DNA of 64,000 bases from a bacterium. GTDB taxonomy: Bacteria > UBA8248 > JACPRG01 > G963555815. A program made the position numbers and the translations under genes. Each line of letters opens with the position of its first letter. Within the stretch, counting starts at the first letter, position 1. This document shows positions 1-64,000 of this stretch, one piece after another. The stretch is from assembly GCA_965218795.1 (NCBI GenBank), contig OZ244653.1:1568001-1632000 (forward strand). Direction: 5' to 3'. The notes under the pieces were generated by a model. That model was not told where the DNA came from, made no database searches, and saw only the letters and a list, made by a program, of their open reading frames with translations.

Positions 1-1077
1 CGCGGGTATATCGCCGGCGGCTACCGGCGGCAATTCGAGAGCGGGCTGACCATCGCCTTCCAGAGCCGCCCCTTTCTCGAATGGCAGGTTCGGCGCCGGG
101 TGGCCGCCCTCCCCAACGTCACCGTCCTGGACCAAACCACGGTCACGTCATTGATCGCGAACGGCGATGGCCGCCTCGTCACGGGGGTGCGCGCAATCTC
201 CAAGACGGAGGACGGCCGCGAGGCGGAGATGAACGCCGACTTGGTGACAGACACCACCGGACGGGGGTCCGTCTCGCCCAAATGGCTGGAAACGCTGGGT
301 TACGCCACACCGGAGGAAAACGCCGTCCGAATCGGCCTGGCTTATACGACCCGGGTCTACCGCCGGCGGCCGGGGGACCTCTCCGGCGCGGAGATGGTGC
401 TGATTTCGCCCGCGCCGCCGCACAACAAGCGCCTGGGCCTCTTCGTCCCCATGGAGGATGACCGCTGGAATATATCGCTTGCCGGGTGGGCAGGCGACCA
501 CGCGCCCTCGGACGAAGCGGGTTTCCTCGAATACGCGCGCAGCCTGGCCGCCCCGGACATCTTCAACGTGATCCCCCGTCTCGAGCCGCTGACCGACTTC
601 ATCACCCATAAGTTTCCGTCCAACCTGCGCTACCACTATGAAAGGCTGACCCGTTTTCCCGAGGGCTTTCTCGTTCTGGGGGACGCGCTCTGTTGTCTCA
701 ATCCGGTGTACGGACAGGGTATGACCTCAGCGGCTATGCAGGCGGCGGCGCTCGACGAATCCCTGAGCTGTTGCGGGTCGTTGGACGGATTGTGGCGGAC
801 CTATTTCCGGCGGGCGGCCAAAGCAGTTGACATCCCTTGGCGAGCGGCGGTGGGCAACGATTTTCTTTTCTCGGAGACCGAGGGCGAAAAACCTCCCGGC
901 ACCGACCCACGAAACGCCTACCTCGCCCGGGTCCAGCGGGCGACGCACCATGACACCGAAGTGTACGGCGCGGCATTGGAAGTCTACAGTCTCATGGCCC
1001 CGGTCACGAGACTCTTCCAACTGCCTGTCCTATGCCGGGTGCTTGGGAGCCCATCGGAGGCTGGTCATGAATCCTGA
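1..1077 (+). CDS. FAD-dependent oxidoreductase/monooxygenase (5'-partial)
   Basis: Frame is open from base 1; DTTGRGS and GDALCCLNPVYGQGMT flavoprotein monooxygenase motifs. Confidence 0.85.
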   Translation, partial: RGYIAGGYRRQFESGLTIAFQSRPFLEWQVRRRVAALPNVTVLDQTTVTSLIANGDGRLVTGVRAISKTEDGREAEMNADLVTDTTGRGSVSPKWLETLGYATPEENAVRIGLAYTTRVYRRRPGDLSGAEMVLISPAPPHNKRLGLFVPMEDDRWNISLAGWAGDHAPSDEAGFLEYARSLAAPDIFNVIPRLEPLTDFITHKFPSNLRYHYERLTRFPEGFLVLGDALCCLNPVYGQGMTSAAMQAAALDESLSCCGSLDGLWRTYFRRAAKAVDIPWRAAVGNDFLFSETEGEKPPGTDPRNAYLARVQRATHHDTEVYGAALEVYSLMAPVTRLFQLPVLCRVLGSPSEAGHES

Positions 1078-1131
1078 CCACAACCTCCAGCCGGCCGGCC
1101 TTCACCGAGTCGAACGAGAGCATTCCGGCCT

Positions 1132-2133
1132 TTAATCGATCAGCTTCTTCGCCAGGTTCGGCACCTTGAGCTTGCCGCTCTTGATCTCCGCCTCAATGGC
1201 CCGGACCTTTTTGGCGACGTTCGAAGGCACTTTACCGTTGAAACGCGCCAGCGAAGCGCCGCCTTCCGGCACTCCAACCAGGTAGACCTTCTTGGCCTTG
1301 CCCTTCCGCAGGTCAAGCACGATCTTCTTCATAGCGGCGTGCCAAAGGTAGAGCGAACTGCTGATCACGGTGTCGGGCGCCATCCGGTTCAGGTCCATGA
1401 ACGTCCCGATGGCGAACTTGCCCTTTTCCTCCGCGGCCCGGATTCCACCGAAACCCATAGGCGTCGCGGTCACCTGGACGACGTCCACTCCCTGGTCGAT
1501 CATGGCGATTGTCGCTTCCTTCGCCTTGGAGGCGTCCATCCAGTCGTTGACGAAAATCGCTGACACCATGACGCAGGGGTTCACGCTCCGGGCGCCCAGC
1601 TTGTAGCCGTTGAACGTTTTGATCTGCGACGGGATGGGGAATCCGCCGATGATGCCGATCTTCCCGGACTTGCTCATGAGGGTGGCCAGGACGCCGCCCA
1701 GGTAGCCCGTCTCGTGCCCCTCGACGAGATAGGTCACTACGTTGGGCCGGCTCTGGGTCTTGAAGAAGCCCGCAATCGCGAAGGTGATATCGGGGAAATC
1801 CTTGGCGACCTTCAGAGCCGGCTCCCCCCACTCATAACCGTGTCCGAAGATGAGGTTATACCCGGCATTGGCCCAGTGACGGAGCGCGCGCTCGAGATCG
1901 GCCATCTTGACGCGCTCCTGGGTCGTGACCTCGGCTACACCCGGGTCTTGCTTGAGCTTCAACGCCCCACGGTACCCTCCTTCGTACCAGCCCATGTCGT
2001 TCTGCGGGCCGTTGTTGCCGAGGGCGACGCGGATCTTCTTGGCCGCCGCCGCGGGACCGGCCATGAAACCCGCCACAACCGCTACTGTCAGAAAGATTCT
2101 TGAAATCGATCGCCAAATGCGCATGGTGTTCAT
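1132..2133 (-). CDS. BMP family ABC transporter substrate-binding protein
   Basis: Signal peptide; GYNLIFGHG, GYLGGVLA, KIGIIGG BMP motifs; AAGGAGG RBS before ATG at 2133. Confidence 0.85.
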   Translation of the reverse strand: MNTMRIWRSISRIFLTVAVVAGFMAGPAAAAKKIRVALGNNGPQNDMGWYEGGYRGALKLKQDPGVAEVTTQERVKMADLERALRHWANAGYNLIFGHGYEWGEPALKVAKDFPDITFAIAGFFKTQSRPNVVTYLVEGHETGYLGGVLATLMSKSGKIGIIGGFPIPSQIKTFNGYKLGARSVNPCVMVSAIFVNDWMDASKAKEATIAMIDQGVDVVQVTATPMGFGGIRAAEEKGKFAIGTFMDLNRMAPDTVISSSLYLWHAAMKKIVLDLRKGKAKKVYLVGVPEGGASLARFNGKVPSNVAKKVRAIEAEIKSGKLKVPNLAKKLID

Positions 2134-2589
2134 GATTGCCTCCTTTTCCGGGCACTTGAACCTTTCAGGTCTACAAGTCTGACGTTTTGCAAGACGCCTG
2201 GTCTTCCCGGCGGGTGGATCATTCTTCACCCCTGCATACGCGATGCAAAGGGTCGCCGGAAATCAGTCCTGCCGGGTCTGCCCCGCCCCGGCTCATGCAG
2301 TTCAGATTCCACATCAGCCAGAAACCCGAACCAAGTCATTCAACCACGAACCTCCAAACCTTGATGAGGTCCCTGGTGTTCTCATAGGGGAACAGGACTT
2401 GGAAATTCGATTTATACGCTGTTCCGCAACGCTAACAAGTCGCCAAATAACTGTCAACAGAGATTGTGGGGGCAAAGCGACGCGGTTGGTTTCGTGATGT
2501 GGAGAAGCGGGGGGAATGAAGGGGGAGAGGAGGCGTCACGGGAATTCGACCGCTCCTTCCGGCCCGTCCCTGTTGAGAGCTTCCCGGAG

Positions 2590-3180
2590 TTACAAGCCGG
2601 TTCGAAAGTACGTCATGATGACGATGATGCCAATCTGCATCACGCCCTGGGAAGCGACCACCCGTACATACGTCCGCATCCAGCGGCCGATCTTCGTCAT
2701 ATCGGGATCTGGCTTTCGCATCTCGAAGAGAACCAGGAGGTTCAGCGGCATCAGAAGCCCGAATCCCTGAATCTTGAGCACAACGACGACAGCCAGGGCC
2801 GCAATGACCCACCCGAATTGGGGGTACGGGAGGGAGAAGTATCCCATCCGGCTCGCCATGAACCAACCTGATGTGGTCGCCACGATGGCCAGGGTCGGCA
2901 TCAAAAAGAGCATGGGCGGCATCAGGCGGGTGATGAAACCCTTCCGGGCCTTCAGGTCCATTTGCCTCAGAATGGGTCCGATAATGAATCCCATGAAGAG
3001 ATCGATACCCGTCCAGAGGAGACCCGAGAACACGTGGACGAAGTTGAGGAGCGAGATGCGGGGGAACTCGATGGCGACAACCATGAAGCCTATCGCTCCC
3101 AATGACCACCAGAGATAGCGAAACTGGACAATAGGAAGCGCTTCGGCGGACAGGTCAAATGCGTTCGTTTGGTTGCTCAC
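2590..3180 (-). CDS. Hypothetical integral membrane protein
   Basis: Several hydrophobic helices; HVFSGLLWTGIDLFMG motif; start uncertain (GTG at 3180 with purine-rich RBS, ORF extends to 3291). Confidence 0.7.
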   Translation of the reverse strand: MSNQTNAFDLSAEALPIVQFRYLWWSLGAIGFMVVAIEFPRISLLNFVHVFSGLLWTGIDLFMGFIIGPILRQMDLKARKGFITRLMPPMLFLMPTLAIVATTSGWFMASRMGYFSLPYPQFGWVIAALAVVVVLKIQGFGLLMPLNLLVLFEMRKPDPDMTKIGRWMRTYVRVVASQGVMQIGIIVIMTYFRTGL

Positions 3181-3337
3181 CGGAATCTTCTTCCTTCCAA
3201 TATCGAGCCGACCCAGAGGGTCATCATACCAGACCCAGGGAAGGATTGAAGCGGATTGTCGGGCTGATTCGGATGCCCGCAGGACCTCCATCGGTTCAGT
3301 CGGGTGCTAGACTGGGCAGGAAGAGTCATCAGGAAAG

Positions 3338-4264
3338 GTGACCGGGTCAAACGGTCCTGTGAAGATCAAAAGTCAATCTCTCGAGGAGGTCGTCGTGGAA
3401 GAGGTCGCGAAGGGGGTATTCGCCGAGACGGGCTATTTCGGGTGCAACCCGGGCATCATTGTGACCCCGGACGGAGTGGTCATGGTGGATACGCCGCAAA
3501 AGCCGACCGACTGGCCGGGTTGGAAGGAGGCGATTGAAGCGCGCGGTCGGGTCAGATGGCTCATCAACACCGAATGTCACTGGGACCACACGATGGGCAA
3601 CCCGCATTACGACGGCATCATCGTCGCGCATGACGCCACCTACCGGGATTTCTTCAACGTTTCCTCCATGTGGGGGTTCGGCATCGACGGCGTCCAGCCC
3701 TGGATCGATCAAACCGACCCTGAGGGCGTATCCATCGCGGGCGACTACAAGCCCCGCGAGCCCGAGGTCACCTTCTCCCGCGACATGACCCTCCACGTTG
3801 GCGGGCTGGAGATCCGGCTCCTCCACACGCCCGGACACACCGAGGGGCAGGCAGTGGTCTACGTCCCCGAACGGGGCGTCCTGTTTGCGACCGACAACCT
3901 GTTCGTCGAGTTCCTCCCCTGGTTCCACGACTCCGATCCCTTCGATTGGCTCACGTCCCTGGGCCGTCTCAAGACCCTGGACCTCGACCGGATCGTTCCC
4001 GGCCACGGCCCGGTCTGCGGGAAAGAAGCCATCGATCACATGGAGGAGAAGATCCACGGGGTGCTCGGCCGCGTGCGCCATGCGATCGCTCACGGCCTGA
4101 CGGAAGAAGAGGCCGCCGCAACCGTGAAGTTTTTGGACCTCTGCGTCCAAGACAAGAATTACAAGGACATACGGAACGATATCGAAGCCGCGAGCGTCCG
4201 GCGCATCTACCGGATTCTGAAAGAAAAAGAATCAGAGGCCCCTCCCCCCAGGGCGCAAGGATAA
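3338..4264 (+). CDS. MBL-fold metallo-hydrolase (cyclase-like)
   Basis: TECHWDHTMGN, PGHT, ATD and VPGHG metal-binding motifs. Confidence 0.85.
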   Translation: MTGSNGPVKIKSQSLEEVVVEEVAKGVFAETGYFGCNPGIIVTPDGVVMVDTPQKPTDWPGWKEAIEARGRVRWLINTECHWDHTMGNPHYDGIIVAHDATYRDFFNVSSMWGFGIDGVQPWIDQTDPEGVSIAGDYKPREPEVTFSRDMTLHVGGLEIRLLHTPGHTEGQAVVYVPERGVLFATDNLFVEFLPWFHDSDPFDWLTSLGRLKTLDLDRIVPGHGPVCGKEAIDHMEEKIHGVLGRVRHAIAHGLTEEEAAATVKFLDLCVQDKNYKDIRNDIEAASVRRIYRILKEKESEAPPPRAQG

Positions 4265-4269
4265 ATGGC

Positions 4270-5670
4270 ATGACTCCCGTCCAACCCATCACCCAAGACT
4301 TACGGGGATTCGTTGAATTCCTCGAAGAGCGGCACCCGGAGGAGGTCGTCCGGATTCGGAAAGAGGTCGATCCGGTCTTCGGCGTCAGCCGCATTCTCGA
4401 CCGACTGGAAAAGGACGGCGAGTTCCCGCTCGTGATCTTCGAGAAGCTGAAAGGCTCATCCATGCCGCTGATCGCGAACATGCACGCCAGCGTCAGCCGG
4501 CTTCAGCTTGCCCTGGGCCTGAAAAAGGGCCCGGTCAAGGAATTCCTCGATGAGTTTCACCGGCGGGAATCCAATCCCATCCCTCCCGAAATGGTCGAAA
4601 CGGGACCGGTCAAGGAGGTCGTCAAGACCGGCGGCGAGGTGGATCTCGCCGAGATACCGGCCTGCATGTATCACGAGAAGGATGCCGGGAAGTACATTAC
4701 GGCCGGGCTGTGCCTGACGCGCGATCCCGATTCAGGCGTGAACAACATCGGGGTCTACCGCCTGATGGTCAAAGACCGAAACCGGCTCGGCATCCAGATA
4801 TCCGAGACCGCCCACGGCCATTACATCTGGAAGAAATTCGAGAACAAGGGTCTGCCCTGCCCCATGGCGATCATCGTGGGCCATCACCCCGCCTTCTACA
4901 TGGGTTCCCTGACCTACATGCCGCCCGATACGGATGAACTCGAGATTGCGGGAGGAATCCTGCAAAGGCCGGTTCAGCTCGTGAGGTGCGAAACGATTCC
5001 GCTGGAAGTGCCGGCCGACTCGGAGATCGTCCTGGAGTGCGAGATCATCCCCCACATCCGGGAAGAGGAGGCGCCCTTCGGGGAATACCCGGGCACCTAC
5101 GGCCCGATGCGGATGAACCCCGTGCTCGAGGTCAAGGCGATCACCCACCGGCGGGACCCCCTCTATCAAAACGCCTTTGTCGCGCATCCGGACAACCTGC
5201 TGGTGAACGGCGTGATCCGGGCGACGGTCATCGAGAACAATGTGAAAATCGCCTGCCCGACGGTGCGCGCGGCCCACATGCCCCGCGCGGGACGGTTCCG
5301 CTTCATGTGCTATGTGGCGATAGAGAAGATGATCGAGGGTGAGGGGAAGCAGGCGGCCATGGCGGCCTTTGTGACGGACCCCCATCTGAAGTTCGTCGTT
5401 GTGGTGGATCACGACGTGGACATCACCAACGACACCGAGGTCTTGCACGCCATCGCCACGCGGGTGCGGGGCGATACCGATATCTTCATCGTTCCCTACG
5501 CCAAGGGGTCGCCGCTGGACCCGGCGTCCATCGATCCGGTGGGCGGCTCGCACCTGGTGACGAAGGTCGGCATCGACGCCACCCGGAAATCCAACTACCC
5601 GGAGGAGATCTCCGTCCCCGGCTCAGACAGTATCAACCTGAAGGAATTCATCGAGGGCTATGAGGCGTAG
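4270..5670 (+). CDS. UbiD family (prFMN-dependent) decarboxylase
   Basis: DLRGFVEFLE N-terminus, EAPFGEYPG, VVVDHDVDI, LDP and KVGIDAT motifs. Confidence 0.92.
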   Translation: MTPVQPITQDLRGFVEFLEERHPEEVVRIRKEVDPVFGVSRILDRLEKDGEFPLVIFEKLKGSSMPLIANMHASVSRLQLALGLKKGPVKEFLDEFHRRESNPIPPEMVETGPVKEVVKTGGEVDLAEIPACMYHEKDAGKYITAGLCLTRDPDSGVNNIGVYRLMVKDRNRLGIQISETAHGHYIWKKFENKGLPCPMAIIVGHHPAFYMGSLTYMPPDTDELEIAGGILQRPVQLVRCETIPLEVPADSEIVLECEIIPHIREEEAPFGEYPGTYGPMRMNPVLEVKAITHRRDPLYQNAFVAHPDNLLVNGVIRATVIENNVKIACPTVRAAHMPRAGRFRFMCYVAIEKMIEGEGKQAAMAAFVTDPHLKFVVVVDHDVDITNDTEVLHAIATRVRGDTDIFIVPYAKGSPLDPASIDPVGGSHLVTKVGIDATRKSNYPEEISVPGSDSINLKEFIEGYEA

Positions 5671-6018
5671 GTGGAATTGACGATCCTCCACCATGGGGAA
5701 AGCATGGAAAATCAAGCCAAAGCCCGGCAGAGAATTTTGCGGCTGAATCGTCTTCGAACGTTGACCGACGTTGTCCACGGGATCGTCTTATGGCGCCTGT
5801 TCGTGCTGATCCCGAAGCCCGGGGATGTGGATTTCGCATAGGATTCGATTTCTTCCAGACTGAACGCTCCGGTCGTGGCGATCGCGGGCGTCCTCGACAC
5901 GATCATTTCAACCCTCTCATTCAGTCACGGAACCGGGAAACATGAATCACTCCGGCCGGACCGGCGCCCGCCCCCGTTCCGAGGCAGGCTTCGGGATGAC
6001 AGGCCACCCGAATCCCTT

Positions 6019-7125
6019 TCAGGTTCTCACCCCGGATATCGGCCCCGTCCTACGCCCCTTGATCACGACCTTCAGCGCCTTCTTGCCCATCATGCTGCGG
6101 AGGGCTTCCTCGACCTCGTCGATGGGCCGCTCACCGAAGAGCAGCAGTTCGGCGGCGAATGCCGGATCGGACAGCATCTCCAGGGCCCGGCGCACCGTGG
6201 CCGGGCGGTGATGGTAAACGCCCTTCACCGTGATCTCACTGTAATGCACCCAGCCGGGGTCGAGGTTCACCGTGGAATCGGCCGGGAGGCCGCCGAACAG
6301 GCAGACGAGCCCGCCGGGCTTCACGGATACAATCGCATCCTCCCACACGGCCGGCGCACCCGTGCACTCGATCGCAACGTCGGCGCCCTGACCGCCGCCC
6401 GTTCGGGCCTTGACCGTCTCCGCCCAGTCGTCGCCGCGCTCGATCTCGACGGTCTCATCCGCCCCGAGCTTCCGTCCCACTTCAAGCCTCGGACGGTTGA
6501 GGTCGGTCAATACCACCCGGTGGCCCGCCCGCTTGAGCGCGGCCGTATGGAGGAGACCGATCGGGCCCGCTCCGCAGACGACGACCTCGGCGGCCTCCGC
6601 GCCGTCGCGGGCATCGAGGCCGCACGCCTCCAGGCCGTGGAGCACGCAGGCGAGCGGTTCGGCGAGCGCCGCCTTCTCGAAGCCGAGTCCGGCCGGGATG
6701 CGGTGGACGCTGGTGCGAACGAAGCGCTCGGGAACGAGGAGGTATTCGGCGAACGCGCCGTTGAGGTATTGCAGGTCCGAACAAAGATTCTCGCGGTTCG
6801 CGCGGCAGTACGCGCATTCCCGGCACGGCGCGGAGTTCGCGACCGCCACCGCATCGCCGGCCTTGAAACCGTCCACGCCCGCGCCCACCGCGGCAATCGT
6901 TCCCGCCATCTCATGGCCGAACAGCGTGGGCACTTTCAGCATCCGGCGGTGGCCGCCCGCGCGGTACACCTTGACGTCCGTGCCGCAGGTCGTGGCCGCC
7001 TCGATGCGCAGGAGGAACTCTCCCTGGCCGGGCGGCTCCACCGGGACGTCGCGAATCTCGATTCGTTCGGGTCCGAGGAGCATGGCCGCGCGCATGGAAT
7101 TTGGGATTTCGGCGGAAGCGCGCAT
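6019..7125 (-). CDS. Zinc-binding alcohol/polyol dehydrogenase (MDR family)
   Basis: CGTD, GHE, CxxCxxC-x7-C and GAGPIG motifs. Confidence 0.9.
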   Translation of the reverse strand: MRASAEIPNSMRAAMLLGPERIEIRDVPVEPPGQGEFLLRIEAATTCGTDVKVYRAGGHRRMLKVPTLFGHEMAGTIAAVGAGVDGFKAGDAVAVANSAPCRECAYCRANRENLCSDLQYLNGAFAEYLLVPERFVRTSVHRIPAGLGFEKAALAEPLACVLHGLEACGLDARDGAEAAEVVVCGAGPIGLLHTAALKRAGHRVVLTDLNRPRLEVGRKLGADETVEIERGDDWAETVKARTGGGQGADVAIECTGAPAVWEDAIVSVKPGGLVCLFGGLPADSTVNLDPGWVHYSEITVKGVYHHRPATVRRALEMLSDPAFAAELLLFGERPIDEVEEALRSMMGKKALKVVIKGRRTGPISGVRT

Positions 7126-8213
7126 CAGTCGGCCCCGGCGCCGGGCAAGGGTGAGAAGAGCACTTTGAGCGCCTGCCTCGTTTTCGCGAGCTCCACGCCG
7201 CGCTCGAATTCGTCCAGGGGCAGACGGTGGGTGACGAGCGGAGCGGGATCGAGCTTCCCTTCGGTCAAGAGCCGGAAAATCTCCGCCTGCTCGGCGATGC
7301 CGCCGGAGTAGGTGCCGATCACCCGGCGCTCGCGCTTGAACAACTCGTTGATCTCGAAATCGGCCAGCCCGCCGCCCGAGGCGCTTCCCGCGTCCGGGGC
7401 GTGGGCGAACAGGACGACCGCCCCCCCTGCCCGCGTGAGGTCGAGTCCGTCGCTGAGCGGCTTGGCCCCGCCCACGGTATCGAAAACCGTCTCCGCGCCC
7501 AGGCCGCCGGTCGCGGTCTTGATTGCGCCGGCCGCTTCATCGGGTGCGACCGCTTGATCGGCCCCCAAACGCAAGGCTTGCCCGCGCCGCTCTTCGACCG
7601 GGTCGGACACGACCACGCAGAGGTCCGGCCACAGGGCCTTCAGGACCAGCAGGTGGAGCAGGCCCATGCTGCCCGCCCCGAGGATGAGCGTGGCGCCGAC
7701 GCCGCCGGGGGCCGCCTTGCGAATCCCGCGCAGCACGCAGGCCGCGGGCTCCATGAATACGGCGGCCTCGTCGGGGAGGCCGTCGGGGAGCGCGCGCGCG
7801 GCCAGTTCCTGGGCGCGCGGGCGAACCAGGATGCGCTCGGCGAATCCGCCGGGCTCGAGGAGGCTTTCCCGAAAGACGGCGCACATGGTCTCCGCGCCGC
7901 GCCGGCAGAGTTCGCACGCGCCGCACGGCGCGTGATGGGGCACGGCCACACGGTCGCCGTCCTCGAATCGCGTGACCCCTCTCCCCCGGCCGACCACCTC
8001 GCCCACGAGCTCGTGGCCGAGCACCTGGCCGGGCGTTGCCGTACCGGTATCGAGCTTGAAGAGATCCGTGCCGCAGAGGCCCGCCACGCGCAGGCGGAGG
8101 AGGATTTCCCCGTCGCCCGGCGTCGGCACCGGCCGCTCTTCGATCACCGTCCGGCCGCCGCCCCGGCAGGCTACGACGCGGTGGGTCTGGAGGATCTTTC
8201 CGCTCATCATCAA
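7125..8213 (-). CDS. Zinc-binding alcohol/polyol dehydrogenase (MDR family), paralog
   Basis: CGTD, GHE, CxxCxxC-x7-C and GAGSMG motifs; stop overlaps the next start. Confidence 0.9.
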   Translation of the reverse strand: MMMSGKILQTHRVVACRGGGRTVIEERPVPTPGDGEILLRLRVAGLCGTDLFKLDTGTATPGQVLGHELVGEVVGRGRGVTRFEDGDRVAVPHHAPCGACELCRRGAETMCAVFRESLLEPGGFAERILVRPRAQELAARALPDGLPDEAAVFMEPAACVLRGIRKAAPGGVGATLILGAGSMGLLHLLVLKALWPDLCVVVSDPVEERRGQALRLGADQAVAPDEAAGAIKTATGGLGAETVFDTVGGAKPLSDGLDLTRAGGAVVLFAHAPDAGSASGGGLADFEINELFKRERRVIGTYSGGIAEQAEIFRLLTEGKLDPAPLVTHRLPLDEFERGVELAKTRQALKVLFSPLPGAGAD

Positions 8214-8215
8214 GT

Positions 8216-8448
8216 CGGCGGCAGAGTCGTCAGGTCATTGACCTGGACCGCATTCGCGCTGCTCCGATTTCACGGCCCAACAGTCGATGACTGTCAGGTC
8301 GCATGGGAACAAGCATCTTACTATGCTCCATCTTCTGTTTTTCCGCTATTACGCCGAAGGCGATGTGATCCGGGAATTGGAAGTTTTCACCTCCGCCCGG
8401 CGGCAGAGTCGCCAGGTCATTGACCTGGACCGCATTCGCGCTGCTCCG
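8216..8448. repeat. 51-bp direct repeat (8216-8266 and 8398-8448, one mismatch) containing palindrome CAGGTCA-T-TGACCTG
   Basis: cggcggcagagtcg(t/c)caggtcattgacctggaccgcattcgcgctgctccg read twice, with a 131-bp spacer. Confidence 0.9.
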
Positions 8449-9242
8449 CAACGCCCCAACCGTCTTTCGCAGGGGCTGATCACCGTCCCGGCCCTTCTTT
8501 GTCTTCCCCCCCCTGTGAATCTGAGGATTCCATGATTTTTCTCATCGGCAGGACCGATGACAAAAATCTGAATATTTGGCTTTTCGGCCCTCGCCCAAAT
8601 AATATTTCCTTATTTTTCAACGACTATTTGGGTTTGTTTGGTCCTTTTTTAATGTTTGTCGTTGGGCTTCCGAGGAAAAGAACCATCCATTTTGCCGATG
8701 TGATGGTTCAGACATGGACACCCCCAATCTCCCCCGGCCCGGATCGTTTCATATCAATATACGGCAGGATAAGCAAAAGTAAAACGAAATACTGTTTGCC
8801 GGCTCTCCTGCGTGAGGTATCTTCCCGGATCATCTGTTATCCTGAAGCGGGAATAGGGATTTCCCGGGCAGCGAGGGTTTTGAAGTCGCCGAAATATCGA
8901 ATGGAACAGTTTCAGTTCTCCCACGGGAAACCAGGCAGTCACACGGCGTTTCGTTTCCGTAAAAAGGGAACCACCCTGCAGGGGGGATCCATCCGCCCGT
9001 CAGGAATGCGGCGGCGTGGGAGCCGATGTTGGCCGAATGAAGGGCGGCCGAGGTAAAGGTCAACATCATGGATGACAGCCGGACAGGATGGGGCCGGCGA
9101 GTCCGTGCCTCGTTTCACCAACCATGCCAATGAGGTCTGCGGCGAAGGTTTTCTCCCGCTGCAACCCAGATTCAGGTACTCTCAACCAAGCCGTACAGGA
9201 CTTGTAGAAATCCAAGAAGATCGTGCCAGAAGGGGAAAGCCA

Positions 9243-10832
9243 ATGGGCAAGGTGGACGGGATCGTCATCGGCGCGGGCCACAACGGCCTCATATGCGCGG
9301 CGTACCTGGCCAAGGCGGGGCTGAGCGTGGCCGTGATCGAGCGAAACCCGGAGGTCGGAGGCGGCACCACCACCGAGGAAGTGACGCTGCCCGGCTTTCG
9401 CCACAACCTGCACTCGAACTTCTACGTCGGGTGCGCCGACGCCCCGATCTTCCGGGACCTGGACCTGGACCGTCACGGATTCTCCTTCATCCTCCCCCCG
9501 GTCCAGCGGGGGTTCGCCTTCCGGGACGAAACGTGCCTCGTGGTCCACCGCGACCCCGACCGGACCGCCGCCTCCATCGCCCGCTTCTCCGAGCGCGATG
9601 CGGAGACCTACCGCCGGCTTCACGATCAATACGCCGTCCGGATGCGACCCCTCTTGCGCTCGCTCGTCTATTCCCCGCCCCTGCCGCCGGACGAGCTCAA
9701 GAAGCGCATTCGCGGCCCGGAGGGGGAGGACCTGCTCGCCTGCTCCTCGCTCACGATGCACGAGGCGGTGGAGAAACACTTCGAGAACGAGAAGGTCCGG
9801 TGCCTCCTCAAGTTCATTATTCACTCCGCGACGGTCGAGAACGAGCCGGGGACGGGCGTGTTTTTTCCGGGCTCGGTCTCCGGTTTGCAGATGTCGGCGC
9901 TCCCGGTCGGGGGCTCCGTCCAGTTTCCCCGCGCGCTGACCCGGTGCATCGAGGCGAACGGCGGCGTGGTTCTCCGCGGGAAGACGGCCCGAAAAATCGA
10001 GCTGTCCGGGGGAGAGGCCCGGGCCGTGGTCGTGGACGACGGCGAGCGCTGGGAGGCCGACCGGTTCATCGCGAGCGCCATCGACGCCCCTCAGACCCTG
10101 AGCCTCCTGGGCGAGTCGGCTTTCCCGGAGACGGTCACCGAAAAGCTCCGCAACTGGAATTGGGGGGCCCACACGCTCTGCACCCTTCACCTCGCGCTGA
10201 ATGACCCGCCCCGGTACAGCGCGGCCTCCTTCGACCCGGACATCAACCGCGTGTTCGACGTGCACTTCGGCGCCGACAACGGACAGGAGCTCAACGAGGC
10301 CTTCGACGAGGTCCACCGGGGAGACTTTCCCGCAAGGCCCATGGGAAACGGCGCGTGCAACAGCCTGTTCGATCCCACCTACGCCCCCCAGGGCAAACAT
10401 TCGGCCTTCTGGTGGGTCTGGGCGCGCTACGACCTGAAGGAAGGGGGCGCGGAGGCCTGGGACGGGATTCGGGAGGAGGCCGCGGCGCGCCTGCTGGAGG
10501 CGTGGCGGGATTACGCCCCGAACCTCACGGATGAGAACGTCCTCAAGGCGTACGTCTACACCCCGATCGACCTCCCGAAGCGGAACCTCAACATGGTCCG
10601 GGGAAGCCAGCGGGGCGGCGGCTACTATGCGGATCAGCTCGGCGTGAATCGCCCGCATCCGCTGCTGTCGCGCTTTCACACCCCGGTACCGGGACTCTTT
10701 CTGTGCGGTTCGAGCTGCCACGGCGGCGGCATCAACGGGGGCCCCGGCTACATCGGCGCCAACGTCATTGCCGAAGCGCTCGACGTCCAGCCTTTCTGGG
10801 AGCAAATCCCGCCGCCGGAATGGAACGGGTGA
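9243..10832 (+). CDS. Phytoene desaturase family NAD(P)/FAD-dependent oxidoreductase
   Basis: IVIGAGHNGL Rossmann motif, TLPGF, TPVPGLFLCGSSCHGGGING. Confidence 0.88.
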   Translation: MGKVDGIVIGAGHNGLICAAYLAKAGLSVAVIERNPEVGGGTTTEEVTLPGFRHNLHSNFYVGCADAPIFRDLDLDRHGFSFILPPVQRGFAFRDETCLVVHRDPDRTAASIARFSERDAETYRRLHDQYAVRMRPLLRSLVYSPPLPPDELKKRIRGPEGEDLLACSSLTMHEAVEKHFENEKVRCLLKFIIHSATVENEPGTGVFFPGSVSGLQMSALPVGGSVQFPRALTRCIEANGGVVLRGKTARKIELSGGEARAVVVDDGERWEADRFIASAIDAPQTLSLLGESAFPETVTEKLRNWNWGAHTLCTLHLALNDPPRYSAASFDPDINRVFDVHFGADNGQELNEAFDEVHRGDFPARPMGNGACNSLFDPTYAPQGKHSAFWWVWARYDLKEGGAEAWDGIREEAAARLLEAWRDYAPNLTDENVLKAYVYTPIDLPKRNLNMVRGSQRGGGYYADQLGVNRPHPLLSRFHTPVPGLFLCGSSCHGGGINGGPGYIGANVIAEALDVQPFWEQIPPPEWNG

Positions 10833-11098
10833 AGCCGGGATGTCCGTAAGGGGTTGGCCACGAGGTGGCGACTCGTTCCTTGCGACAACCGCCGCGAGCC
10901 CGGGCGGAAGCACCGGGTTCTGGTTCGTTCATCGCACCTTACCCCTCGAGCCGGTTTTGAATCCTGAAAGGGCCCGCGTTTCCTGTCTATCGGATGGGTG
11001 TAAACTGAATTTCGTTGACGCTATAAAGTCGTCACGAGTATCCTGGAGTCATTCCGCCTCACAAGAGAGCGCCAAGATCGCTCGGGGAGAGAGAGCCA

Positions 11099-12079
11099 AT
11101 GAAAAAGTTGACGGGATTCGCATTGGTGTTCGTCTTTTGGTTCATGAATTCTCCGGTCCAATCGCAGGAGAATGTTCGCTTTGTACTGGACTGGGTCATC
11201 GCGGGACGCCACACCGCCTACTACGTAGCCATGGAAAAGGGGTACTGGAAAAAGGCGGGGCTGAATATCAGGATGACCCGCGGCTTTGGCGGCGCGAGCA
11301 CGGTCAAGTCCGTGACCGGCGGCACGGCCGACGTAGGCAAGGCGGGCGCGGGTCCCGCACTGGTCGCGCGCGCCAAGGGGGCCCCCGTCAAGATCGTCAG
11401 CATTCTGTACGGCAAGGCTCCTTACATGTTCGTCTCGAAAGCGAAGGCGGGCGTGAAGAAACCCAAGGATCTCGAAGGCAAGAGCATCGGCTCCCCCGCG
11501 GGGGACGCAAATCGTTTCGTATTTCCCGCCCTCGCCGGCATTACCGGGATCAACGAACAGAAAGTGAAATGGGTGACCATGAGCCCCTCGGCCAAGACGC
11601 CCTCCCTCCTTTCGGACAAGGTGGATGTCATCGTTCACTTCGCGTTCGAGAAGGTCAAATTCAGGCAACTGGAAGCGAAACACGGCGCTTTCGACATCAT
11701 GATGTACGCGGACCACGGCTTGGACATGTACAGCATCGGCCTTCAGGCGCTGGATTCCTATATCCAAACGAAGCCGAAGGTCGTTCGGGCGTTCGTCCAG
11801 GGCGCGGTCAAGGCCTACGGATGGACGCTGAAGAACCCGAAGGAGGCCAATCGGATCTTCAGCAAGCACCAAGCGACGCTGAACAGAGAGATTGCGCTCG
11901 CCGAGCTGGATGTCGTCCGGGAGCTCGTGATGACCGAGGAAGCCAAGCAGCACTGCATCGGCTGGATCAGCGAGAAGAAGCTGGCCCGGACGCGGGACAT
12001 CCTTTTCAAGGCCCTCAAGGTAAAGGAGACCTTGGACGTCAAGGACGCCTATACGACGGAATTCCTGCCCTGCGGCTGA
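11099..12079 (+). CDS. NMT1/THI5-like ABC substrate-binding protein
   Basis: Signal peptide; LDW..H..YYVA.EKGY..GL and PKDLEGK motifs. Confidence 0.88.
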   Translation: MKKLTGFALVFVFWFMNSPVQSQENVRFVLDWVIAGRHTAYYVAMEKGYWKKAGLNIRMTRGFGGASTVKSVTGGTADVGKAGAGPALVARAKGAPVKIVSILYGKAPYMFVSKAKAGVKKPKDLEGKSIGSPAGDANRFVFPALAGITGINEQKVKWVTMSPSAKTPSLLSDKVDVIVHFAFEKVKFRQLEAKHGAFDIMMYADHGLDMYSIGLQALDSYIQTKPKVVRAFVQGAVKAYGWTLKNPKEANRIFSKHQATLNREIALAELDVVRELVMTEEAKQHCIGWISEKKLARTRDILFKALKVKETLDVKDAYTTEFLPCG

Positions 12080-12133
12080 GCGCGGGGAAAACGCAGTGAC
12101 ATGCCGCCACCGGGACAGGCTCCGCCCACGGCC

Positions 12134-12715
12134 CTAATCCGCCCCTGCCCCGACTTCGTCCTTCGTCTTGCTCCCGATGCGGTAGAGCGGCCGGCCGCTG
12201 TCCGTCACGGCCACGATCACGACGATCTCGTCCGCGCCGGGCGCGTCCGATACCGAAACCGCAACCGCGTCGAAGTGGGCAAAATCCCACTCGTTGTTCT
12301 TGTGATGGACGGGCACGTCAATCGTGGCCCCGGGCCCGCCCCGCTTGGCCGATGAGGGGATAACGGCCGCGCCCTCCCCCACCGCCCGCCGAAGCGGCTT
12401 GCCGAGTCGAGGATGCAGGATGGCCGCCGCGTGCTCCAGCTCACCGTTTTCCCCGACGATCGCCGACTTGCCGTAACTCTCGATCCGGTCCGGCTTCACG
12501 CCCAGCGCGGCCACCGCCCGTTCGCCCAACAGGCCGCCCATTTCATCTCCGATGACCAACAAGGGCTCGAGATCCTCCACAAACCTGCGGGCGCACGGGT
12601 TCTCAATCACCGCCGCGGCGATGGCCTTGCAGACGGGCGGGTTGACCTCCTTGTCCAGCTCGCGAAGCGTCTCCTCGACCGTGACGACGATCTTTCGGAT
12701 GTTGGCAGTCCCCAT
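12134..12715 (-). CDS. Amino acid synthesis family protein (DUF1185-like)
   Basis: IRKIV, AAVIENP, ESYGKSAIVGENGELEH, DAPGADEIVV motifs. Confidence 0.85.
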   Translation of the reverse strand: MGTANIRKIVVTVEETLRELDKEVNPPVCKAIAAAVIENPCARRFVEDLEPLLVIGDEMGGLLGERAVAALGVKPDRIESYGKSAIVGENGELEHAAAILHPRLGKPLRRAVGEGAAVIPSSAKRGGPGATIDVPVHHKNNEWDFAHFDAVAVSVSDAPGADEIVVIVAVTDSGRPLYRIGSKTKDEVGAGAD

Positions 12716-13097
12716 GTCCGATCCTCCCTTTTGACGGTTCCGGTCCCGCTGCGCGGATTCCGGCAGCGGTACAGCCCTCGCGTAATTTCCGATTTATGGG
12801 TAACCTTCCCTAATTGTTGTACCACGCCTGCGGCTTTACATTCTGCGCCTCCATGAGGCAAGCCGCCAGGGGCGCACGGCGCACCCAAAATAGATTTCGC
12901 GCTTGCGCAGATTCCTCGTGCAGGTCCAGGACCCGCCCTCGGAATGACGGTAGGCCCTGCGAAAGGACACCGGAGATTTTTCGGGAGAAAAATCCGGGCG
13001 GGACAACGCCCCGCCCCGGCAGGCCGCGCGCAGCGCGGCGAGATCGCAGAGGCACGTTGCCTCCCAAATGCCCCCCACTCATAATGGAGGGATGGAT

Positions 13098-13886
13098 ATG
13101 ACCGCCTCGGAGTCCGGCCGGCCGGGAATCCGCTGCATCGACCTCAGCGTGCCGCTCAATAACTTTTCGATGGACCGGGACGCGGCGCGCGTCTTCTCCT
13201 GGGACCACCGCGAAGGCGCACGGCGCGTGGCGAGGATGTACGACGTCGACCCGGACGCGTTGCCGGACGGCCTGGCCGCGGCGGCGGACGAGCTGACGTT
13301 GAACTCTCACTCGGGCACCCACCTGGACGCTCCCTGGCACTTCGGCCCGACTGTTGCGGGAGAGCCCTCCAAGACGATCGACGAGATCCCGCTGGAGTGG
13401 TGTTTCTCCGACGGGGTCGTGCTCGACATGACCCACAAGAAGCCATGCGAGCTGATCACCGCCGAGGACATGGAGGCGGCCGTCGAATCGATCGGGTACG
13501 AGATCAAGCCCTTCGACATCGTTTTCATCCGGACGGATACCACGAAATACTTCGAGCAGCCGGATTTCCTGATGCGCCAGCCGGGGATGGGGCGGGAGAG
13601 CACGATGTGGCTCATCGACCGGGGCGTCAAGATTGCCGGCATCGACGCCTGGAGCTTCGACCGGCCCACGGCCGAGATCATCAAGGATCTCAAGGCCGGG
13701 AACGTCGACGCCTACTGGGCCGCGCACCGCGTGGGCAGGGAGCGGGAATATTGCCACATCGAGAAGCTGGCGAACCTGGACCTGATCCCCGAGCCGTTCG
13801 GTTTCAAGGTGTCCGTGTTCCCCATCCGGATCGAGGGGGGAAGCGGCGCCTGGGTGCGGGCCGTGGCGATCATCGAGGGCGGTTAG
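13098..13886 (+). CDS. Cyclase family protein (kynurenine formamidase-like)
   Basis: HSGTHLDAPWHF, GIDAWSFD, HIEKLANL; GGAGG RBS. Confidence 0.9.
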   Translation: MTASESGRPGIRCIDLSVPLNNFSMDRDAARVFSWDHREGARRVARMYDVDPDALPDGLAAAADELTLNSHSGTHLDAPWHFGPTVAGEPSKTIDEIPLEWCFSDGVVLDMTHKKPCELITAEDMEAAVESIGYEIKPFDIVFIRTDTTKYFEQPDFLMRQPGMGRESTMWLIDRGVKIAGIDAWSFDRPTAEIIKDLKAGNVDAYWAAHRVGREREYCHIEKLANLDLIPEPFGFKVSVFPIRIEGGSGAWVRAVAIIEGG

Positions 13887-14135
13887 CGGGCGCGGCCCGC
13901 GCTCCCTTTTCGGCGGGCCGGGACAGAGACTGTACTCAACCAAAGACATGAAATCCACAGATTACGCAGATTTCACGGTTTCATCGGAGGGGGAAATGCA
14001 AAGGGGCGGGTACGGACAGCCGCCGGCTGAAGACGCTCCCCCCAATCCGGCCCCAAGGGCCGCTAAATCGCCGCGGCACGTTGCCGCCGCTGAGGCGCGC
14101 CGCCTCTTTTCAACTCCACTTTTCGAGGAATCGGA

Positions 14136-15431
14136 ATGAAGACCCAGAAAACGACGCTGCAAAAGGTGTGGTCGAAGGTCGACCAGAAGGAGCTGGTGGA
14201 TCTCGCCATGACGCTGGTCAACTCCCACAGCCCCACCGGGAGCGAGGAGGAGGTCGCGCGTATCTGCGTCGACTGGCTCAACGAGCGCGGCATCCCCGCC
14301 TTCTACCAGGAGGTCGAGCCCGGACGCGGGAACGTCGTCGGCACCCTCAAGGGGACCGGCGGCGGACCCATGCTCATGTACAACTGCCATTTGGACACAG
14401 CCCTCTCGGGCGACCCGACGGACGTCATGTTCGCCGGAAAGCTGCGGCCCGAGTGGCTCTCGCAGGCCCGGCGAAAGGGGAACCTCATCTTCGGCAGCGG
14501 CATCTTCAACGATAAGGGCCCCTTCGCCTGCGTCCTGGCCGCGGCCCATGCCGTCAAGCGGTCCGGCGTGAAGCTCAAGGGCGACATCGTCCTCACCGGG
14601 GTGTGCGGCGAGATCGGCCGCGCGCCCGTAGACCAGTACCAGGGGGCGGCGCAGCGCGGCAAGGGCGTGGGGATGCGGTACATGCTCACCCACGGCGTCG
14701 TGGCCGATTACGCGATCGTCGCCGAGCCCTCCCGGTTCGGCATCACCACCACGCAGGCGGGGGCCACGTTCATCAAGGTGACATGCGCGGGCAGTCCCAT
14801 GTACGCGCCCTTCGTGGAGCACCCCGAGGACCTGACAAAGAGCATGAACGCCGTCGTGAAAATGAGCACCCTCGTCCCGCACATCGAGGCCTGGGCGCGG
14901 CGATATCAGCAGGAGCACACCTACGAGTTCAAGTACGGGACGCTGGTGCCGAAGGTGAATATCGGGGCGATTCAAGGGGGCGCGCCCTTCAAGCCGAACT
15001 TCTCGCCGGCCCTCTGCTCGATGTACATCGAAGCGTTCACCCCGCCGGACCTGCGGCCGCTGGACGTCCTGCGCGAGATGGAAGAGGTGATCCGCGGAAG
15101 CGGCATCGAAGCCGAAGCGGAGCTCTTTCTTTCGGTCAAAGGGTACGAATCCGAGAACGCGGACGCCCTCGTCCGGATCATGAGCGACGCGCAAAAGGCC
15201 GTCCGCGGCAGGCCGCCCAAGCAGATACAGTCTCAGCTCACGAGCACCTATGCCGATTTGACGATCCTGGCCGAGATCGGCATCCCGGCGATCAAGTGCG
15301 GGCCTGCGCCCGAGGACCCCAACCTGAAGCCCGGCACGAGCGAGGTGCAGAAAATCAGCGATCTGGTCGCCGCGACCAAGATGTACTGCGCCGCCAGTGT
15401 GGAGATCTGCAACCACCTGCCGAAGACCTGA
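14136..15431 (+). CDS. M20/ArgE-DapE family metallopeptidase/deacylase, atypical
   Basis: SPTGSE, NCHLDT, GSGIFNDKG and AIVAEP motifs. Confidence 0.82.
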   Translation: MKTQKTTLQKVWSKVDQKELVDLAMTLVNSHSPTGSEEEVARICVDWLNERGIPAFYQEVEPGRGNVVGTLKGTGGGPMLMYNCHLDTALSGDPTDVMFAGKLRPEWLSQARRKGNLIFGSGIFNDKGPFACVLAAAHAVKRSGVKLKGDIVLTGVCGEIGRAPVDQYQGAAQRGKGVGMRYMLTHGVVADYAIVAEPSRFGITTTQAGATFIKVTCAGSPMYAPFVEHPEDLTKSMNAVVKMSTLVPHIEAWARRYQQEHTYEFKYGTLVPKVNIGAIQGGAPFKPNFSPALCSMYIEAFTPPDLRPLDVLREMEEVIRGSGIEAEAELFLSVKGYESENADALVRIMSDAQKAVRGRPPKQIQSQLTSTYADLTILAEIGIPAIKCGPAPEDPNLKPGTSEVQKISDLVAATKMYCAASVEICNHLPKT

Positions 15432-15674
15432 GGGCTTCGGGGAAGCATGAGAATGATCGTGGGGGCGCTTTTTGAGCGCTTGCGCGCCGGGCGGGTCAAA
15501 CGATCCGCCGATTGCATGACGCGCATGCCCGGCGAGAATGAAGCATGGATCCGTCGGGTGACCGCGCGTCTTTCGGCGCGGAACGCAACCGCCTGAGACG
15601 GATGAAGCGGCCTCCGGCAATTCCGTGAGAGAATCAACGCACCGCATCAACCATACAACGGGGAGAAATGAATC

Positions 15675-16079
15675 ATGGCCAAGAAAACCATCAAGAAGCG
15701 CATCAAGAGCTCGAAGGTTTGGGAGCCGCCGCCGCGATCCTGGTCGCAGGCCCTCCAGACGAACAATCTGCTGTTCATCGCCGGCCAGGTCGGCGTGAAC
15801 GCCAAGGGAAAACTCGTCGGCAAGGGGGACGCCGAGGTCCAGGCGCGTCAGGTCTTCAAGAACATCGAGAATCTCGTCAAGGAAGCCGGCGGAACGATGG
15901 ACGACGTCGTCCAGCTCACCGTCTACGTCACCGATATCCGGCATGCCGAGAAAGTGCGCAAAGCGCGTGAGGCGTTCTTCCAGGGCGAGCCTCCGACCTC
16001 CACGCTTCTCGTCATCTCGGGGCTGGCCTCCGAAGACCTGCTCGTGGAGATCAACGCCATCGCCGTCCTGCCCGAATAA
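15675..16079 (+). CDS. RidA/YjgF family protein
   Basis: LFIAGQVG, PPTSTLL and LVEINAIA motifs. Confidence 0.9.
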   Translation: MAKKTIKKRIKSSKVWEPPPRSWSQALQTNNLLFIAGQVGVNAKGKLVGKGDAEVQARQVFKNIENLVKEAGGTMDDVVQLTVYVTDIRHAEKVRKAREAFFQGEPPTSTLLVISGLASEDLLVEINAIAVLPE

Positions 16080-16514
16080 CGGGCCGGCGGTTTCGTTCCG
16101 GGCGAGTGAATGCGGACGCCCGAAAATTCAGGCGGCGGGTTGAAGCGTTCAGAGAGGGGATGAATTCCCGTTGAGGGGGCGAGCGCCGAATCGATTGATT
16201 GCAATTCGGGTTGTTGGGGAACCGGGTCGAGAGGTTTTCGGGCAATCGAAGCGCAGTTCAGAAACCCTTCAACAGCCCCCCATCATGACCGCCGGAGGCG
16301 GGACAAGGCTGTCACCACCGGTCAGGACATCCATTTCATATTTCGGGAAGCTCCCGGTCAAGAAGTCAATGGCCGGCAAAGCTGTCAGCAGACCGACCAT
16401 TGCCAGGATTCTGTCAGTCCTTCGATTTGGTCATTCCTTCATGAATCAACTCTTCAGTGTCTTACGGGAAGATTCAGTTCGATAAAGACAACACGGGAGG
16501 GATTTGCAAGAGTC

Positions 16515-16733
16515 ATGGAATACTCTGTTCATCACACCGTTCTGGGCGATTGCAAACTGTCGGATGAACATCCGAAAGGCTCGGCCGGATCGCCCGTGCT
16601 CGTCGGGCCGGACGGAAAGGCCTACGGCCCGAAAGATCCTGAGGTGCGGGCCGGCAACATTCACCCGGAAGCCTCTACGAGTTACACGCAGGACTATCTG
16701 GATTTCGTCAGAAAGTTCAACGCGCGGCTGTAA
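16515..16733 (+). CDS. Small hypothetical protein (72 aa)
   Basis: GGGAGG upstream and plausible composition; no family recognised. Confidence 0.4.
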   Translation: MEYSVHHTVLGDCKLSDEHPKGSAGSPVLVGPDGKAYGPKDPEVRAGNIHPEASTSYTQDYLDFVRKFNARL

Positions 16734-16835
16734 TCGGTCAGGCGCATTCAAGGTTCCGCCGACGACAAAGCCCCATCCCGAATGAGTTTTGGAGAAAACC
16801 GGCGCTGCTGAAAGCTCCGGAACCGCAGCCCGATT

Positions 16836-17342
16836 TCAGGGGTTCAGGAGCCGCTGATAGACCGATCGATCGCTGTCGTTGAAGCAGACGAACCGCACCC
16901 GCTCCACCGGCGTCGCCTGATCCAGGCATTCCCGCACGGCGTCAACGGCAATCCGCGCGGCATCCTCGATGGGATACCGGTAGGCCCCCGTGCTGATCGA
17001 CGGAAACGCGACGGAGCGTAGACCGTTCTCCCCGGCCAGGGCCATCGAATGGAGGTAGCAGCCGCGCAGCTTTTCCGGCTCGCCGCGGGTTCCGCCGCCG
17101 TACACGGGACCCACCGTATGAATGACGTGTCTGGCGGAAAGATCGTAACCCTTCGTGATGCGGGCCTCGCCCGTGGGACATCCGCCGACCGCCTTGCACT
17201 CCTCCAGAAGCGCCGGCCCCGCGGCCCGGTGGATCGCACCGTCCACCCCGCCGCCGCCCAGAAGCGTGGTGTTCGCGGCGTTCACGATCGCGTCCACGGT
17301 TTCCTTTGTGATATCCCCCTGAACCGCCTCGATGGCCCCCAT
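16836..17342 (-). CDS. ymdB: Macro domain O-acetyl-ADP-ribose deacetylase (YmdB-like)
   Basis: [41 protein letters not shown]. Confidence 0.92.
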
Positions 17343-17688
17343 GACAGAGCTCCTTCCCCATCCCCCGCGCGGGCTTTTCGTCCGAGTTCATCCCGCACAG
17401 AACCCGCACGGAGTCAAACTGCCTGTTCGATTTCGCAGCGCTCATCGGGCGCCGCGGCCGGGCCGGACAAGGTCATTGTAAATCATTCCACCCTTCATCC
17501 CGACGAAAACGGATCAGGACCCGCCCGCCCCATGCCTCCCGAAAAACTTTCACCGCGTGAAACGGGCCGCCGGGTTTTGATCTATGAGAAAATCCTCCCG
17601 AACGATTCACGGTCAGGCCGGGGCGGGCAGGACGACATCCGTCTCATCCGTTCCGGCATTCGCCATGGAGGGATTGAGGGGAGGAATC

Positions 17689-18720
17689 ATGAGCGGGTCC
17701 ATCTTCCGGCAGGTCGACATCGGCCTGTACAGCGTTTCATCCACGAAGGACAACGTCGCCGTCGTCCGAAGGGCCGAGGAGCGCGGCTTCCGGCGCGTCT
17801 GGCTGGCCGAGAGTTTCCACGGCCGGGACCTGATCGTCCAGGCCACGGCTGCCGCGACCGCGACGGAGAACATCGAAATCGCCCTGGGCATCATGAACCC
17901 CTACAACCGGCACCCGGCGCAGATTGCCATGGCCGTCGCCGATCTCGAGGAGCTGGCAGGCCCCCGGGTGACCCTGGGTCTCGGGGCGGCGTGGTCGTCG
18001 CTCCTGATGCACGGTGTGGAGAATCCCCGTCCCATCTCCGCCCTGCGCGAGGCGGGCGAAATCTGCCGGGCGCTCCTGCGGGGAGAACGCCTGGCGTACG
18101 AAGGGAAGATTTTCCGCTTTCCCGCGCCCGGCGTGTCCATCGACTTTCCCCTGGCCCGGCGGGGTGTCCCGCTCTACTACGGCACCCTCGGACCCCGGAC
18201 CCTCCGCATGGCGTCCTCCATGGCGGACGGCATCATCTTGAGCATCTTTTGCTGTCCGGCCTTCATCCGGAGCGCCATGGAGCACGTGCGCACCGGCGCG
18301 GCCAAGGCGGGACGTTCGACCGATGAGATGGACATCGCCGACTACATCATCTTTTCCGTGGATGAGGACGGGGACGCCGCGCGCCGGGCGGTGAAGCATC
18401 TCGTGGCGCATTATGTGATGCGCGTGGCCGATACATTCCGCTACGAAGCGGCGGGGCTGGACCCGGAGCGCCTGGCCGGCATCCAAAAGGACCTCCTGGA
18501 AGCCGAGCGTCACAACCGGTTGGCCGACGCCATTGACCGCGTGCCCAACGACATCGTCGGCGCCCTGACGGTCGCCGGGTCTCCGGAGGAGTGCGTCGAA
18601 GGGCTGAAGGCATACGCCGATACGGGTCTCAAAACGCCCATCCTTTATCAGACGCTCGGCCCCGACCGGCTGAGATCGATCGACCTCATTGCGGAGCGCG
18701 TCCTCCCGGAAGTGCTCTGA
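17689..18720 (+). CDS. LLM class flavin/F420-dependent oxidoreductase (Mer-like)
   Basis: GFRRVWLAE, NPYNRHPA, LGLGA, VAGSPEEC; GAGGA RBS. Confidence 0.88.
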   Translation: MSGSIFRQVDIGLYSVSSTKDNVAVVRRAEERGFRRVWLAESFHGRDLIVQATAAATATENIEIALGIMNPYNRHPAQIAMAVADLEELAGPRVTLGLGAAWSSLLMHGVENPRPISALREAGEICRALLRGERLAYEGKIFRFPAPGVSIDFPLARRGVPLYYGTLGPRTLRMASSMADGIILSIFCCPAFIRSAMEHVRTGAAKAGRSTDEMDIADYIIFSVDEDGDAARRAVKHLVAHYVMRVADTFRYEAAGLDPERLAGIQKDLLEAERHNRLADAIDRVPNDIVGALTVAGSPEECVEGLKAYADTGLKTPILYQTLGPDRLRSIDLIAERVLPEVL

Positions 18721-18722
18721 GC

Positions 18723-19130
18723 ATGGCGTTCGATCCCGATCGATTGCCTGAGAAGCTCCTGACCGCCCTCGGGACTCCGCTGTACGCCATGTTGACGACC
18801 CTTCGGCCGGACGGGTCGCCGCACGTGGTGTGCGTCTGCATGATGTACGACCCCGAAGAACGCCTGGCGAGGGTGATCGCCCGGCGCGACTCCGTCAAGG
18901 CGGCCAACCTGCGGGCCGATCCCCGGGCGAGCCTCAGCATGCAGGACGGAGAAGGCCGCTGGGCGACGTTCGAGGGCCGCGGACGCGTCATGGAGGACCG
19001 CCCCGCGGTGGAAGAGGCGGTCCGGCGCCACCGCCGGCGCTATGGCGGCGACACCTCGGTCTCCCCGGATTTCGTCGCCATCGAGATACAGATCGAACGG
19101 GTCATCGGCGAGTGGTGGCTGACCCGGTGA
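18723..19130 (+). CDS. PPOX-class (pyridoxamine 5'-phosphate oxidase-like) probable F420-dependent enzyme
   Basis: LTTLRPDGSPH and KAANLRADPRASL motifs. Confidence 0.85.
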   Translation: MAFDPDRLPEKLLTALGTPLYAMLTTLRPDGSPHVVCVCMMYDPEERLARVIARRDSVKAANLRADPRASLSMQDGEGRWATFEGRGRVMEDRPAVEEAVRRHRRRYGGDTSVSPDFVAIEIQIERVIGEWWLTR

Positions 19131-19216
19131 AACACGCGCCCAGGTTGGGATTCCAGTGCAGCGGATCTAAAATCATTGAGAATGGGATCAGAATGATTTG
19201 TCAATGGCCCGGAAAC

Positions 19217-19797
19217 CGCCCATGAAAAGCCCCTGCAAGGGGGTTGCAAGGGGCGTGCATGGACCGCGCTCGATGCCGGCGGCCGTCGCGAAACCGGGTG
19301 CTCCGCTTGAGTCTTCGCCGGGATGCGGTTTCCGGCGCGCCATGGCCCCACCGGCTACCAGGCAAGTTTCCGTCGTCATCGAGCGGCGAGAACGGGTTCC
19401 AGGCAACCTCCCAAAAATAATGCCCGTCGGGATCCTTGAAGTATCCAGAATGGCCGCCCCAGAAGACATCCTGCGCCGGCTTGACGATGGTCCCGCCGGC
19501 GCGTTCGGCTTCGTCAAGCACCGCGGCAGCGACGTTGCGCCGCTCCCGGCTCGCTTTGGAAACCCGGCGGCGGCGAGGGTATCAGGGGCGATGCCTGCCA
19601 GTGCGTCGCACGCAGACCTGTCTGCCTGTCTGCCGGCCAGGCAGGCAGGCGGGAATGACAAGTGGAAAATCCCCCCGAAAAATCCCCCTGAATCGCCCAT
19701 GAAAAGCCCTTGCAAGGGGGTTGCAAGGGGCGTGCATGGGCGGTTTCTGATGAGCATCGATCCGGCTTGTCCGGATTCCCGCTTTCGCGGGAATGAC
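19217..19797. repeat. Composite repeat locus: two direct copies of CGCCCATGAAAAGCCC..TGCAAGGGG..TTGCAAGGGGCGTGCATGG (about 19217-19262 and 19694-19740), a CCTGTCTGCC..GGCAGGCAGG hairpin and a GGATTCCCGC..GCGGGAATGAC palindrome (19773-19797)
   Basis: Direct comparison; the same modules recur at 22610-22700 and 30410-30750. Confidence 0.8.
19360..19545 (-). pseudogene. VOC/glyoxalase family C-terminal fragment
   Basis: AGGTIVKPAQDVFWGGHSGYFKDPDGH.WEVAWNP is a typical VOC C-terminus; the N-terminal half is absent. Confidence 0.8.
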
Positions 19798-19999
19798 GGG
19801 CGGGAACGAGTCCCCGAAGGCTCTCGTTGGAGCCCGCGCCGTATGGATTTCCACCCTTGCCCGGCAACGCGACGCCTGAACTCAGCGTCGAGCCGGTTCG
19901 GCCTCGCAGGTCGAGTTCCGCGATAGACCGCCCGTTCGCCCTCCGACCTCCGTCTCGAACGACTGTCCGCCAGGATCTGCGGGAATACAAACTGGAGCG

Positions 20000-21673
20000 T
20001 CACCCCCCAAACGCTCCGTAGTGGTCTCGATGGACTCGCCGAATGGCGGCGTCAATCTTTGACCGGGGGATATCCATCCGATGCAAGAGGCGTCGGATGA
20101 TCGTCAGCGAGGTCTCGAATTCTTCCGCGATCACGGTGTCGGCGCCCGCCTGATAGAGCGGCTCGACCCCCGTCTCGTAGGGCGTTCGGGCGATGATGTA
20201 GATGTCCTTGTTGAGCCGGCGGGCCATGGCCACCGCCTGCCGTGTAGCGACGGGATCGGAGATGGCGAAGACGACAGCGCGGGCCCGGCGGATGCCGACG
20301 CTTTCGAGTACGAGTTCGCTGACAGCATCACCATAATGGATCGGTATGCCCTGCCGCCGCGCCGTGGCCACGGTTCGCGGGTTCATCTCCAGGACAACGT
20401 GTTCGAGATCCGACGCCCGCAGCATCGCCGCCACATTACGCCCATTCAGTCCGTACCCTACGATCAGTGTATGGTCGGAAACGTCCAGACTCTCAGGTAC
20501 GCTCGCACTCGTTTGGCCGGCACCTGCGGGCAAACGGTTGGAAGCCGTGGAGACCAGCGGTGAGAGCACCATCGTCATGAGAATAACGGCCAAGACCATT
20601 TGCTCCGGCCCCGGGCCCAGGATCTGACCTTTCTGCGCGGCTCGTACCAGAACAATAGAGAACTCTCCGATCTGCGACAGCAGCAGACCGGAGGCCAACG
20701 CCACGCGCAGCGGAAAACCCAGAATCCGCACCGTGCCCGCGACCACGGCCGCCTTGACGAGCATGACGGCCGCAGCGATGCCGAGAATCATGGCCGCGTT
20801 CTCGAGCAGGAGTCGAGGATCGATCAACATGCCGATCGAGACGAAAAAGAGGCTGTTGAACGTCTCCCGGAACGGCAGGACGTCGGAGAGGATCTGGTGG
20901 CTGTATTCCGACTCCGAGATCACCAGGCCGGCAACGAAGGCTCCCAGTCCCGGGCTGATCCCGAAACGGGAGCTGACCCACGCCGTTGCCGTCACCGTCA
21001 CGATCACCGAAAGGATAAAGATATCCCGGCTGCGCGACGCGACCGTTCTGGCAATGAAGCGGGGAACGATCGCCCGGGCGGCAATCAGGATGAGAACGAT
21101 CGCCGCCAGCGAAATCCCGAGCGCGGAGGCGAGCCTGGCCGGGTCGGGCGCGCTTCGGCCGCTCAAGAAAGGCAGCATCAACATCATCGGTACAACCGCA
21201 ATGTCCTGAAACACCAATATGGCAAGCGAGAGATTGCCCTTCGGCGAGAGAGCCTCAGCCCGTTCGTGCAGCAGGCGCAGGGCGATGACCGTGCTGCTCA
21301 GCGCCGTGACCATCCCCAGGAAAATCGAGAGCTTCAAGGATCCCGAAACCGCATAGGCGACACCTCCGGCCAGAAGTCCGGTGGCGGCGACCTGGATTCC
21401 CCCGCCGGCCAGGACCATCCACCGCATCCGGTAGATTCGTTCGATCGAGAACTCCACGCCGATGGAGAACAGCAGGAGCATGACGCCGATCTCCTCCATC
21501 AGACGGACGTCCTCGTTCGAGGCGATCAAGCCCAGGCCCGAAGGGCCGATGAGCATTCCCGCCACAAGGAAACCGGTGATCGTCGAGAGCCGCGCGGCCC
21601 GGAACAGGTAAGAGACCAGCACGGCGGCGCCGAACAGAATCGTCAGGTCTCTGAGGAGGTGGCTATCTTCCAT
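20000..21673 (-). CDS. CPA2 cation:proton antiporter with TrkA-N/RCK domain (KefB/KefC-like)
   Basis: LLLFSIGVEFS, LSSTVI, QDIAVVP, LLSQIGEFS, VGYGLNG, YGDA. Confidence 0.92.
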   Translation of the reverse strand: MEDSHLLRDLTILFGAAVLVSYLFRAARLSTITGFLVAGMLIGPSGLGLIASNEDVRLMEEIGVMLLLFSIGVEFSIERIYRMRWMVLAGGGIQVAATGLLAGGVAYAVSGSLKLSIFLGMVTALSSTVIALRLLHERAEALSPKGNLSLAILVFQDIAVVPMMLMLPFLSGRSAPDPARLASALGISLAAIVLILIAARAIVPRFIARTVASRSRDIFILSVIVTVTATAWVSSRFGISPGLGAFVAGLVISESEYSHQILSDVLPFRETFNSLFFVSIGMLIDPRLLLENAAMILGIAAAVMLVKAAVVAGTVRILGFPLRVALASGLLLSQIGEFSIVLVRAAQKGQILGPGPEQMVLAVILMTMVLSPLVSTASNRLPAGAGQTSASVPESLDVSDHTLIVGYGLNGRNVAAMLRASDLEHVVLEMNPRTVATARRQGIPIHYGDAVSELVLESVGIRRARAVVFAISDPVATRQAVAMARRLNKDIYIIARTPYETGVEPLYQAGADTVIAEEFETSLTIIRRLLHRMDIPRSKIDAAIRRVHRDHYGAFGG

Positions 21674-21814
21674 TTTCCAATGGTTCAGTCGGGCGAACGA
21701 TTCCAGTCAGTCCGGTTTCCACCCCAGCAACGGGGAAGAGGGACCCGTGAACCCGCCCCACAGGCGATCGGGGTCCGGAGCAAAGGCGTCATCGGGATCG
21801 CCGTGAAACAGCGC

Positions 21815-21991
21815 TCAGTCGTCGCCGATTGCCGGTTCAGCATCCAAGCCGGAGGGAACCACGACCAGATACAGGCCATTGCCATCCGCATATTGACCCG
21901 GCTTCTTCAACGATCGTACCCGGACGGCTGTCAGAGCGTTGACCGGATGCGGGCGGCGGACATCGGTCTCACCGGCTCCGTCAATCCGCAT
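21815..21991 (-). pseudogene. Tyrosine integrase arm-type DNA-binding domain remnant (P4-like, DUF4102)
   Basis: NALTAVRVRSLKKPGQYADGNGLYLVVVPSG N-terminal signature, then loss of homology and a stop. Confidence 0.75.
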
Positions 21992-22228
21992 ACTTGATGG
22001 TGTTCTGAATTGTATATGAGTGAAATCGATCATTTTGTAAATCGCTTGAAATGAGCAACGTAAAATAGATTTTCGGTATACCGCTGCATTCATCGCCTGG
22101 AAGCTGTTTCAGACCCTGTCGGCTTCCGACGTTCAGGAGACGCTGGATATGCACCGGAAGCCACCGGCGTCAGCCGTGTCCAGGTTCGGCACCGGGCAAG
22201 ATCGAACGCTATGAAACTTCATGGGAAC

Positions 22229-22312
22229 TGGATTTGCCCCGTTTCGGTGGACACTTTCAGACTGTGCGCAGGAGTTGTTCAGATGCCGAAAGCCCATCCG
22301 CCTTACGCGCTG
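22229..22312 (+). mobile_element. IS3-family left-end remnant with start of OrfA
   Basis: TGGATTTGCCCCGTTTCGGTGGACAC resembles an IS3-family terminal IR; AGGAG RBS then MPKAHPPYA, cut off at about 22311. Confidence 0.6.
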
Positions 22313-22870
22313 AGCAGGATCGGAAATAACTGTAGGGGCCAGTTTTACCGTGTCATACCGTGCCTATGCGTGTCATACCGTGCCAGAGTGGGTGGGGTGC
22401 CGTGGCGGCGCGCCGCAAAGATGCGTTTCAAATGCTGGTCAAACGTCACAATTCCGACCGCCGCCTTCCTGCGTCGGACGCCTGAATACAGCGTAACAAG
22501 CGCCTTTTCCGGGACAAATTAAAGACATGAGGGGTTCACAACACCCCTGGGGCCGGGATGGCCAGGCAGGCCGGGACCCCAAAACGACAAAAATATCTGT
22601 AGATTTCGGCCTTGCAACGGTCGAAAAGGCCCTTGCAACGCCGTTTCATGGGCGGTTCCGGGGCCTTTTTTCGTGGGGCGCCGCTTGCTCTCCCTCCCCT
22701 GAACGGGGAATCGGCGAAAGTCCGGTCCGCCGGTGCGGCCCCTTCATGTATCACTCCCCCCTTGAGGGGGAGTCGGCAAGGCGCAGCCGAGCCGGTGGGG
22801 GGAAATCGGCTGTTCGCCTTCACGCGACGGAGGGAGTGGAGCGGCCTTGTTGCCGGACAAGGGCGGGAAA
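22311..22870 (+). repeat. Left copy of a long modular non-coding element (MITE-like)
   Basis: Matches the reverse complement of 30290-31033; block 22491-22536 equals rc(30797-30842) at 45/46 positions. Confidence 0.85.
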
Positions 22871-23101
22871 CCAGTCTCCCTCGCCCCCGCCCTGTGAGCG
22901 AGTCCCCCTGACGAGGGGGGACAGGGAATTGTCCGTGCGCCCAACACTCCCCGCATCACGCATAATCGCGCCTTGGGTGGGCGATGCCGTCCCGGCCCCG
23001 CCGCCAACGACCCGCCTCGCCGTGGGAAGCCCTTTCGGTTATGATTCCGGTAGCTGACGAGGACCGCCCAAAGAATCCCGATGAGAAAAGAACCCGATTG
23101 A

Positions 23102-25888
23102 ATGCGCCTGTCGTGGAATGAGATTCGCGTCCGGGCCGCCGCCTTCGCCGAGGAGTGGCGGGACGCGGCCTACGAGAAGGGCGAGACGCAAAGCTTCTAC
23201 AACGACTTCTTCCAGGTGTTCGGCGTCCTCCGGCGGACCGTCGCGCGCTACGAAGAGCACGTCAAGCGGCTCGACAACACCCACGGCTACATCGACCTGT
23301 TCTGGCCGGGCGTCCTGCTCGTCGAGCAGAAGAGCGCCGGGCGCGATCTAGACCGCGCCTACGACCAGGCCGGGGCGTATTTCGACGCGCTTGCCGAGCA
23401 CGACCGGCCCCGCTACATCCTCCTGAGCGACTTCCAGACCTTCGAGCTTCACGATCTTGATGAACGGGAGGCCGTAACCTTCCCGCTTACGGACCTGCCC
23501 GGTCACGTCGAAGCGTTCGGCTTCATCCTGGGGGTTCAGAAGCGCGTCTTCCGGGATCAGGACCCGGTCAACATCGCGGCGTCCGAGCTCGTGGGCAGGC
23601 TGCACGACGCCCTTGCCGAGGCGGGCTACCGGGGCCACGACCTGGAGCGGTTCCTGGTTCGGATCGTGTTCTGCCTGTTCGCCGACGACACCGGCGTCTT
23701 CGAGCCGCGCGACATCTTCCTGGACCTGCTTGAGAACCGCACCGCCGAAGACGGATCCGATACCGGGTCGCGGCTGGCCGAACTGTTCCAGGTTCTCGAC
23801 ACTCCGGAAGAGGAGCGCCAAAAGACGCTCGACGAGGACCTCGCCCGGTTCCCCTACGTGAACGGCGCTCTGTTCGAGGGGCCGTTGCGCATCCCGTCGT
23901 TCGACGCTTCCATGCGCGAGGCCCTGCTGGATGTTTGCCGGTTCGACTGGTCGAACATCTCGCCCGCCATCTTCGGCTCGCTGTTCCAGTCGGTCATGGA
24001 GCCTGCGGAGCGCCGGGCCCAGGGCGCCCACTACACCACCGAGAAGAACATCCTCAAGGTCATCGAGCCTTTGTTCATGGACGACCTGCGGTCGGAGTTC
24101 GAACGGCTCAAGGCCCGCAAGGACAGCCGCCGTGTCGCAGAGCTTCGGAGGTTTCAGGAAAAGCTGGGGAGGATGACGTTCTTCGACCCGGCCTGCGGGT
24201 GCGGGAACTTCCTGATCATCGCCTACCGGGAGCTGCGCGAGCTTGAAATCGCGGTGATGAAGGAAATCCATCCCCACGGTCAGTTGGATGTGCTGGCGGA
24301 AACCCTGTCCGTGATCGACGTGGATCAGTTCTACGGAATCGAGATCGGCGAGTTCCCGGCCCGGATCGCCGAGACCGCCCTGTGGATGATGGACCACATC
24401 ATGAACAACCGGCTCAGCCTGGAGTTCGGCCAGACCTATGCGCGGATTCCCTTGCGGACTTCGCCGCGCATCGTGAACGCCGACGCGCTGGAGACCGACT
24501 GGACGGAACTGCTGAAGCCGGAAGACTGTTCCTTCGTGTTCGGCAATCCGCCCTTCGTGGGCGCGAAGTTCCAGACCACGGAGCAGCGCTCCCAAGTGCG
24601 CCGCATCGCCGCCCTGGGCAGGACCGGCGGCACGCTCGACTACGTGACCGCGTGGTTCATCAAGGCCGGGGAGTATGTGCGAACGAGCCCGGCCCGCATC
24701 GGCTTCGTCGCCACCAACTCCATCACCCAGGGGGAGCAGGTGGCGCAGCTCTGGCCGATCCTGTTCGACCGCTGCAGGCTGGAGATCGCCTTTGCCCACC
24801 GCACCTTTGCCTGGGGTTCGGACGCCCGCTGGGCGGCCCACGTGCACGTCGTGATCATCGGTCTTGACCGGCGTAAGAATGCGCGGTCGGACAAGCGCCT
24901 GTTCAGCTATCCCGACATTAACGGCCAGCCGGAGGAAACGCTTCATGCCGCGCTCTTGCCCTACCTGTTCGACGCCGGGCGATTGGCGGACCCTCACCTC
25001 ACCGTGCGCGAGGAAGGCAGGCCGATTAACGGGGCACGAAGACTGATCACCGGATCCAAACCCATCGACATGGGATACTTCATTTTCAATGCCGAGCAGC
25101 GAAGGGACTTCTTGGCAGCGGAACCGGGCGCTGCACCGTTCTTGCGTCCGTTCGTGGGCGCGCGGGAATATCTGCGAGGCGGGGAACGCTGGATTCTCGC
25201 CCTCCACGACGCGCCGCCGAACGAGTTAGCGCAACTGCCGCATGTACGAGAACGCATTGCTGCTGTCCGCGCGTACCGTGAGGAAAGCGACAGCCTGCCG
25301 ACGCAAAAGCTCGCGGAGACGCCGACGCTCTACCATGTGAACGTGATCCCTACTGTGCCGTTCCTGGTGATCCCTGAAGTGAGTTCCGAGCGGCGGGAGT
25401 ACATCCCCATCGCATGGATGGAGCCGCCCGTGATCCCGAGCAATCTCGTTCGTATAGTCCAGAACGCCGCCCTATACGACTTTGCCCTGCTTACCTCCGC
25501 CATGCACATGAGCTGGCTGCGCTATGTCGGCGGACGGCTAGAGAGTCGCTACCGCTACTCCATCGGCCTTGTCTACAACACTTTTCCGCTACCGCCCGTT
25601 GGCGAAGAGGAACTGGAACGCCTTGTTCCCCACGCCGAGGCCGTCCTCGACGCCCGCGCGAACCATCCCGATGCGACGCTGGCCGACCTCTACGACCCCG
25701 ACCTCATGCCTGCCGATCTGCGCAAGGGCCACCGAGCCCTCGACCGCGCCGTGGACCGGCTCTACCGCCGCGCCCCCTTCCCCTCCGAACGCGAGCGCGT
25801 GGAGCACTTGTTCATGCTCTATGAGAAGATGCGTTCGCCCCTGGAAGCCGGGGTGAAGGCGAAACGGAGGAAAAAGCGGCGGGGGTGA
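23102..25888 (+). CDS. MmeI-like (Type IIL) fused restriction endonuclease/N6-adenine methyltransferase (YeeA-like)
   Basis: N-terminal IDLFWPGVLLVEQKS nuclease-type motif, GAHYT, FFDPACGCGNF (motif I), GNPPF (motif IV), C-terminal TLADLYDP. Confidence 0.92.
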   Translation: MRLSWNEIRVRAAAFAEEWRDAAYEKGETQSFYNDFFQVFGVLRRTVARYEEHVKRLDNTHGYIDLFWPGVLLVEQKSAGRDLDRAYDQAGAYFDALAEHDRPRYILLSDFQTFELHDLDEREAVTFPLTDLPGHVEAFGFILGVQKRVFRDQDPVNIAASELVGRLHDALAEAGYRGHDLERFLVRIVFCLFADDTGVFEPRDIFLDLLENRTAEDGSDTGSRLAELFQVLDTPEEERQKTLDEDLARFPYVNGALFEGPLRIPSFDASMREALLDVCRFDWSNISPAIFGSLFQSVMEPAERRAQGAHYTTEKNILKVIEPLFMDDLRSEFERLKARKDSRRVAELRRFQEKLGRMTFFDPACGCGNFLIIAYRELRELEIAVMKEIHPHGQLDVLAETLSVIDVDQFYGIEIGEFPARIAETALWMMDHIMNNRLSLEFGQTYARIPLRTSPRIVNADALETDWTELLKPEDCSFVFGNPPFVGAKFQTTEQRSQVRRIAALGRTGGTLDYVTAWFIKAGEYVRTSPARIGFVATNSITQGEQVAQLWPILFDRCRLEIAFAHRTFAWGSDARWAAHVHVVIIGLDRRKNARSDKRLFSYPDINGQPEETLHAALLPYLFDAGRLADPHLTVREEGRPINGARRLITGSKPIDMGYFIFNAEQRRDFLAAEPGAAPFLRPFVGAREYLRGGERWILALHDAPPNELAQLPHVRERIAAVRAYREESDSLPTQKLAETPTLYHVNVIPTVPFLVIPEVSSERREYIPIAWMEPPVIPSNLVRIVQNAALYDFALLTSAMHMSWLRYVGGRLESRYRYSIGLVYNTFPLPPVGEEELERLVPHAEAVLDARANHPDATLADLYDPDLMPADLRKGHRALDRAVDRLYRRAPFPSERERVEHLFMLYEKMRSPLEAGVKAKRRKKRRG

Positions 25889-25906
25889 CCAATCTTCAAC
25901 AGAACA

Positions 25907-26773
25907 CTAACGGGTGAATCCATAATCCCAGCGATTCTTGAGCTCCTCATCTTCGTCTTCGTCGTCGGCGAATACGTGGGAAGAAAGAATGGTCAGCGTC
26001 TTGCCATAGGTCCCGAGGCCAACGACCTCCTCCACACCCGAGATGGACCGGTGGCCGCCAAACCAGTCGCGCAGATCTGTTTCGCCTTCGCGACGCCGTG
26101 CATGTGTCACATTGGCGGGGTCACGGTTAAAGGCGTCGGTCTCAACGCCTGCGGGTAGCGATTGGCTCTTTTGGGGCCATTCCAAGTCATCGAAATCCTT
26201 CAACGGTTTCGACATGAAACAATAATCGATACGTGGACCGATGCTGATCACCATGGCCACCGGGACGCTTGCCTCGTGGATGTAGCGGTTGGCTGCTGCC
26301 GTGAGCGAGGTTACGCAGCGATCCGCCATAGATTCGACTGCCTGCAATCCATCGCCAAACTTCCGTAATTCCTGTGAGAGCAGTGAGTCGGGCATCAACA
26401 GAGCTCCAGCAAAATGATCGGCTTCACGCTCGTAGTGATCATCTGCGGCAAATCCGGCGTGCGATTCATGAATGCCATCATGGGGCAAGATGGCCTCTAC
26501 GTGACCAGGAAGCCGGTAATGCCCGATTTCGTGGGCAACGCAGAAGCGCTTGAATCCTTCATTGTTGATATGAGTGGCGTAGCCGATGGCAAATTCGTTG
26601 CCACGGCGTATGAGCATCCCTGATACCCCGCCGGTAGCGGGCTTGGGCTGAACCAGAACACCCAGCGATTCAGCAATGGCGATGGGGTCGACTGGTAGGC
26701 AATCGATTTCAAGCTCCTTGATTAGCCGCTCGGCTTCATGGGCTGCGAATAAATCATGCTCCCTGCCCGCCAC
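25907..26773 (-). CDS. capP: ImmA/IrrE family metallopeptidase (CapP-like)
   Basis: RFCVAHEIGH (HExxH), EREADHFAGALLMP, TSLTAAA; directly follows the XRE gene; next to a CBASS. Symbol assigned from context. Confidence 0.85.
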   Translation of the reverse strand: MAGREHDLFAAHEAERLIKELEIDCLPVDPIAIAESLGVLVQPKPATGGVSGMLIRRGNEFAIGYATHINNEGFKRFCVAHEIGHYRLPGHVEAILPHDGIHESHAGFAADDHYEREADHFAGALLMPDSLLSQELRKFGDGLQAVESMADRCVTSLTAAANRYIHEASVPVAMVISIGPRIDYCFMSKPLKDFDDLEWPQKSQSLPAGVETDAFNRDPANVTHARRREGETDLRDWFGGHRSISGVEEVVGLGTYGKTLTILSSHVFADDEDEDEELKNRWDYGFTR

Positions 26774-26774
26774 A

Positions 26775-27134
26775 CTAATTGTCCTTTTTTTCGCGTTTCT
26801 TAGCTCGTTCAGCAAGCATCTTGATCATATCTTCAGCGAAAGTGCGATCCGAACCTTTCAGTTGGCCGAGATGACGATGAAGCCTATCAGCGCCTGCAAG
26901 CCCAGCGGGGTCGTGAACACGGCCAAGCAGATAATCGGTTGTGACGTTCAGCGCATCCGCCAGCCGCTTGAGGTTATCGAAGGACGGCTTGCGCGCACCG
27001 ATTTCAAAGTGAGACACGGCGGATGCCTGAAGGCCGGTGATCCGCGCCAACTCGGACTGGTTCAGATCTCGTAGTTCACGCGCCATGCGCAATCTTTCGG
27101 GAAAAATATTCGAGGGTTGGGTTGATTTTTTCAT
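26775..27134 (-). CDS. capH: XRE/Cro-CI HTH transcriptional regulator (CapH-like)
   Basis: LNQSELARITGLQASAVSHFEIGARKPS..LADALNVTTDYLLG; divergent from the CD-NTase. Symbol assigned from context. Confidence 0.88.
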   Translation of the reverse strand: MKKSTQPSNIFPERLRMARELRDLNQSELARITGLQASAVSHFEIGARKPSFDNLKRLADALNVTTDYLLGRVHDPAGLAGADRLHRHLGQLKGSDRTFAEDMIKMLAERAKKREKKDN

Positions 27135-27240
27135 GACGAGATCGTATATTGAAGATGACGTTATTCGAATAGCTGAAATCGCCTTTTTTTTAGCGTTTCA
27201 GCATGACGAGTTCGTTAAGTATAGACGACGAAAACGTCGT
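27132..27240. promoter_or_regulatory. Divergent capH/CBASS promoter region with repeated candidate operators
   Basis: CATGACGAG(A/T)TCGT at 27132-27145 and 27202-27215; palindrome ACGACG-AAAA-CGTCGT at 27225-27240; AT-rich. Confidence 0.6.
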
Positions 27241-27306
27241 TCACAACAATTATCGAAACTACGCTCCGGCCGAGTTGCCGGGGCAACCAATCAAGGAGGG
27301 GAAACG

Positions 27307-28575
27307 ATGGCTTCTCCAAACGTTAGACAGTCTCCGCGGCCACCCCTGACTGATCCGGTGGACATGCTCCTAGCTGACGTGGCTATCCGCGTCCAGCTCA
27401 GCCGAACCGATTATAACAAAACCGTTAATAGGTATCAGGCAATCAACCGCTGGATCGAACGCGTCGAGAGCCCGCTGGAGGATCGTGTCGAATTATTTTA
27501 TCCGCAGGGGTCTATGGCGATCAACGCCACAATCGCATCGAAGCTCAAGACGGACGAGTTCGACATCGACGTGGTGGCGCAACTCGATCTTCCGGCAGAC
27601 GTATCGCCCACAAAAGTCCTGGACCTGTTGCACCAAGCGATCAAGGGAGAACCGGGTTCCAGATACCATCGGATGGTAAGGCGGAGAACGCGGTGCGTTA
27701 CCGTCGATTACCGCGATGACATGCACCTCGATGTCACGCCGATGCTACGCCGGGCGGGGACTCCGGAGCGGGAGAGCTGGATATTTCACCACAGACCGGA
27801 AACGCCACACCAACCGGGTCGTCGGCTCGTCGCCAACCCTTATGGCTTCGCCGAATTGTTCAAGGACAGCACACCACCCGATCACGCCTTCACCGAGGAT
27901 TTCGAGACGCGGGCGGGCGAGTGCGAGGCGCGGATATTCGCAGAAATGGCGGACAGCGATCCTGTTCCACCCCAGGACCTGTCATTTCGAAAATCCAAGG
28001 CAGTGATCGTCCTCCAACTCCTGAAGCGCTGGCGTAACGTGCAATACGACAGGCGTGATGGCCGACGACCACCATCGATCATGATGGCGAAACTGGTGGC
28101 CGACGCTGCGAACCATACGGACCGACTGTCGGAGGAAATGCTACTCCAGGCCGATCACATGTTGTCCGTATTCCAGCGATACCACCACGGAGGTCATCTC
28201 ATTCGCGTTGTAAACCCGGTGTGTGAACAGGATATTCTGACTGATCGCTGGCCAGGGTCGTTGGAGGACCAAGCGGTGTTCATCCGCGACCTCGAAAACT
28301 TTGTTGCTAAGGTCGAGCGCCTGGTTTCCGGATGTGATCTTGGAAAAATGCGGGAAATCATGGCGGAACTATTCGGCGAAGTGCCAACAGGGGATGCTTT
28401 CGTGGCCTTCAACCAGCGTTTGGGCGACAAAGTTCATGGCGGAAGTCAGTATAGCCCCAACAACGGCAGACTGGTCGTTCCGGCAACAGCGGCCGGGGCA
28501 AGCATGACGGCGCCGTTGGCAACCAGCACAACGCCAAAACACACCTTCTACGGCGGTGATCGGCATAGACAATGA
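27307..28575 (+). CDS. CBASS cGAS/DncV-like nucleotidyltransferase (CD-NTase, SMODS type)
   Basis: PQGS..T..DEFDIDV, MHLDVTP, ANPYGF, QLLKRWR, PPSI and NPV motifs; C-terminal HTFYGG; AAGGAGG RBS. Confidence 0.9.
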   Translation: MASPNVRQSPRPPLTDPVDMLLADVAIRVQLSRTDYNKTVNRYQAINRWIERVESPLEDRVELFYPQGSMAINATIASKLKTDEFDIDVVAQLDLPADVSPTKVLDLLHQAIKGEPGSRYHRMVRRRTRCVTVDYRDDMHLDVTPMLRRAGTPERESWIFHHRPETPHQPGRRLVANPYGFAELFKDSTPPDHAFTEDFETRAGECEARIFAEMADSDPVPPQDLSFRKSKAVIVLQLLKRWRNVQYDRRDGRRPPSIMMAKLVADAANHTDRLSEEMLLQADHMLSVFQRYHHGGHLIRVVNPVCEQDILTDRWPGSLEDQAVFIRDLENFVAKVERLVSGCDLGKMREIMAELFGEVPTGDAFVAFNQRLGDKVHGGSQYSPNNGRLVVPATAAGASMTAPLATSTTPKHTFYGGDRHRQ

Positions 28576-29015
28576 GTCTGACGATTTGGAAGCAGATCGA
28601 ATCCATGCGGCGGAAATGGCCGGACTTCCGGGTTCTTCAACGCACGAGCCAGATTGCATATTGGGAAGGGAAACTGCGGCCTCTAAGCCAAGTTTACACT
28701 GTTAGGATATTCTTTTACCGCGAACGAAAAAACTACCGCGCTGAGATTTCATCGTCTACGCACGTGACGGTAATCGACCCGCTGCTGCGCCAACGGATCG
28801 AAGATCCGGACGAGCCAATCCCGCACCACTACCCGAACCAGCGCTGTCCTGAACAACCAATACTCTGTCTGCATGATCCGGACGCGCATGAATGGGATCA
28901 TTCCCGTCCAATCGCCCAGACCATCGTCCCTTGGACGATTGATTGGCTGGCTTGCTACGAAGGCTGGCTTGCCACAGGCGAATGGACCGGCGGCGGGAGG
29001 CACCCAACGGCCTAG
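28572..29015 (+). CDS. Stand-alone prokaryotic E2-like protein of CBASS (type II short)
   Basis: WEGKLRP, IPH, LCL (candidate catalytic Cys), IAQTIVPWTIDWLACYEGWLATGEWTGGG; ATGA overlap with the CD-NTase. Confidence 0.8.
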   Translation: MSLTIWKQIESMRRKWPDFRVLQRTSQIAYWEGKLRPLSQVYTVRIFFYRERKNYRAEISSSTHVTVIDPLLRQRIEDPDEPIPHHYPNQRCPEQPILCLHDPDAHEWDHSRPIAQTIVPWTIDWLACYEGWLATGEWTGGGRHPTA

Positions 29016-29020
29016 GGGAT

Positions 29021-30091
29021 ATGACCATGTCCGACACCATCGAGGAAAAGCCTCCGAAACGATCCGCCGGGGCGCTCAAACAGCGCCGCGTTCCGCTACC
29101 TTGGCCGGAAAAGCGGGACTTTCGCATCCTTTCCATTGATGGCGGAGGTATCCGTGGGATATTTCCCGCCTGTTTCCTTGGAGGGCTAGAAGAACGTTAT
29201 CTCGGCGGTTCCTCGGTGGCTCAATATTTCGATCTCATCGTCGGAACCTCGACAGGCGGCATCATTGCCCTTGGGCTCGGTTCCGGGTTCCGAGCAGCCA
29301 AGCTGCGGAATCTTTACATCGAACGCGGATGCAAAATCTTCCCTCCCGTTCACAACGGCCCTATTGGAACTGCGGAACGCCGCCTGAGGGACTTCTGCAA
29401 ATATTTCAAGTTTCGTTACGATCGGAAGGCGCTCATGCGCATTTTGCGCGAGACTCTCGGCGACCGAAAATTCGGCGAGGCGCGGTCACGGCTGTGCATC
29501 CCTTCCTTCGATGGCCGATACGGTGAAGTGTATATATTCAAGACCCCGCATCATCCCGACTTCCGCAAGGATGCCAAGGAGCGTATGACGAAGGTGGCCG
29601 AAGCCACCGCGGCCGCACCGACGTTCTTCCAGCCGCTTGTAGATGGCGGTTATACGTTCGTTGACGGCGGGGTCTGGGCGAACAACCCCACTATGATCGC
29701 GTTGGTCGATGCGCTTTCATGTTTCTCCGTACCGCGTGAGCGCATCCGTATTCTGAGCCTGGGCTGCGGAGATGATCCATACGTCGTTGACGAACCGAAG
29801 GTGTCGCGAGGCGGCATCTTGGCTTGGCGCGACATCATTGATGCCGCGATGCGGCTTCAGTCCGCCAATGCCCTCGGGCAAGCCGGATTGCTGATTGGCG
29901 CGGATAGGATCATTCGGGCCGACGCGCCGACGAGCGAGCAAAAAATCGAAATGGATGACTGGAGCCGCGCAGTGACAGAGTTACCCAACGCAGCGGACGC
30001 AGCCCTCGACGAGTTGGGCCAAGCCGTGGCGTCGGTATTTCTCTCGGAGCCCGCCGCTCCTTACCAGCCAGTTCTCGTTTCGGCATCTTAA
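29021..30091 (+). CDS. capV: CBASS patatin-like phospholipase effector (CapV-like)
   Basis: ILSIDGGGIRG, GTSTG nucleophile, AAAPTFF, DGGVWANNP, LSLGCG. Confidence 0.9.
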   Translation: MTMSDTIEEKPPKRSAGALKQRRVPLPWPEKRDFRILSIDGGGIRGIFPACFLGGLEERYLGGSSVAQYFDLIVGTSTGGIIALGLGSGFRAAKLRNLYIERGCKIFPPVHNGPIGTAERRLRDFCKYFKFRYDRKALMRILRETLGDRKFGEARSRLCIPSFDGRYGEVYIFKTPHHPDFRKDAKERMTKVAEATAAAPTFFQPLVDGGYTFVDGGVWANNPTMIALVDALSCFSVPRERIRILSLGCGDDPYVVDEPKVSRGGILAWRDIIDAAMRLQSANALGQAGLLIGADRIIRADAPTSEQKIEMDDWSRAVTELPNAADAALDELGQAVASVFLSEPAAPYQPVLVSAS

Positions 30092-30289
30092 GCAGCATTC
30101 ACCCGTATCCGCCGTGTAAGGATCTCCTTTGGTGTCGCCCTGAAAGTGCGAGACGGGTGGGGAACCGCTCTGGAGTACACGCCGCTGCGGGATTCCAGGG
30201 ACACCCTACAGAATGAATGACTTTCGGATGGGTGGGCCGTAGCGTCCGTGCACGGTCAGGGGCGCACGGGTCGTGGCCGTAGGGTTCTC

Positions 30290-31033
30290 GCCGCCGTCGG
30301 GCAACAAGGCTGCTCCGCCGCGTGAAGCCGAACGTCTATCTCCCCCCACCGGCTCGGCTGCGCCTTGCCGATTCCGTTTTAAGGGGGGGGAGTGATTTGA
30401 AGGACCCGGGGAGGGAGAGCAAGCGGCGCCCCACGAAAAAAGGCCCTGGAGACGCCTATGAAACGGCGTTGCAAGGATGTTGCAAGGGGCGTGCATTGCC
30501 TCTTTCTGATAAGTACCGATCGGCTTGTCTGGATTCCCGCTTTCGTCCGGCAACAAGGCCGCTCCGTCGCGTGAAGCGGAACAGCCGTGTCCCCCCACCG
30601 GAAAATCCGCAGGCTGCGCCCTTGATTTGCCGACTCCCCCTCAAGGGGGAGTGATGTATGAAGGGGCCGCACCGGCGGACCAGGTTTCTCCCGGGTGCGC
30701 TGTGTGGCCCTCAGCGGGGCGCCTGTCTGCCTGTCTGCCGGCCAGGCAAGCCGGCCCAGGCAGGCTGTCCGCCCATCCCGGCCCCACGGCGGTTCAAACC
30801 CCTCATGTCTTTAATTTGCCCCGGAAAAGGCGCTTGTTACGCGATGTTTAGGCGTTTGAGGCAGGAAAGCGACGGTCGGATTTTGGGGCGCAGGATCAGG
30901 CGTTCACGCGTACGTTTCGGAGCGCGCCGACGGCCCCCACCGCCACTTTTCCACGGTATTCCACGGTATCCCACGGTATCCCACGGATAAACACGGTATT
31001 TTCCCTCTCTACAGTTATTTACGATCCTGATCA
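30290..31033 (-). repeat. Right (inverted) copy of the long modular non-coding element
   Basis: Reverse complement begins TGATCAGGATCGTAAATAACTGTAG versus left TGAGCAGGATCGGAAATAACTGTAG; internal modules shared. Confidence 0.85.
30951..31000. repeat. 10-bp-period tandem repeat CCACGGTAT(C/T), about 5 units
   Basis: ccacggtatt ccacggtatc ccacggtatc ccacggataa acacggtatt; mirrored by ATACCGTG units at about 22345-22384. Confidence 0.9.
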
Positions 31034-31087
31034 TTGGCGATGGCCGCCCGGAGCGGGGAGAGGAAGGGATACGGCGATCGAGCGGGA

Positions 31088-32092
31088 TCAGGGTTTGGGG
31101 GCGGCGAAGAAGCGGTCGCGATCGGCGCTCTTGACGAGGATGGTCACGACGTCACCTTTTCGGATGACGGTCAGGCGGACTTCGTCCCCCGCCGCGTTCC
31201 GCCAGATTGCGCGGAAGTACTCCGACATCCGCCTCACGCGGCGCCCGTTGACGTGAGTGATCAGGTCCTTGAGCTTGAGTCCGGTTTGGCTTGCCGGGCC
31301 GCCCGGCGTGAGCCGCTCAAGGGTGAGGCCCCCCTCACCCACCTGGACGACGGTGCCCAGCCATGCTTTGGCCCCGGCCTTGGCCGGCGCCCGCATCTCC
31401 CGCTGCAGGGCATAGACCTCCTCCACCGGCACCACGAGTCCCGCAAATCCCGGGGTCGTTCGCCGGATGAAGGAGATGACGCCGACCACCTCGCCCTGAA
31501 GGTTCAGGAGCGGCCCCCCGCTGTAGCCGAGGCGGACAAAGGCGTCCGTCTGCAGGATCCGGTCCAGCATGAACTCCCAATAGCCGACAAACGGTCCGAC
31601 GGCGTTCAGCGTGCCCAGCGTGACCTCGCGATCGGTTCCCATCCCGCTTCCCACGATCACCACGCCCTGTCCCAGGCGCATGCCGACCGATCGGCCCAGG
31701 GGGAGCACGGGCAGGCCCTCCCCTTTCACGCGGAGAAACGCCAAGTCCCGGCGGCCATCGGATCGGGTCAACGCGGCCGGGAGCTTCCGGCCGTCTGTCA
31801 GCGTCACCATGATCCGGTCGCTGCCCATCACCACGTGATTGCTGGTCAGGATGAGGCCGGTGGGATCGATGAGAGTTCCGGTTCCCTTTCGAGCCTTGCC
31901 GAGGACTTGGGTTGCGGGGGCGCCCTGGGGTGAGTACGCCTCGATTTCGACGACCGCGGGAAGGGCCTGCTTCGCTACCTTGATGACGGCCTCGTACGGA
32001 TCCGCTTCCGCCGCGGCGGTCACCGACGAAGCGGCGGCCGCCCAGAGGAGCAGCGGGACGGCCGACCAAAGGATGGCTGCCCGGCGGATCAC
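31088..32092 (-). CDS. Trypsin-like S1C serine protease with PDZ domain (HtrA-like), catalytic triad intact
   Basis: Signal peptide; TSNHVV, DLAFL, GYSGGPL; PDZ with PASQTGLKLKDLI. Confidence 0.88.
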   Translation of the reverse strand: MIRRAAILWSAVPLLLWAAAASSVTAAAEADPYEAVIKVAKQALPAVVEIEAYSPQGAPATQVLGKARKGTGTLIDPTGLILTSNHVVMGSDRIMVTLTDGRKLPAALTRSDGRRDLAFLRVKGEGLPVLPLGRSVGMRLGQGVVIVGSGMGTDREVTLGTLNAVGPFVGYWEFMLDRILQTDAFVRLGYSGGPLLNLQGEVVGVISFIRRTTPGFAGLVVPVEEVYALQREMRAPAKAGAKAWLGTVVQVGEGGLTLERLTPGGPASQTGLKLKDLITHVNGRRVRRMSEYFRAIWRNAAGDEVRLTVIRKGDVVTILVKSADRDRFFAAPKP

Positions 32093-33093
32093 CGGAAGAA
32101 GGCCTCGCGGTCTCCGCCCGGCACGTGCAGGCGGATGATCTGCTCAGAGCGTTTGATGGTGAGCAGGATGGGGTCGCCGATTCGGTGCCGCCAGATGGCC
32201 CGGTAAAAGTCCGCCTGGCTCTTGACGGGACTCCCGTTGATTTCCCGGATGAAGTCGCGGGGCAGAACGCCCGAAAACGCCGCGGGCCCCTTGGGTGTCA
32301 CATTCCGCACCAGCAGCAGGTCCTCGATGAAAACGGTCTGTACACCGAGCCAGGGGAGATGCCGCCGCTGGTCGCGCCGAAGGTCGAGGAGGTCCTCCCG
32401 GACGGAAGTAAACAGGTCGATGGGAATGGCCATTCCCATCCCGCTCTGCTGTGTCACGTTGAGGGAGACAATCCCGATAACCCGTCCCCGCGCGTCCAGC
32501 AAGGGGGTTCCCCCAAAGTAACCCGAGGTCATGGCGGTCGTATAGATGGCGCGGTCCAGGAGGAATTCCCACGGTGCCGTGAACGGCCGGATGGCGCTGA
32601 CAAGCCCGTGGTGGACGACCCGATCGGCTTCGCCCCGGCTCCCGATGGAAATGGCCATCTGGCCGATTCGCAGGTCCCGCGAACGTCCCAGCGGAGCGGT
32701 GGGGAGACCTTCCGCATCCACCTTGACGAGCCCGAGACCGCTGGAATAGTCAATCTTGTGGACCCGGCCGGACAGACTCCGCCCATCGGTCAGCGTGACC
32801 CGAATCCGGCGGCCGCCCATGATGATATAGCTGGCGGTCAGAATGTATCCGTTCGACGCGACGATGACCCCCGTCCCCGTGCGTTCAGCCCCCAGAATGC
32901 GCGCCGCCGGGTGAACTTCGGGGATCTCCACGTCCAACGTGACAATGGCGGGCGTGACCCGCTCAGCCGCCTGGACCACGGAGGTAAAGGGATCGGGAAA
33001 ATTCTTCTGGGCGGCGGAGGGACCGGCGGACACAACAACAGCCCAAAGGGCCGTGGCGCAAAATAGCGTTCGAAACGGGGGTCGATGTTTCAT
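32089..33093 (-). CDS. Trypsin-like S1C/PDZ protein with substituted catalytic triad (pseudo-protease)
   Basis: Signal peptide; TASYII, GLGLV and GYFGGTPL replace the His, Asp and Ser motifs. Confidence 0.82.
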   Translation of the reverse strand: MKHRPPFRTLFCATALWAVVVSAGPSAAQKNFPDPFTSVVQAAERVTPAIVTLDVEIPEVHPAARILGAERTGTGVIVASNGYILTASYIIMGGRRIRVTLTDGRSLSGRVHKIDYSSGLGLVKVDAEGLPTAPLGRSRDLRIGQMAISIGSRGEADRVVHHGLVSAIRPFTAPWEFLLDRAIYTTAMTSGYFGGTPLLDARGRVIGIVSLNVTQQSGMGMAIPIDLFTSVREDLLDLRRDQRRHLPWLGVQTVFIEDLLLVRNVTPKGPAAFSGVLPRDFIREINGSPVKSQADFYRAIWRHRIGDPILLTIKRSEQIIRLHVPGGDREAFFR

Positions 33094-33240
33094 TGGGCCA
33101 GAAATCACTCCCTCTTGCATGAACGCGCCCGTCCGCCGTCACGTTCCATTGTACCGGAAAAACACGGAAAGGGGATAAATGATTTCCGGCAGGACGCCAG
33201 ATGGGTCGAGGCCGGGCTTCAATCGGGAGAGGAGTTTCGC

Positions 33241-33760
33241 TCACCCCTCCAGACGGAGAACGCGGTGAAGAAGAAAAACAGCGTCACCGAGACGGCGTTG
33301 AGCAGACCGTCCCAGCGGATTCCCGGTGTCCACTATCTCCCAATCCGCCGCCACTCTCAGGACCAGCGAGACGTGCAACAATCCCAGCGGCGCGTACAGG
33401 GGGCGATGATCGGCCAAGACCTTTCCCGAGACCGCGGGCGGGACAATTGGTGCGTGCCGAGGATCATCGAAAACACGAACCCCAGGAACAGCCCGTGAAG
33501 GAGGGCATCGTAGAACGGTCCCGGGGCGACCCTTCCAATGGCGAGCCAGAGGAATCCGGAGGGCAGGCAGACCGCCACGTACCGGGGCAGACCTTCTTGC
33601 CAAACGGTCCTCCGGGTGACGTCGTTTCGAATGAGCCGGATCGACAGGGCCATCCGCCCGAGACCCGACAGGCGATACCCCCCCTTCGAGCCCGGCGACG
33701 TAAAGGCCCCCTATACGGTCATCTTCCGGGCGGTCCGCATCCACCCGACCATCGCGGAGT
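33241..33760 (-). pseudogene. Frameshifted fragment of a multi-pass membrane protein
   Basis: Hydrophobic segments (RYVAVCL..GFLWL, YDALLHGLFLGFVFSMI, HAPI, LYAPLGLLHVSLVLRV) are split across frames. Confidence 0.65.
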
Positions 33761-33887
33761 TCCTGCCGACGGTCCTCCGGGGTTTGAGGCCGCTGGAATA
33801 GTCTGCCGTCTCAGCCGCCCGGAACCCCCGCCGGCAGGCCGTGGGGGTCCGCCTGCCCGCCGCATCCTGGGGGGAGCCGGCCCTTGT

Positions 33888-34087
33888 GGATTCCCGCCCC
33901 CGACTAAGACATTCGAGGGAAGGCTGCAACAGGAATCCAGAGCATTCGAAGGGAGTTGCGAAGTTTTCGGCTGATGTGGATTCCCGCTTCCGCGGGAACG
34001 ACGGACTGGGGGGAATGGCCTACGCTGAATGACGGGTTGGGGGGGCTGCATGACTCTGTTTCGTCATTCCTGCGCAGGCAGGAATCC
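33888..34087. repeat. Cluster of GGATTCC(C/T)GC..GC(G/A)GGAA(T/C) palindromic REP-like repeats
   Basis: 33978-34002 ggattcccgcttccgcgggaacgac; 34063-34087 gtcattcctgcgcaggcaggaatcc; same family as 19773-19797. Confidence 0.75.
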
Positions 34088-34321
34088 AGGCAACATAGGG
34101 TAGGTTGCAACCGGAATTCATGGGGCGGCCCCCTGCCGAATCCATGCAGGGGCGGGTCGTCTCATTTCGAGATCCGTATAACCAGGTTCCATTCCTGACA
34201 GGCTTGATAAGCCTCCTGACCGTGTCGATGGGTCGACTGCCCAGTTTTTTCGCCTGCGTGAAGGTGGACGGATTCCTTGTTCGATCACTCGGGATGGCAT
34301 TCACCACGATTCAGGGACAGG

Positions 34322-35449
34322 TCATGCCAGCGGAACGGTCCAGGCATCGTAACCATAGACCCAATCCGCATTGCCGCCTTCCTTCAGCCATTCGTTCCCA
34401 CGCGATTCTCTCTGCACAAGAGCTGTGCGATCCTTACGGGCTTCTTCATAGTGCTTGAATTTCGCTGGAATTTCTTGTGGACCGGCCCCTTCCAATACCC
34501 TGGAAAGGACAACCGCATCCTCAATCGCCATGCAAGCGCCTTGTGCCATGAAAGGCATCATCGGATGGCAGGCGTCTCCCAGAAGCGTCGTCCGACCGAC
34601 CGACCAGACCGGCATGGGTTCTCGCACATAGAGGGCCGATTTCGTGACCTTGGTGCATGCATCGAGCAGCGCCCGGGCTTCCGGATGAAAGTCTTCATAG
34701 GCCTTGCGCAGCTCCTTCACATCGCCCGGAAGTGTCCACGATTCTTGGCGCCAGTCTTCCTGCGGTGTCGTCGCAAAGATAAACGTCTCCTTGTCCCTAT
34801 TGAGTGGGAATGTCACAATCTGACGCTCAGATGTCGGACCCCACCACTTTGTGAACGCATCCGGGTTCGACACCGACAATATTTCGCGCTGCACAACCGA
34901 GCGATAGGAAACCAGACCCGTAAATTCCGGATTCTCCGGTCCAAACAGGGCGGGTCTGACCACCGAATGAATCCCGTCCGCACCAATCAGGGCATCCACA
35001 GTCCGCTTGGTTTCATTGACAAAATGAACCGTGACCGTATCGTCATCGTTTGTAATTTCCTCGGCGCGCATGTCCAGATGGATGACAGATTCCGGGAGCC
35101 TGTCTTTGAGCGCCGTGAGCAGGTCGGCGCGATGGATCGTCAACTGTGGCGCGCCGTATTTCTTCTCGGCGTGGTCCGCCATTTCCAAGCGCGACGTCTC
35201 TTCGCCGGTATCCCACATCCTGCTGATGCGATGGGTCGGCCGGGCAGCCGTATCGCGCAGTTTCTGACCCACCCCAAGGCGATCAAGAGCATGAACGGCG
35301 TTGGGTGTGAGGTTGACGTCAGCGCCGATGCGCGAAAGCCGGGGCGCCTGTTCGAATACAATCACCTCATGACCCACCAACCGCAGCGCGATGGCCGCCG
35401 CCATCCCGCCAATCCCGCCTCCATTAATCCCGATAGTCAATGAAGACAT
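34322..35449 (-). CDS. FAD-dependent aromatic monooxygenase (salicylate hydroxylase / 6-hydroxynicotinate monooxygenase-like)
   Basis: GGGIGG, IHRADL, IGADGIHS, LLGDACHPMMPFMAQGACMAIED. Confidence 0.9.
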   Translation of the reverse strand: MSSLTIGINGGGIGGMAAAIALRLVGHEVIVFEQAPRLSRIGADVNLTPNAVHALDRLGVGQKLRDTAARPTHRISRMWDTGEETSRLEMADHAEKKYGAPQLTIHRADLLTALKDRLPESVIHLDMRAEEITNDDDTVTVHFVNETKRTVDALIGADGIHSVVRPALFGPENPEFTGLVSYRSVVQREILSVSNPDAFTKWWGPTSERQIVTFPLNRDKETFIFATTPQEDWRQESWTLPGDVKELRKAYEDFHPEARALLDACTKVTKSALYVREPMPVWSVGRTTLLGDACHPMMPFMAQGACMAIEDAVVLSRVLEGAGPQEIPAKFKHYEEARKDRTALVQRESRGNEWLKEGGNADWVYGYDAWTVPLA

Positions 35450-35930
35450 CCGGCTGCCTTTTTTCTCATTGAAAGTCAATTCATGTTCGTCGGGACGACC
35501 GCACCCAAGGAGGCAGACCTTCCACCAGGTTCTGATGGATCGACTTTGATGTCATTCAGGGAAGAATGCCGCAGCGCTTTATGATCATCTTCTCAAGGAC
35601 CCGAATCCGACAGGCGTCCGCACTGCTTCAGAATGGTTTCGATTGAAAGAGACAACACCGTGTGGAAACGCTGGGCGATACGTCGACGGGAGGCATCCGG
35701 GAAATCGGATTGATTCGATGAAGAATACCGGGATCGAAACGGTGTCCTCGTGAATTCGAAACCCATTGGCCGAGTGAAAACTTTTTTGAAACTCCCTCCC
35801 GTCAACCCAAAAAGGCCGCCCCGCCTGGTTTCAACACAAGCGGAGCGGCCCTTATCGATGGTCGATTTGTTCGTCCGAACCGGAATCCCCCCGTGCCGTC
35901 TCCGGAAGACGGCACGGGGGTCATCTCGCG

Positions 35931-36953
35931 TTACATCCCCCGGTGCAGGTAGACGCCCACAAACTCGTTCGTGTAGATTTCCTCGGGCGTGGGCTTCCTT
36001 TTGAGCTTATTGAACCTGGCCATGGTATCAATGGTCCGCTGGACCTTGGCCCGGAGCATGAATCCGAATCCGGTCCTCTTGGTATTCTTCGTGATGGCCA
36101 CGTCCACCCCGATATCCCAGTGACCTCTCGCAAGGTCACGCGAGACGTGCGGGTATTTCTCGATGAAGGCCCCAACGGCCTTCTTGGGGTTCGCCACCGA
36201 CCACTGGAAGGCCTCGAGGGAGGCGACCACAAACCGCCGCGTGAGGTTCGGCCGATTCTTGATGGTGTCCTCGTGGGCGATTATGCCGTTCGAGTAGATG
36301 TCTACTCCGAAGTCCGAGTAGTTGAACATCCCAATGGGTTTGCCGAGCTTCTTGGCCATCTTATTGACGGTGGGATTCCGGGTGCGGTAGCTTGGGACGG
36401 CGTCCACTTTCTCCGCAAACAGGCTCGGATCCTGGGCTGAGGACTCCATGGTCACCCAGATGACCTTGGAGGGATCGAAACCCGCGGCGCCCGCCATGGC
36501 GGGAAAAACGACCTTGGCGGAGTTCGTCGGGGAGGACCCGATTTTCCTGCCCTCCAGGTCCTTGGGAGTCTTAATCCCCGACGATTTCAGGAAGACAATG
36601 TTGAACAGGTTGTTGTGGTGAAGCATGGCAATTTCTTTGACCTTGAGGCCCGGGTTGTTCCCCTTGGCGATGATGAGGGTTCCCATATCGGCATGGCCGT
36701 AATCAGCGCCCTTGGTGCCGAGCGTCTTGACCGACAGGCCCGACCCCTTGCCCGGAATGATTGTCACATCAAGGCCGTACTTCTTATAGATCCCATGCTT
36801 CACGCCTGCGAAGAAGGCAGCGTGCTTCCCGTATGGAACCCAGTCCAGGAAAAAACTTGCCGGCTCTGCCGAGGCGACCGTCATCAGCCCCCCTGCGGCC
36901 AAAATGAAAGCGAGGAAAACCGTCAAAAAAACCTTCGTCAACCGTCTTGCCAT
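35931..36953 (-). CDS. NMT1/THI5-like ABC substrate-binding protein
   Basis: Signal peptide; LDWVPYGKH, GIYKKYGLDV, PKDLEGRKIG; AGGAGG RBS. Confidence 0.88.
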   Translation of the reverse strand: MARRLTKVFLTVFLAFILAAGGLMTVASAEPASFFLDWVPYGKHAAFFAGVKHGIYKKYGLDVTIIPGKGSGLSVKTLGTKGADYGHADMGTLIIAKGNNPGLKVKEIAMLHHNNLFNIVFLKSSGIKTPKDLEGRKIGSSPTNSAKVVFPAMAGAAGFDPSKVIWVTMESSAQDPSLFAEKVDAVPSYRTRNPTVNKMAKKLGKPIGMFNYSDFGVDIYSNGIIAHEDTIKNRPNLTRRFVVASLEAFQWSVANPKKAVGAFIEKYPHVSRDLARGHWDIGVDVAITKNTKRTGFGFMLRAKVQRTIDTMARFNKLKRKPTPEEIYTNEFVGVYLHRGM

Positions 36954-37200
36954 GGTTCTTGCCCTCCTCCCTGGGTGAACGCTCCGGGATGGGCCCGACC
37001 CGTCCCATCCGCTCACTTCAAATTGAGTCCTTCCCGGCCGAATTGGCCGTCAGATGCCTCCCACACTCTCCGTGGTGACGTCGAGAGTCTATTCTCTCAG
37101 AAGAAACCCCCCTTTTTCAAGTACTTTTGTTGATCGTCAATCCGTCCGCAGGATTCCGGTGAATTGTAAAATCCCGCGTCGGCCGGGAACCCGCGCACCC

Positions 37201-38871
37201 TCAAACCCTCTTATCCAGGATGGGGCCGCCGAACGGAACCGCATAGGGCCCGACCGCGTCCATATCGACCTCAATCAGGCTTGGCCCCCCGGATTTCAGG
37301 GCCTTCTCCAATGCAGCGCCAAAATCAGCCGTCGATTTTACCTGAATCCCCTCATAACCGAATAGTTCGGCCAGCTTCATGAAATCCGGCATCTTCAGGT
37401 CGACCCCGAACACCCGTCCTTCATACCCCGCGTTCTGAATGTTGCGGATAACACCGTAGCCTTTGTCATTAAAGACCAGCAGGACGACGGAAAGCCCCTC
37501 CTGCGCTGCCGTGGCCATCTCTCCCAGGTTGACGAACAGGCCCCCATCCCCGCAGAGCGCGATCACCTGCCTCCCGGGCGCCGCCGCCTTCGCCCCAATA
37601 GCCATCTGCAGTCCCTGGCCGATCCCTCCGCCCACGGCGTGGACCGACGTCCGCGGCTCGTAAATCTCAAACAACCGATTTCCCCAGGTGCTGTTCGCAA
37701 TGGTGATGTCCCGGACGAATACCGCGTCCCGATCCAAGGAAGCCCGAAGGGTGTCCACCATCTCCGCATAAGGGCCCAGGGTGACGCGGAGGGAGGCCCG
37801 GGCCTTCTCCTTCACGCCGGCGATTCGGGCGGCGAAATCGGCATCCTCCCGTCTTTGGCCGCCCAGGGCTTCGAGGATCGCTTCGGAGCTCCGCCGCGCG
37901 TCTCCCCGAACGAAGCATGCGCACGGATAGTTGCGGTTTTCCGCCTTCGGGTCCACGTCCACGACCAAGAGGTTTTTCGGAAACGGAAGGGTCCAGTTCT
38001 TCGTCTCATGGCCCCGCAGATGGGAACCCGCAACGACCATCAGGTCGCAATCCTCAAGAAGGGGACGGACCTCATCGCTATGGACGAAGTTTCCGATGCA
38101 GAGCGGGTGGTCCTCGGGGATGATTCCGCGGCCGCACGCGCCGGTCAGGACACCGGCCGTTCGAAGCTCCGCCACCTCCCGAAGCGCCTTCCCGGCGCCC
38201 GACTTGATCGCGCCCCCGCCCGCCCAAATCAACGGCCGCTTCGCCTCCCGGATCATCCCGGCGGCGCGCTCGACACTTTCATCATCCGGCTCGATGACCG
38301 GGACGGCAGGGATGGAGCCGTCATCCGGCGCGCCGGTTACGGGAGCCTTCTGTAGATCGATGGGAATCTCGATACTCACGGGGCCGGCGGGCGCAGCGCA
38401 TGCGGCCCCGCAGCCTTCCCGCAAGACGTGGAGCAGCGATGCCGCCGAATCCGCGCGGAAGGCGCGCTTTGAGACGGCGGAGAGCATCCCGATCTGGTCC
38501 TTGGTCTCGTGAAGATAGGCCCTTCCCCGGTCCACGCAGGCGGATTCAATCTGACCGGTCAGATGCAGGAGCGGCGTGCCCGCCGTCAGCGCTTCCACCA
38601 GACCGCCGGCTGCGTTGCCCGCCCCCGGGCCGGTGCTGGTAACGACGACGCCCAGGCTTCCGGAGACGCGGGCGTATCCGTCCGCCATATTGACCGCCCC
38701 GGCCTCGCTCCGCGCGGGGACGTAGCGGATCTTTCCGCGCCTCCGGACGGCGTCGAGTATGGGCAGGTTGTGAACGCTGATCACGCCAAAGACATGGCTG
38801 ACGCCGCATGTCTCCAGGAACCGGGCAACCACATCTCCTCCGGTTTCTGTCTTTTGCGCGGGGGCTGTCAT
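37201..38871 (-). CDS. Thiamine diphosphate-dependent enzyme (acetolactate synthase-like)
   Basis: FGVISVHNLP, RSEAGAVNMADG, TSTGPG, GDGG...ND ThDP motif. Confidence 0.92.
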   Translation of the reverse strand: MTAPAQKTETGGDVVARFLETCGVSHVFGVISVHNLPILDAVRRRGKIRYVPARSEAGAVNMADGYARVSGSLGVVVTSTGPGAGNAAGGLVEALTAGTPLLHLTGQIESACVDRGRAYLHETKDQIGMLSAVSKRAFRADSAASLLHVLREGCGAACAAPAGPVSIEIPIDLQKAPVTGAPDDGSIPAVPVIEPDDESVERAAGMIREAKRPLIWAGGGAIKSGAGKALREVAELRTAGVLTGACGRGIIPEDHPLCIGNFVHSDEVRPLLEDCDLMVVAGSHLRGHETKNWTLPFPKNLLVVDVDPKAENRNYPCACFVRGDARRSSEAILEALGGQRREDADFAARIAGVKEKARASLRVTLGPYAEMVDTLRASLDRDAVFVRDITIANSTWGNRLFEIYEPRTSVHAVGGGIGQGLQMAIGAKAAAPGRQVIALCGDGGLFVNLGEMATAAQEGLSVVLLVFNDKGYGVIRNIQNAGYEGRVFGVDLKMPDFMKLAELFGYEGIQVKSTADFGAALEKALKSGGPSLIEVDMDAVGPYAVPFGGPILDKRV

Positions 38872-38893
38872 GGGTCCCGGCCGATCATCGGAG

Positions 38894-39685
38894 CTACACG
38901 AACCGTCCGACGCCGCCGGAGATTTCCAGGGTGGCCCCGGTTATGTAGCCGGCCTGCTCCGAACAGAAAAACGCGGCCGCGGCGGCGACCTCCTCGGGCT
39001 TCCCGAACCGGCCGAGAGGAACGCCTTTTTCGCGGGCCGTCCGATCAAGCCACTCCGCCTCGGATTCCCCGGCCTCGGCTTGCTCTTCAAATCTCCGGCG
39101 CCATTGACGGCTCTCGATAAGGCCGAGGAGGACCGAATTGACCAGGACCCCGTCCGCGGCGAACTCCCTCGCCATCGACTTCGAGAGGTTGAGGACGCCG
39201 CTCCGCGCGGCGCTCGTGGCCACCATGTGGGATTCCGGCTGGCGGGCGAGGAGCGCGTTGATATTGACGATTCGCGGCGCGCGGCTTTTCCTGAGCTCCG
39301 GGAGCAGCTTTCGCGTCATGTGAATGACCCCGAAGAATTTAATCTCGAATTCCTCCCGCCACTGCTCGTCCGTGGTCGACGCGAACGTGCTCACCCGCCC
39401 TCCACCGGCATTGTTGACGAGGATGTCCACGGCGCCGAACCGCTTCAGGACCGACTCGGCGAACCCCTCCGCCTGGTCCGGGTCGAGGACGTCGCAGGGC
39501 GCGGCCCACAATCGGTCTCCGTGCGCGCTTTGCAGGCTCTTCTCCACATCGGCGAGACGGTCGCGCCCGCGGGCGCAGATGGCCACGCTCGCCCCCTCCT
39601 TGAGAAACAGACGGGCCGTCGCCAATCCGATGCCGGAGCTTCCTCCGGTCACGACGGCAATCTTTCCAGCAAGTCCCAAATCCAT
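38894..39685 (-). CDS. SDR family oxidoreductase
   Basis: TGGSSGIG, LVNNAG, atypical catalytic TSAAR, VPLGRFG. Confidence 0.9.
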   Translation of the reverse strand: MDLGLAGKIAVVTGGSSGIGLATARLFLKEGASVAICARGRDRLADVEKSLQSAHGDRLWAAPCDVLDPDQAEGFAESVLKRFGAVDILVNNAGGGRVSTFASTTDEQWREEFEIKFFGVIHMTRKLLPELRKSRAPRIVNINALLARQPESHMVATSAARSGVLNLSKSMAREFAADGVLVNSVLLGLIESRQWRRRFEEQAEAGESEAEWLDRTAREKGVPLGRFGKPEEVAAAAAFFCSEQAGYITGATLEISGGVGRFV

Positions 39686-39741
39686 GCCGTCTCCCCAGGT
39701 TCGACCCGAGCGGGCGAGCCTGATCGCCCGAAAAAACCCGG

Positions 39742-40575
39742 TCAGGGCGTCTCGGGGGCCGCGCGGTCCACAGACGCGAGAAATCGCAAGACCGCCACAT
39801 TGTACCGGCCGGGTTGCTCCTGATGGCTGGCGTGACCGGCATCCGGGATCAGCTCCAATCGGCCGTTGGGGAGAAGCCCGCAGATGGCCCGCGATTCCTC
39901 GACCGGCGTGATCCCGTCTTCCACGCCGCAAAGCACGAATGCGGGCGAAGACACCCCCTGCAACGCCCGGCTCGTATCCGCCAGGGAGAGGGCCACCGCC
40001 GCCTGCCGATATCCCTCGGGCCGGATCTCGGCCATGATCGCCCGGATCTCCCGCGCCAGTTCCGGCGGCGCGTTCTTCGAGACCAACTTGGGCGCGCGGG
40101 CTTCGGCCAGGCCCGCCGGACCGAGCTTCTCCAGATCCTCCAGGCGGGACTCGAGACGCGCCTTCCGCTCGGGTTCCGGGCGGACGCCGCCCCCGCGCGT
40201 ACTGTCCGTGAGGATCAGCCGCAGGGCCCGGTCCGGATACCGGTCCGCGAAGACGGCCGCGATGGCGCCGCCGAAAGAGTGGCCCGCGACGTGGGCCGAT
40301 TGGATCCCCAGGGCGTCCAGGAAATCATTCAACGCATCGGCGTATTCCTCAAGACCCGGCGAGTCGCCCGCTTCGAGACCGGAGGACCCTCCGTAACCCG
40401 GCGCGTCCCAGGCGATGACGCGGTAATGCCCCGAGAGACCGTCCAACTGGCCCGCCCACGCCCTGGAGTTCGAGCCGATGCCGTGGAGGAGGAGGATCGC
40501 GGTCCCTTTTCCGGATTCCCGATAGGCCAGCACCAGATTTTTGCATTGGATGGAACGAAGTTCAGGGAGTCCCAC
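39742..40575 (-). CDS. Alpha/beta fold hydrolase
   Basis: LLHGIG, WDAPGYG, GHSFG nucleophile elbow, ED, AGH. Confidence 0.9.
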   Translation of the reverse strand: MGLPELRSIQCKNLVLAYRESGKGTAILLLHGIGSNSRAWAGQLDGLSGHYRVIAWDAPGYGGSSGLEAGDSPGLEEYADALNDFLDALGIQSAHVAGHSFGGAIAAVFADRYPDRALRLILTDSTRGGGVRPEPERKARLESRLEDLEKLGPAGLAEARAPKLVSKNAPPELAREIRAIMAEIRPEGYRQAAVALSLADTSRALQGVSSPAFVLCGVEDGITPVEESRAICGLLPNGRLELIPDAGHASHQEQPGRYNVAVLRFLASVDRAAPETP

Positions 40576-40599
40576 TTGGATTTCCCCCTTCGGCGGGTA

Positions 40600-40939
40600 T
40601 CAGTGCAGGATGAAACCGCCGTTGACGGCCAGTAAGGTGTCCGGTGACGAAATCCGCTGCGGCGGAGAACGGGAACACGACAGCGCCGGTCACGTCATTC
40701 GGGCGCTGCTCGCCTGAAAGGCGCGTCCCTTCACGTAGAACTCGTGCCGCGAGGCCGCACAGCGCTTTCCGTGGCTTCGACCCTCGTCAGGCCGGGCGCA
40801 ACGGCGTTCACGGCGAGGTTGTCGGCCCCGGCCTCCCGGCCCATCGCGACCTTGGCTCCCTGCCGGCAGGCGGCTTCGGCGAAGGCGCGGCCGAGTCCCC
40901 GTCCGCGCCCGTGACGACCTTCCCTTCCAGACTCGCCAT
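40600..40939 (-). pseudogene. SDR oxidoreductase pseudogene with a large internal deletion and frameshifts
   Basis: N-terminal LEGK.VTGA..GLGRAFA joined to C-terminal VNAVAPGLT...DVTGAVVF...FVTG..AVNGGF. Confidence 0.75.
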
Positions 40940-41008
40940 AAGAACTCCATCCGGCAACGGGGGTTGGAACCCTTCCCGGCAGGTTTTCCGCTTCCTTCGG
41001 ATTCGAAC

Positions 41009-42190
41009 CTATGTGCCGACCGCCGCCGGCACTTCGGCGCGAAAATGGGGTATGACTTCCCTGGCGAAGACTTCCATGTTCTTCAGCGTCAGGTGCTGCG
41101 GAAGCGTCCCGGCGTTGAGGGTCGCAACGATGAGCCCGATGCCCGACTCCTTCTCATATTCTTTCAGCCGGTCCCGGACGGTTGCGGCGCCCCCGATCAT
41201 GATCATTCCCTGCTCGTTCAATTTCCGCATGTCGTGAGAGTCCGCCCGGCCGCGCTTGCTGCTGTGTCCCAGCCCGCCCGAATCATCCTTCATGACGCGC
41301 GCCATGGAGCGCTCGGTGATGTAACCCGGCGGGAAAAACTGGTGCTTTGGACGCTTCAGCAGCTGATTGAAGAAATATGCGTAATGGGCTTCCGCCTCCG
41401 CCCACGCCTGTTCATCCGTCTCGGCCACATAGATGGGGATGTTCCAGCCCAATTGATCCGGGGTCGCCTGATAACCGGCCTCTTCGGCGTAGCGCTTGTA
41501 CTCATCCAGCACCCGTTTAACCTGCGAGAATGGCGCGAACACATGCATGTAGGGATACCTTCGCTCGGCCGCGAAGATGACGGTTTCGATACTCCCCTGA
41601 CCGGGCAGCCAGACCGGAGGATGCGGCTTCTGGAACGGACGCGGCCACGGATTGACGTATCTGAATTTATAGTGCCTGCCTTCGAAGGAGAACGGCCCCG
41701 GATCCGTCCAGGCGCGGAGGATCAGGTCGTGGGCCTCGAAGAACCGATCCCGGGAGGTGGTGGGGTCCATGCTGAAGGCGGTGTACTCGTCCCCCACGCC
41801 GCGAACGAAGCCCGAATCGATGCGGCCCCCTGAGATGACGTCCAGCATGGACACCTCCTCCGCCACACGGAGGGGATGATTTCGCAACGGGATGGCGTTC
41901 CCCAGGATCGCGATTCGAACCCGGCTCGTCTGCCTGGCCAGGGCGGCGGCCATGATGTTGGGCGCGGGCATCAATCCGTAGCAGGTCTGGTGGTGCTCGT
42001 TGACCGCGACCCCGTCGAAGCCCAGCTCTTCGGCCCGCAGAAAGGCATCCAGGTAATCGTTGTAAAGGATGTGCCCCTTCTCGGAATCAAAGTGCTCGTT
42101 GGGCACCATGACCCAGGAGGTTCCGTACGTCTCCAGGTAGTCATCGGGCATGAAGGGATACGGCATCAGGTGAAAGAAATAGAATTTCAT
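41009..42190 (-). CDS. LLM class flavin-dependent oxidoreductase/monooxygenase
   Basis: MKFYFFHLMPY, NEHHQ, PLRVAEE, GFVRG, WPRPFQKPHPP. Confidence 0.9.
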   Translation of the reverse strand: MKFYFFHLMPYPFMPDDYLETYGTSWVMVPNEHFDSEKGHILYNDYLDAFLRAEELGFDGVAVNEHHQTCYGLMPAPNIMAAALARQTSRVRIAILGNAIPLRNHPLRVAEEVSMLDVISGGRIDSGFVRGVGDEYTAFSMDPTTSRDRFFEAHDLILRAWTDPGPFSFEGRHYKFRYVNPWPRPFQKPHPPVWLPGQGSIETVIFAAERRYPYMHVFAPFSQVKRVLDEYKRYAEEAGYQATPDQLGWNIPIYVAETDEQAWAEAEAHYAYFFNQLLKRPKHQFFPPGYITERSMARVMKDDSGGLGHSSKRGRADSHDMRKLNEQGMIMIGGAATVRDRLKEYEKESGIGLIVATLNAGTLPQHLTLKNMEVFAREVIPHFRAEVPAAVGT

Positions 42191-42224
42191 GGAAATCTCA
42201 CGGAAGTCAGTGAACCGCGGCCCT

Positions 42225-42434
42225 TCAAGGGCCAGTGGGGACAGAAATCGGGGAACGGGGTCGCCTTTCCGACGGGTCACGCCACAGAACGAGGTCTTTG
42301 CCCAACCGACGGACGCTCACCGGCGGGCCCTTGAGGTCGCCCGACGGCAGGACGGCGTGCCGGCAATCGGGCATCCCGTCCAGCATGGCCTCGTCGAACA
42401 TGGAACCGCGGATTCCTGCCTTCGTCTCCATCAC
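42225..42434 (-). pseudogene. N-terminal fragment of a Rieske aromatic oxygenase alpha subunit
   Basis: HAVLPS.DL..PVSVRRLGKDLVLWRD followed, after a frameshift, by DFCPH; the rest is missing. Confidence 0.7.
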
Positions 42435-42458
42435 CGGGCTCCCATTCCATCATGGGCC

Positions 42459-42962
42459 CTACTTCTTCCTCTTGATCTTCGCCAACGGATGTTCCGGCGG
42501 ATAGGTCGGAGTCTGCGGCTTGGACGCGCCAAGCATGACGCACATCAACGCCTCTTCGTCGGTATCGTTTCGGATCCCCCGATACAATCCGGGCGGCACG
42601 GAGATCAGATCGCGCTCCCGGAGAACCCGCTCCACCTTTTGGCCTTCATGTTCCACGTACACATGGACCGTCCCCTTGAGGATGAAGAAGGCCTCTTCAA
42701 CATCGGAGTGGAGGTGAGAAGGACCCTCGCAGCCGGGCGGAAGGATCATCGTGCTGAAGGTGAAGTGGACCGACGGGACGACGTTGGCGTCATGCGCCAC
42801 GCCCGTTCCGCCCGTGCCCATGTATCGCATCTGGGCCCGGCGGTATTTCGGGTCGTAGTCGGCCTGGAACCTGAGCGCCTCCCAATCGGGATCGCGATCC
42901 TGCAGGCGGGCAATGTGCTGGTCTACGACCTCTTCGAGGGTCGGGCTTTCGGTATCCGACAT
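42459..42962 (-). CDS. Cupin domain protein
   Basis: RRAQMRYMGTGGTG, HLHSDVEEAFF, SVPPGLYRG, PTYP. Confidence 0.88.
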   Translation of the reverse strand: MSDTESPTLEEVVDQHIARLQDRDPDWEALRFQADYDPKYRRAQMRYMGTGGTGVAHDANVVPSVHFTFSTMILPPGCEGPSHLHSDVEEAFFILKGTVHVYVEHEGQKVERVLRERDLISVPPGLYRGIRNDTDEEALMCVMLGASKPQTPTYPPEHPLAKIKRKK

Positions 42963-43661
42963 TGTTCCTCTCCTTAACAGTCAGAATCTCCGGCGTTGTT
43001 CGCCGGGGTCCCGGGATAGGGGACAGACGCTCCACTTGATTCATCACGGGTCGTTCACCCACCGAGATCATTCGCAATCCGGGACGACCCGGACGGCGAC
43101 TCCCGACGCATCGGGAACCGCGCCGAACAGCCACGACTCGAAGGCGTGCGGCATCCAAGGATTTCGGTATAAGCGCGGACTTCGTCGGAAAGGCCTATCA
43201 TGACGACGTGAGGCGCGGCTCCCCGGAGGGCGCTCCACTGACGGCGATTCCATGCAAAAAGAAAAACGGGCGCGTCCAGTCGTGCCGTGTGATGATTTCC
43301 ACCCCGATTCTGACGCAAGGAACTACCCCCGCGCATGACGATCCTGGCGAAAATACAGGCCGGATCATCCTGATGGATCATCGTACTTGACGCTGAAAAT
43401 GAATGCAATTCGACCTCATTCCCGCTCGTGATTGGTTGCAAAGAATCGCGTCAAACCGCAGCCCCGACCTGAGCGGAGGACCGTGCCCGAAGCGGAGACC
43501 GGGGCAACCGCTCAGGCCGCGAAGTCTTCCGAGTTGATCAGTCAACTGACCAACGACCCCATTCTCTCATTGCGAATCAGACGGGTCGGAGGACAGTTTC
43601 TTAGAAAATCATCGGTCCTGACTCGGACCGGATAGACCCCGCCCGCCCTCGGAATCGGGTC

Positions 43662-45317
43662 TTAGGCTCTCGCGAGGGGAAGAATGAGCCGGGACGGGGC
43701 GCCGCTGCCGGTTGAGACGGAAAGGGTGGTGATTCGCTGGTCGAGGAGTCTCGCATAGCCGGGTGGGTCCCCGGTTCCCGGGTTGATGTCAAACGCCGGA
43801 AAGCAGGCCCCTGCCAGACTGAGTCGGACCCGATGCCCCGCAGGCACCCGGCAACAGACCGCGCGGAGGCCGAGCTTCAAAGGGTCTGCGGTCCCGTCCG
43901 GTCCGATCCGCGCGTGGCTTTGGGTCAGATTGTACACCCTCCCGTCGGGTCGCACGTCCGAGAGCACCGCCGAAACGTCGAAGCTTGGCTGGTCGGCGCG
44001 GCACCAGAGCTCGACCGTGACGACTCCGGCCAAAAAAAGATCCTCCTCGAAGGGTTCCGATGTGTAGGTCAACACGTCGGATCGGCCGTCCACCTCCGAG
44101 CGGTCCACGCTGCCGTGCGGATTTCCAAGGTGTCCTCCGATCGAGGGTACGGGACGCCAGGGATCGTGGACAAGGACGTCTTCGCCCCCCGTGGCCGGGG
44201 ATTGAAGACTCAGCAGCCCGTCCGTCGCGTCGATTCCCGCCCGGCCGCTGCTGGACAGGAAGAAGGTTTCGCCTTCCCCATCCGGCCATGCATCGAACCT
44301 CCGCCACCCCTCGCCTCCCATCTCGTAAAGGAGAACGGGCGGCTCATCCAGGATTCCGGTCTCCAGCCCTTTCAGCCAATGGTCGAACCAGCGGATCTGC
44401 ATCCGGTCGACCCGGCTGACGGCCGTCGGTCCGAAATCCACCTCGCCCACCTTCGCGCTCCACGGCATGTGGACCCATGGGCCGACGATCAGCCGCTGCG
44501 GGCTTCGGCACCGGGCCGCCATATCCCGGTAGGCCGCCAAGGTGCCGGAGAGGAGCGCATCAAACCATCCGCCGATGTGAAGCGCCGGCAGGTCGATCGC
44601 CCTCGCCACGGACTTGGGCGAGATCCGCTCCCAGTAAGGGCCGGGGCGAGGGCTGGAAACCCAATCGTCGTAATGGCAAAAATCTCCGTATCGGGTCAGT
44701 ATCTCCGGCCTTGCGGGAACCGCCTCGAACAGCGGCATCCCCCGGGACGCCGAGAACAGGGCCTGGTGGGCTGCCATGTCGCCGTTTCGGCGGGCCGTCT
44801 CCGTGGCGAGTTGGAGAGCCCAGGCCATATCAAGCTCCAGACGGAGGGCTCCGTTCTCATAGGCGAAGTCCTCGTAGAGGTCATAGGCGAGCATTGCGGG
44901 ACAGATCGCCTTGAGGTCCCGGGCGCCCGAGGCGGCGGCGAGGAGCTGCGTCATTCCCTGGTACGAGAATCCGTACATGCCGACTTCGCCCGTGCTTCCC
45001 GGCAGATCGGCCGCCCAGGCAACGGTGTCAAATCCGTCGTGCAATTCCTGTTCGAGGAGACGGAATTCCCCCTCCGAGGTTCCCCGGCCGCGAACGTCCT
45101 GGATCACGACGATGTAGCCCTGCCGCGCATACCAGGACGGGTGGGCGAAGCTGACCGTGGAAGCGATGGCCCGTCCGTAAGGCTGTCGCATCAGGAGCCC
45201 CGGGAGCCGTTCTTCAGTGTCGGGGCGGTAAACGTCGGCGTCCAGGCGCACGCCGTCCCGCGTCGCCATCGAGACGGTCTCACGCGGCTTGAGCGGATAG
45301 TGTTCTGGCTGAATCAT
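43662..45317 (-). CDS. CocE/NonD family hydrolase
   Basis: RDGVRLDADVYRP, QDVRGRGTSEG, GFSYQG, GGWFD, GPWVH. Confidence 0.92.
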   Translation of the reverse strand: MIQPEHYPLKPRETVSMATRDGVRLDADVYRPDTEERLPGLLMRQPYGRAIASTVSFAHPSWYARQGYIVVIQDVRGRGTSEGEFRLLEQELHDGFDTVAWAADLPGSTGEVGMYGFSYQGMTQLLAAASGARDLKAICPAMLAYDLYEDFAYENGALRLELDMAWALQLATETARRNGDMAAHQALFSASRGMPLFEAVPARPEILTRYGDFCHYDDWVSSPRPGPYWERISPKSVARAIDLPALHIGGWFDALLSGTLAAYRDMAARCRSPQRLIVGPWVHMPWSAKVGEVDFGPTAVSRVDRMQIRWFDHWLKGLETGILDEPPVLLYEMGGEGWRRFDAWPDGEGETFFLSSSGRAGIDATDGLLSLQSPATGGEDVLVHDPWRPVPSIGGHLGNPHGSVDRSEVDGRSDVLTYTSEPFEEDLFLAGVVTVELWCRADQPSFDVSAVLSDVRPDGRVYNLTQSHARIGPDGTADPLKLGLRAVCCRVPAGHRVRLSLAGACFPAFDINPGTGDPPGYARLLDQRITTLSVSTGSGAPSRLILPLARA

Positions 45318-45484
45318 GAGATGGGGACGCCTCGGTCCCTGCCTCCACCGGTATCCCTTCACTCCATCAAGTGAAGGTGGGATTTGAACCCAAGCATGAA
45401 AATCTTTTCAATGTTCGCTTATGATATCCCGCACAGCATCGCATTCCAATTCGGGTTCCAACCCGATACAAACGGAGACGGACC

Positions 45485-46291
45485 GTGAGCCAATTGCCCC
45501 GCCGCTACTGGCAGGAGATGACCACCGAGGAATTCTCCGCCCTCGATCGGGAGCGGACCATCGCTCTCCTTCCCATCGCAGCCATCGAACAGCACGGACC
45601 GCACCTGCCGGTTTACGTGGACGCCTGCATCAATCAGGGGCTCATCACCCGAACGCTGGAGCTGATGCCCGACGACCTGTCCGTTACCGTGCTGCCGCCG
45701 GTCACGGTCGGGAAGAGCAATGAGCACGCCGCCTTCCCCGGAACGCTGACCCTCTCCGCCGAAACCCTCATCCGGATGTTGATGGAGATGGGCGAGTGCG
45801 TCCATCGGTCGGGGCTCGGAAAACTGGTTCTGTACAACTCCCACGGCGGCCAGCCGCAGATTCTCGACATCGTGGCGCGGGACCTGCGGGTCCGTTTCAA
45901 GCTGCTGGTCGTCGCGGCAACGGCGTACGGCCTGGCGGATGGAGACGACCTGTTTTCCGAGTGGGAGCTCCGTCACGGCATTCACGGCGGGGACGTCGAG
46001 ACGTCCATCATGCTGGCCCTGCGGCCTGACCTGGTCCGGATGGAGAAGGCCAAGCGGTTCGACCCGGTCTCGACCGAGATGGAGAAACAGTTTCGCTTTT
46101 TGATGCCCGAGGGGCGTGTGGGTTTCGGCTGGCAGGTTCAGGATATTCAGGGCGAGGGAGCCTGCGGGGATGCCGGTCAGGCCGCCGCCGAAAAGGGACA
46201 GAAAATGATCGACCGGTTGGCCGAAGGTTTGGTCACTCTGCTACGGGAAGTTGACCAACTTCCCCTGACCATCCTGAAAGATCACCCTTAA
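45485..46291 (+). CDS. Creatininase family protein
   Basis: EQHGPHLP..D, NSHGG, HGGDVETS. Confidence 0.92.
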   Translation: MSQLPRRYWQEMTTEEFSALDRERTIALLPIAAIEQHGPHLPVYVDACINQGLITRTLELMPDDLSVTVLPPVTVGKSNEHAAFPGTLTLSAETLIRMLMEMGECVHRSGLGKLVLYNSHGGQPQILDIVARDLRVRFKLLVVAATAYGLADGDDLFSEWELRHGIHGGDVETSIMLALRPDLVRMEKAKRFDPVSTEMEKQFRFLMPEGRVGFGWQVQDIQGEGACGDAGQAAAEKGQKMIDRLAEGLVTLLREVDQLPLTILKDHP

Positions 46292-46600
46292 TCCGGAAAT
46301 CTGGCAGCGGGACGCTTCCCTGAATCCTCGCGCAGGTCGATGAGCTGGGCCCGGAATGATAACTTGAGTCCTCCACTTCGAGTTTTTGAATTTTGGGAAT
46401 CATTTCGGTATACTTTTCCTGATGTCCTATCAGATTGGGTACCGGAGAGTCGGATGCTTGCCGTCCCCGGAAGTCTCCGGCGCGGCGTTCATGAGAATTC
46501 TGGAAACCTGCACGCAAGCCTCCATCGCAGGCGTGTCCGGCTTTCGAGGGTTCCGGATGAACCGGCGCTCTCCCGGATCTTCAATGGAAAGGAGGGTACG

Positions 46601-47617
46601 ATGACGATGAAATCGATGCTTCGGACCGCATCCCGCTTTCTTTGGATAGGCCTTGTGGCGGCGCTGGCCGTGGCCTGGATCGTCCAACCGGCTCTGTCGG
46701 CGGATAAGGTCAAGTTCATGACGAACTGGAAGGCCCAGGCCGAGCACGGCGGCTTTTACCAGGCCATCGCAACCGGAATCTACAAGAAGAAGGGCCTGGA
46801 CGTGACCCTCCGGATGGGCGGGCCCGGCGCCAACAACCCGCAACTACTGGCCGGAGGCGCCATCGACATCAACCTGTCGACGAACACGGGGATGGCGCTG
46901 AACTTCCTCAAGAACAACGTCCCCATGATCACCGTCGCCGCGATCTTCCAGAAAGACCCGCAGGTCCTGATCTCCCACCCGGGTCAGGGGAACGACACCA
47001 TCCCCGCCATGAAGGGCAAGCCGATCATGATCTCCACGGCCGCCCGCAATACGTGGTGGATTTATTTCAGGCAAAAGTACGGGTTCAAAGATAACCAGAT
47101 CCGCCGGTACACCTTCCAGATGGCCCCCTTCCTTGTGGACAAGAAGGCCATCCAGCAGGGCTACGTCAGCAGCGAGCCTTTCTACATCAAAAAGGAAGGC
47201 GTCAACCCGATCGTCAACCTCATCGCCGACACCGGCTGGCCGGCCTATTCGGCGTTGCTCACCACGTCCAAGGACTGGGTGGACAACAAGACCGACGTGG
47301 TGCGCAAGTTCGTCGAAGGCAGCATCGAGGGCTGGTACAGCTACCTCTTCAAGAATCCTGCTCCGGCAAACAAGCTCATCCAGAAAGACAACAAGGAGAT
47401 GTCCAGCGCTCAGATCGTCTATGGCATCTCCAAGCTGAAGGAGCACGGCATCGTCGACGGAGCCGACGCCAAGAGACTGGGTATCGGCACCATGACAGAG
47501 CCGCGCATCAAGGAATTCTTTGAACTGATGAGCAACGCCGGTCTCTACGACAAGAACATGAAATACATGAAGGCGTTCGACCTTCGGTTCGTCAACAAGA
47601 AGCACGGCATGATGTAG
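46601..47617 (+). CDS. NMT1/THI5-like ABC substrate-binding protein
   Basis: Signal peptide; TNWKAQAEHGGFYQA, QKDPQ, QQGYVSSEP; AAGGAGG RBS. Confidence 0.9.
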   Translation: MTMKSMLRTASRFLWIGLVAALAVAWIVQPALSADKVKFMTNWKAQAEHGGFYQAIATGIYKKKGLDVTLRMGGPGANNPQLLAGGAIDINLSTNTGMALNFLKNNVPMITVAAIFQKDPQVLISHPGQGNDTIPAMKGKPIMISTAARNTWWIYFRQKYGFKDNQIRRYTFQMAPFLVDKKAIQQGYVSSEPFYIKKEGVNPIVNLIADTGWPAYSALLTTSKDWVDNKTDVVRKFVEGSIEGWYSYLFKNPAPANKLIQKDNKEMSSAQIVYGISKLKEHGIVDGADAKRLGIGTMTEPRIKEFFELMSNAGLYDKNMKYMKAFDLRFVNKKHGMM

Positions 47618-47636
47618 TCATTTGGTTTTGCGGTCC

Positions 47637-47665
47637 CCGGCCGGCGCCTTGCAGGCGCCGGCCGG
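47637..47665. terminator. Perfect 13-bp GC stem-loop after the SBP gene (mRNA stabiliser or partial terminator)
   Basis: ccggccggcgcct-tgc-aggcgccggccgg; no clear U-tract. Confidence 0.5.
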
Positions 47666-47719
47666 CATCCATTTCCATACATTCCCGATTCCACGGGGCA
47701 GAAAGGTCCCGTCCGTATC

Positions 47720-48502
47720 ATGTTCAGTGCCAACGACATCGTCTCGCTTACGAAAGTGGATAAGACCTATTCCAACGGGACCGTCGCCCTGAAGGGCATG
47801 GACCTGACGGTCACCGACCGCGAGTTCGTCAGCCTGCTGGGTCCCTCGGGTTGCGGCAAGAGCACAGGGCTTCGCCTGATTGCCGGACTGGGCGACCTGA
47901 CGGGCGGACGGATCGACTGGCCCAAGGCCGCCATCGAAGGACACAGCGACCGCCGGCACAACATCGGATTCGTCTTCCAGGAACCGACCCTGATGCCGTG
48001 GGCCACGGTCTTTGACAATGTCTACCTCCCGCTGAAGCTGTCGGGCCTCTCCAAGGCCAAGGCCGCCGACCGGGTCCGGGAATCCATCGGCATGGTCCAC
48101 CTGGACGGCTTCGAGGGCGCCTATCCGCGCGAGCTGTCCGGCGGGATGAAAATGCGCGTCTCCATCGCCCGGGCTCTGGTGACCGACCCGGAAATCCTGC
48201 TGATGGACGAGCCCTTCGCCGCCCTCGACGAGATCACCCGGTTCAAGCTGAACAACGACCTGCTGGCACTCTGGAGGAGCCAGAACCTGACCGTCATTTT
48301 CGTCACGCACAGCGTGTATGAGTCCGTCTTCCTGTCCAAGCGAATCGTCGTCATGGCCGCGCGTCCCGGCCGGGTCATCGATGAGATCCGGATCGAGACC
48401 TCCTACCCGCGCGACGACAGCTTCCGGATCTCGCCGGTTTATAATGATCACTGCCGCAGGGTCTCGGCCCTCCTTCACGAAGCCATGACGGCCGCCAATT
48501 GA
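47720..48502 (+). CDS. ABC transporter ATP-binding protein (TauB/SsuB-like)
   Basis: GPSGCGKS, LSGGM, LLMDEPF, VTH. Confidence 0.95.
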   Translation: MFSANDIVSLTKVDKTYSNGTVALKGMDLTVTDREFVSLLGPSGCGKSTGLRLIAGLGDLTGGRIDWPKAAIEGHSDRRHNIGFVFQEPTLMPWATVFDNVYLPLKLSGLSKAKAADRVRESIGMVHLDGFEGAYPRELSGGMKMRVSIARALVTDPEILLMDEPFAALDEITRFKLNNDLLALWRSQNLTVIFVTHSVYESVFLSKRIVVMAARPGRVIDEIRIETSYPRDDSFRISPVYNDHCRRVSALLHEAMTAAN

Positions 48503-48516
48503 CGGCGGGGGATTCC

Positions 48517-49407
48517 ATGACAACCAACGTCCGAAGCCTTCCCGCCGAAACCCCCGACCCCCGGCACGGTTTTGACGACCTCCCGCCTCCACCCAGGGAA
48601 GAAAAGCGGATCCTCGGCGTTCGGATTTCCACGCTTCCGAAGATCCTCGCTCCGATATTCATCGGGGTCCTTGCCCTCATCGCCTGGCATTTCTTCGTCA
48701 TCTTGAACAACATGCCCCACTATGTCCTTCCCCGCCCCATGCTTGTGATCAAGACGCTTTTCAAGGACTGGGGCACGCTGTCCGAATCGCTGCTGGTCAC
48801 GCTGGAGACCACGGGGTTGGCTTTTCTGTGCGCCGCGGTGGGCGGTCTGCTCATATCCGTTCTGTTTTCGATGTCCAAGTGGGTCGAGATGAGTCTCTTC
48901 CCGTACGCGGTCACCCTCCAAGTGACGCCCATCGTGGCCATCGCGCCGCTGATTATCATCTGGGCCAAGAACATCCAGGTTGCGCTTCTGATTTGCGCCT
49001 GGATTGTCGCCTTCTTCCCCATTGTGTCGAACACGACGCTGGGTCTGAACAGCACGGATCATAATCTGCTGAACCTCTTTCAGCTCTACGGAGCTTCGCG
49101 GCGGCAGATCCTCTGGCACCTGCGGCTCCCCAACGCCATGCCGTACTACCTCGGGGGTCTGCGGATCAGCGGCGGGCTGGCGCTCATCGGGGCGGTCGTC
49201 GCGGAGTTCGTCGCCGGCACCGGCGGGGACGCCTCCGGTCTCGCGTATCGGATCCTCGAATCGGGCTACCGGCTCAATATCCCGCGGATGTTCGCCGCGC
49301 TGATCATGATCTCCCTGACCGGAATTTGCATCTTCCTGGTGCTCAGCCTCGTACAGCACCTCGCTCTGCGAAAATGGCATGAAAGCGCGGTGAAGCGGGA
49401 GAATTAA
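48517..49407 (+). CDS. ABC transporter permease (TauC/SsuC-like)
   Basis: QVTPIVAIAPL, LRLPNAMP, IGAVVAEF. Confidence 0.92.
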   Translation: MTTNVRSLPAETPDPRHGFDDLPPPPREEKRILGVRISTLPKILAPIFIGVLALIAWHFFVILNNMPHYVLPRPMLVIKTLFKDWGTLSESLLVTLETTGLAFLCAAVGGLLISVLFSMSKWVEMSLFPYAVTLQVTPIVAIAPLIIIWAKNIQVALLICAWIVAFFPIVSNTTLGLNSTDHNLLNLFQLYGASRRQILWHLRLPNAMPYYLGGLRISGGLALIGAVVAEFVAGTGGDASGLAYRILESGYRLNIPRMFAALIMISLTGICIFLVLSLVQHLALRKWHESAVKREN

Positions 49408-49472
49408 TCGGGCGAAACCCAGTCCTCCGGGCCGGGCGTTCCGGCTCGGAGGACTCGAGGGAGGAATCTTTC

Positions 49473-50900
49473 ATGACACAGACTCGGAATCGGAAAGAGA
49501 CCGATTGGCAGGACTTCGCCAAGACCCTGGGAGCCGTCCCGACAAGCCTCGATCCCGGAATCATCAAGCAAAAATCCCTCGACTACTACTGGTTCAGCCC
49601 GATCCTGAAGCGGGATCTCGCTGATAAGCGGGCCGACATCGTCATCACCCCCCGCGACGAAGAAGAAGTCCTCCGCACTGTCCGGACGTGCGTGGAGCGA
49701 CGGGTGCCGATTACGGTCCGGGCCGGCGGAACCGGCAATTACGGCCAGGCCATTCCGACCGAAGGCGGAGCCGTCCTGGACCTCACTGCATTGAACCGGA
49801 TCGAATGGTTCCAGTCCGGCATCATCCGCTGCGAGGCAGGGCTGATGCTGGACGACCTCGACGCCGCTGCGAATGAGACCGGCTGGGAGATCCGCCTGTA
49901 TCCCTCAACGAAACGCACCGCGACCGTGGGCGGCCACGTGGCCGGCGGCAGCGGGGGAGTCGGGTCCATCCGCCACGGGTTGTTGCGCGACCCCGGCAAT
50001 GTCAACGCGGTTCGGGTCGTCACGCTCGAGGATGATCCGAGGGTCCTCGAGCTCCGGGGCCGGGACATCAATCAGGTCAATCACGCCTACGGGACCAACG
50101 GGATCATCACGGCGCTGGAGATGCCGCTGACGCCGGCCCATCCCTGGGCCGACGTGGTCGCCTCGTTCGACGACTTCATCACCGCCTCCCGTTTCGGAGA
50201 GACCCTGGGCCAGGCGGACGGCGTCGTCGTCAACGAGATCTGCGTCCTTGCCTGGCCGATCCCCGAGTATTTCAAGCCGCTCCGGAGATTCATCCCGGAG
50301 GGGAGCGGAACGGCCTTTTGCATCGTCGCCGAGCAGTCGCTGGAATGGTTCGAGTACCTCGTGAACGATTTCGGGGGCTCCATCTGCTACAAGAAGAACG
50401 CCGAAGAGGTCGCCAAGACCACTCCCCTGTACGAATACACCTGGAACCACACCACGCTGTACGCCATCAAAGTCGACCCCTCCATCACGTACCTGCAAAC
50501 ACTGTTCGAACCCGGCCGGTCCATCGAGATGATCGAGCATTTCTACAGCTATTTCGGTGACGAAACCCCGATGCACGTGGAGTTCGTCCGTCTGCACGGG
50601 CAAGTGGGCGCCTTCGCGGTGCAGCTCCTCCGCTACACCACCGAGGAACGGCTGAACGAGATTATCGAATACCTCGAGGACCACGGAGCGCCCGTCTTCA
50701 ATCCCCACACGCCCATTCTGGAGGACGGGGGAATGAAGATGGTCGATCAAGAGCAGCTCAACTTCAAGCGGGAGGCCGACCCCCACGGGCTGTCCAATCC
50801 CGGAAAGATGCGGGCCTGGTGGGAGGAGAAACAGGCCGACGTCCGGAAGGAAGGCGCTTTGTACGAAGCGCGCGAAAGCGGAAAGACCTTCACCACCTAG
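49473..50900 (+). CDS. FAD-binding oxidoreductase (GlcD/VAO-type)
   Basis: RAGGTGNYGQ, ATVGG, GTNGIIT, DPHGLSNPGKM. Confidence 0.88.
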   Translation: MTQTRNRKETDWQDFAKTLGAVPTSLDPGIIKQKSLDYYWFSPILKRDLADKRADIVITPRDEEEVLRTVRTCVERRVPITVRAGGTGNYGQAIPTEGGAVLDLTALNRIEWFQSGIIRCEAGLMLDDLDAAANETGWEIRLYPSTKRTATVGGHVAGGSGGVGSIRHGLLRDPGNVNAVRVVTLEDDPRVLELRGRDINQVNHAYGTNGIITALEMPLTPAHPWADVVASFDDFITASRFGETLGQADGVVVNEICVLAWPIPEYFKPLRRFIPEGSGTAFCIVAEQSLEWFEYLVNDFGGSICYKKNAEEVAKTTPLYEYTWNHTTLYAIKVDPSITYLQTLFEPGRSIEMIEHFYSYFGDETPMHVEFVRLHGQVGAFAVQLLRYTTEERLNEIIEYLEDHGAPVFNPHTPILEDGGMKMVDQEQLNFKREADPHGLSNPGKMRAWWEEKQADVRKEGALYEARESGKTFTT

Positions 50901-51047
50901 AGAGTCGTCCAGCGTGAGACATCAGGATCGCTGAAATCCCATTCGCTGCGCCGAGGGGTCCGACAAGGCGTGAATTCATTCGGGGCGGGCATCATGTCCG
51001 CCCTCCCTTTCTGAAGAGTACGGGTCATCCTGCCCGGGAAATCCCGC

Positions 51048-53345
51048 ATGTCCGACGTTCCATACATCGGCGAAAACGTTGTCCGCGAGGACGGATGGGA
51101 GAAGAGCACCGGTTCGGCGCGATACGCCACGGACGTTCGCCTTGAAGATGCGCTCACTGTCAAAATTTTGAGAAGTCCCCGTCCGCACGCCCGCATCCGC
51201 TCTTTGGACGTCGCGTCCGCCCAACAGGTCGGCGGGGTGGAGGCCGTTGTCACGGGACAGGATTATCCGGACATCTTCTGGGGCACGTTCCTCCGGGACC
51301 AGAACGTCTTCGCCGTCGACAAGGTGCGCTTTGCCGGTCAGCCGGTGGCCGCCGTCGCCGGAGGAGACCCGGACGCTCTGGCGGAGGCCCTGGAGCGCAT
51401 TGCGATCGACTACGAGGACCTCCCCGCCGTGTTCGACGCCCGCGAGGCCATGGAGCCCGGCGCCCCCATCCTCCACGAGCGGCTGGGCGACTACCAGCGA
51501 AACGAAGCGTTCGTTTTTCCCAAACCGGACACGAACATTTGCAACCACTTTCGGTTGCACAAGGGAGACGTTGAAGAGGGATTCCGGAAAGCGGAGCTCC
51601 TCTTCGAAGACGCCTACGAAGTTCCGATGGTGCAACATTGCCCGATGGAGCCTCACACCTGCACCGCCCTGTATGAACCCGGCGGAAGGCTGAACCTCTG
51701 GGCGTCGACGCAGGGTCCGCACCTCGTGCGCAGGCAGGTGGCCGAGGCGTTGGGATTCGAGCTTTCCCGGGTCCGGGTCGTGGCGCCTTATTGCGGGGGC
51801 GGATTCGGAGGCAAGATCAGCGCCATCGCCGAGCTCCTGGCCTCCGCGGTCGCCCTCAAGCTGCCCGGCCGGCCCGTTCAATTGATCTTCGATCGGGAGG
51901 AGGAGTTCGGGGGTTCCTTCGTCCGGCAGGCGTTCCTGTGCGAATACAAAACCGGGGTCCTGAAGGATGGGACCCTCGTCGCGCGGCAGGTGAAGCTGAT
52001 CTGGGACGCGGGGGCGTTCGGAGATTATGAGGCCTCGATCTGCCGAACGGCCGGTTCCAATGCCGCCGGACCCTATCGCATCCCGAATGTCCGGATCGAC
52101 TCTTACTGTGTCTATACCAACAAGCCGGTGGCCGGCGCGTTTCGTGGCTTCGGCGTCTCGGAGGTCTGCTTCGGCTACGAGCAGCAACTCGACCGGATCG
52201 CCTCGGAGATCGGCATCGATCCCCTCGAAATAAGGCTCAGGAACGGATTTCAGGAGGGGGAGGAGCACGCGATGGGGCAACCGCTCGTCGGTGTCGGGCT
52301 GGCGGAATGCCTCGAGAAGGTCCGCGAGGCGCTCGGGCCATTGGAGCCCCTCCCTTCCGCGGATGGCGGGAAAACCCTGCGCGGCCGCGGGATCGCCTGC
52401 ATGAGCAAGACCACCGCCGGTGCAGCCTTTGCGGACGCCGAAATCGAGATTCAACGGGACGGCTCCATTCTCCTGCGAACGAGCGCGGTGGAGCACGGAC
52501 AGGGTTCCCACACGATCCTCCGGCAGATGGCCGCCGCCGAGATGGGCTGTGAGATCTCTTCGGTTGCCGTCGCGTCCATCGACACCGATTCCAGCCCGCC
52601 GACCTCCCAAACCTCGGCCAGCAAGACCACCTTTTTCGACGGCAACGCCGTCCGGCTGGCGGCCGCGGACGCCCGGCGGCGGATTCTCGACAAAGCCTCT
52701 GAAGCGCTGGAAGCCGATCCCGCGGATCTGTCCGTCGAAAAAGGGAGGATCTTCTCCAGAGGGGCCCCTGAGCGGAGCATCTCCATCGCCGCAATCGCAG
52801 AGGGGGCGGAAACCATCCGGGGGCGAGGGTCGTTCAGGCTGGAGGACGCCACCGGAATGGACCCGGAGACCGGCCAGGGAAAGCGTCCGGCCGCTTATCT
52901 GATGTTCGCCGCGCAAGGGGCCGAAGTCGAGGTCGATGTGGAGACCGGCCGGTTCAGAGTCTTGAGGCTCGTGGCCGCGCACGACGTAGGCCAGGCCATC
53001 CACAGGCAGGCGTGCGAAGGGCAGATTGAAGGAGCCCTAGTGCAGGGTCTCGGCACAGCGATGTTCGAGGAGCTCCAGTGCGAACAGGGCGTTCTCACGA
53101 ACGGCAACCTGGGCGATTACAAAATTCCCTGCGCCCTGGACGCCCCGCCACTGGTCCCGATCATTGTCGAGGAACCGATCCCGGACGGTCCCTGGGGGGC
53201 GAAGGGAATCGGCGAACCGGGGCTCGTCCCGACGGCGCCGGCCATCGGCAACGCCTTGTTCGCTGCCCTCGGCCGGCCGATCAAGCGCCTGCCGTTCACG
53301 CCGGATAAGATTCTTTCGGCGCTGGGCGACCCCCTGAAAGCCTGA
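51048..53345 (+). CDS. Xanthine dehydrogenase family molybdopterin-binding subunit
   Basis: RSPRPHA, GGGFGGK, AFRGFG, EHGQG, GQIEG, GAKGIGEP. Confidence 0.93.
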   Translation: MSDVPYIGENVVREDGWEKSTGSARYATDVRLEDALTVKILRSPRPHARIRSLDVASAQQVGGVEAVVTGQDYPDIFWGTFLRDQNVFAVDKVRFAGQPVAAVAGGDPDALAEALERIAIDYEDLPAVFDAREAMEPGAPILHERLGDYQRNEAFVFPKPDTNICNHFRLHKGDVEEGFRKAELLFEDAYEVPMVQHCPMEPHTCTALYEPGGRLNLWASTQGPHLVRRQVAEALGFELSRVRVVAPYCGGGFGGKISAIAELLASAVALKLPGRPVQLIFDREEEFGGSFVRQAFLCEYKTGVLKDGTLVARQVKLIWDAGAFGDYEASICRTAGSNAAGPYRIPNVRIDSYCVYTNKPVAGAFRGFGVSEVCFGYEQQLDRIASEIGIDPLEIRLRNGFQEGEEHAMGQPLVGVGLAECLEKVREALGPLEPLPSADGGKTLRGRGIACMSKTTAGAAFADAEIEIQRDGSILLRTSAVEHGQGSHTILRQMAAAEMGCEISSVAVASIDTDSSPPTSQTSASKTTFFDGNAVRLAAADARRRILDKASEALEADPADLSVEKGRIFSRGAPERSISIAAIAEGAETIRGRGSFRLEDATGMDPETGQGKRPAAYLMFAAQGAEVEVDVETGRFRVLRLVAAHDVGQAIHRQACEGQIEGALVQGLGTAMFEELQCEQGVLTNGNLGDYKIPCALDAPPLVPIIVEEPIPDGPWGAKGIGEPGLVPTAPAIGNALFAALGRPIKRLPFTPDKILSALGDPLKA

Positions 53346-53402
53346 ACCCGATCCCGGCCCCCCCGCGCGGGCGCCGGGAACCCATCAGAGGGCGATTCCG
53401 TC

Positions 53403-54191
53403 ATGCCCAAGGTTTCGGTCAACGGCATCGAGGTTTATTACGAGGTCCAAGGCGAAGGCGCGCCGGTCATGCTGATCATGGGGCTGAGCGGCGTCGGTGC
53501 GGCGTGGGGGGAACAGATTCAGCGGTTCGCCGAGGACTTCCGGGTCATCGTACCGGATCACAGAGGAACCGGCCGGACCAGCAAACCGGAGGAAGGCTAT
53601 ACCATCGAGCAGCACGCTTCGGACATGGCCGAAACCCTTCGCGCCATCGGGCAGTCGCCCGCGCACGTCGTGGGCACCTCAACAGGCGGAGCGATCGCGC
53701 AGGTGATAGCGCTGGACTACCCGGACGTCGTCCGATCGGCCGTCCTCTCTTCCACGTGGGCGAAGACCGACGCATACTACGGACGCGCGCTCGAGATCAG
53801 AAAACGGGCGCTCGAGGAATCCGGTGATCGGGCCTACACCGAAGTGTCCGCTCTCTATTTCTGGTCCGCGAGGTATATCCGGGAAAACCCGGCGGTGGTC
53901 GCCCAATGGGTTGAAGATCGCGTGCGGAACCCCGCCGACCCGGCCATCCTGGCCAAGCGAATCGACATGCTCAGCCGGCACGATGCGCTCCACCGGCTGG
54001 GCGAGGTTCGCAAGCCGGTCCTCGTCATCTCAGGTGAAGACGACACGTGCATGCCCCCCTACTTCTCCGAGGAATTAGCGAATGGAATCCCCGACGCGGA
54101 GCTGGCCATGCTGAGCGGCGGTCACCTTCTGTTCAACGAATCGCCGGAGGCCTTCCACGCGCGTGTGAGAGAGTTCCTGATTCAGCATTGA
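53403..54191 (+). CDS. Alpha/beta fold hydrolase (RutD/enol-lactonase-like)
   Basis: DHRGTG, GTSTGG, GEDD, GGH. Confidence 0.88.
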   Translation: MPKVSVNGIEVYYEVQGEGAPVMLIMGLSGVGAAWGEQIQRFAEDFRVIVPDHRGTGRTSKPEEGYTIEQHASDMAETLRAIGQSPAHVVGTSTGGAIAQVIALDYPDVVRSAVLSSTWAKTDAYYGRALEIRKRALEESGDRAYTEVSALYFWSARYIRENPAVVAQWVEDRVRNPADPAILAKRIDMLSRHDALHRLGEVRKPVLVISGEDDTCMPPYFSEELANGIPDAELAMLSGGHLLFNESPEAFHARVREFLIQH

Positions 54192-54219
54192 ACGGAGGCG
54201 GCCGCTTTTCGCAACCGCC

Positions 54220-55026
54220 TCAGAGGGTGCTGATTTCATCGGCCCGTTTGTCCGTGATGAAACAGCAAGCCGAGTAGTGGGAAATCATGAAATCGGTCTT
54301 CGACTCCAGGGCGACGGCCTGAGGCGTACACCCGCAGGCCCAGAAGACGGGGACATCGGACGAGTCATCCATGTTACGGTCAATGTGGTATTTGGCATCG
54401 TTGAGATCCGCGCCTCCATCGACGCCCAGCTCGCGCGGATCGCCGATATGCACCGGAGCGCCGTGGGCGAACGGATATCGTGAGGTGATCTGAACGACCC
54501 GCACCAGGTTTTCCGGGGGAACCATTCTCATGGTGACCAACAAGGGGCCCGCAAAACGGCCCGCGGAAACACATGGAACCTTCGTCGAATACAGGGAGCT
54601 TGGTTTCAGAGGAATACCGGCTTTTCGCATCGCCCCCGCATAAGAAAAACTGCACCCGATAAGAAATCCCACCAGGTCATCCCGCCAGTAGCCGGTGATG
54701 TCCGTCACATCATCGATGCGCTCTCCTTTTTGGTACACGCTGTATTTGGGCAGGTCCGTGCGCAGATCGGCGCCGGGGGCCATGGATTTCAGGATGGGAG
54801 ACCCGACGTCGGTCACCTCGATGACGGGACAGGGCTTCGGGTTTCGCTGGCAGAAAAGAAGGAAGTCGAACACATCCCGGCGCGGAAGAATGACCAGATT
54901 GGCCTGGACGTAGCCTCCCGCCAAACCCTCCGTTCTATCCGTCCACAACCCCTTCCGGATGAGGCCCCGAATCTCTCCGGGGGGAAGTCCCGCAATATCC
55001 CTTTTCTCAAGCGTCGCCGTCGCCAT
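54220..55026 (-). CDS. DUF1445 family putative hydro-lyase (D-glutamate cyclase/YcsI-like)
   Basis: VQANLVILP, FCQRNPKPCP, DLRTDLPKY, GCSFS, HGAPVHIG, VFWACG.TPQ. Confidence 0.9.
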   Translation of the reverse strand: MATATLEKRDIAGLPPGEIRGLIRKGLWTDRTEGLAGGYVQANLVILPRRDVFDFLLFCQRNPKPCPVIEVTDVGSPILKSMAPGADLRTDLPKYSVYQKGERIDDVTDITGYWRDDLVGFLIGCSFSYAGAMRKAGIPLKPSSLYSTKVPCVSAGRFAGPLLVTMRMVPPENLVRVVQITSRYPFAHGAPVHIGDPRELGVDGGADLNDAKYHIDRNMDDSSDVPVFWACGCTPQAVALESKTDFMISHYSACCFITDKRADEISTL

Positions 55027-55119
55027 TTCCCGATCCCCTTGATCCATGGGTTTCGTAAGACTCGAATCGGATTCGGATTTCGTCATGGTTTGATTCTACC
55101 CCGTTTCCGGTTCGTGCGT

Positions 55120-57261
55120 TCATTCATCCCGGAGACCCGGCGCCCCTCGGGGGACAACCAGAGCGTCCACCGCAATGACCCCGCGTCCCTCCGGCGCCAC
55201 TATGAGCGGGTTGATGTCCAGTTCATGAAGCGCCTCGCCATACATGCACCCGATTTCAGACAGCGTGATGAGGGCTTGAATCACAGAACCACGGTCGTAG
55301 GGACCGCTGCCCCGAAAACTTCCCAGCACGTTTGTGCCCCTCAACTCATCCAGCATCTCTTCCGCGTCGAGCTCCGTGATCGGAAGCAGCCTCAGGGAAA
55401 CATCCTCCACGACCTCGGCCAGCACGCCCCCCATGCCGACGAGAATCGCCTTGCCGAACTGGGGGTCCGTCCCCAACCCGACAATGAGCTCCACCCCGGC
55501 CGGGACCTGCTCCTGCACCAGGACGCCGTTGACCCGCGCATCGGGTTTGAACCGGCGGACGGCGTCCAGAATCTCCCGATACGCCAACCGGACTTCATCT
55601 TCTGTCTTCAGCCCCAGCCGCACGGCGCCGGCCTCAGTCTTATGAGGGAGGTCGGGCGAGTCCGCTTTCAGAACCACGGGAAAACCCAGGCCCGCCGCAA
55701 TCCGGACGGCATCCTCCCCGGATTCCGCAACCCCTTCCCGGGTGACGGGTATACCGCACCGCCGCAGGACTTCCTTGCTCTCTCTCTCCGACAGGGGACC
55801 CGTTGCGTCCCGGAGCCGGGAGACCACGTCGGGTTCCGGATGGGCAGGCGGCCGCGAATCGGGAGTCTCCCGTCTCCCGGCCCTCTCGGCGAACCGGATT
55901 GCGTTGTGCACGGCCCGAAGGCTCGGCGCCAGTCCGAGCAAAAGGGGGACGCCCCCTTCCCCGAGGGTCCGCTGCATGTCCGGATCCATGGCCCCGCCGA
56001 ACTGCGTGAACTGGACGACCGGCTTGTCGGTGGACCGGGACACCCGGACGACGGACTCACAGATCCGATGGTAATTCTTTTTGGACCGGGGGCCGAGCCC
56101 GGACAGCACGTCGTGCAGCACGGCGATGGAATAGATCCCGGGATCTTCGGCAAGGGCGCGAAGGGATTCCTCATAGAGGTCCTCGTGGTAAACGCCGACA
56201 CCGGTGATATCGAGCGGGTTCGAGGCGGTTCCGAATTCAGGAAGGATGCCGGACAGGCGGCGAGAGGTCGCCGGAGTGAGGTCCGGCAGGTTCAATCCGA
56301 GGTCTTCCGCGAAATCGCAGACGAGCGCGGACTGGCCGCCGGAGAGGGTGGCAACGCCCAGTCCGCTTCCCGCGGGGGACCGTCCCTGGGAAAGGAACCC
56401 GAGCGTGGCCAACTGCTCGTCCAGGTCGGAAACCTGAATGACCCCCTTCTGCGCGAAGAGTCCCCGGTAGACCCGCTCCGTTCCGGCAAGCGCCCCTGTG
56501 TGGGCCAAAGAGGCGCGCCTTCCCGTCTCGGACCTGCCCGCCTTCAAGGCGACCACCGGCTTCCCCGCCTCCTTCGCATGATCCAGGGCCTCCAGGAACC
56601 GTTTCGGGTTCCGCACTCCCTCGAGAAACAGGGCGATGCAGGTCGTCTGCGGGTCGTCCACGAGATAGCAAAGGTATTCGCCGCAGGTGACATCCGCTTC
56701 ATTGCCGGCCGAGATGATATGGCTGAACCCCAGATCGGACCGCGCGTTGATCCATCCGATGCTGATCGTCCCGCTTTGGGCAATCGCTCCGATCCCTCCC
56801 GCCTTCGGCATTTCTTGCAGGGAAGCGCTGAACGCCGCCATTCCCCCATTGACGTTGATGAGGCCCAGGCAGTTGGGGCCGCACACGCGGATCCCCAAAT
56901 CCCCGGCAATCGACGCCGCCTCCGTTTCAAGGGCTTCGCCCGAGGGTCCCGCCTCCCGGAAACCCGCGGACAGAAGGATGGCCGAACCGACCCGGCCCGG
57001 CGGGATCTTCCGGAGGGCCGGCACCACCGCGTCAGCCGGAATGGCCAGAACGGCGAGATCGACCGGTTGCGGAATTCTCGAAAGGTCGGGAAAGCACGGC
57101 AAGTCCGATACCGACTCGTACTTGGGGTTGACGGGGAAGACGGGACCTCTGAACCCGACCGTGCGAAGGTTGTCAAGGACGGTTTTCCCCGTACCCGGCT
57201 GTCCACTCGCTCCCACGACTGCCACCGACCGGGGATTCATGAGCGGCTGAAGTCCGGACAT
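55120..57261 (-). CDS. Acetate/acyl-CoA ligase (ADP-forming) family protein
   Basis: PRSVAVVGAS, GPNCLG, AHTGALAG, NPLD, HKTEAGAV, LDINPL. Confidence 0.92.
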   Translation of the reverse strand: MSGLQPLMNPRSVAVVGASGQPGTGKTVLDNLRTVGFRGPVFPVNPKYESVSDLPCFPDLSRIPQPVDLAVLAIPADAVVPALRKIPPGRVGSAILLSAGFREAGPSGEALETEAASIAGDLGIRVCGPNCLGLINVNGGMAAFSASLQEMPKAGGIGAIAQSGTISIGWINARSDLGFSHIISAGNEADVTCGEYLCYLVDDPQTTCIALFLEGVRNPKRFLEALDHAKEAGKPVVALKAGRSETGRRASLAHTGALAGTERVYRGLFAQKGVIQVSDLDEQLATLGFLSQGRSPAGSGLGVATLSGGQSALVCDFAEDLGLNLPDLTPATSRRLSGILPEFGTASNPLDITGVGVYHEDLYEESLRALAEDPGIYSIAVLHDVLSGLGPRSKKNYHRICESVVRVSRSTDKPVVQFTQFGGAMDPDMQRTLGEGGVPLLLGLAPSLRAVHNAIRFAERAGRRETPDSRPPAHPEPDVVSRLRDATGPLSERESKEVLRRCGIPVTREGVAESGEDAVRIAAGLGFPVVLKADSPDLPHKTEAGAVRLGLKTEDEVRLAYREILDAVRRFKPDARVNGVLVQEQVPAGVELIVGLGTDPQFGKAILVGMGGVLAEVVEDVSLRLLPITELDAEEMLDELRGTNVLGSFRGSGPYDRGSVIQALITLSEIGCMYGEALHELDINPLIVAPEGRGVIAVDALVVPRGAPGLRDE

Positions 57262-57421
57262 TCCCCGTTGACCTCTCATCGAGCGGTAGCCGACCGCCCT
57301 TACCAGGACCCCAACGATCCATGCCGGATCAGGGGAGGCATTCTAAAAAAACCGCACCCTGTACGCCTCGAGAACCTTGTCCCGTGCGAACATGTCTCCG
57401 CAATTGTCCGCCGGACCGGGG

Positions 57422-58411
57422 CTAACGAAACCGCGGGAAGATCTTTTCGCCGTACGTGCGGATGAGTTGTATCGAGCTCGCCGTAATGGGGAGGACGAAC
57501 ACTTCATCCAACCCCTGTTCCCGCAACATCAGGAGTTTGTCCAGGCACTCCTCGGCGTCCCCGGCCAGGGCGAAGCGATCGATCCATTCATCCTTGACCC
57601 GAGCGGAATGGGAGGCTCCGGCCTGAAGGTGACCCGAAAGGGAATACGCGGCTCGAAACGACCGGACCTCCTCTTCGGTGAACCCGCTCAGCGACCTCGG
57701 CAGCGGGGCCAGCACCCGGCGCGCCACGTAGGACTTGACGTTTTCCCGCGCGCTTTTCCGATCGTGAGAAATATCGCATCCGACGTGCAACACGATCTCC
57801 ACGTCGCCCGGGTTTCGGCCCGACGCCTCCGCACCTTGTCTCACGGAATCCTTCACGTATTGGAGTATCTCCGGCGCAACACCGGTGGACGCGATGGCCC
57901 CGTCGGCGCACCGACCCGCCGCGCGCAGCATTTTCGGACCGTTGGCCGCCAGGTAGATGGGGATATCCCGCCCTTGATGGTAGACGAATCGGTCAATTTC
58001 TTCCCCCTCGAACGTCCCGTCCTCTCCCGAGAGGAGAGAGCGAACGCAACGGACCGCCTCTTCGCATTTCTTGGCCGGGAGAGGCGACCGGTGAAGGTAT
58101 CCCACCGACGTATCCCCCGCGCCCATACCCAGCAGGATCCGGCCCGGCCAAGTCTCATCCAGCGTGGCAACGGACCGCGCGGTGACGGACAGATGCCGCG
58201 TAACCGCGTTCGTCACGCCGGTTCCAAGCCCGATCCGCCCGGTTCGCTCGGCGCACAGCGTCAGCGTGACGTAGACGTCCCGAAACAGGCCCTGTGAATC
58301 GATGATCCAGGCACGGTCAAATCCCGCCGCTTCCGCTTCCTGAACCGCCTCAACCACCTTGCGGGCGGATATCTTGCTCTCCGCGGGAAAGATCCCGATG
58401 CCGAATCGCAT
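57422..58411 (-). CDS. LLM class flavin/F420-dependent oxidoreductase (Mer-like)
   Basis: AWIIDSQ, GTGVTN..TRH, LGMGAGD, PIYLAANGPKML. Confidence 0.88.
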   Translation of the reverse strand: MRFGIGIFPAESKISARKVVEAVQEAEAAGFDRAWIIDSQGLFRDVYVTLTLCAERTGRIGLGTGVTNAVTRHLSVTARSVATLDETWPGRILLGMGAGDTSVGYLHRSPLPAKKCEEAVRCVRSLLSGEDGTFEGEEIDRFVYHQGRDIPIYLAANGPKMLRAAGRCADGAIASTGVAPEILQYVKDSVRQGAEASGRNPGDVEIVLHVGCDISHDRKSARENVKSYVARRVLAPLPRSLSGFTEEEVRSFRAAYSLSGHLQAGASHSARVKDEWIDRFALAGDAEECLDKLLMLREQGLDEVFVLPITASSIQLIRTYGEKIFPRFR

Positions 58412-58577
58412 ATGCGACCGCCTTTATTCTTCTGAGGATATGAAAACACGGGCGAAAAATTGAACCCGGGCCCCTTTACTTCCCGGACGGGTTCCGCACG
58501 TTGGCCGGGATAGTTTAAGCTAGCTCCGCACCCAGGGTCCATGAAAGCATTCAAAACCCGTCGGGAGGAAAAAACCT

Positions 58578-60674
58578 TTGGCGGATTCCGTTCGGATAGG
58601 CGTGGATGTGGGCGGGACCTTCACCGATGTCGTGGTCGTCCGGGACAGGACCGGCGAGGTCGTCTCGCTGAAGGTGCCCAGCTCGCCGGAGGACCTGCTC
58701 CGGGGAATCTTCGCCGGACTGGAGAAGGCTGCGGCTTCGTTTGGAATGGGGCCCACACAGTTCCTCGGGGAAACCGCGTCATTTGTTCACGGAACCACGG
58801 TATGCACCAATCTCATGGTCCAGCGCAAAGGCGCCCGGGTCGGACTCCTGACCACCGAAGGCTTCCGGGATTCCCTGGCCATCCGCCGGGGGATGCGCAA
58901 ATCCATATGGGACATGAAGGCCCCTTCCCCCCCGGCGCTCGTCCCCCGGAATTTGCGGCTCGAGGTCCGGGAGAGGATGACCCCGGAGGGAGAGCCCACC
59001 GTCCCTCTGGACACGAAGAGCGTCCAGGCCGCGCTCGAAATCTTCGAGCGGGAAGGCGTGGAGGCCATCGCCGTCTGCCTGTTCAACGCATACGCCAACG
59101 GGGGCCATGAGGAGATCATTCGGGAAGCCGCCGTGGAGGCTTTCCCCGACATTCCCGTTCTCATCTCCTCTGAAGTCCTCCCGGTGATGGGGGAGTATGA
59201 GCGCGTTTCGACGACCGTTATCAACGCTTACGTCGCTCCCGGCGCGGCTTCCTATCTGGATGCGTTCAACGAAGCCCTTCAAGCGAAAGGATTGAAGGTC
59301 CCGCCGCAGATCATGCATGGAAACGGCGGGGTCACCGACATCCCGAGCAGTGTTCTGAAACCGGGCTCGCTGATTCTGTCCGGCCCGGCCGCCGTGGCGG
59401 CGGCGGCGCTGTGGGCGGGAGAAGTTCTCGGCGCGCCGAACCTCATCGTATTCGATATGGGGGGCACAAGCTGCGACGTCTCGGTCGTGGCGGACGGGCG
59501 AATCTCCCTGTTCGATGGGATGGAGATCGAAGGCTACCACCTTGCGGCGCCGTCGCTGGAAATCCACACGATCGGGACAGGCGGCGGTACCATCGCAAGC
59601 GTTGATCCGGGGGGGATGCTTCGCGTCGGGCCTCAAGGGGCCGGGGCCGATCCCGGACCGGCAGCCTACGGCCGGGGCGGGGAACAGCCCACGGTGACGG
59701 ACGCCCATCTGATACTGGGCCGATTGGAGGGCGATAATCTTTCCGAAAGCGGGATATCGCTCGACCGGGATAAGGCGGAATCGGCCGTTCGATCCAAAAT
59801 CGCCGAGCCTCTCGGGATTTCAACGCCCGAAGCCGCGATGGCCATCGTCAGGGTCGCCAATCAAAACATGATCGGCGCCATCGAGTTGATGAGCGTTCAA
59901 AAGGGGCGAGACCCGCGTCATTTCACCCTGATTGCCGCCGGGGGCGCGGGTCCTTTGCATGCCTGCGCGATGGCGAGAGCCTTGGGGGTCTCGGGCGTCT
60001 TCGTACCCCGTCACGCCGCCGTCTTCAGCGCCCTGGGCCTTCTCCATGCCGACCTGAGAAGGGACTACGTCCAGAATTTCCACGGTGAAATGAGGGACAT
60101 CCCTCTGGAGAAACTCAGGGCGGCCTTCGGGGGGATCCGCGATACCGCCGCCAGGGACATCGAACGCACGGGCGTTTCCCGCGATCGTATCCGGATGATT
60201 TTTCAGGCGGACCTGCGCTACGAGGGGCAGCATTGGGACATCCCCGTCGACATTCCGGATCTCGATCATCCCCGGACCTTGGAGAATCTCTCGGCCGGCT
60301 TCCATGCTCGACATGAAATTCTTTACGGCCACCGGGACCCGGAAAGCGGTATCGAGTTTTCCAACCTCAGGCTGGCCGCCATTGTTCCGACCCCTCCCGT
60401 ATCTCTCGGCGGACGGAAGCCGCCGGACTCATCCGGCGCGGCTCCCCCCGTCGGAAGCCGGGAGGTCTTCCTGGACGGGCATGCGCCTCCGGTTCAGGTT
60501 CCCGTGTTCCGCGGGCGCTCACTCCCGGAGGGTTTCCAAACGCCCGGCCCGGCCCTGATAGAGGAAACCGATACGGTGGTATGGTTGGAGGCGGGGGATT
60601 CCCTCGAAGTGGACGCCGACGGCAACTATCACATTCGCATCGGCGCGGCCGCCGAAACGGACAAACCGCGATGA
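58578..60674 (+). CDS. Hydantoinase/oxoprolinase A subunit
   Basis: GVDVGGTFTD, HGTT, LSGPA, DMGGTSCD, GADPGP, PTVTDA. Confidence 0.93.
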   Translation: MADSVRIGVDVGGTFTDVVVVRDRTGEVVSLKVPSSPEDLLRGIFAGLEKAAASFGMGPTQFLGETASFVHGTTVCTNLMVQRKGARVGLLTTEGFRDSLAIRRGMRKSIWDMKAPSPPALVPRNLRLEVRERMTPEGEPTVPLDTKSVQAALEIFEREGVEAIAVCLFNAYANGGHEEIIREAAVEAFPDIPVLISSEVLPVMGEYERVSTTVINAYVAPGAASYLDAFNEALQAKGLKVPPQIMHGNGGVTDIPSSVLKPGSLILSGPAAVAAAALWAGEVLGAPNLIVFDMGGTSCDVSVVADGRISLFDGMEIEGYHLAAPSLEIHTIGTGGGTIASVDPGGMLRVGPQGAGADPGPAAYGRGGEQPTVTDAHLILGRLEGDNLSESGISLDRDKAESAVRSKIAEPLGISTPEAAMAIVRVANQNMIGAIELMSVQKGRDPRHFTLIAAGGAGPLHACAMARALGVSGVFVPRHAAVFSALGLLHADLRRDYVQNFHGEMRDIPLEKLRAAFGGIRDTAARDIERTGVSRDRIRMIFQADLRYEGQHWDIPVDIPDLDHPRTLENLSAGFHARHEILYGHRDPESGIEFSNLRLAAIVPTPPVSLGGRKPPDSSGAAPPVGSREVFLDGHAPPVQVPVFRGRSLPEGFQTPGPALIEETDTVVWLEAGDSLEVDADGNYHIRIGAAAETDKPR

Positions 60675-62404
60675 ACAAAGGCGCTGCCGGTCACGATCCG
60701 GCGACCCTGACGATCATCCAGCAAAGGCTGGACGGCATCACCTACGGGATGGGCGCGGTGATGACCCGGACCGCCCGAAGCGCTTTGGCGAGCCAGGCGC
60801 ACGATTTCTCCTGCTTCCTCACCGACGCTCAAGGACGCCTGCTCTCCCAGGCGGAAGGAATTCCCATCCACACCGGCGGCGGGGGCTTTGCCGTGCGGGC
60901 CCTCCTGGACTCCTTCGGGGAAGAGATCCGTCCCGGCGACATCTTCGTTTCCAACGACGTATACACGGCAGGGGGAAATCACCTGGCCGATTGGACGGTC
61001 TTTGCGCCGGTGTTCGCGGAGGGGGGGCTTGTGGCCTTCACCTGCAACCGCTGCCATCAGTTGGACATCGGCGGGGGGGCGGCGGGAGCGTACAACCCCG
61101 AGGCCCGGGAGATTTATCACGAGGGTCTCAGGATCCCCCCCCTGCGGCTGGAATCGGAGGGTGTCCCGCGAAAGGACCTCATGGACCTGTTGATGACCAA
61201 TTGCCGACGACCGGATATCCTGAACGGCGACGTGGGCGCGATGGTGGGGTCCGTCAAAATGGGCATCGCCTGGATGGAAGGGCTCATCGGGGAATACGGC
61301 TGGCCGACGCTCCACGCCTATTGCGACGCCTTGCTGGATTACGCCGAGCAGCGAATGCGTCAGGAGTTGTTGGAAATCCCCGACGGCGTCTATGAGGCGC
61401 GGGAGGTGATGGCGAACGACTGCTTTTCCGACCGGGAGGTCTTGATTCGCTTGCGCCTGACAATCCAGGGGAGCGCGTTGACTGCTGATTTCACAGGGAC
61501 GGACCCGCAGATCTCGGGTTACAAGAACAGCGCGTTGCCGAATACGTTTTCCGCCGTTTACGCCGCTCTTGCGACAGTCGTCGACCCGCAGATCCTTCAC
61601 AACGAGGGAATGTACCGGCCGGTCCGGGTCATTGCGCCCGAGGGGACCGTGGTGAACTGCACCGAGCCCGCCCCGGTCGGATTCGCGACGATTCACCCGG
61701 CTCATGAAGTCATGCATTGCTTCTGGAAGGCTATCGGTCAGGCGGACCCGGAGCGGGTATGCGGCGGGTGGGGAAAGATGTCGAATCCGGCCATCGCAGG
61801 GCTGGACGGGCAAGGCCGGGTATTCGTCCTCTACAACCTGGGGGGATTGGCCAGCGCCGGTGCGATGAAGGGACGGGACGGCATCGACCAGATCGGAACG
61901 CCCATCAACATGGGCGGCTTGGTCATCCCCAACCTGGAGCATCTGGAGCGAGCCTATCCGGTTCGGTTTGTCCGTCACGAGTTTCGCCGGGATTCGGCCG
62001 GCGCGGGCCAGTACCGCGGAGGGACCGGCGTCGATTACCAGGTAAGGCTCCTGAATCCCGCGACGATTTTTCTTCGGGGGGAAGGACAGGACAACGCCAG
62101 CGGATTTGGAATGGCCGGCGGGAAATCCGGCGCAGGAGCGAAGGTGACCTATTCACCGGACGGCGACCCGGAGCGGGAGCTTCCCGCGTACGGGATCATG
62201 GACATCCCGCCCGGAATCATACGCGTCCGGTCGGCGGGAAGCGGCGGGTGGGGCGACCCCTCGGCGCGCCAGAAGGATCAGGTTCTTCGGGACGTCCGGG
62301 AAGGGATTCTTTCGCCCGAGAAAGCCCGGGAGTATTATGGATTCGAATTGGATGAATCCGGGGATTCATCGGCCACGCTGAGAGGAGAAGACCATGCGAC
62401 CTGA
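60671..62404 (+). CDS. Hydantoinase B/oxoprolinase family subunit
   Basis: SND.Y..GNHLAD, HQLDIGG, EGLRIPP, DSAGAGQYRGG, GGWGDP. Confidence 0.93.
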   Translation: MNKGAAGHDPATLTIIQQRLDGITYGMGAVMTRTARSALASQAHDFSCFLTDAQGRLLSQAEGIPIHTGGGGFAVRALLDSFGEEIRPGDIFVSNDVYTAGGNHLADWTVFAPVFAEGGLVAFTCNRCHQLDIGGGAAGAYNPEAREIYHEGLRIPPLRLESEGVPRKDLMDLLMTNCRRPDILNGDVGAMVGSVKMGIAWMEGLIGEYGWPTLHAYCDALLDYAEQRMRQELLEIPDGVYEAREVMANDCFSDREVLIRLRLTIQGSALTADFTGTDPQISGYKNSALPNTFSAVYAALATVVDPQILHNEGMYRPVRVIAPEGTVVNCTEPAPVGFATIHPAHEVMHCFWKAIGQADPERVCGGWGKMSNPAIAGLDGQGRVFVLYNLGGLASAGAMKGRDGIDQIGTPINMGGLVIPNLEHLERAYPVRFVRHEFRRDSAGAGQYRGGTGVDYQVRLLNPATIFLRGEGQDNASGFGMAGGKSGAGAKVTYSPDGDPERELPAYGIMDIPPGIIRVRSAGSGGWGDPSARQKDQVLRDVREGILSPEKAREYYGFELDESGDSSATLRGEDHAT

Positions 62405-63281
62405 TTTGGAGATCCTTCAGGGGGCGTGTGACATTCACGTCCATACCAACCCTGACGTTTTCAAGCGAATGGTGGACGACGTGGAGGCGGCCCGCGGCGC
62501 CAGGGAATACGGCTTTCGGGCCATCATCACCAAATCCCACCAGCTCGAGACGGCATCGCGGGCGCACTTCGCCCGGCGGCTGGTCCAGGGTATCGATATT
62601 TTCGGGAGCACCACGCTGGACTATGTACACGGGGGGCTGAACCCCTTCTGCGTGGACGCCGTCATCAAGGTGGGCGGGAAAAAAGTCTACATGCCGACCA
62701 CCGACGCCGCCTTCCACAAGGAGCTGTTCGGCTCCATCGGGGGCATCGGCGGGATCTACGACACCCAGGGGCACGTCACGGACCTGTACGCCGAGCAGCC
62801 GGCATTGAAAATCGTCGACGATGCGGGAAACATCCTGCCCGCGGTCCGGGATATCCTCAAGCTCATCGCCGAGGCCAACATCATCGTCAGCGCCGGTCAC
62901 GCCTCCTTGGAAGAGATGCGGGTCTTCCTGCGCGAAACCAAAGACATGGGCATCCGTAAGGTCGTCGTGGACCACCCCTTCACGATGAAGATTTCCGTGG
63001 CGGAGCAGGAGGAACTCGCCGATGCGGGCGCCTACATCAACTATGCGTATTGGGACATCTGCCCGAAATACTTCTGCGTGTCCTTGCCCGAAATGGCGGC
63101 CGCCATGCGCCGGGTGGGACCGGAGCGCTCCATCCTGAGCAGCGACGCGGGCCAGCTGTTCAACGCCCCGCCCGCCGAATGCCTGAGGACCTACGTGCAA
63201 ATGCTGCTGGAGGAGGGCCTGTCCACGGAGGATATCCGGCGGATGGTATGCGACAACCCCGCCTCGCTCATCTATGAGTGA
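62394..63281 (+). CDS. Amidohydrolase-superfamily protein (DUF6282-like)
   Basis: DIHVHTNPD, KSH, GGLNP, MPT, AGH, DHP, SSDAGQ. Confidence 0.82.
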   Translation: MRPDLEILQGACDIHVHTNPDVFKRMVDDVEAARGAREYGFRAIITKSHQLETASRAHFARRLVQGIDIFGSTTLDYVHGGLNPFCVDAVIKVGGKKVYMPTTDAAFHKELFGSIGGIGGIYDTQGHVTDLYAEQPALKIVDDAGNILPAVRDILKLIAEANIIVSAGHASLEEMRVFLRETKDMGIRKVVVDHPFTMKISVAEQEELADAGAYINYAYWDICPKYFCVSLPEMAAAMRRVGPERSILSSDAGQLFNAPPAECLRTYVQMLLEEGLSTEDIRRMVCDNPASLIYE

Positions 63282-63372
63282 CGGATTGCGCGCCGCGCCG
63301 TTCAGTCCTCCACCGGTTGAAGCAGCGCCTTGACCTCCGTGATGGATGCCTGACGGGAGACGATGGCGGAGG

Positions 63373-63993
63373 TCAGCTTGAATCCTCTACTTCGATGATC
63401 GTACGAAGATCCGCAATATGCGTCGTCGTGAAGTAAATGGTCTTGTTCTTACGGGCGAGAACTATTTTCAACTCGTTCCCCTTCAAGTCGAGAAACAGAT
63501 CCTTCATCGTCTCCTTGGAGCCATTCGCGTACTGGTACATGGCGGCATGATTCGGGCAGAGTGCGAGATAGTTTTGATAGTGGTGTTTCTCTAGCTCCGG
63601 CTCCGGCAGGAACTCCACGGCTTCAAAATAATAGCTTCCGTCAGCGAGCTTGAAGGGAAGAGCGTTCTTGCACACTTGGCAGATCATTACGCCATCGCTA
63701 TTGGTATATTGCTCGCGTAGGTAAGGATCGGTCTCCTTCTTGACCGCTTCGCGGTTGACGGATACCGTGCGAGTGTGATCCTCGGTGGTTCGTTCCGGCG
63801 CATCTTTGGCCCCCTTGCGGACCCTCTCGGCGCGTCGTCCCGGATCGCTTGGCTCGCGGTCGGGCAGGTTGATGCTGTGCTGACTTTCATATTCCGAACG
63901 GTACTTCTTACGTTCGTCCGCATTCAATCCGCCAAACCATTTGACGTCATCTAATGCTTCAGCATCGTCAAAGCCAAGCTTTGCCGTTATTGT
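63373..63993 (-). pseudogene. C-terminal fragment of a large protein ending in an HNH-like Zn domain
   Basis: YLREQYTN..MICQVC..YYFEAVE..NYLALCPNH; lower GC than neighbours; in-frame TGA at 63994-63996 closes the frame near the window edge. Confidence 0.55.
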
Positions 63994-64000
63994 TCACAAT

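Follow-up and report, generated by a model that had tools for sequence, protein, structure and literature searches.

The window analyzed here, a 64,000-nucleotide stretch of bacterial DNA, carries three tightly spaced genes on its forward strand: a CD-NTase of 422 amino acids (positions 27307–28575), a UBC-like E2 protein of 147 amino acids (28572–29015), and a patatin (29021–30091). An AAGGAGG Shine-Dalgarno site lies upstream of the cyclase ATG, the E2 ATG (28572–28574) falls inside a CAATGA, so that the cyclase and E2 genes overlap by 4 nt at the cyclase stop codon, and the patatin likely begins at ATG 29021 (356 amino acids) or ATG 29027 (354 amino acids), 5–11 nt past the E2 stop. A first-pass annotation had described this tight layout with its ATGA overlap and read it as an E2-only CBASS with a CapV-like phospholipase; all of its coordinates and statements about the sequence check out, and Pfam, PADLOC, and an NCBIfam model above its cut-off bear out the class.

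The cyclase matches PADLOC Cyclase PDLC00800 (E 7.7e-151), Pfam SMODS (E 6.4e-13), and the Pfam DncV-like NTFase family, and its best two PDB matches are BdCdnG (7ljn, E 8.7e-70 over residues 4–416) and SmCdnG (8hsb_A, E 5.5e-16). Both Pfam and our alignment of 34 cyclase sequences (A1) place the GS...[D/E]xD...D nucleotidyltransferase active site, with catalytic residues G68-S69, D86/D88, and D142; these residues and both aspartates of the lid-3 motif D309-x-x-x-D313 are invariant in the alignment. With the G10 lid-3 (D/E)xxxD motif present, and taking the clade from the nearest solved relatives, BdCdnG (7LJN) and SmCdnG (8HSB), the cyclase appears to be clade-G-like. Clade G is reported to account for 73.65% of E2-CBASS cyclases, and BdCdnG itself is reported to belong to an E2-CBASS (PMC12948482). 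The first-pass annotation had held that the nucleotide cannot be read from sequence; the nearest characterized enzymes do, however, narrow the prediction to a dinucleotide with GTP as donor, and leave two candidates: 3'3'-cUMP-GMP, by analogy with the nearest characterized relative, BdCdnG, for which a 3'3'-cUG product and a (D/E)xxxD lid are reported (PMC10442399), or 3'2'-cGAMP, by analogy with other clade-G enzymes. An AF2 model of the cyclase monomer, built from a 34-row alignment, was poor (mean pLDDT 48) and was set aside.

The second gene product matches E2 models only in PADLOC (PDLC00877, E 1.3e-46) and the PDB chain 8hsb_B (E 7e-10). The UBC/E2 fold supposed for it is supported by an AF2 model (pLDDT 85) whose best Foldseek matches are SmE2 chains 8yjy_B and 8hsb_B (TM 0.72–0.73, E 2.4e-7 and 8.7e-7; 8yjy_B ranks first at TM 0.73); eukaryotic UBC enzymes come next, at TM 0.41–0.48. 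Over the Foldseek alignment the protein shares a low 29% identity with SmE2, the one E2 studied experimentally. The motifs IPHH and LCL contain H85 (codon 28824–28826) and C99 (codon 28866–28868), the predicted catalytic dyad, and both residues are invariant across 40 E2 sequences. A hand count on the 8hsb_B alignment, which recovers the published SmE2 numbering of C69, S123, Y136, E147, and K151, aligns H85, C99, and H144 with SmE2 H87, C101, and H152. A model of the cyclase with E2 reaches an ipSAE of 0.78 (median of three runs) against 0.00 for the best control, a level that 58 of 80 solved complexes attained in calibration, as did 2 of 110 mismatched pairs, although the calibration is rough here because custom alignments were used; since a like complex has already been solved (8HSB/8YJY), the score may reflect that likeness and not independent evidence. 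At least 89% of contacts recur across the three runs, partner pLDDT is at least 82, and cyclase residues 342–391 and 409–417 come into contact with E2 residues 84–87, 99–103, and 137–145.

The third gene product scores 238.6 bits with NCBIfam NF041079 (CBASS cGAMP-activated phospholipase), whose cut-off is 200, and is also recognized by the PADLOC phospholipase effector model (E 6.9e-112) and by Pfam Patatin (E 5e-24); PDB CapV chains match it at E 5.6e-37 to 3.2e-30, and its translation contains the motifs DGGGIRG, GTSTG, and DGG, corresponding to the Gly-rich oxyanion loop, the GxSxG serine, and the DG aspartate of patatins. It is the predicted nucleotide-activated killing effector of the cyclase operon, of CapV type. 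The reported absence of E1 and JAB genes extends well beyond the operon: the neighbors are an MmeI-type enzyme, CapP, CapH, a repeat region, and two HtrA-like proteases, none of them an E1 or a JAB, and across the genome of 5.17 Mb, Prok-JAB is matched only at 2.28 and 4.41 Mb and ThiF at 1.748 Mb, in each case at least 150 kb from the operon at 1.595 Mb. A stand-alone E2 beside a cyclase, with neither an E1 domain nor a JAB, is the arrangement of E2-only CBASS. Among 73 related loci, E2 stands beside the cyclase in 69 and a patatin is present in 64, most of the misses being truncated or broken loci.

Two regulators missed by the first-pass annotation are encoded on the reverse strand, divergent from the core operon (25907–27134). 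CapH, an XRE-type HTH repressor of 119 amino acids (26775–27134), matches PADLOC capH (E 1.7e-23) and Pfam HTH_3 (E 1.1e-14), and CapP, an IrrE/M78-type metallopeptidase of up to 302 amino acids (25907–26815), matches PADLOC capP (E 6.4e-56) and Pfam Peptidase_M78 (E 8.8e-09) and carries a HEIGH motif of the HExxH type; its start codon is uncertain, a TTG start overlapping capH. The layout matches the one reported by Lau et al. (10.1101/2022.04.27.489752), and most related cdnG-E2-capV loci are without the pair, which is present in 6 of 73. Between capH and the cyclase gene lies an AT-rich region of 172 bp (27135–27306) with promoter-like hexamers, where the promoters and the CapH operator would be expected. 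Promoter-like matches, on both strands, number 6 in 26700–30400, against 1.8 expected; a palindrome search of 27100–27320 gives no clear operator, its one hit being a weak overlapping palindrome where capH starts.

The whole assembly sits in an island of ~7 kb that is bounded on each side by a copy of one dispersed repeat, the two copies in opposite orientation, which we located through inverted-repeat pairs (I1–I9 for the left copy) and pairwise alignment of the two copies: the left copy at 22311–22874 on the forward strand and the right copy at 30282–31033 on the reverse strand. The MmeI-type IIG restriction-modification enzyme (928 amino acids, 23102–25888, forward strand; Pfam MmeI_N, MmeI_hel, MmeI_Mtase, MmeI_TRD, and MmeI_C; PADLOC REase_MTase_IIG, 1173 bits) is a second defense gene of the island, outside the CBASS and likewise absent from the earlier description, and the two HtrA-like (trypsin/PDZ) proteases lie downstream beyond the repeat region, on the strand opposite to the CBASS operon (31088–33120). 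We rejected a composite transposon, as the repeat is mostly single-copy at its 31 places in the genome and the island contains no transposase. Rfam gives no match at gathering scores in the whole window, which places the flanking repeat outside the known RNA families, and ARAGORN finds no tRNA in the window, hence no tRNA-linked integration site. A reverse-strand ORF at 21815–22093 was considered as an integrase N-terminal remnant and set aside, having no Pfam match at E <= 0.001.

Such a setting could suggest an operon in decay, with its defense function lost: the island appears horizontally acquired (GC 0.567 against 0.605 for the genome), repeats flank the operon, and a search of 30 related genomes did not find it. 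However, none of the five reading frames is truncated, no catalytic motif is damaged, and the genes are spaced and overlap just as they do in relatives, which makes decay a highly improbable account. We consider it very probable instead that an intact E2-only (type II short) CBASS, cdnG-E2-capV, lies here under divergent CapH/CapP, and that it works along lines suggested by homology. CapH would repress the operon until DNA damage or single-stranded DNA led CapP to cleave CapH and expression rose; the ATGA overlap would couple E2 translation to that of the cyclase; and E2 would dock on the C-terminal helix/sheet module of the cyclase. C99 and H85, as a cysteine-protease-like dyad, would then cut after G416, releasing GDRHRQ and leaving the cyclase bound to E2 through a G416~C99 thioester, from which it would be handed to lysines, probably on other cyclases to give poly-cyclase chains, with activity rising on infection. 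The resulting cyclic dinucleotide, made with GTP as donor and being either 3'3'-cUMP-GMP or 3'2'-cGAMP, would switch on the CapV phospholipase, destroying the membrane and aborting the infection. The locus adds one intact cdnG-E2-capV operon with CapH/CapP, in a small defense island beside an MmeI-type enzyme.

The C-terminal end of the cyclase, PKHTFYGGDRHRQ followed by the stop, bears on where this cut would fall. It contains the conserved motif H412-T-F-Y-G416, in which G416 (codon 28552–28554, forward strand), the predicted conjugation residue, aligns with G406 of 8hsb_A and is at least 90% conserved in alignment A1. A C-terminal Gly motif is found in 119 of 120 cyclase homologues, followed by tails of 1–14 residues: 5–6 residues in 85 of the 119 and a single residue in 20. 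The first-pass annotation had drawn attention to a C-terminal Gly-Gly capped by DRHRQ, which is true of this protein but not a feature of the family, where only the first glycine is conserved; position 417 is T in 46, G in 26, D in 25, A in 7, and K in 6 of the 119 homologues, with other residues in the remainder, and G in 23 of 64 related loci. As a second glycine occurs in so few relatives, we regard the Gly-Gly as incidental, and as G416 is conserved and position 417 variable, the cut more likely falls before G417, making the likely propeptide GDRHRQ in place of the DRHRQ first proposed. The chemistry of that earlier proposal, in which G417 is conjugated as in the Gly-Gly of ubiquitin and DRHRQ is trimmed, does agree with the FYGG-DRHRQ reading of this sequence, with the glycine that some relatives carry at the same position, and with the presence of G417 among the cyclase residues contacting E2 in the complex model. 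We nevertheless judge it improbable, since it conflicts with the conservation pattern, with the alignment of G416 to SmCdnG G406, which mutation is reported to identify as the bond carrier (10.1101/2022.05.25.493364), and with the 20 homologues that have only one residue past the conserved glycine.

Our preferred cut after G416 would be made by the E2 itself, as the first-pass annotation had also supposed, and that part of its proposal agrees by analogy with experiments in Serratia; it was offered as an inference, however, and was already published for that system (10.1101/2022.05.25.493364). There, the Cys101/His87 dyad of SmE2 is reported to remove anything past the conserved glycine (Yan et al., Nat Microbiol 2024; 10.1101/2022.05.25.493364), cleaving past G406 even when the residue is followed by an MBP or GFP fusion (10.1101/2022.05.25.493364; PMC12948482). 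Alternatively, tail removal or cyclase activation could depend on a protease other than E2, such as a host peptidase, the HtrA-like neighbors, or a phage prohead protease. Two trypsin/PDZ proteases are indeed encoded directly downstream of the CBASS, and cutting of an internal loop by phage proteases is reported to activate cyclases of clades A, D, and G (PMC12991175). Yet the HtrA-like genes lie on the opposite strand past the repeat region, related loci have only the cdnG-E2-capV triad in common, and in the Serratia system E2 alone is reported to be enough in vitro (10.1101/2022.05.25.493364), while loop cleavage by a phage protease is an event distinct from C-terminal trimming and is in keeping with cleavage by E2. 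We think a non-E2 protease very unlikely. As a proxy for such an activation loop we looked for the least conserved 15-residue windows of the cyclase, which fall at the N-terminus (1–19) and in a linker (388–409) and in no internal loop.

What happens to the cyclase after trimming may differ from Serratia, where the E2 can retain it, inhibited, through an isopeptide bond to a lysine in its own C-terminus, SmE2 K159. The E2 described here ends in GGGRHPTA, three residues past H144; it has no counterpart of K159, an arginine at the position of SmE2 K151, lysines only at K7, K15, K34, and K53, and hence no C-terminal acceptor lysine of the K159 type. Related E2s are similar, with no lysine past the GGG motif in 53 of 64 and an end at most 8 residues past the motif in 49 of 64. 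Because K159 is absent and K151 is replaced, isopeptide parking of the cyclase on E2 does not appear transferable to this system, and regulation may be different. One variant of the mechanism, which we hold possible if short of probable, is that no stable E2-cyclase isopeptide adduct forms, that the thioester passes directly into cyclase-cyclase chains, and that restraint has another source, for instance CapH/CapP repression or a protease-sensitive activation loop. The C-terminus of E2 and its relatives would fit this variant, as would reports that poly-cGAS rose when SmE2 carried K159A or a deletion of K151-R162 (10.1101/2022.05.25.493364) and that nearly all clade-G cyclases have activation loops (PMC12991175). 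Against it, some other lysine of E2 could be the acceptor, and K159A is reported to leave Serratia immunity unchanged (10.1101/2022.05.25.493364), so the parked state may matter little anywhere; the K151-R162 deletion is reported to abolish immunity, but probably through loss of H152, a histidine that the E2 here keeps (10.1101/2022.05.25.493364).

The tail beyond G416 may have been retained for reasons unrelated to the protein. Its codons and the stop (G417-D-R-H-R-Q, 28555–28575, forward strand) encode the predicted propeptide and coincide with the translation-initiation region of E2; as a peptide the tail would need no role, while its DNA carries the E2 start region. A stop/start overlap of cyclase and E2 (4 or 1 nt) is present in 50 of 64 related loci, and Shine-Dalgarno 4-mers occur in 28 of 64 tail DNAs compared to 14% of control windows; at this locus the tail DNA has no canonical GGAG-type site, only a GGTGAT far upstream. 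Taking these patterns together, we tentatively sketch a broader reading, which is somewhat doubtful as a whole: a large, horizontally spread E2-CBASS subfamily (73 loci in many phyla) would have a tail-less E2 that only trims and forms chains, with the off-state kept by other means, and, separately, the propeptide of 5–6 residues would persist mainly because its codons double as the site of ribosome binding and initiation for the overlapping E2 gene. If so, E2 synthesis would be tied one-to-one to cyclase synthesis through the shared tail and start DNA. As most E2s of the subfamily are without a lysine-bearing C-terminus, the resting-state model from Serratia may not be general. For work on E2-CBASS, this point may be useful, as may the finding that the conserved residue is a single glycine, followed by a variable tail encoded in the DNA from which E2 translation starts.

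Among known systems, one of the closest is SmCdnG-SmE2 of Serratia marcescens (8HSB/8YJY/9KKB), for which a G406~C101 thioester, E2 protease activity, poly-cGASylation, and 3'2'-cGAMP are reported (Yan et al.; 10.1101/2022.05.25.493364). Both systems have a lone E2 without E1 or JAB, a clade-G-type cyclase ending in TFYG and a removable tail (its removal being a prediction here), an E2 dyad with a second histidine (C101/H87 and H152 in SmE2, C99/H85 and H144 here), and the same docking through the cyclase C-terminal module, again predicted here. They differ in the effector, which is CapV here and reported as 2TM-SAVED in Serratia, in the tail, which has 6 residues here (5 if cut past G417) and 1 in SmCdnG, and in the E2 C-terminus, SmE2 having the K159-bearing extension that is missing here, where K151 is arginine; CapH/CapP are present here, and similarity is limited for the cyclase (only E 5.5e-16) and for E2 (~29% identity). 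The nearest solved cyclase is BdCdnG of Bradyrhizobium diazoefficiens (7LJN, clade G10; E 8.7e-70), which shares the lid-3 (D/E)xxxD reported to read the donor guanine (E305...D309 in BdCdnG, D309...D313 here) and ends, like the cyclase here, in a conserved glycine and a short tail; it comes from another organism, its sequence has diverged, and 3'3'-cUMP-GMP, reported as its product, is only a candidate for the cyclase here. Also related are type II CBASS with Cap2 (an E1-E2 fusion) and Cap3 (JAB), such as V. cholerae DncV-CapV and E. coli EcCdnG-Cap5, whose E1 and JAB have no equivalent here. The E2 family here also differs from Cap2, a catalytic histidine being reported only for the E2s of E2-CBASS (10.1101/2022.05.25.493364), and the cyclase here has a predicted extra C-terminal module for E2 docking. 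CapV, the commonest effector, has a counterpart of the same type here, and by analogy the principle is probably the same as well: signaling is controlled by conjugating the C-terminus of the cyclase in a ubiquitin-like way.

All three genes of the operon at window positions 27307-30091 match CBASS families. The CD-NTase, or cyclase (422 aa, 27307-28575, plus strand), starts at an ATG behind an AAGGAGG Shine-Dalgarno site and matches the PADLOC cyclase model (E 7.7e-151) and Pfam SMODS (6.4e-13). The E2 (147 aa, 28572-29015, plus strand), whose ATG lies within CAATGA and which shares 4 nt with the cyclase stop, matches the PADLOC E2 model (E 1.3e-46), and the patatin-like effector (plus strand, from an ATG at 29021 or 29027 to 30091) matches PADLOC phospholipase (E 6.9e-112), Pfam Patatin (5e-24), and NCBIfam "CBASS cGAMP-activated phospholipase" (238.6 bits, with a model cut-off of 200 bits). 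These matches therefore confirm the cyclase, E2, and patatin triad described in the first-pass annotation. Directly upstream lie two regulators that it had missed, the HTH protein CapH (26775-27134, minus strand; PADLOC E 1.7e-23) and CapP, an M78/IrrE-type peptidase with an HEIGH motif (25907-26815, minus strand; E 6.4e-56). Judged by its genes, the locus is a textbook E2-CBASS (cdnG-E2-capV) with CapH/CapP, of an already known type. The longest capP frame has a putative TTG start and overlaps the capH 3' end by 41 nt; the true start is uncertain because the alignment to the PADLOC capP model begins only at residue 26. The remaining neighbours are an MmeI-type IIG restriction-modification enzyme (928 aa, 23102-25888) convergent with capP, an upstream Na+/H+ exchanger, and two tandem HtrA/DegP-like serine proteases (Trypsin_2 and PDZ; 31088-33120, minus strand), probably housekeeping genes without relation to CBASS. 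The reported absence of an E1 or JAB gene is borne out: neither was found among these neighbours, and in the whole genome (5.17 Mb, single contig), in which the SMODS cyclase and the E2 of this kind each occur once, Prok-JAB matches lie at 2.28 and 4.41 Mb and a ThiF match above the family cut-off at 1.748 Mb, with the operon at 1.595 Mb.

The nearest solved relative of the cyclase is 7ljn (E 8.7e-70, residues 4-416), followed by the Serratia marcescens cyclase SmCdnG (8hsb_A, E 5.5e-16). 7LJN is BdCdnG from Bradyrhizobium diazoefficiens, described as a member of an E2-CBASS in a study in which clade G makes up 73.65% of E2-CBASS cyclases (PMC12948482). BdCdnG is reported to belong to clade G10 and to produce 3'3'-cUMP-GMP, its donor guanine being read by a (D/E)xxxD lid formed by E305 and the following Asp (PMC10442399). 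In the 7ljn alignment this motif corresponds to D309 and D313 of the window cyclase, both invariant in our 34-sequence cyclase alignment. Other clade-G enzymes (AsCdnG, SmCdnG, EcCdnG) produce 3'2'-cGAMP. Together, the products of characterised relatives and the lid motif narrow the product to what would be a GTP-donor cyclic dinucleotide, more than was allowed by the earlier view that the nucleotide cannot be read from sequence.

The E2 matches the corresponding chain of the Serratia CdnG-E2 cryo-EM structure in sequence (8hsb_B, E 7e-10), in an alignment whose residue count agrees with the published numbering of C69, H87, C101, S123, Y136, E147, K151, and H152. H85, C99, and H144 of the window E2 fall on SmE2 H87, C101, and H152, and H85 and C99 are invariant among 40 aligned E2s of related loci. 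An AF2 model built from the 40-sequence alignment has a mean pLDDT of 85; its top Foldseek matches are 8yjy_B (TM 0.73, E 2.4e-7) and 8hsb_B (TM 0.72, E 8.7e-7), followed by many eukaryotic UBC enzymes (TM 0.41-0.48, E above 0.09), and the assignment of the 147-aa protein to the UBC/E2 fold thus holds. A complex modelled from the cyclase and E2 alignments has an ipSAE of 0.78 (median of three runs; best control 0.00), with at least 89% of contacts shared among runs and a partner pLDDT of at least 82; in the tool's calibration the ipSAE mark was reached by 58 of 80 solved complexes and 2 of 110 mismatched pairs, a rough guide here given our custom alignments. Contacts between cyclase residues 342-350, 362-391, 407, and 409-417 and E2 residues 34-41, 84-87, 99-103, and 116-145 place the cyclase C-terminal peptide against the H85/C99 site. 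Because a like complex is already solved, this result may mirror likeness to 8HSB/8YJY instead of giving independent support.

The cyclase had been described as ending in Gly-Gly followed by a DRHRQ tail, and here the homologues argue for a different boundary. Among the best 120 homologues (64-71% identical) of 1533 with E <= 1e-20, 119 carry an H-x-[F/Y]-x-G motif near the end. Its glycine, G416, aligns with SmCdnG G406 and shows at least 90% conservation in the cyclase alignment. The next residue varies among the 119 (46 T, 26 G, 25 D, 7 A, and 6 K), and the double glycine is therefore incidental. Tails past the conserved Gly are 6 residues long in 56/119, 5 in 29/119, and 1 in 20/119, with a loose pattern x-E-R-(R/H)-x-x. 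Most likely, G416 is the conjugation residue and GDRHRQ the propeptide. The further proposal, that the E2 itself trims the tail, is right by the Serratia experiments, although this makes it known rather than new. In that work density for SmCdnG E407 after G406 is missing, linkage is lost in ΔG406-E407 and G406V/L and kept in ΔE407, and SmE2 C101A and H87A each lose both linkage and cleavage of MBP fused behind the cyclase; its authors describe SmE2 as a cysteine protease for C-terminal processing of the cyclase (10.1101/2022.05.25.493364). A GFP version of the fusion-cleavage experiment is also reported (PMC12948482).

A search of genome contigs with the cyclase alignment gave 73 related loci. 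Of these, 69 have an E2 next to the cyclase and 64 a patatin, the rest being mostly truncated contigs or broken genes. Their titles include Latescibacterota, Nitrospirales, Binatia, Acidobacteria, Gemmatimonadetes, Alpha- and Gammaproteobacteria, Spirochaetia, Entotheonella, and Poribacteria, and same-operon cyclases 45-74% identical occur in MAGs of at least ten phyla or classes (loci L011-L083). CapH/CapP accompany only six of the 73 (L026, L029, L034, L035, L050, L082), all titled Alphaproteobacteria or Thalassobaculaceae. One locus (L038:6001-8475) has a cyclase-like open frame of ~825 codons and lacks separate matches to E2 and patatin, which might reflect a fusion or another architecture. 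In seven others (L053, L054, L055, L057, L063, L070, L071) the E2 frame extends 60-130 residues beyond the usual end and overlaps the patatin start, several with the motif ...IGT.ASFPLM..AS...P..W.DW...; the extension could be genuine or patatin DNA in another frame.

A search with the cyclase query recovered the cyclase in none of 30 related genomes (26 of the 31 searched, the window's own included, are at least 90% complete and at most 5% contaminated). GC content is 0.567 in the CBASS part versus 0.605 in the genome. An island of ~7 kb (23102-30091), comprising the MmeI-type enzyme, capP/capH, and the CBASS genes, is flanked by inverted repeat copies of ~560-750 nt (22311-22874 and 30282-31033; nine inverted-repeat pairs, 80-94% complementary), the right-hand one lying just before the HtrA/DegP-like pair. 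Blastn locates the repeat at 31 genomic sites (56 pieces), and only at the island do two copies form a close inverted pair; the repeat has no Rfam match, and no transposase was found inside the island. The spread, absence from 30 relatives, GC content, and repeat flanks point to horizontal acquisition, and since the cyclases reach at least ten phyla or classes yet none occurs in those relatives, the operon seems to be passed widely from lineage to lineage. The outer end of each composite repeat copy opens TGA(G/T)CAGGATCG(G/T)AAATAACTGTAG, then short ATACCGTG-like tandem units. Elsewhere on the contig (G000:C1:3757786-3758615) a 52-nt repeat piece occurs three times at 100% identity and exactly 389-nt spacing, which suggests part of a larger tandem array outside the window.

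Two modest side points, a double use of the tail DNA and an E2 without a C-terminal tail, are testable. Cyclase/E2 junctions were compared at 64 loci, the window and 63 of the 73 related loci, leaving out those whose cyclase is truncated or that lack an E2, and one with a broken E2 (L082). In 50/64 the cyclase stop and the E2 start overlap (by 4 nt in 37 and 1 nt in 13), and a GGAG, GAGG, or AGGA 4-mer lies within the tail codons, 4-18 nt 5' of the E2 start, in 28/64; the same 4-mers occur in 618/4416 (14%) 15-nt control stretches within cyclase genes. The common tail T-E-R-R-K-R, for instance, has the coding sequence ...GAACGGAGGAAACGATG. From these overlaps and Shine-Dalgarno 4-mers we infer that the tail DNA would double as the translation-initiation region of the E2 gene. 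The tail peptide itself may need no function of its own, since the E2 would cut off whatever comes after the Gly. The window's own tail DNA has only a distant GGTGAT, and its E2 start probably depends on ATGA coupling.

The second point concerns the parking of the cyclase. In the account of the Serratia system, SmE2 (162 aa) carries K159 within a disordered C-terminal extension. K159 accepts the cyclase from C101, and the stable isopeptide bond that results inhibits the cyclase; K159A or ΔK151-R162 gives more poly-cGAS chains and activity, and its authors propose that a phage signal targets the E2 C-terminus. In contrast, the window E2 ends GGGRHPTA, three residues past H144, with Arg at the K151 position, and its four lysines all lie within the first 53 residues. 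Among the related E2s, 53/64 have no Lys past the GGG motif and 49/64 end at most 8 residues past it. Lacking a lysine-bearing C-terminus, these E2s do not allow the Serratia parked state, as described, to be transferred to this subfamily; either another lysine would serve as acceptor, or the cyclase would pass from the thioester directly to other targets.
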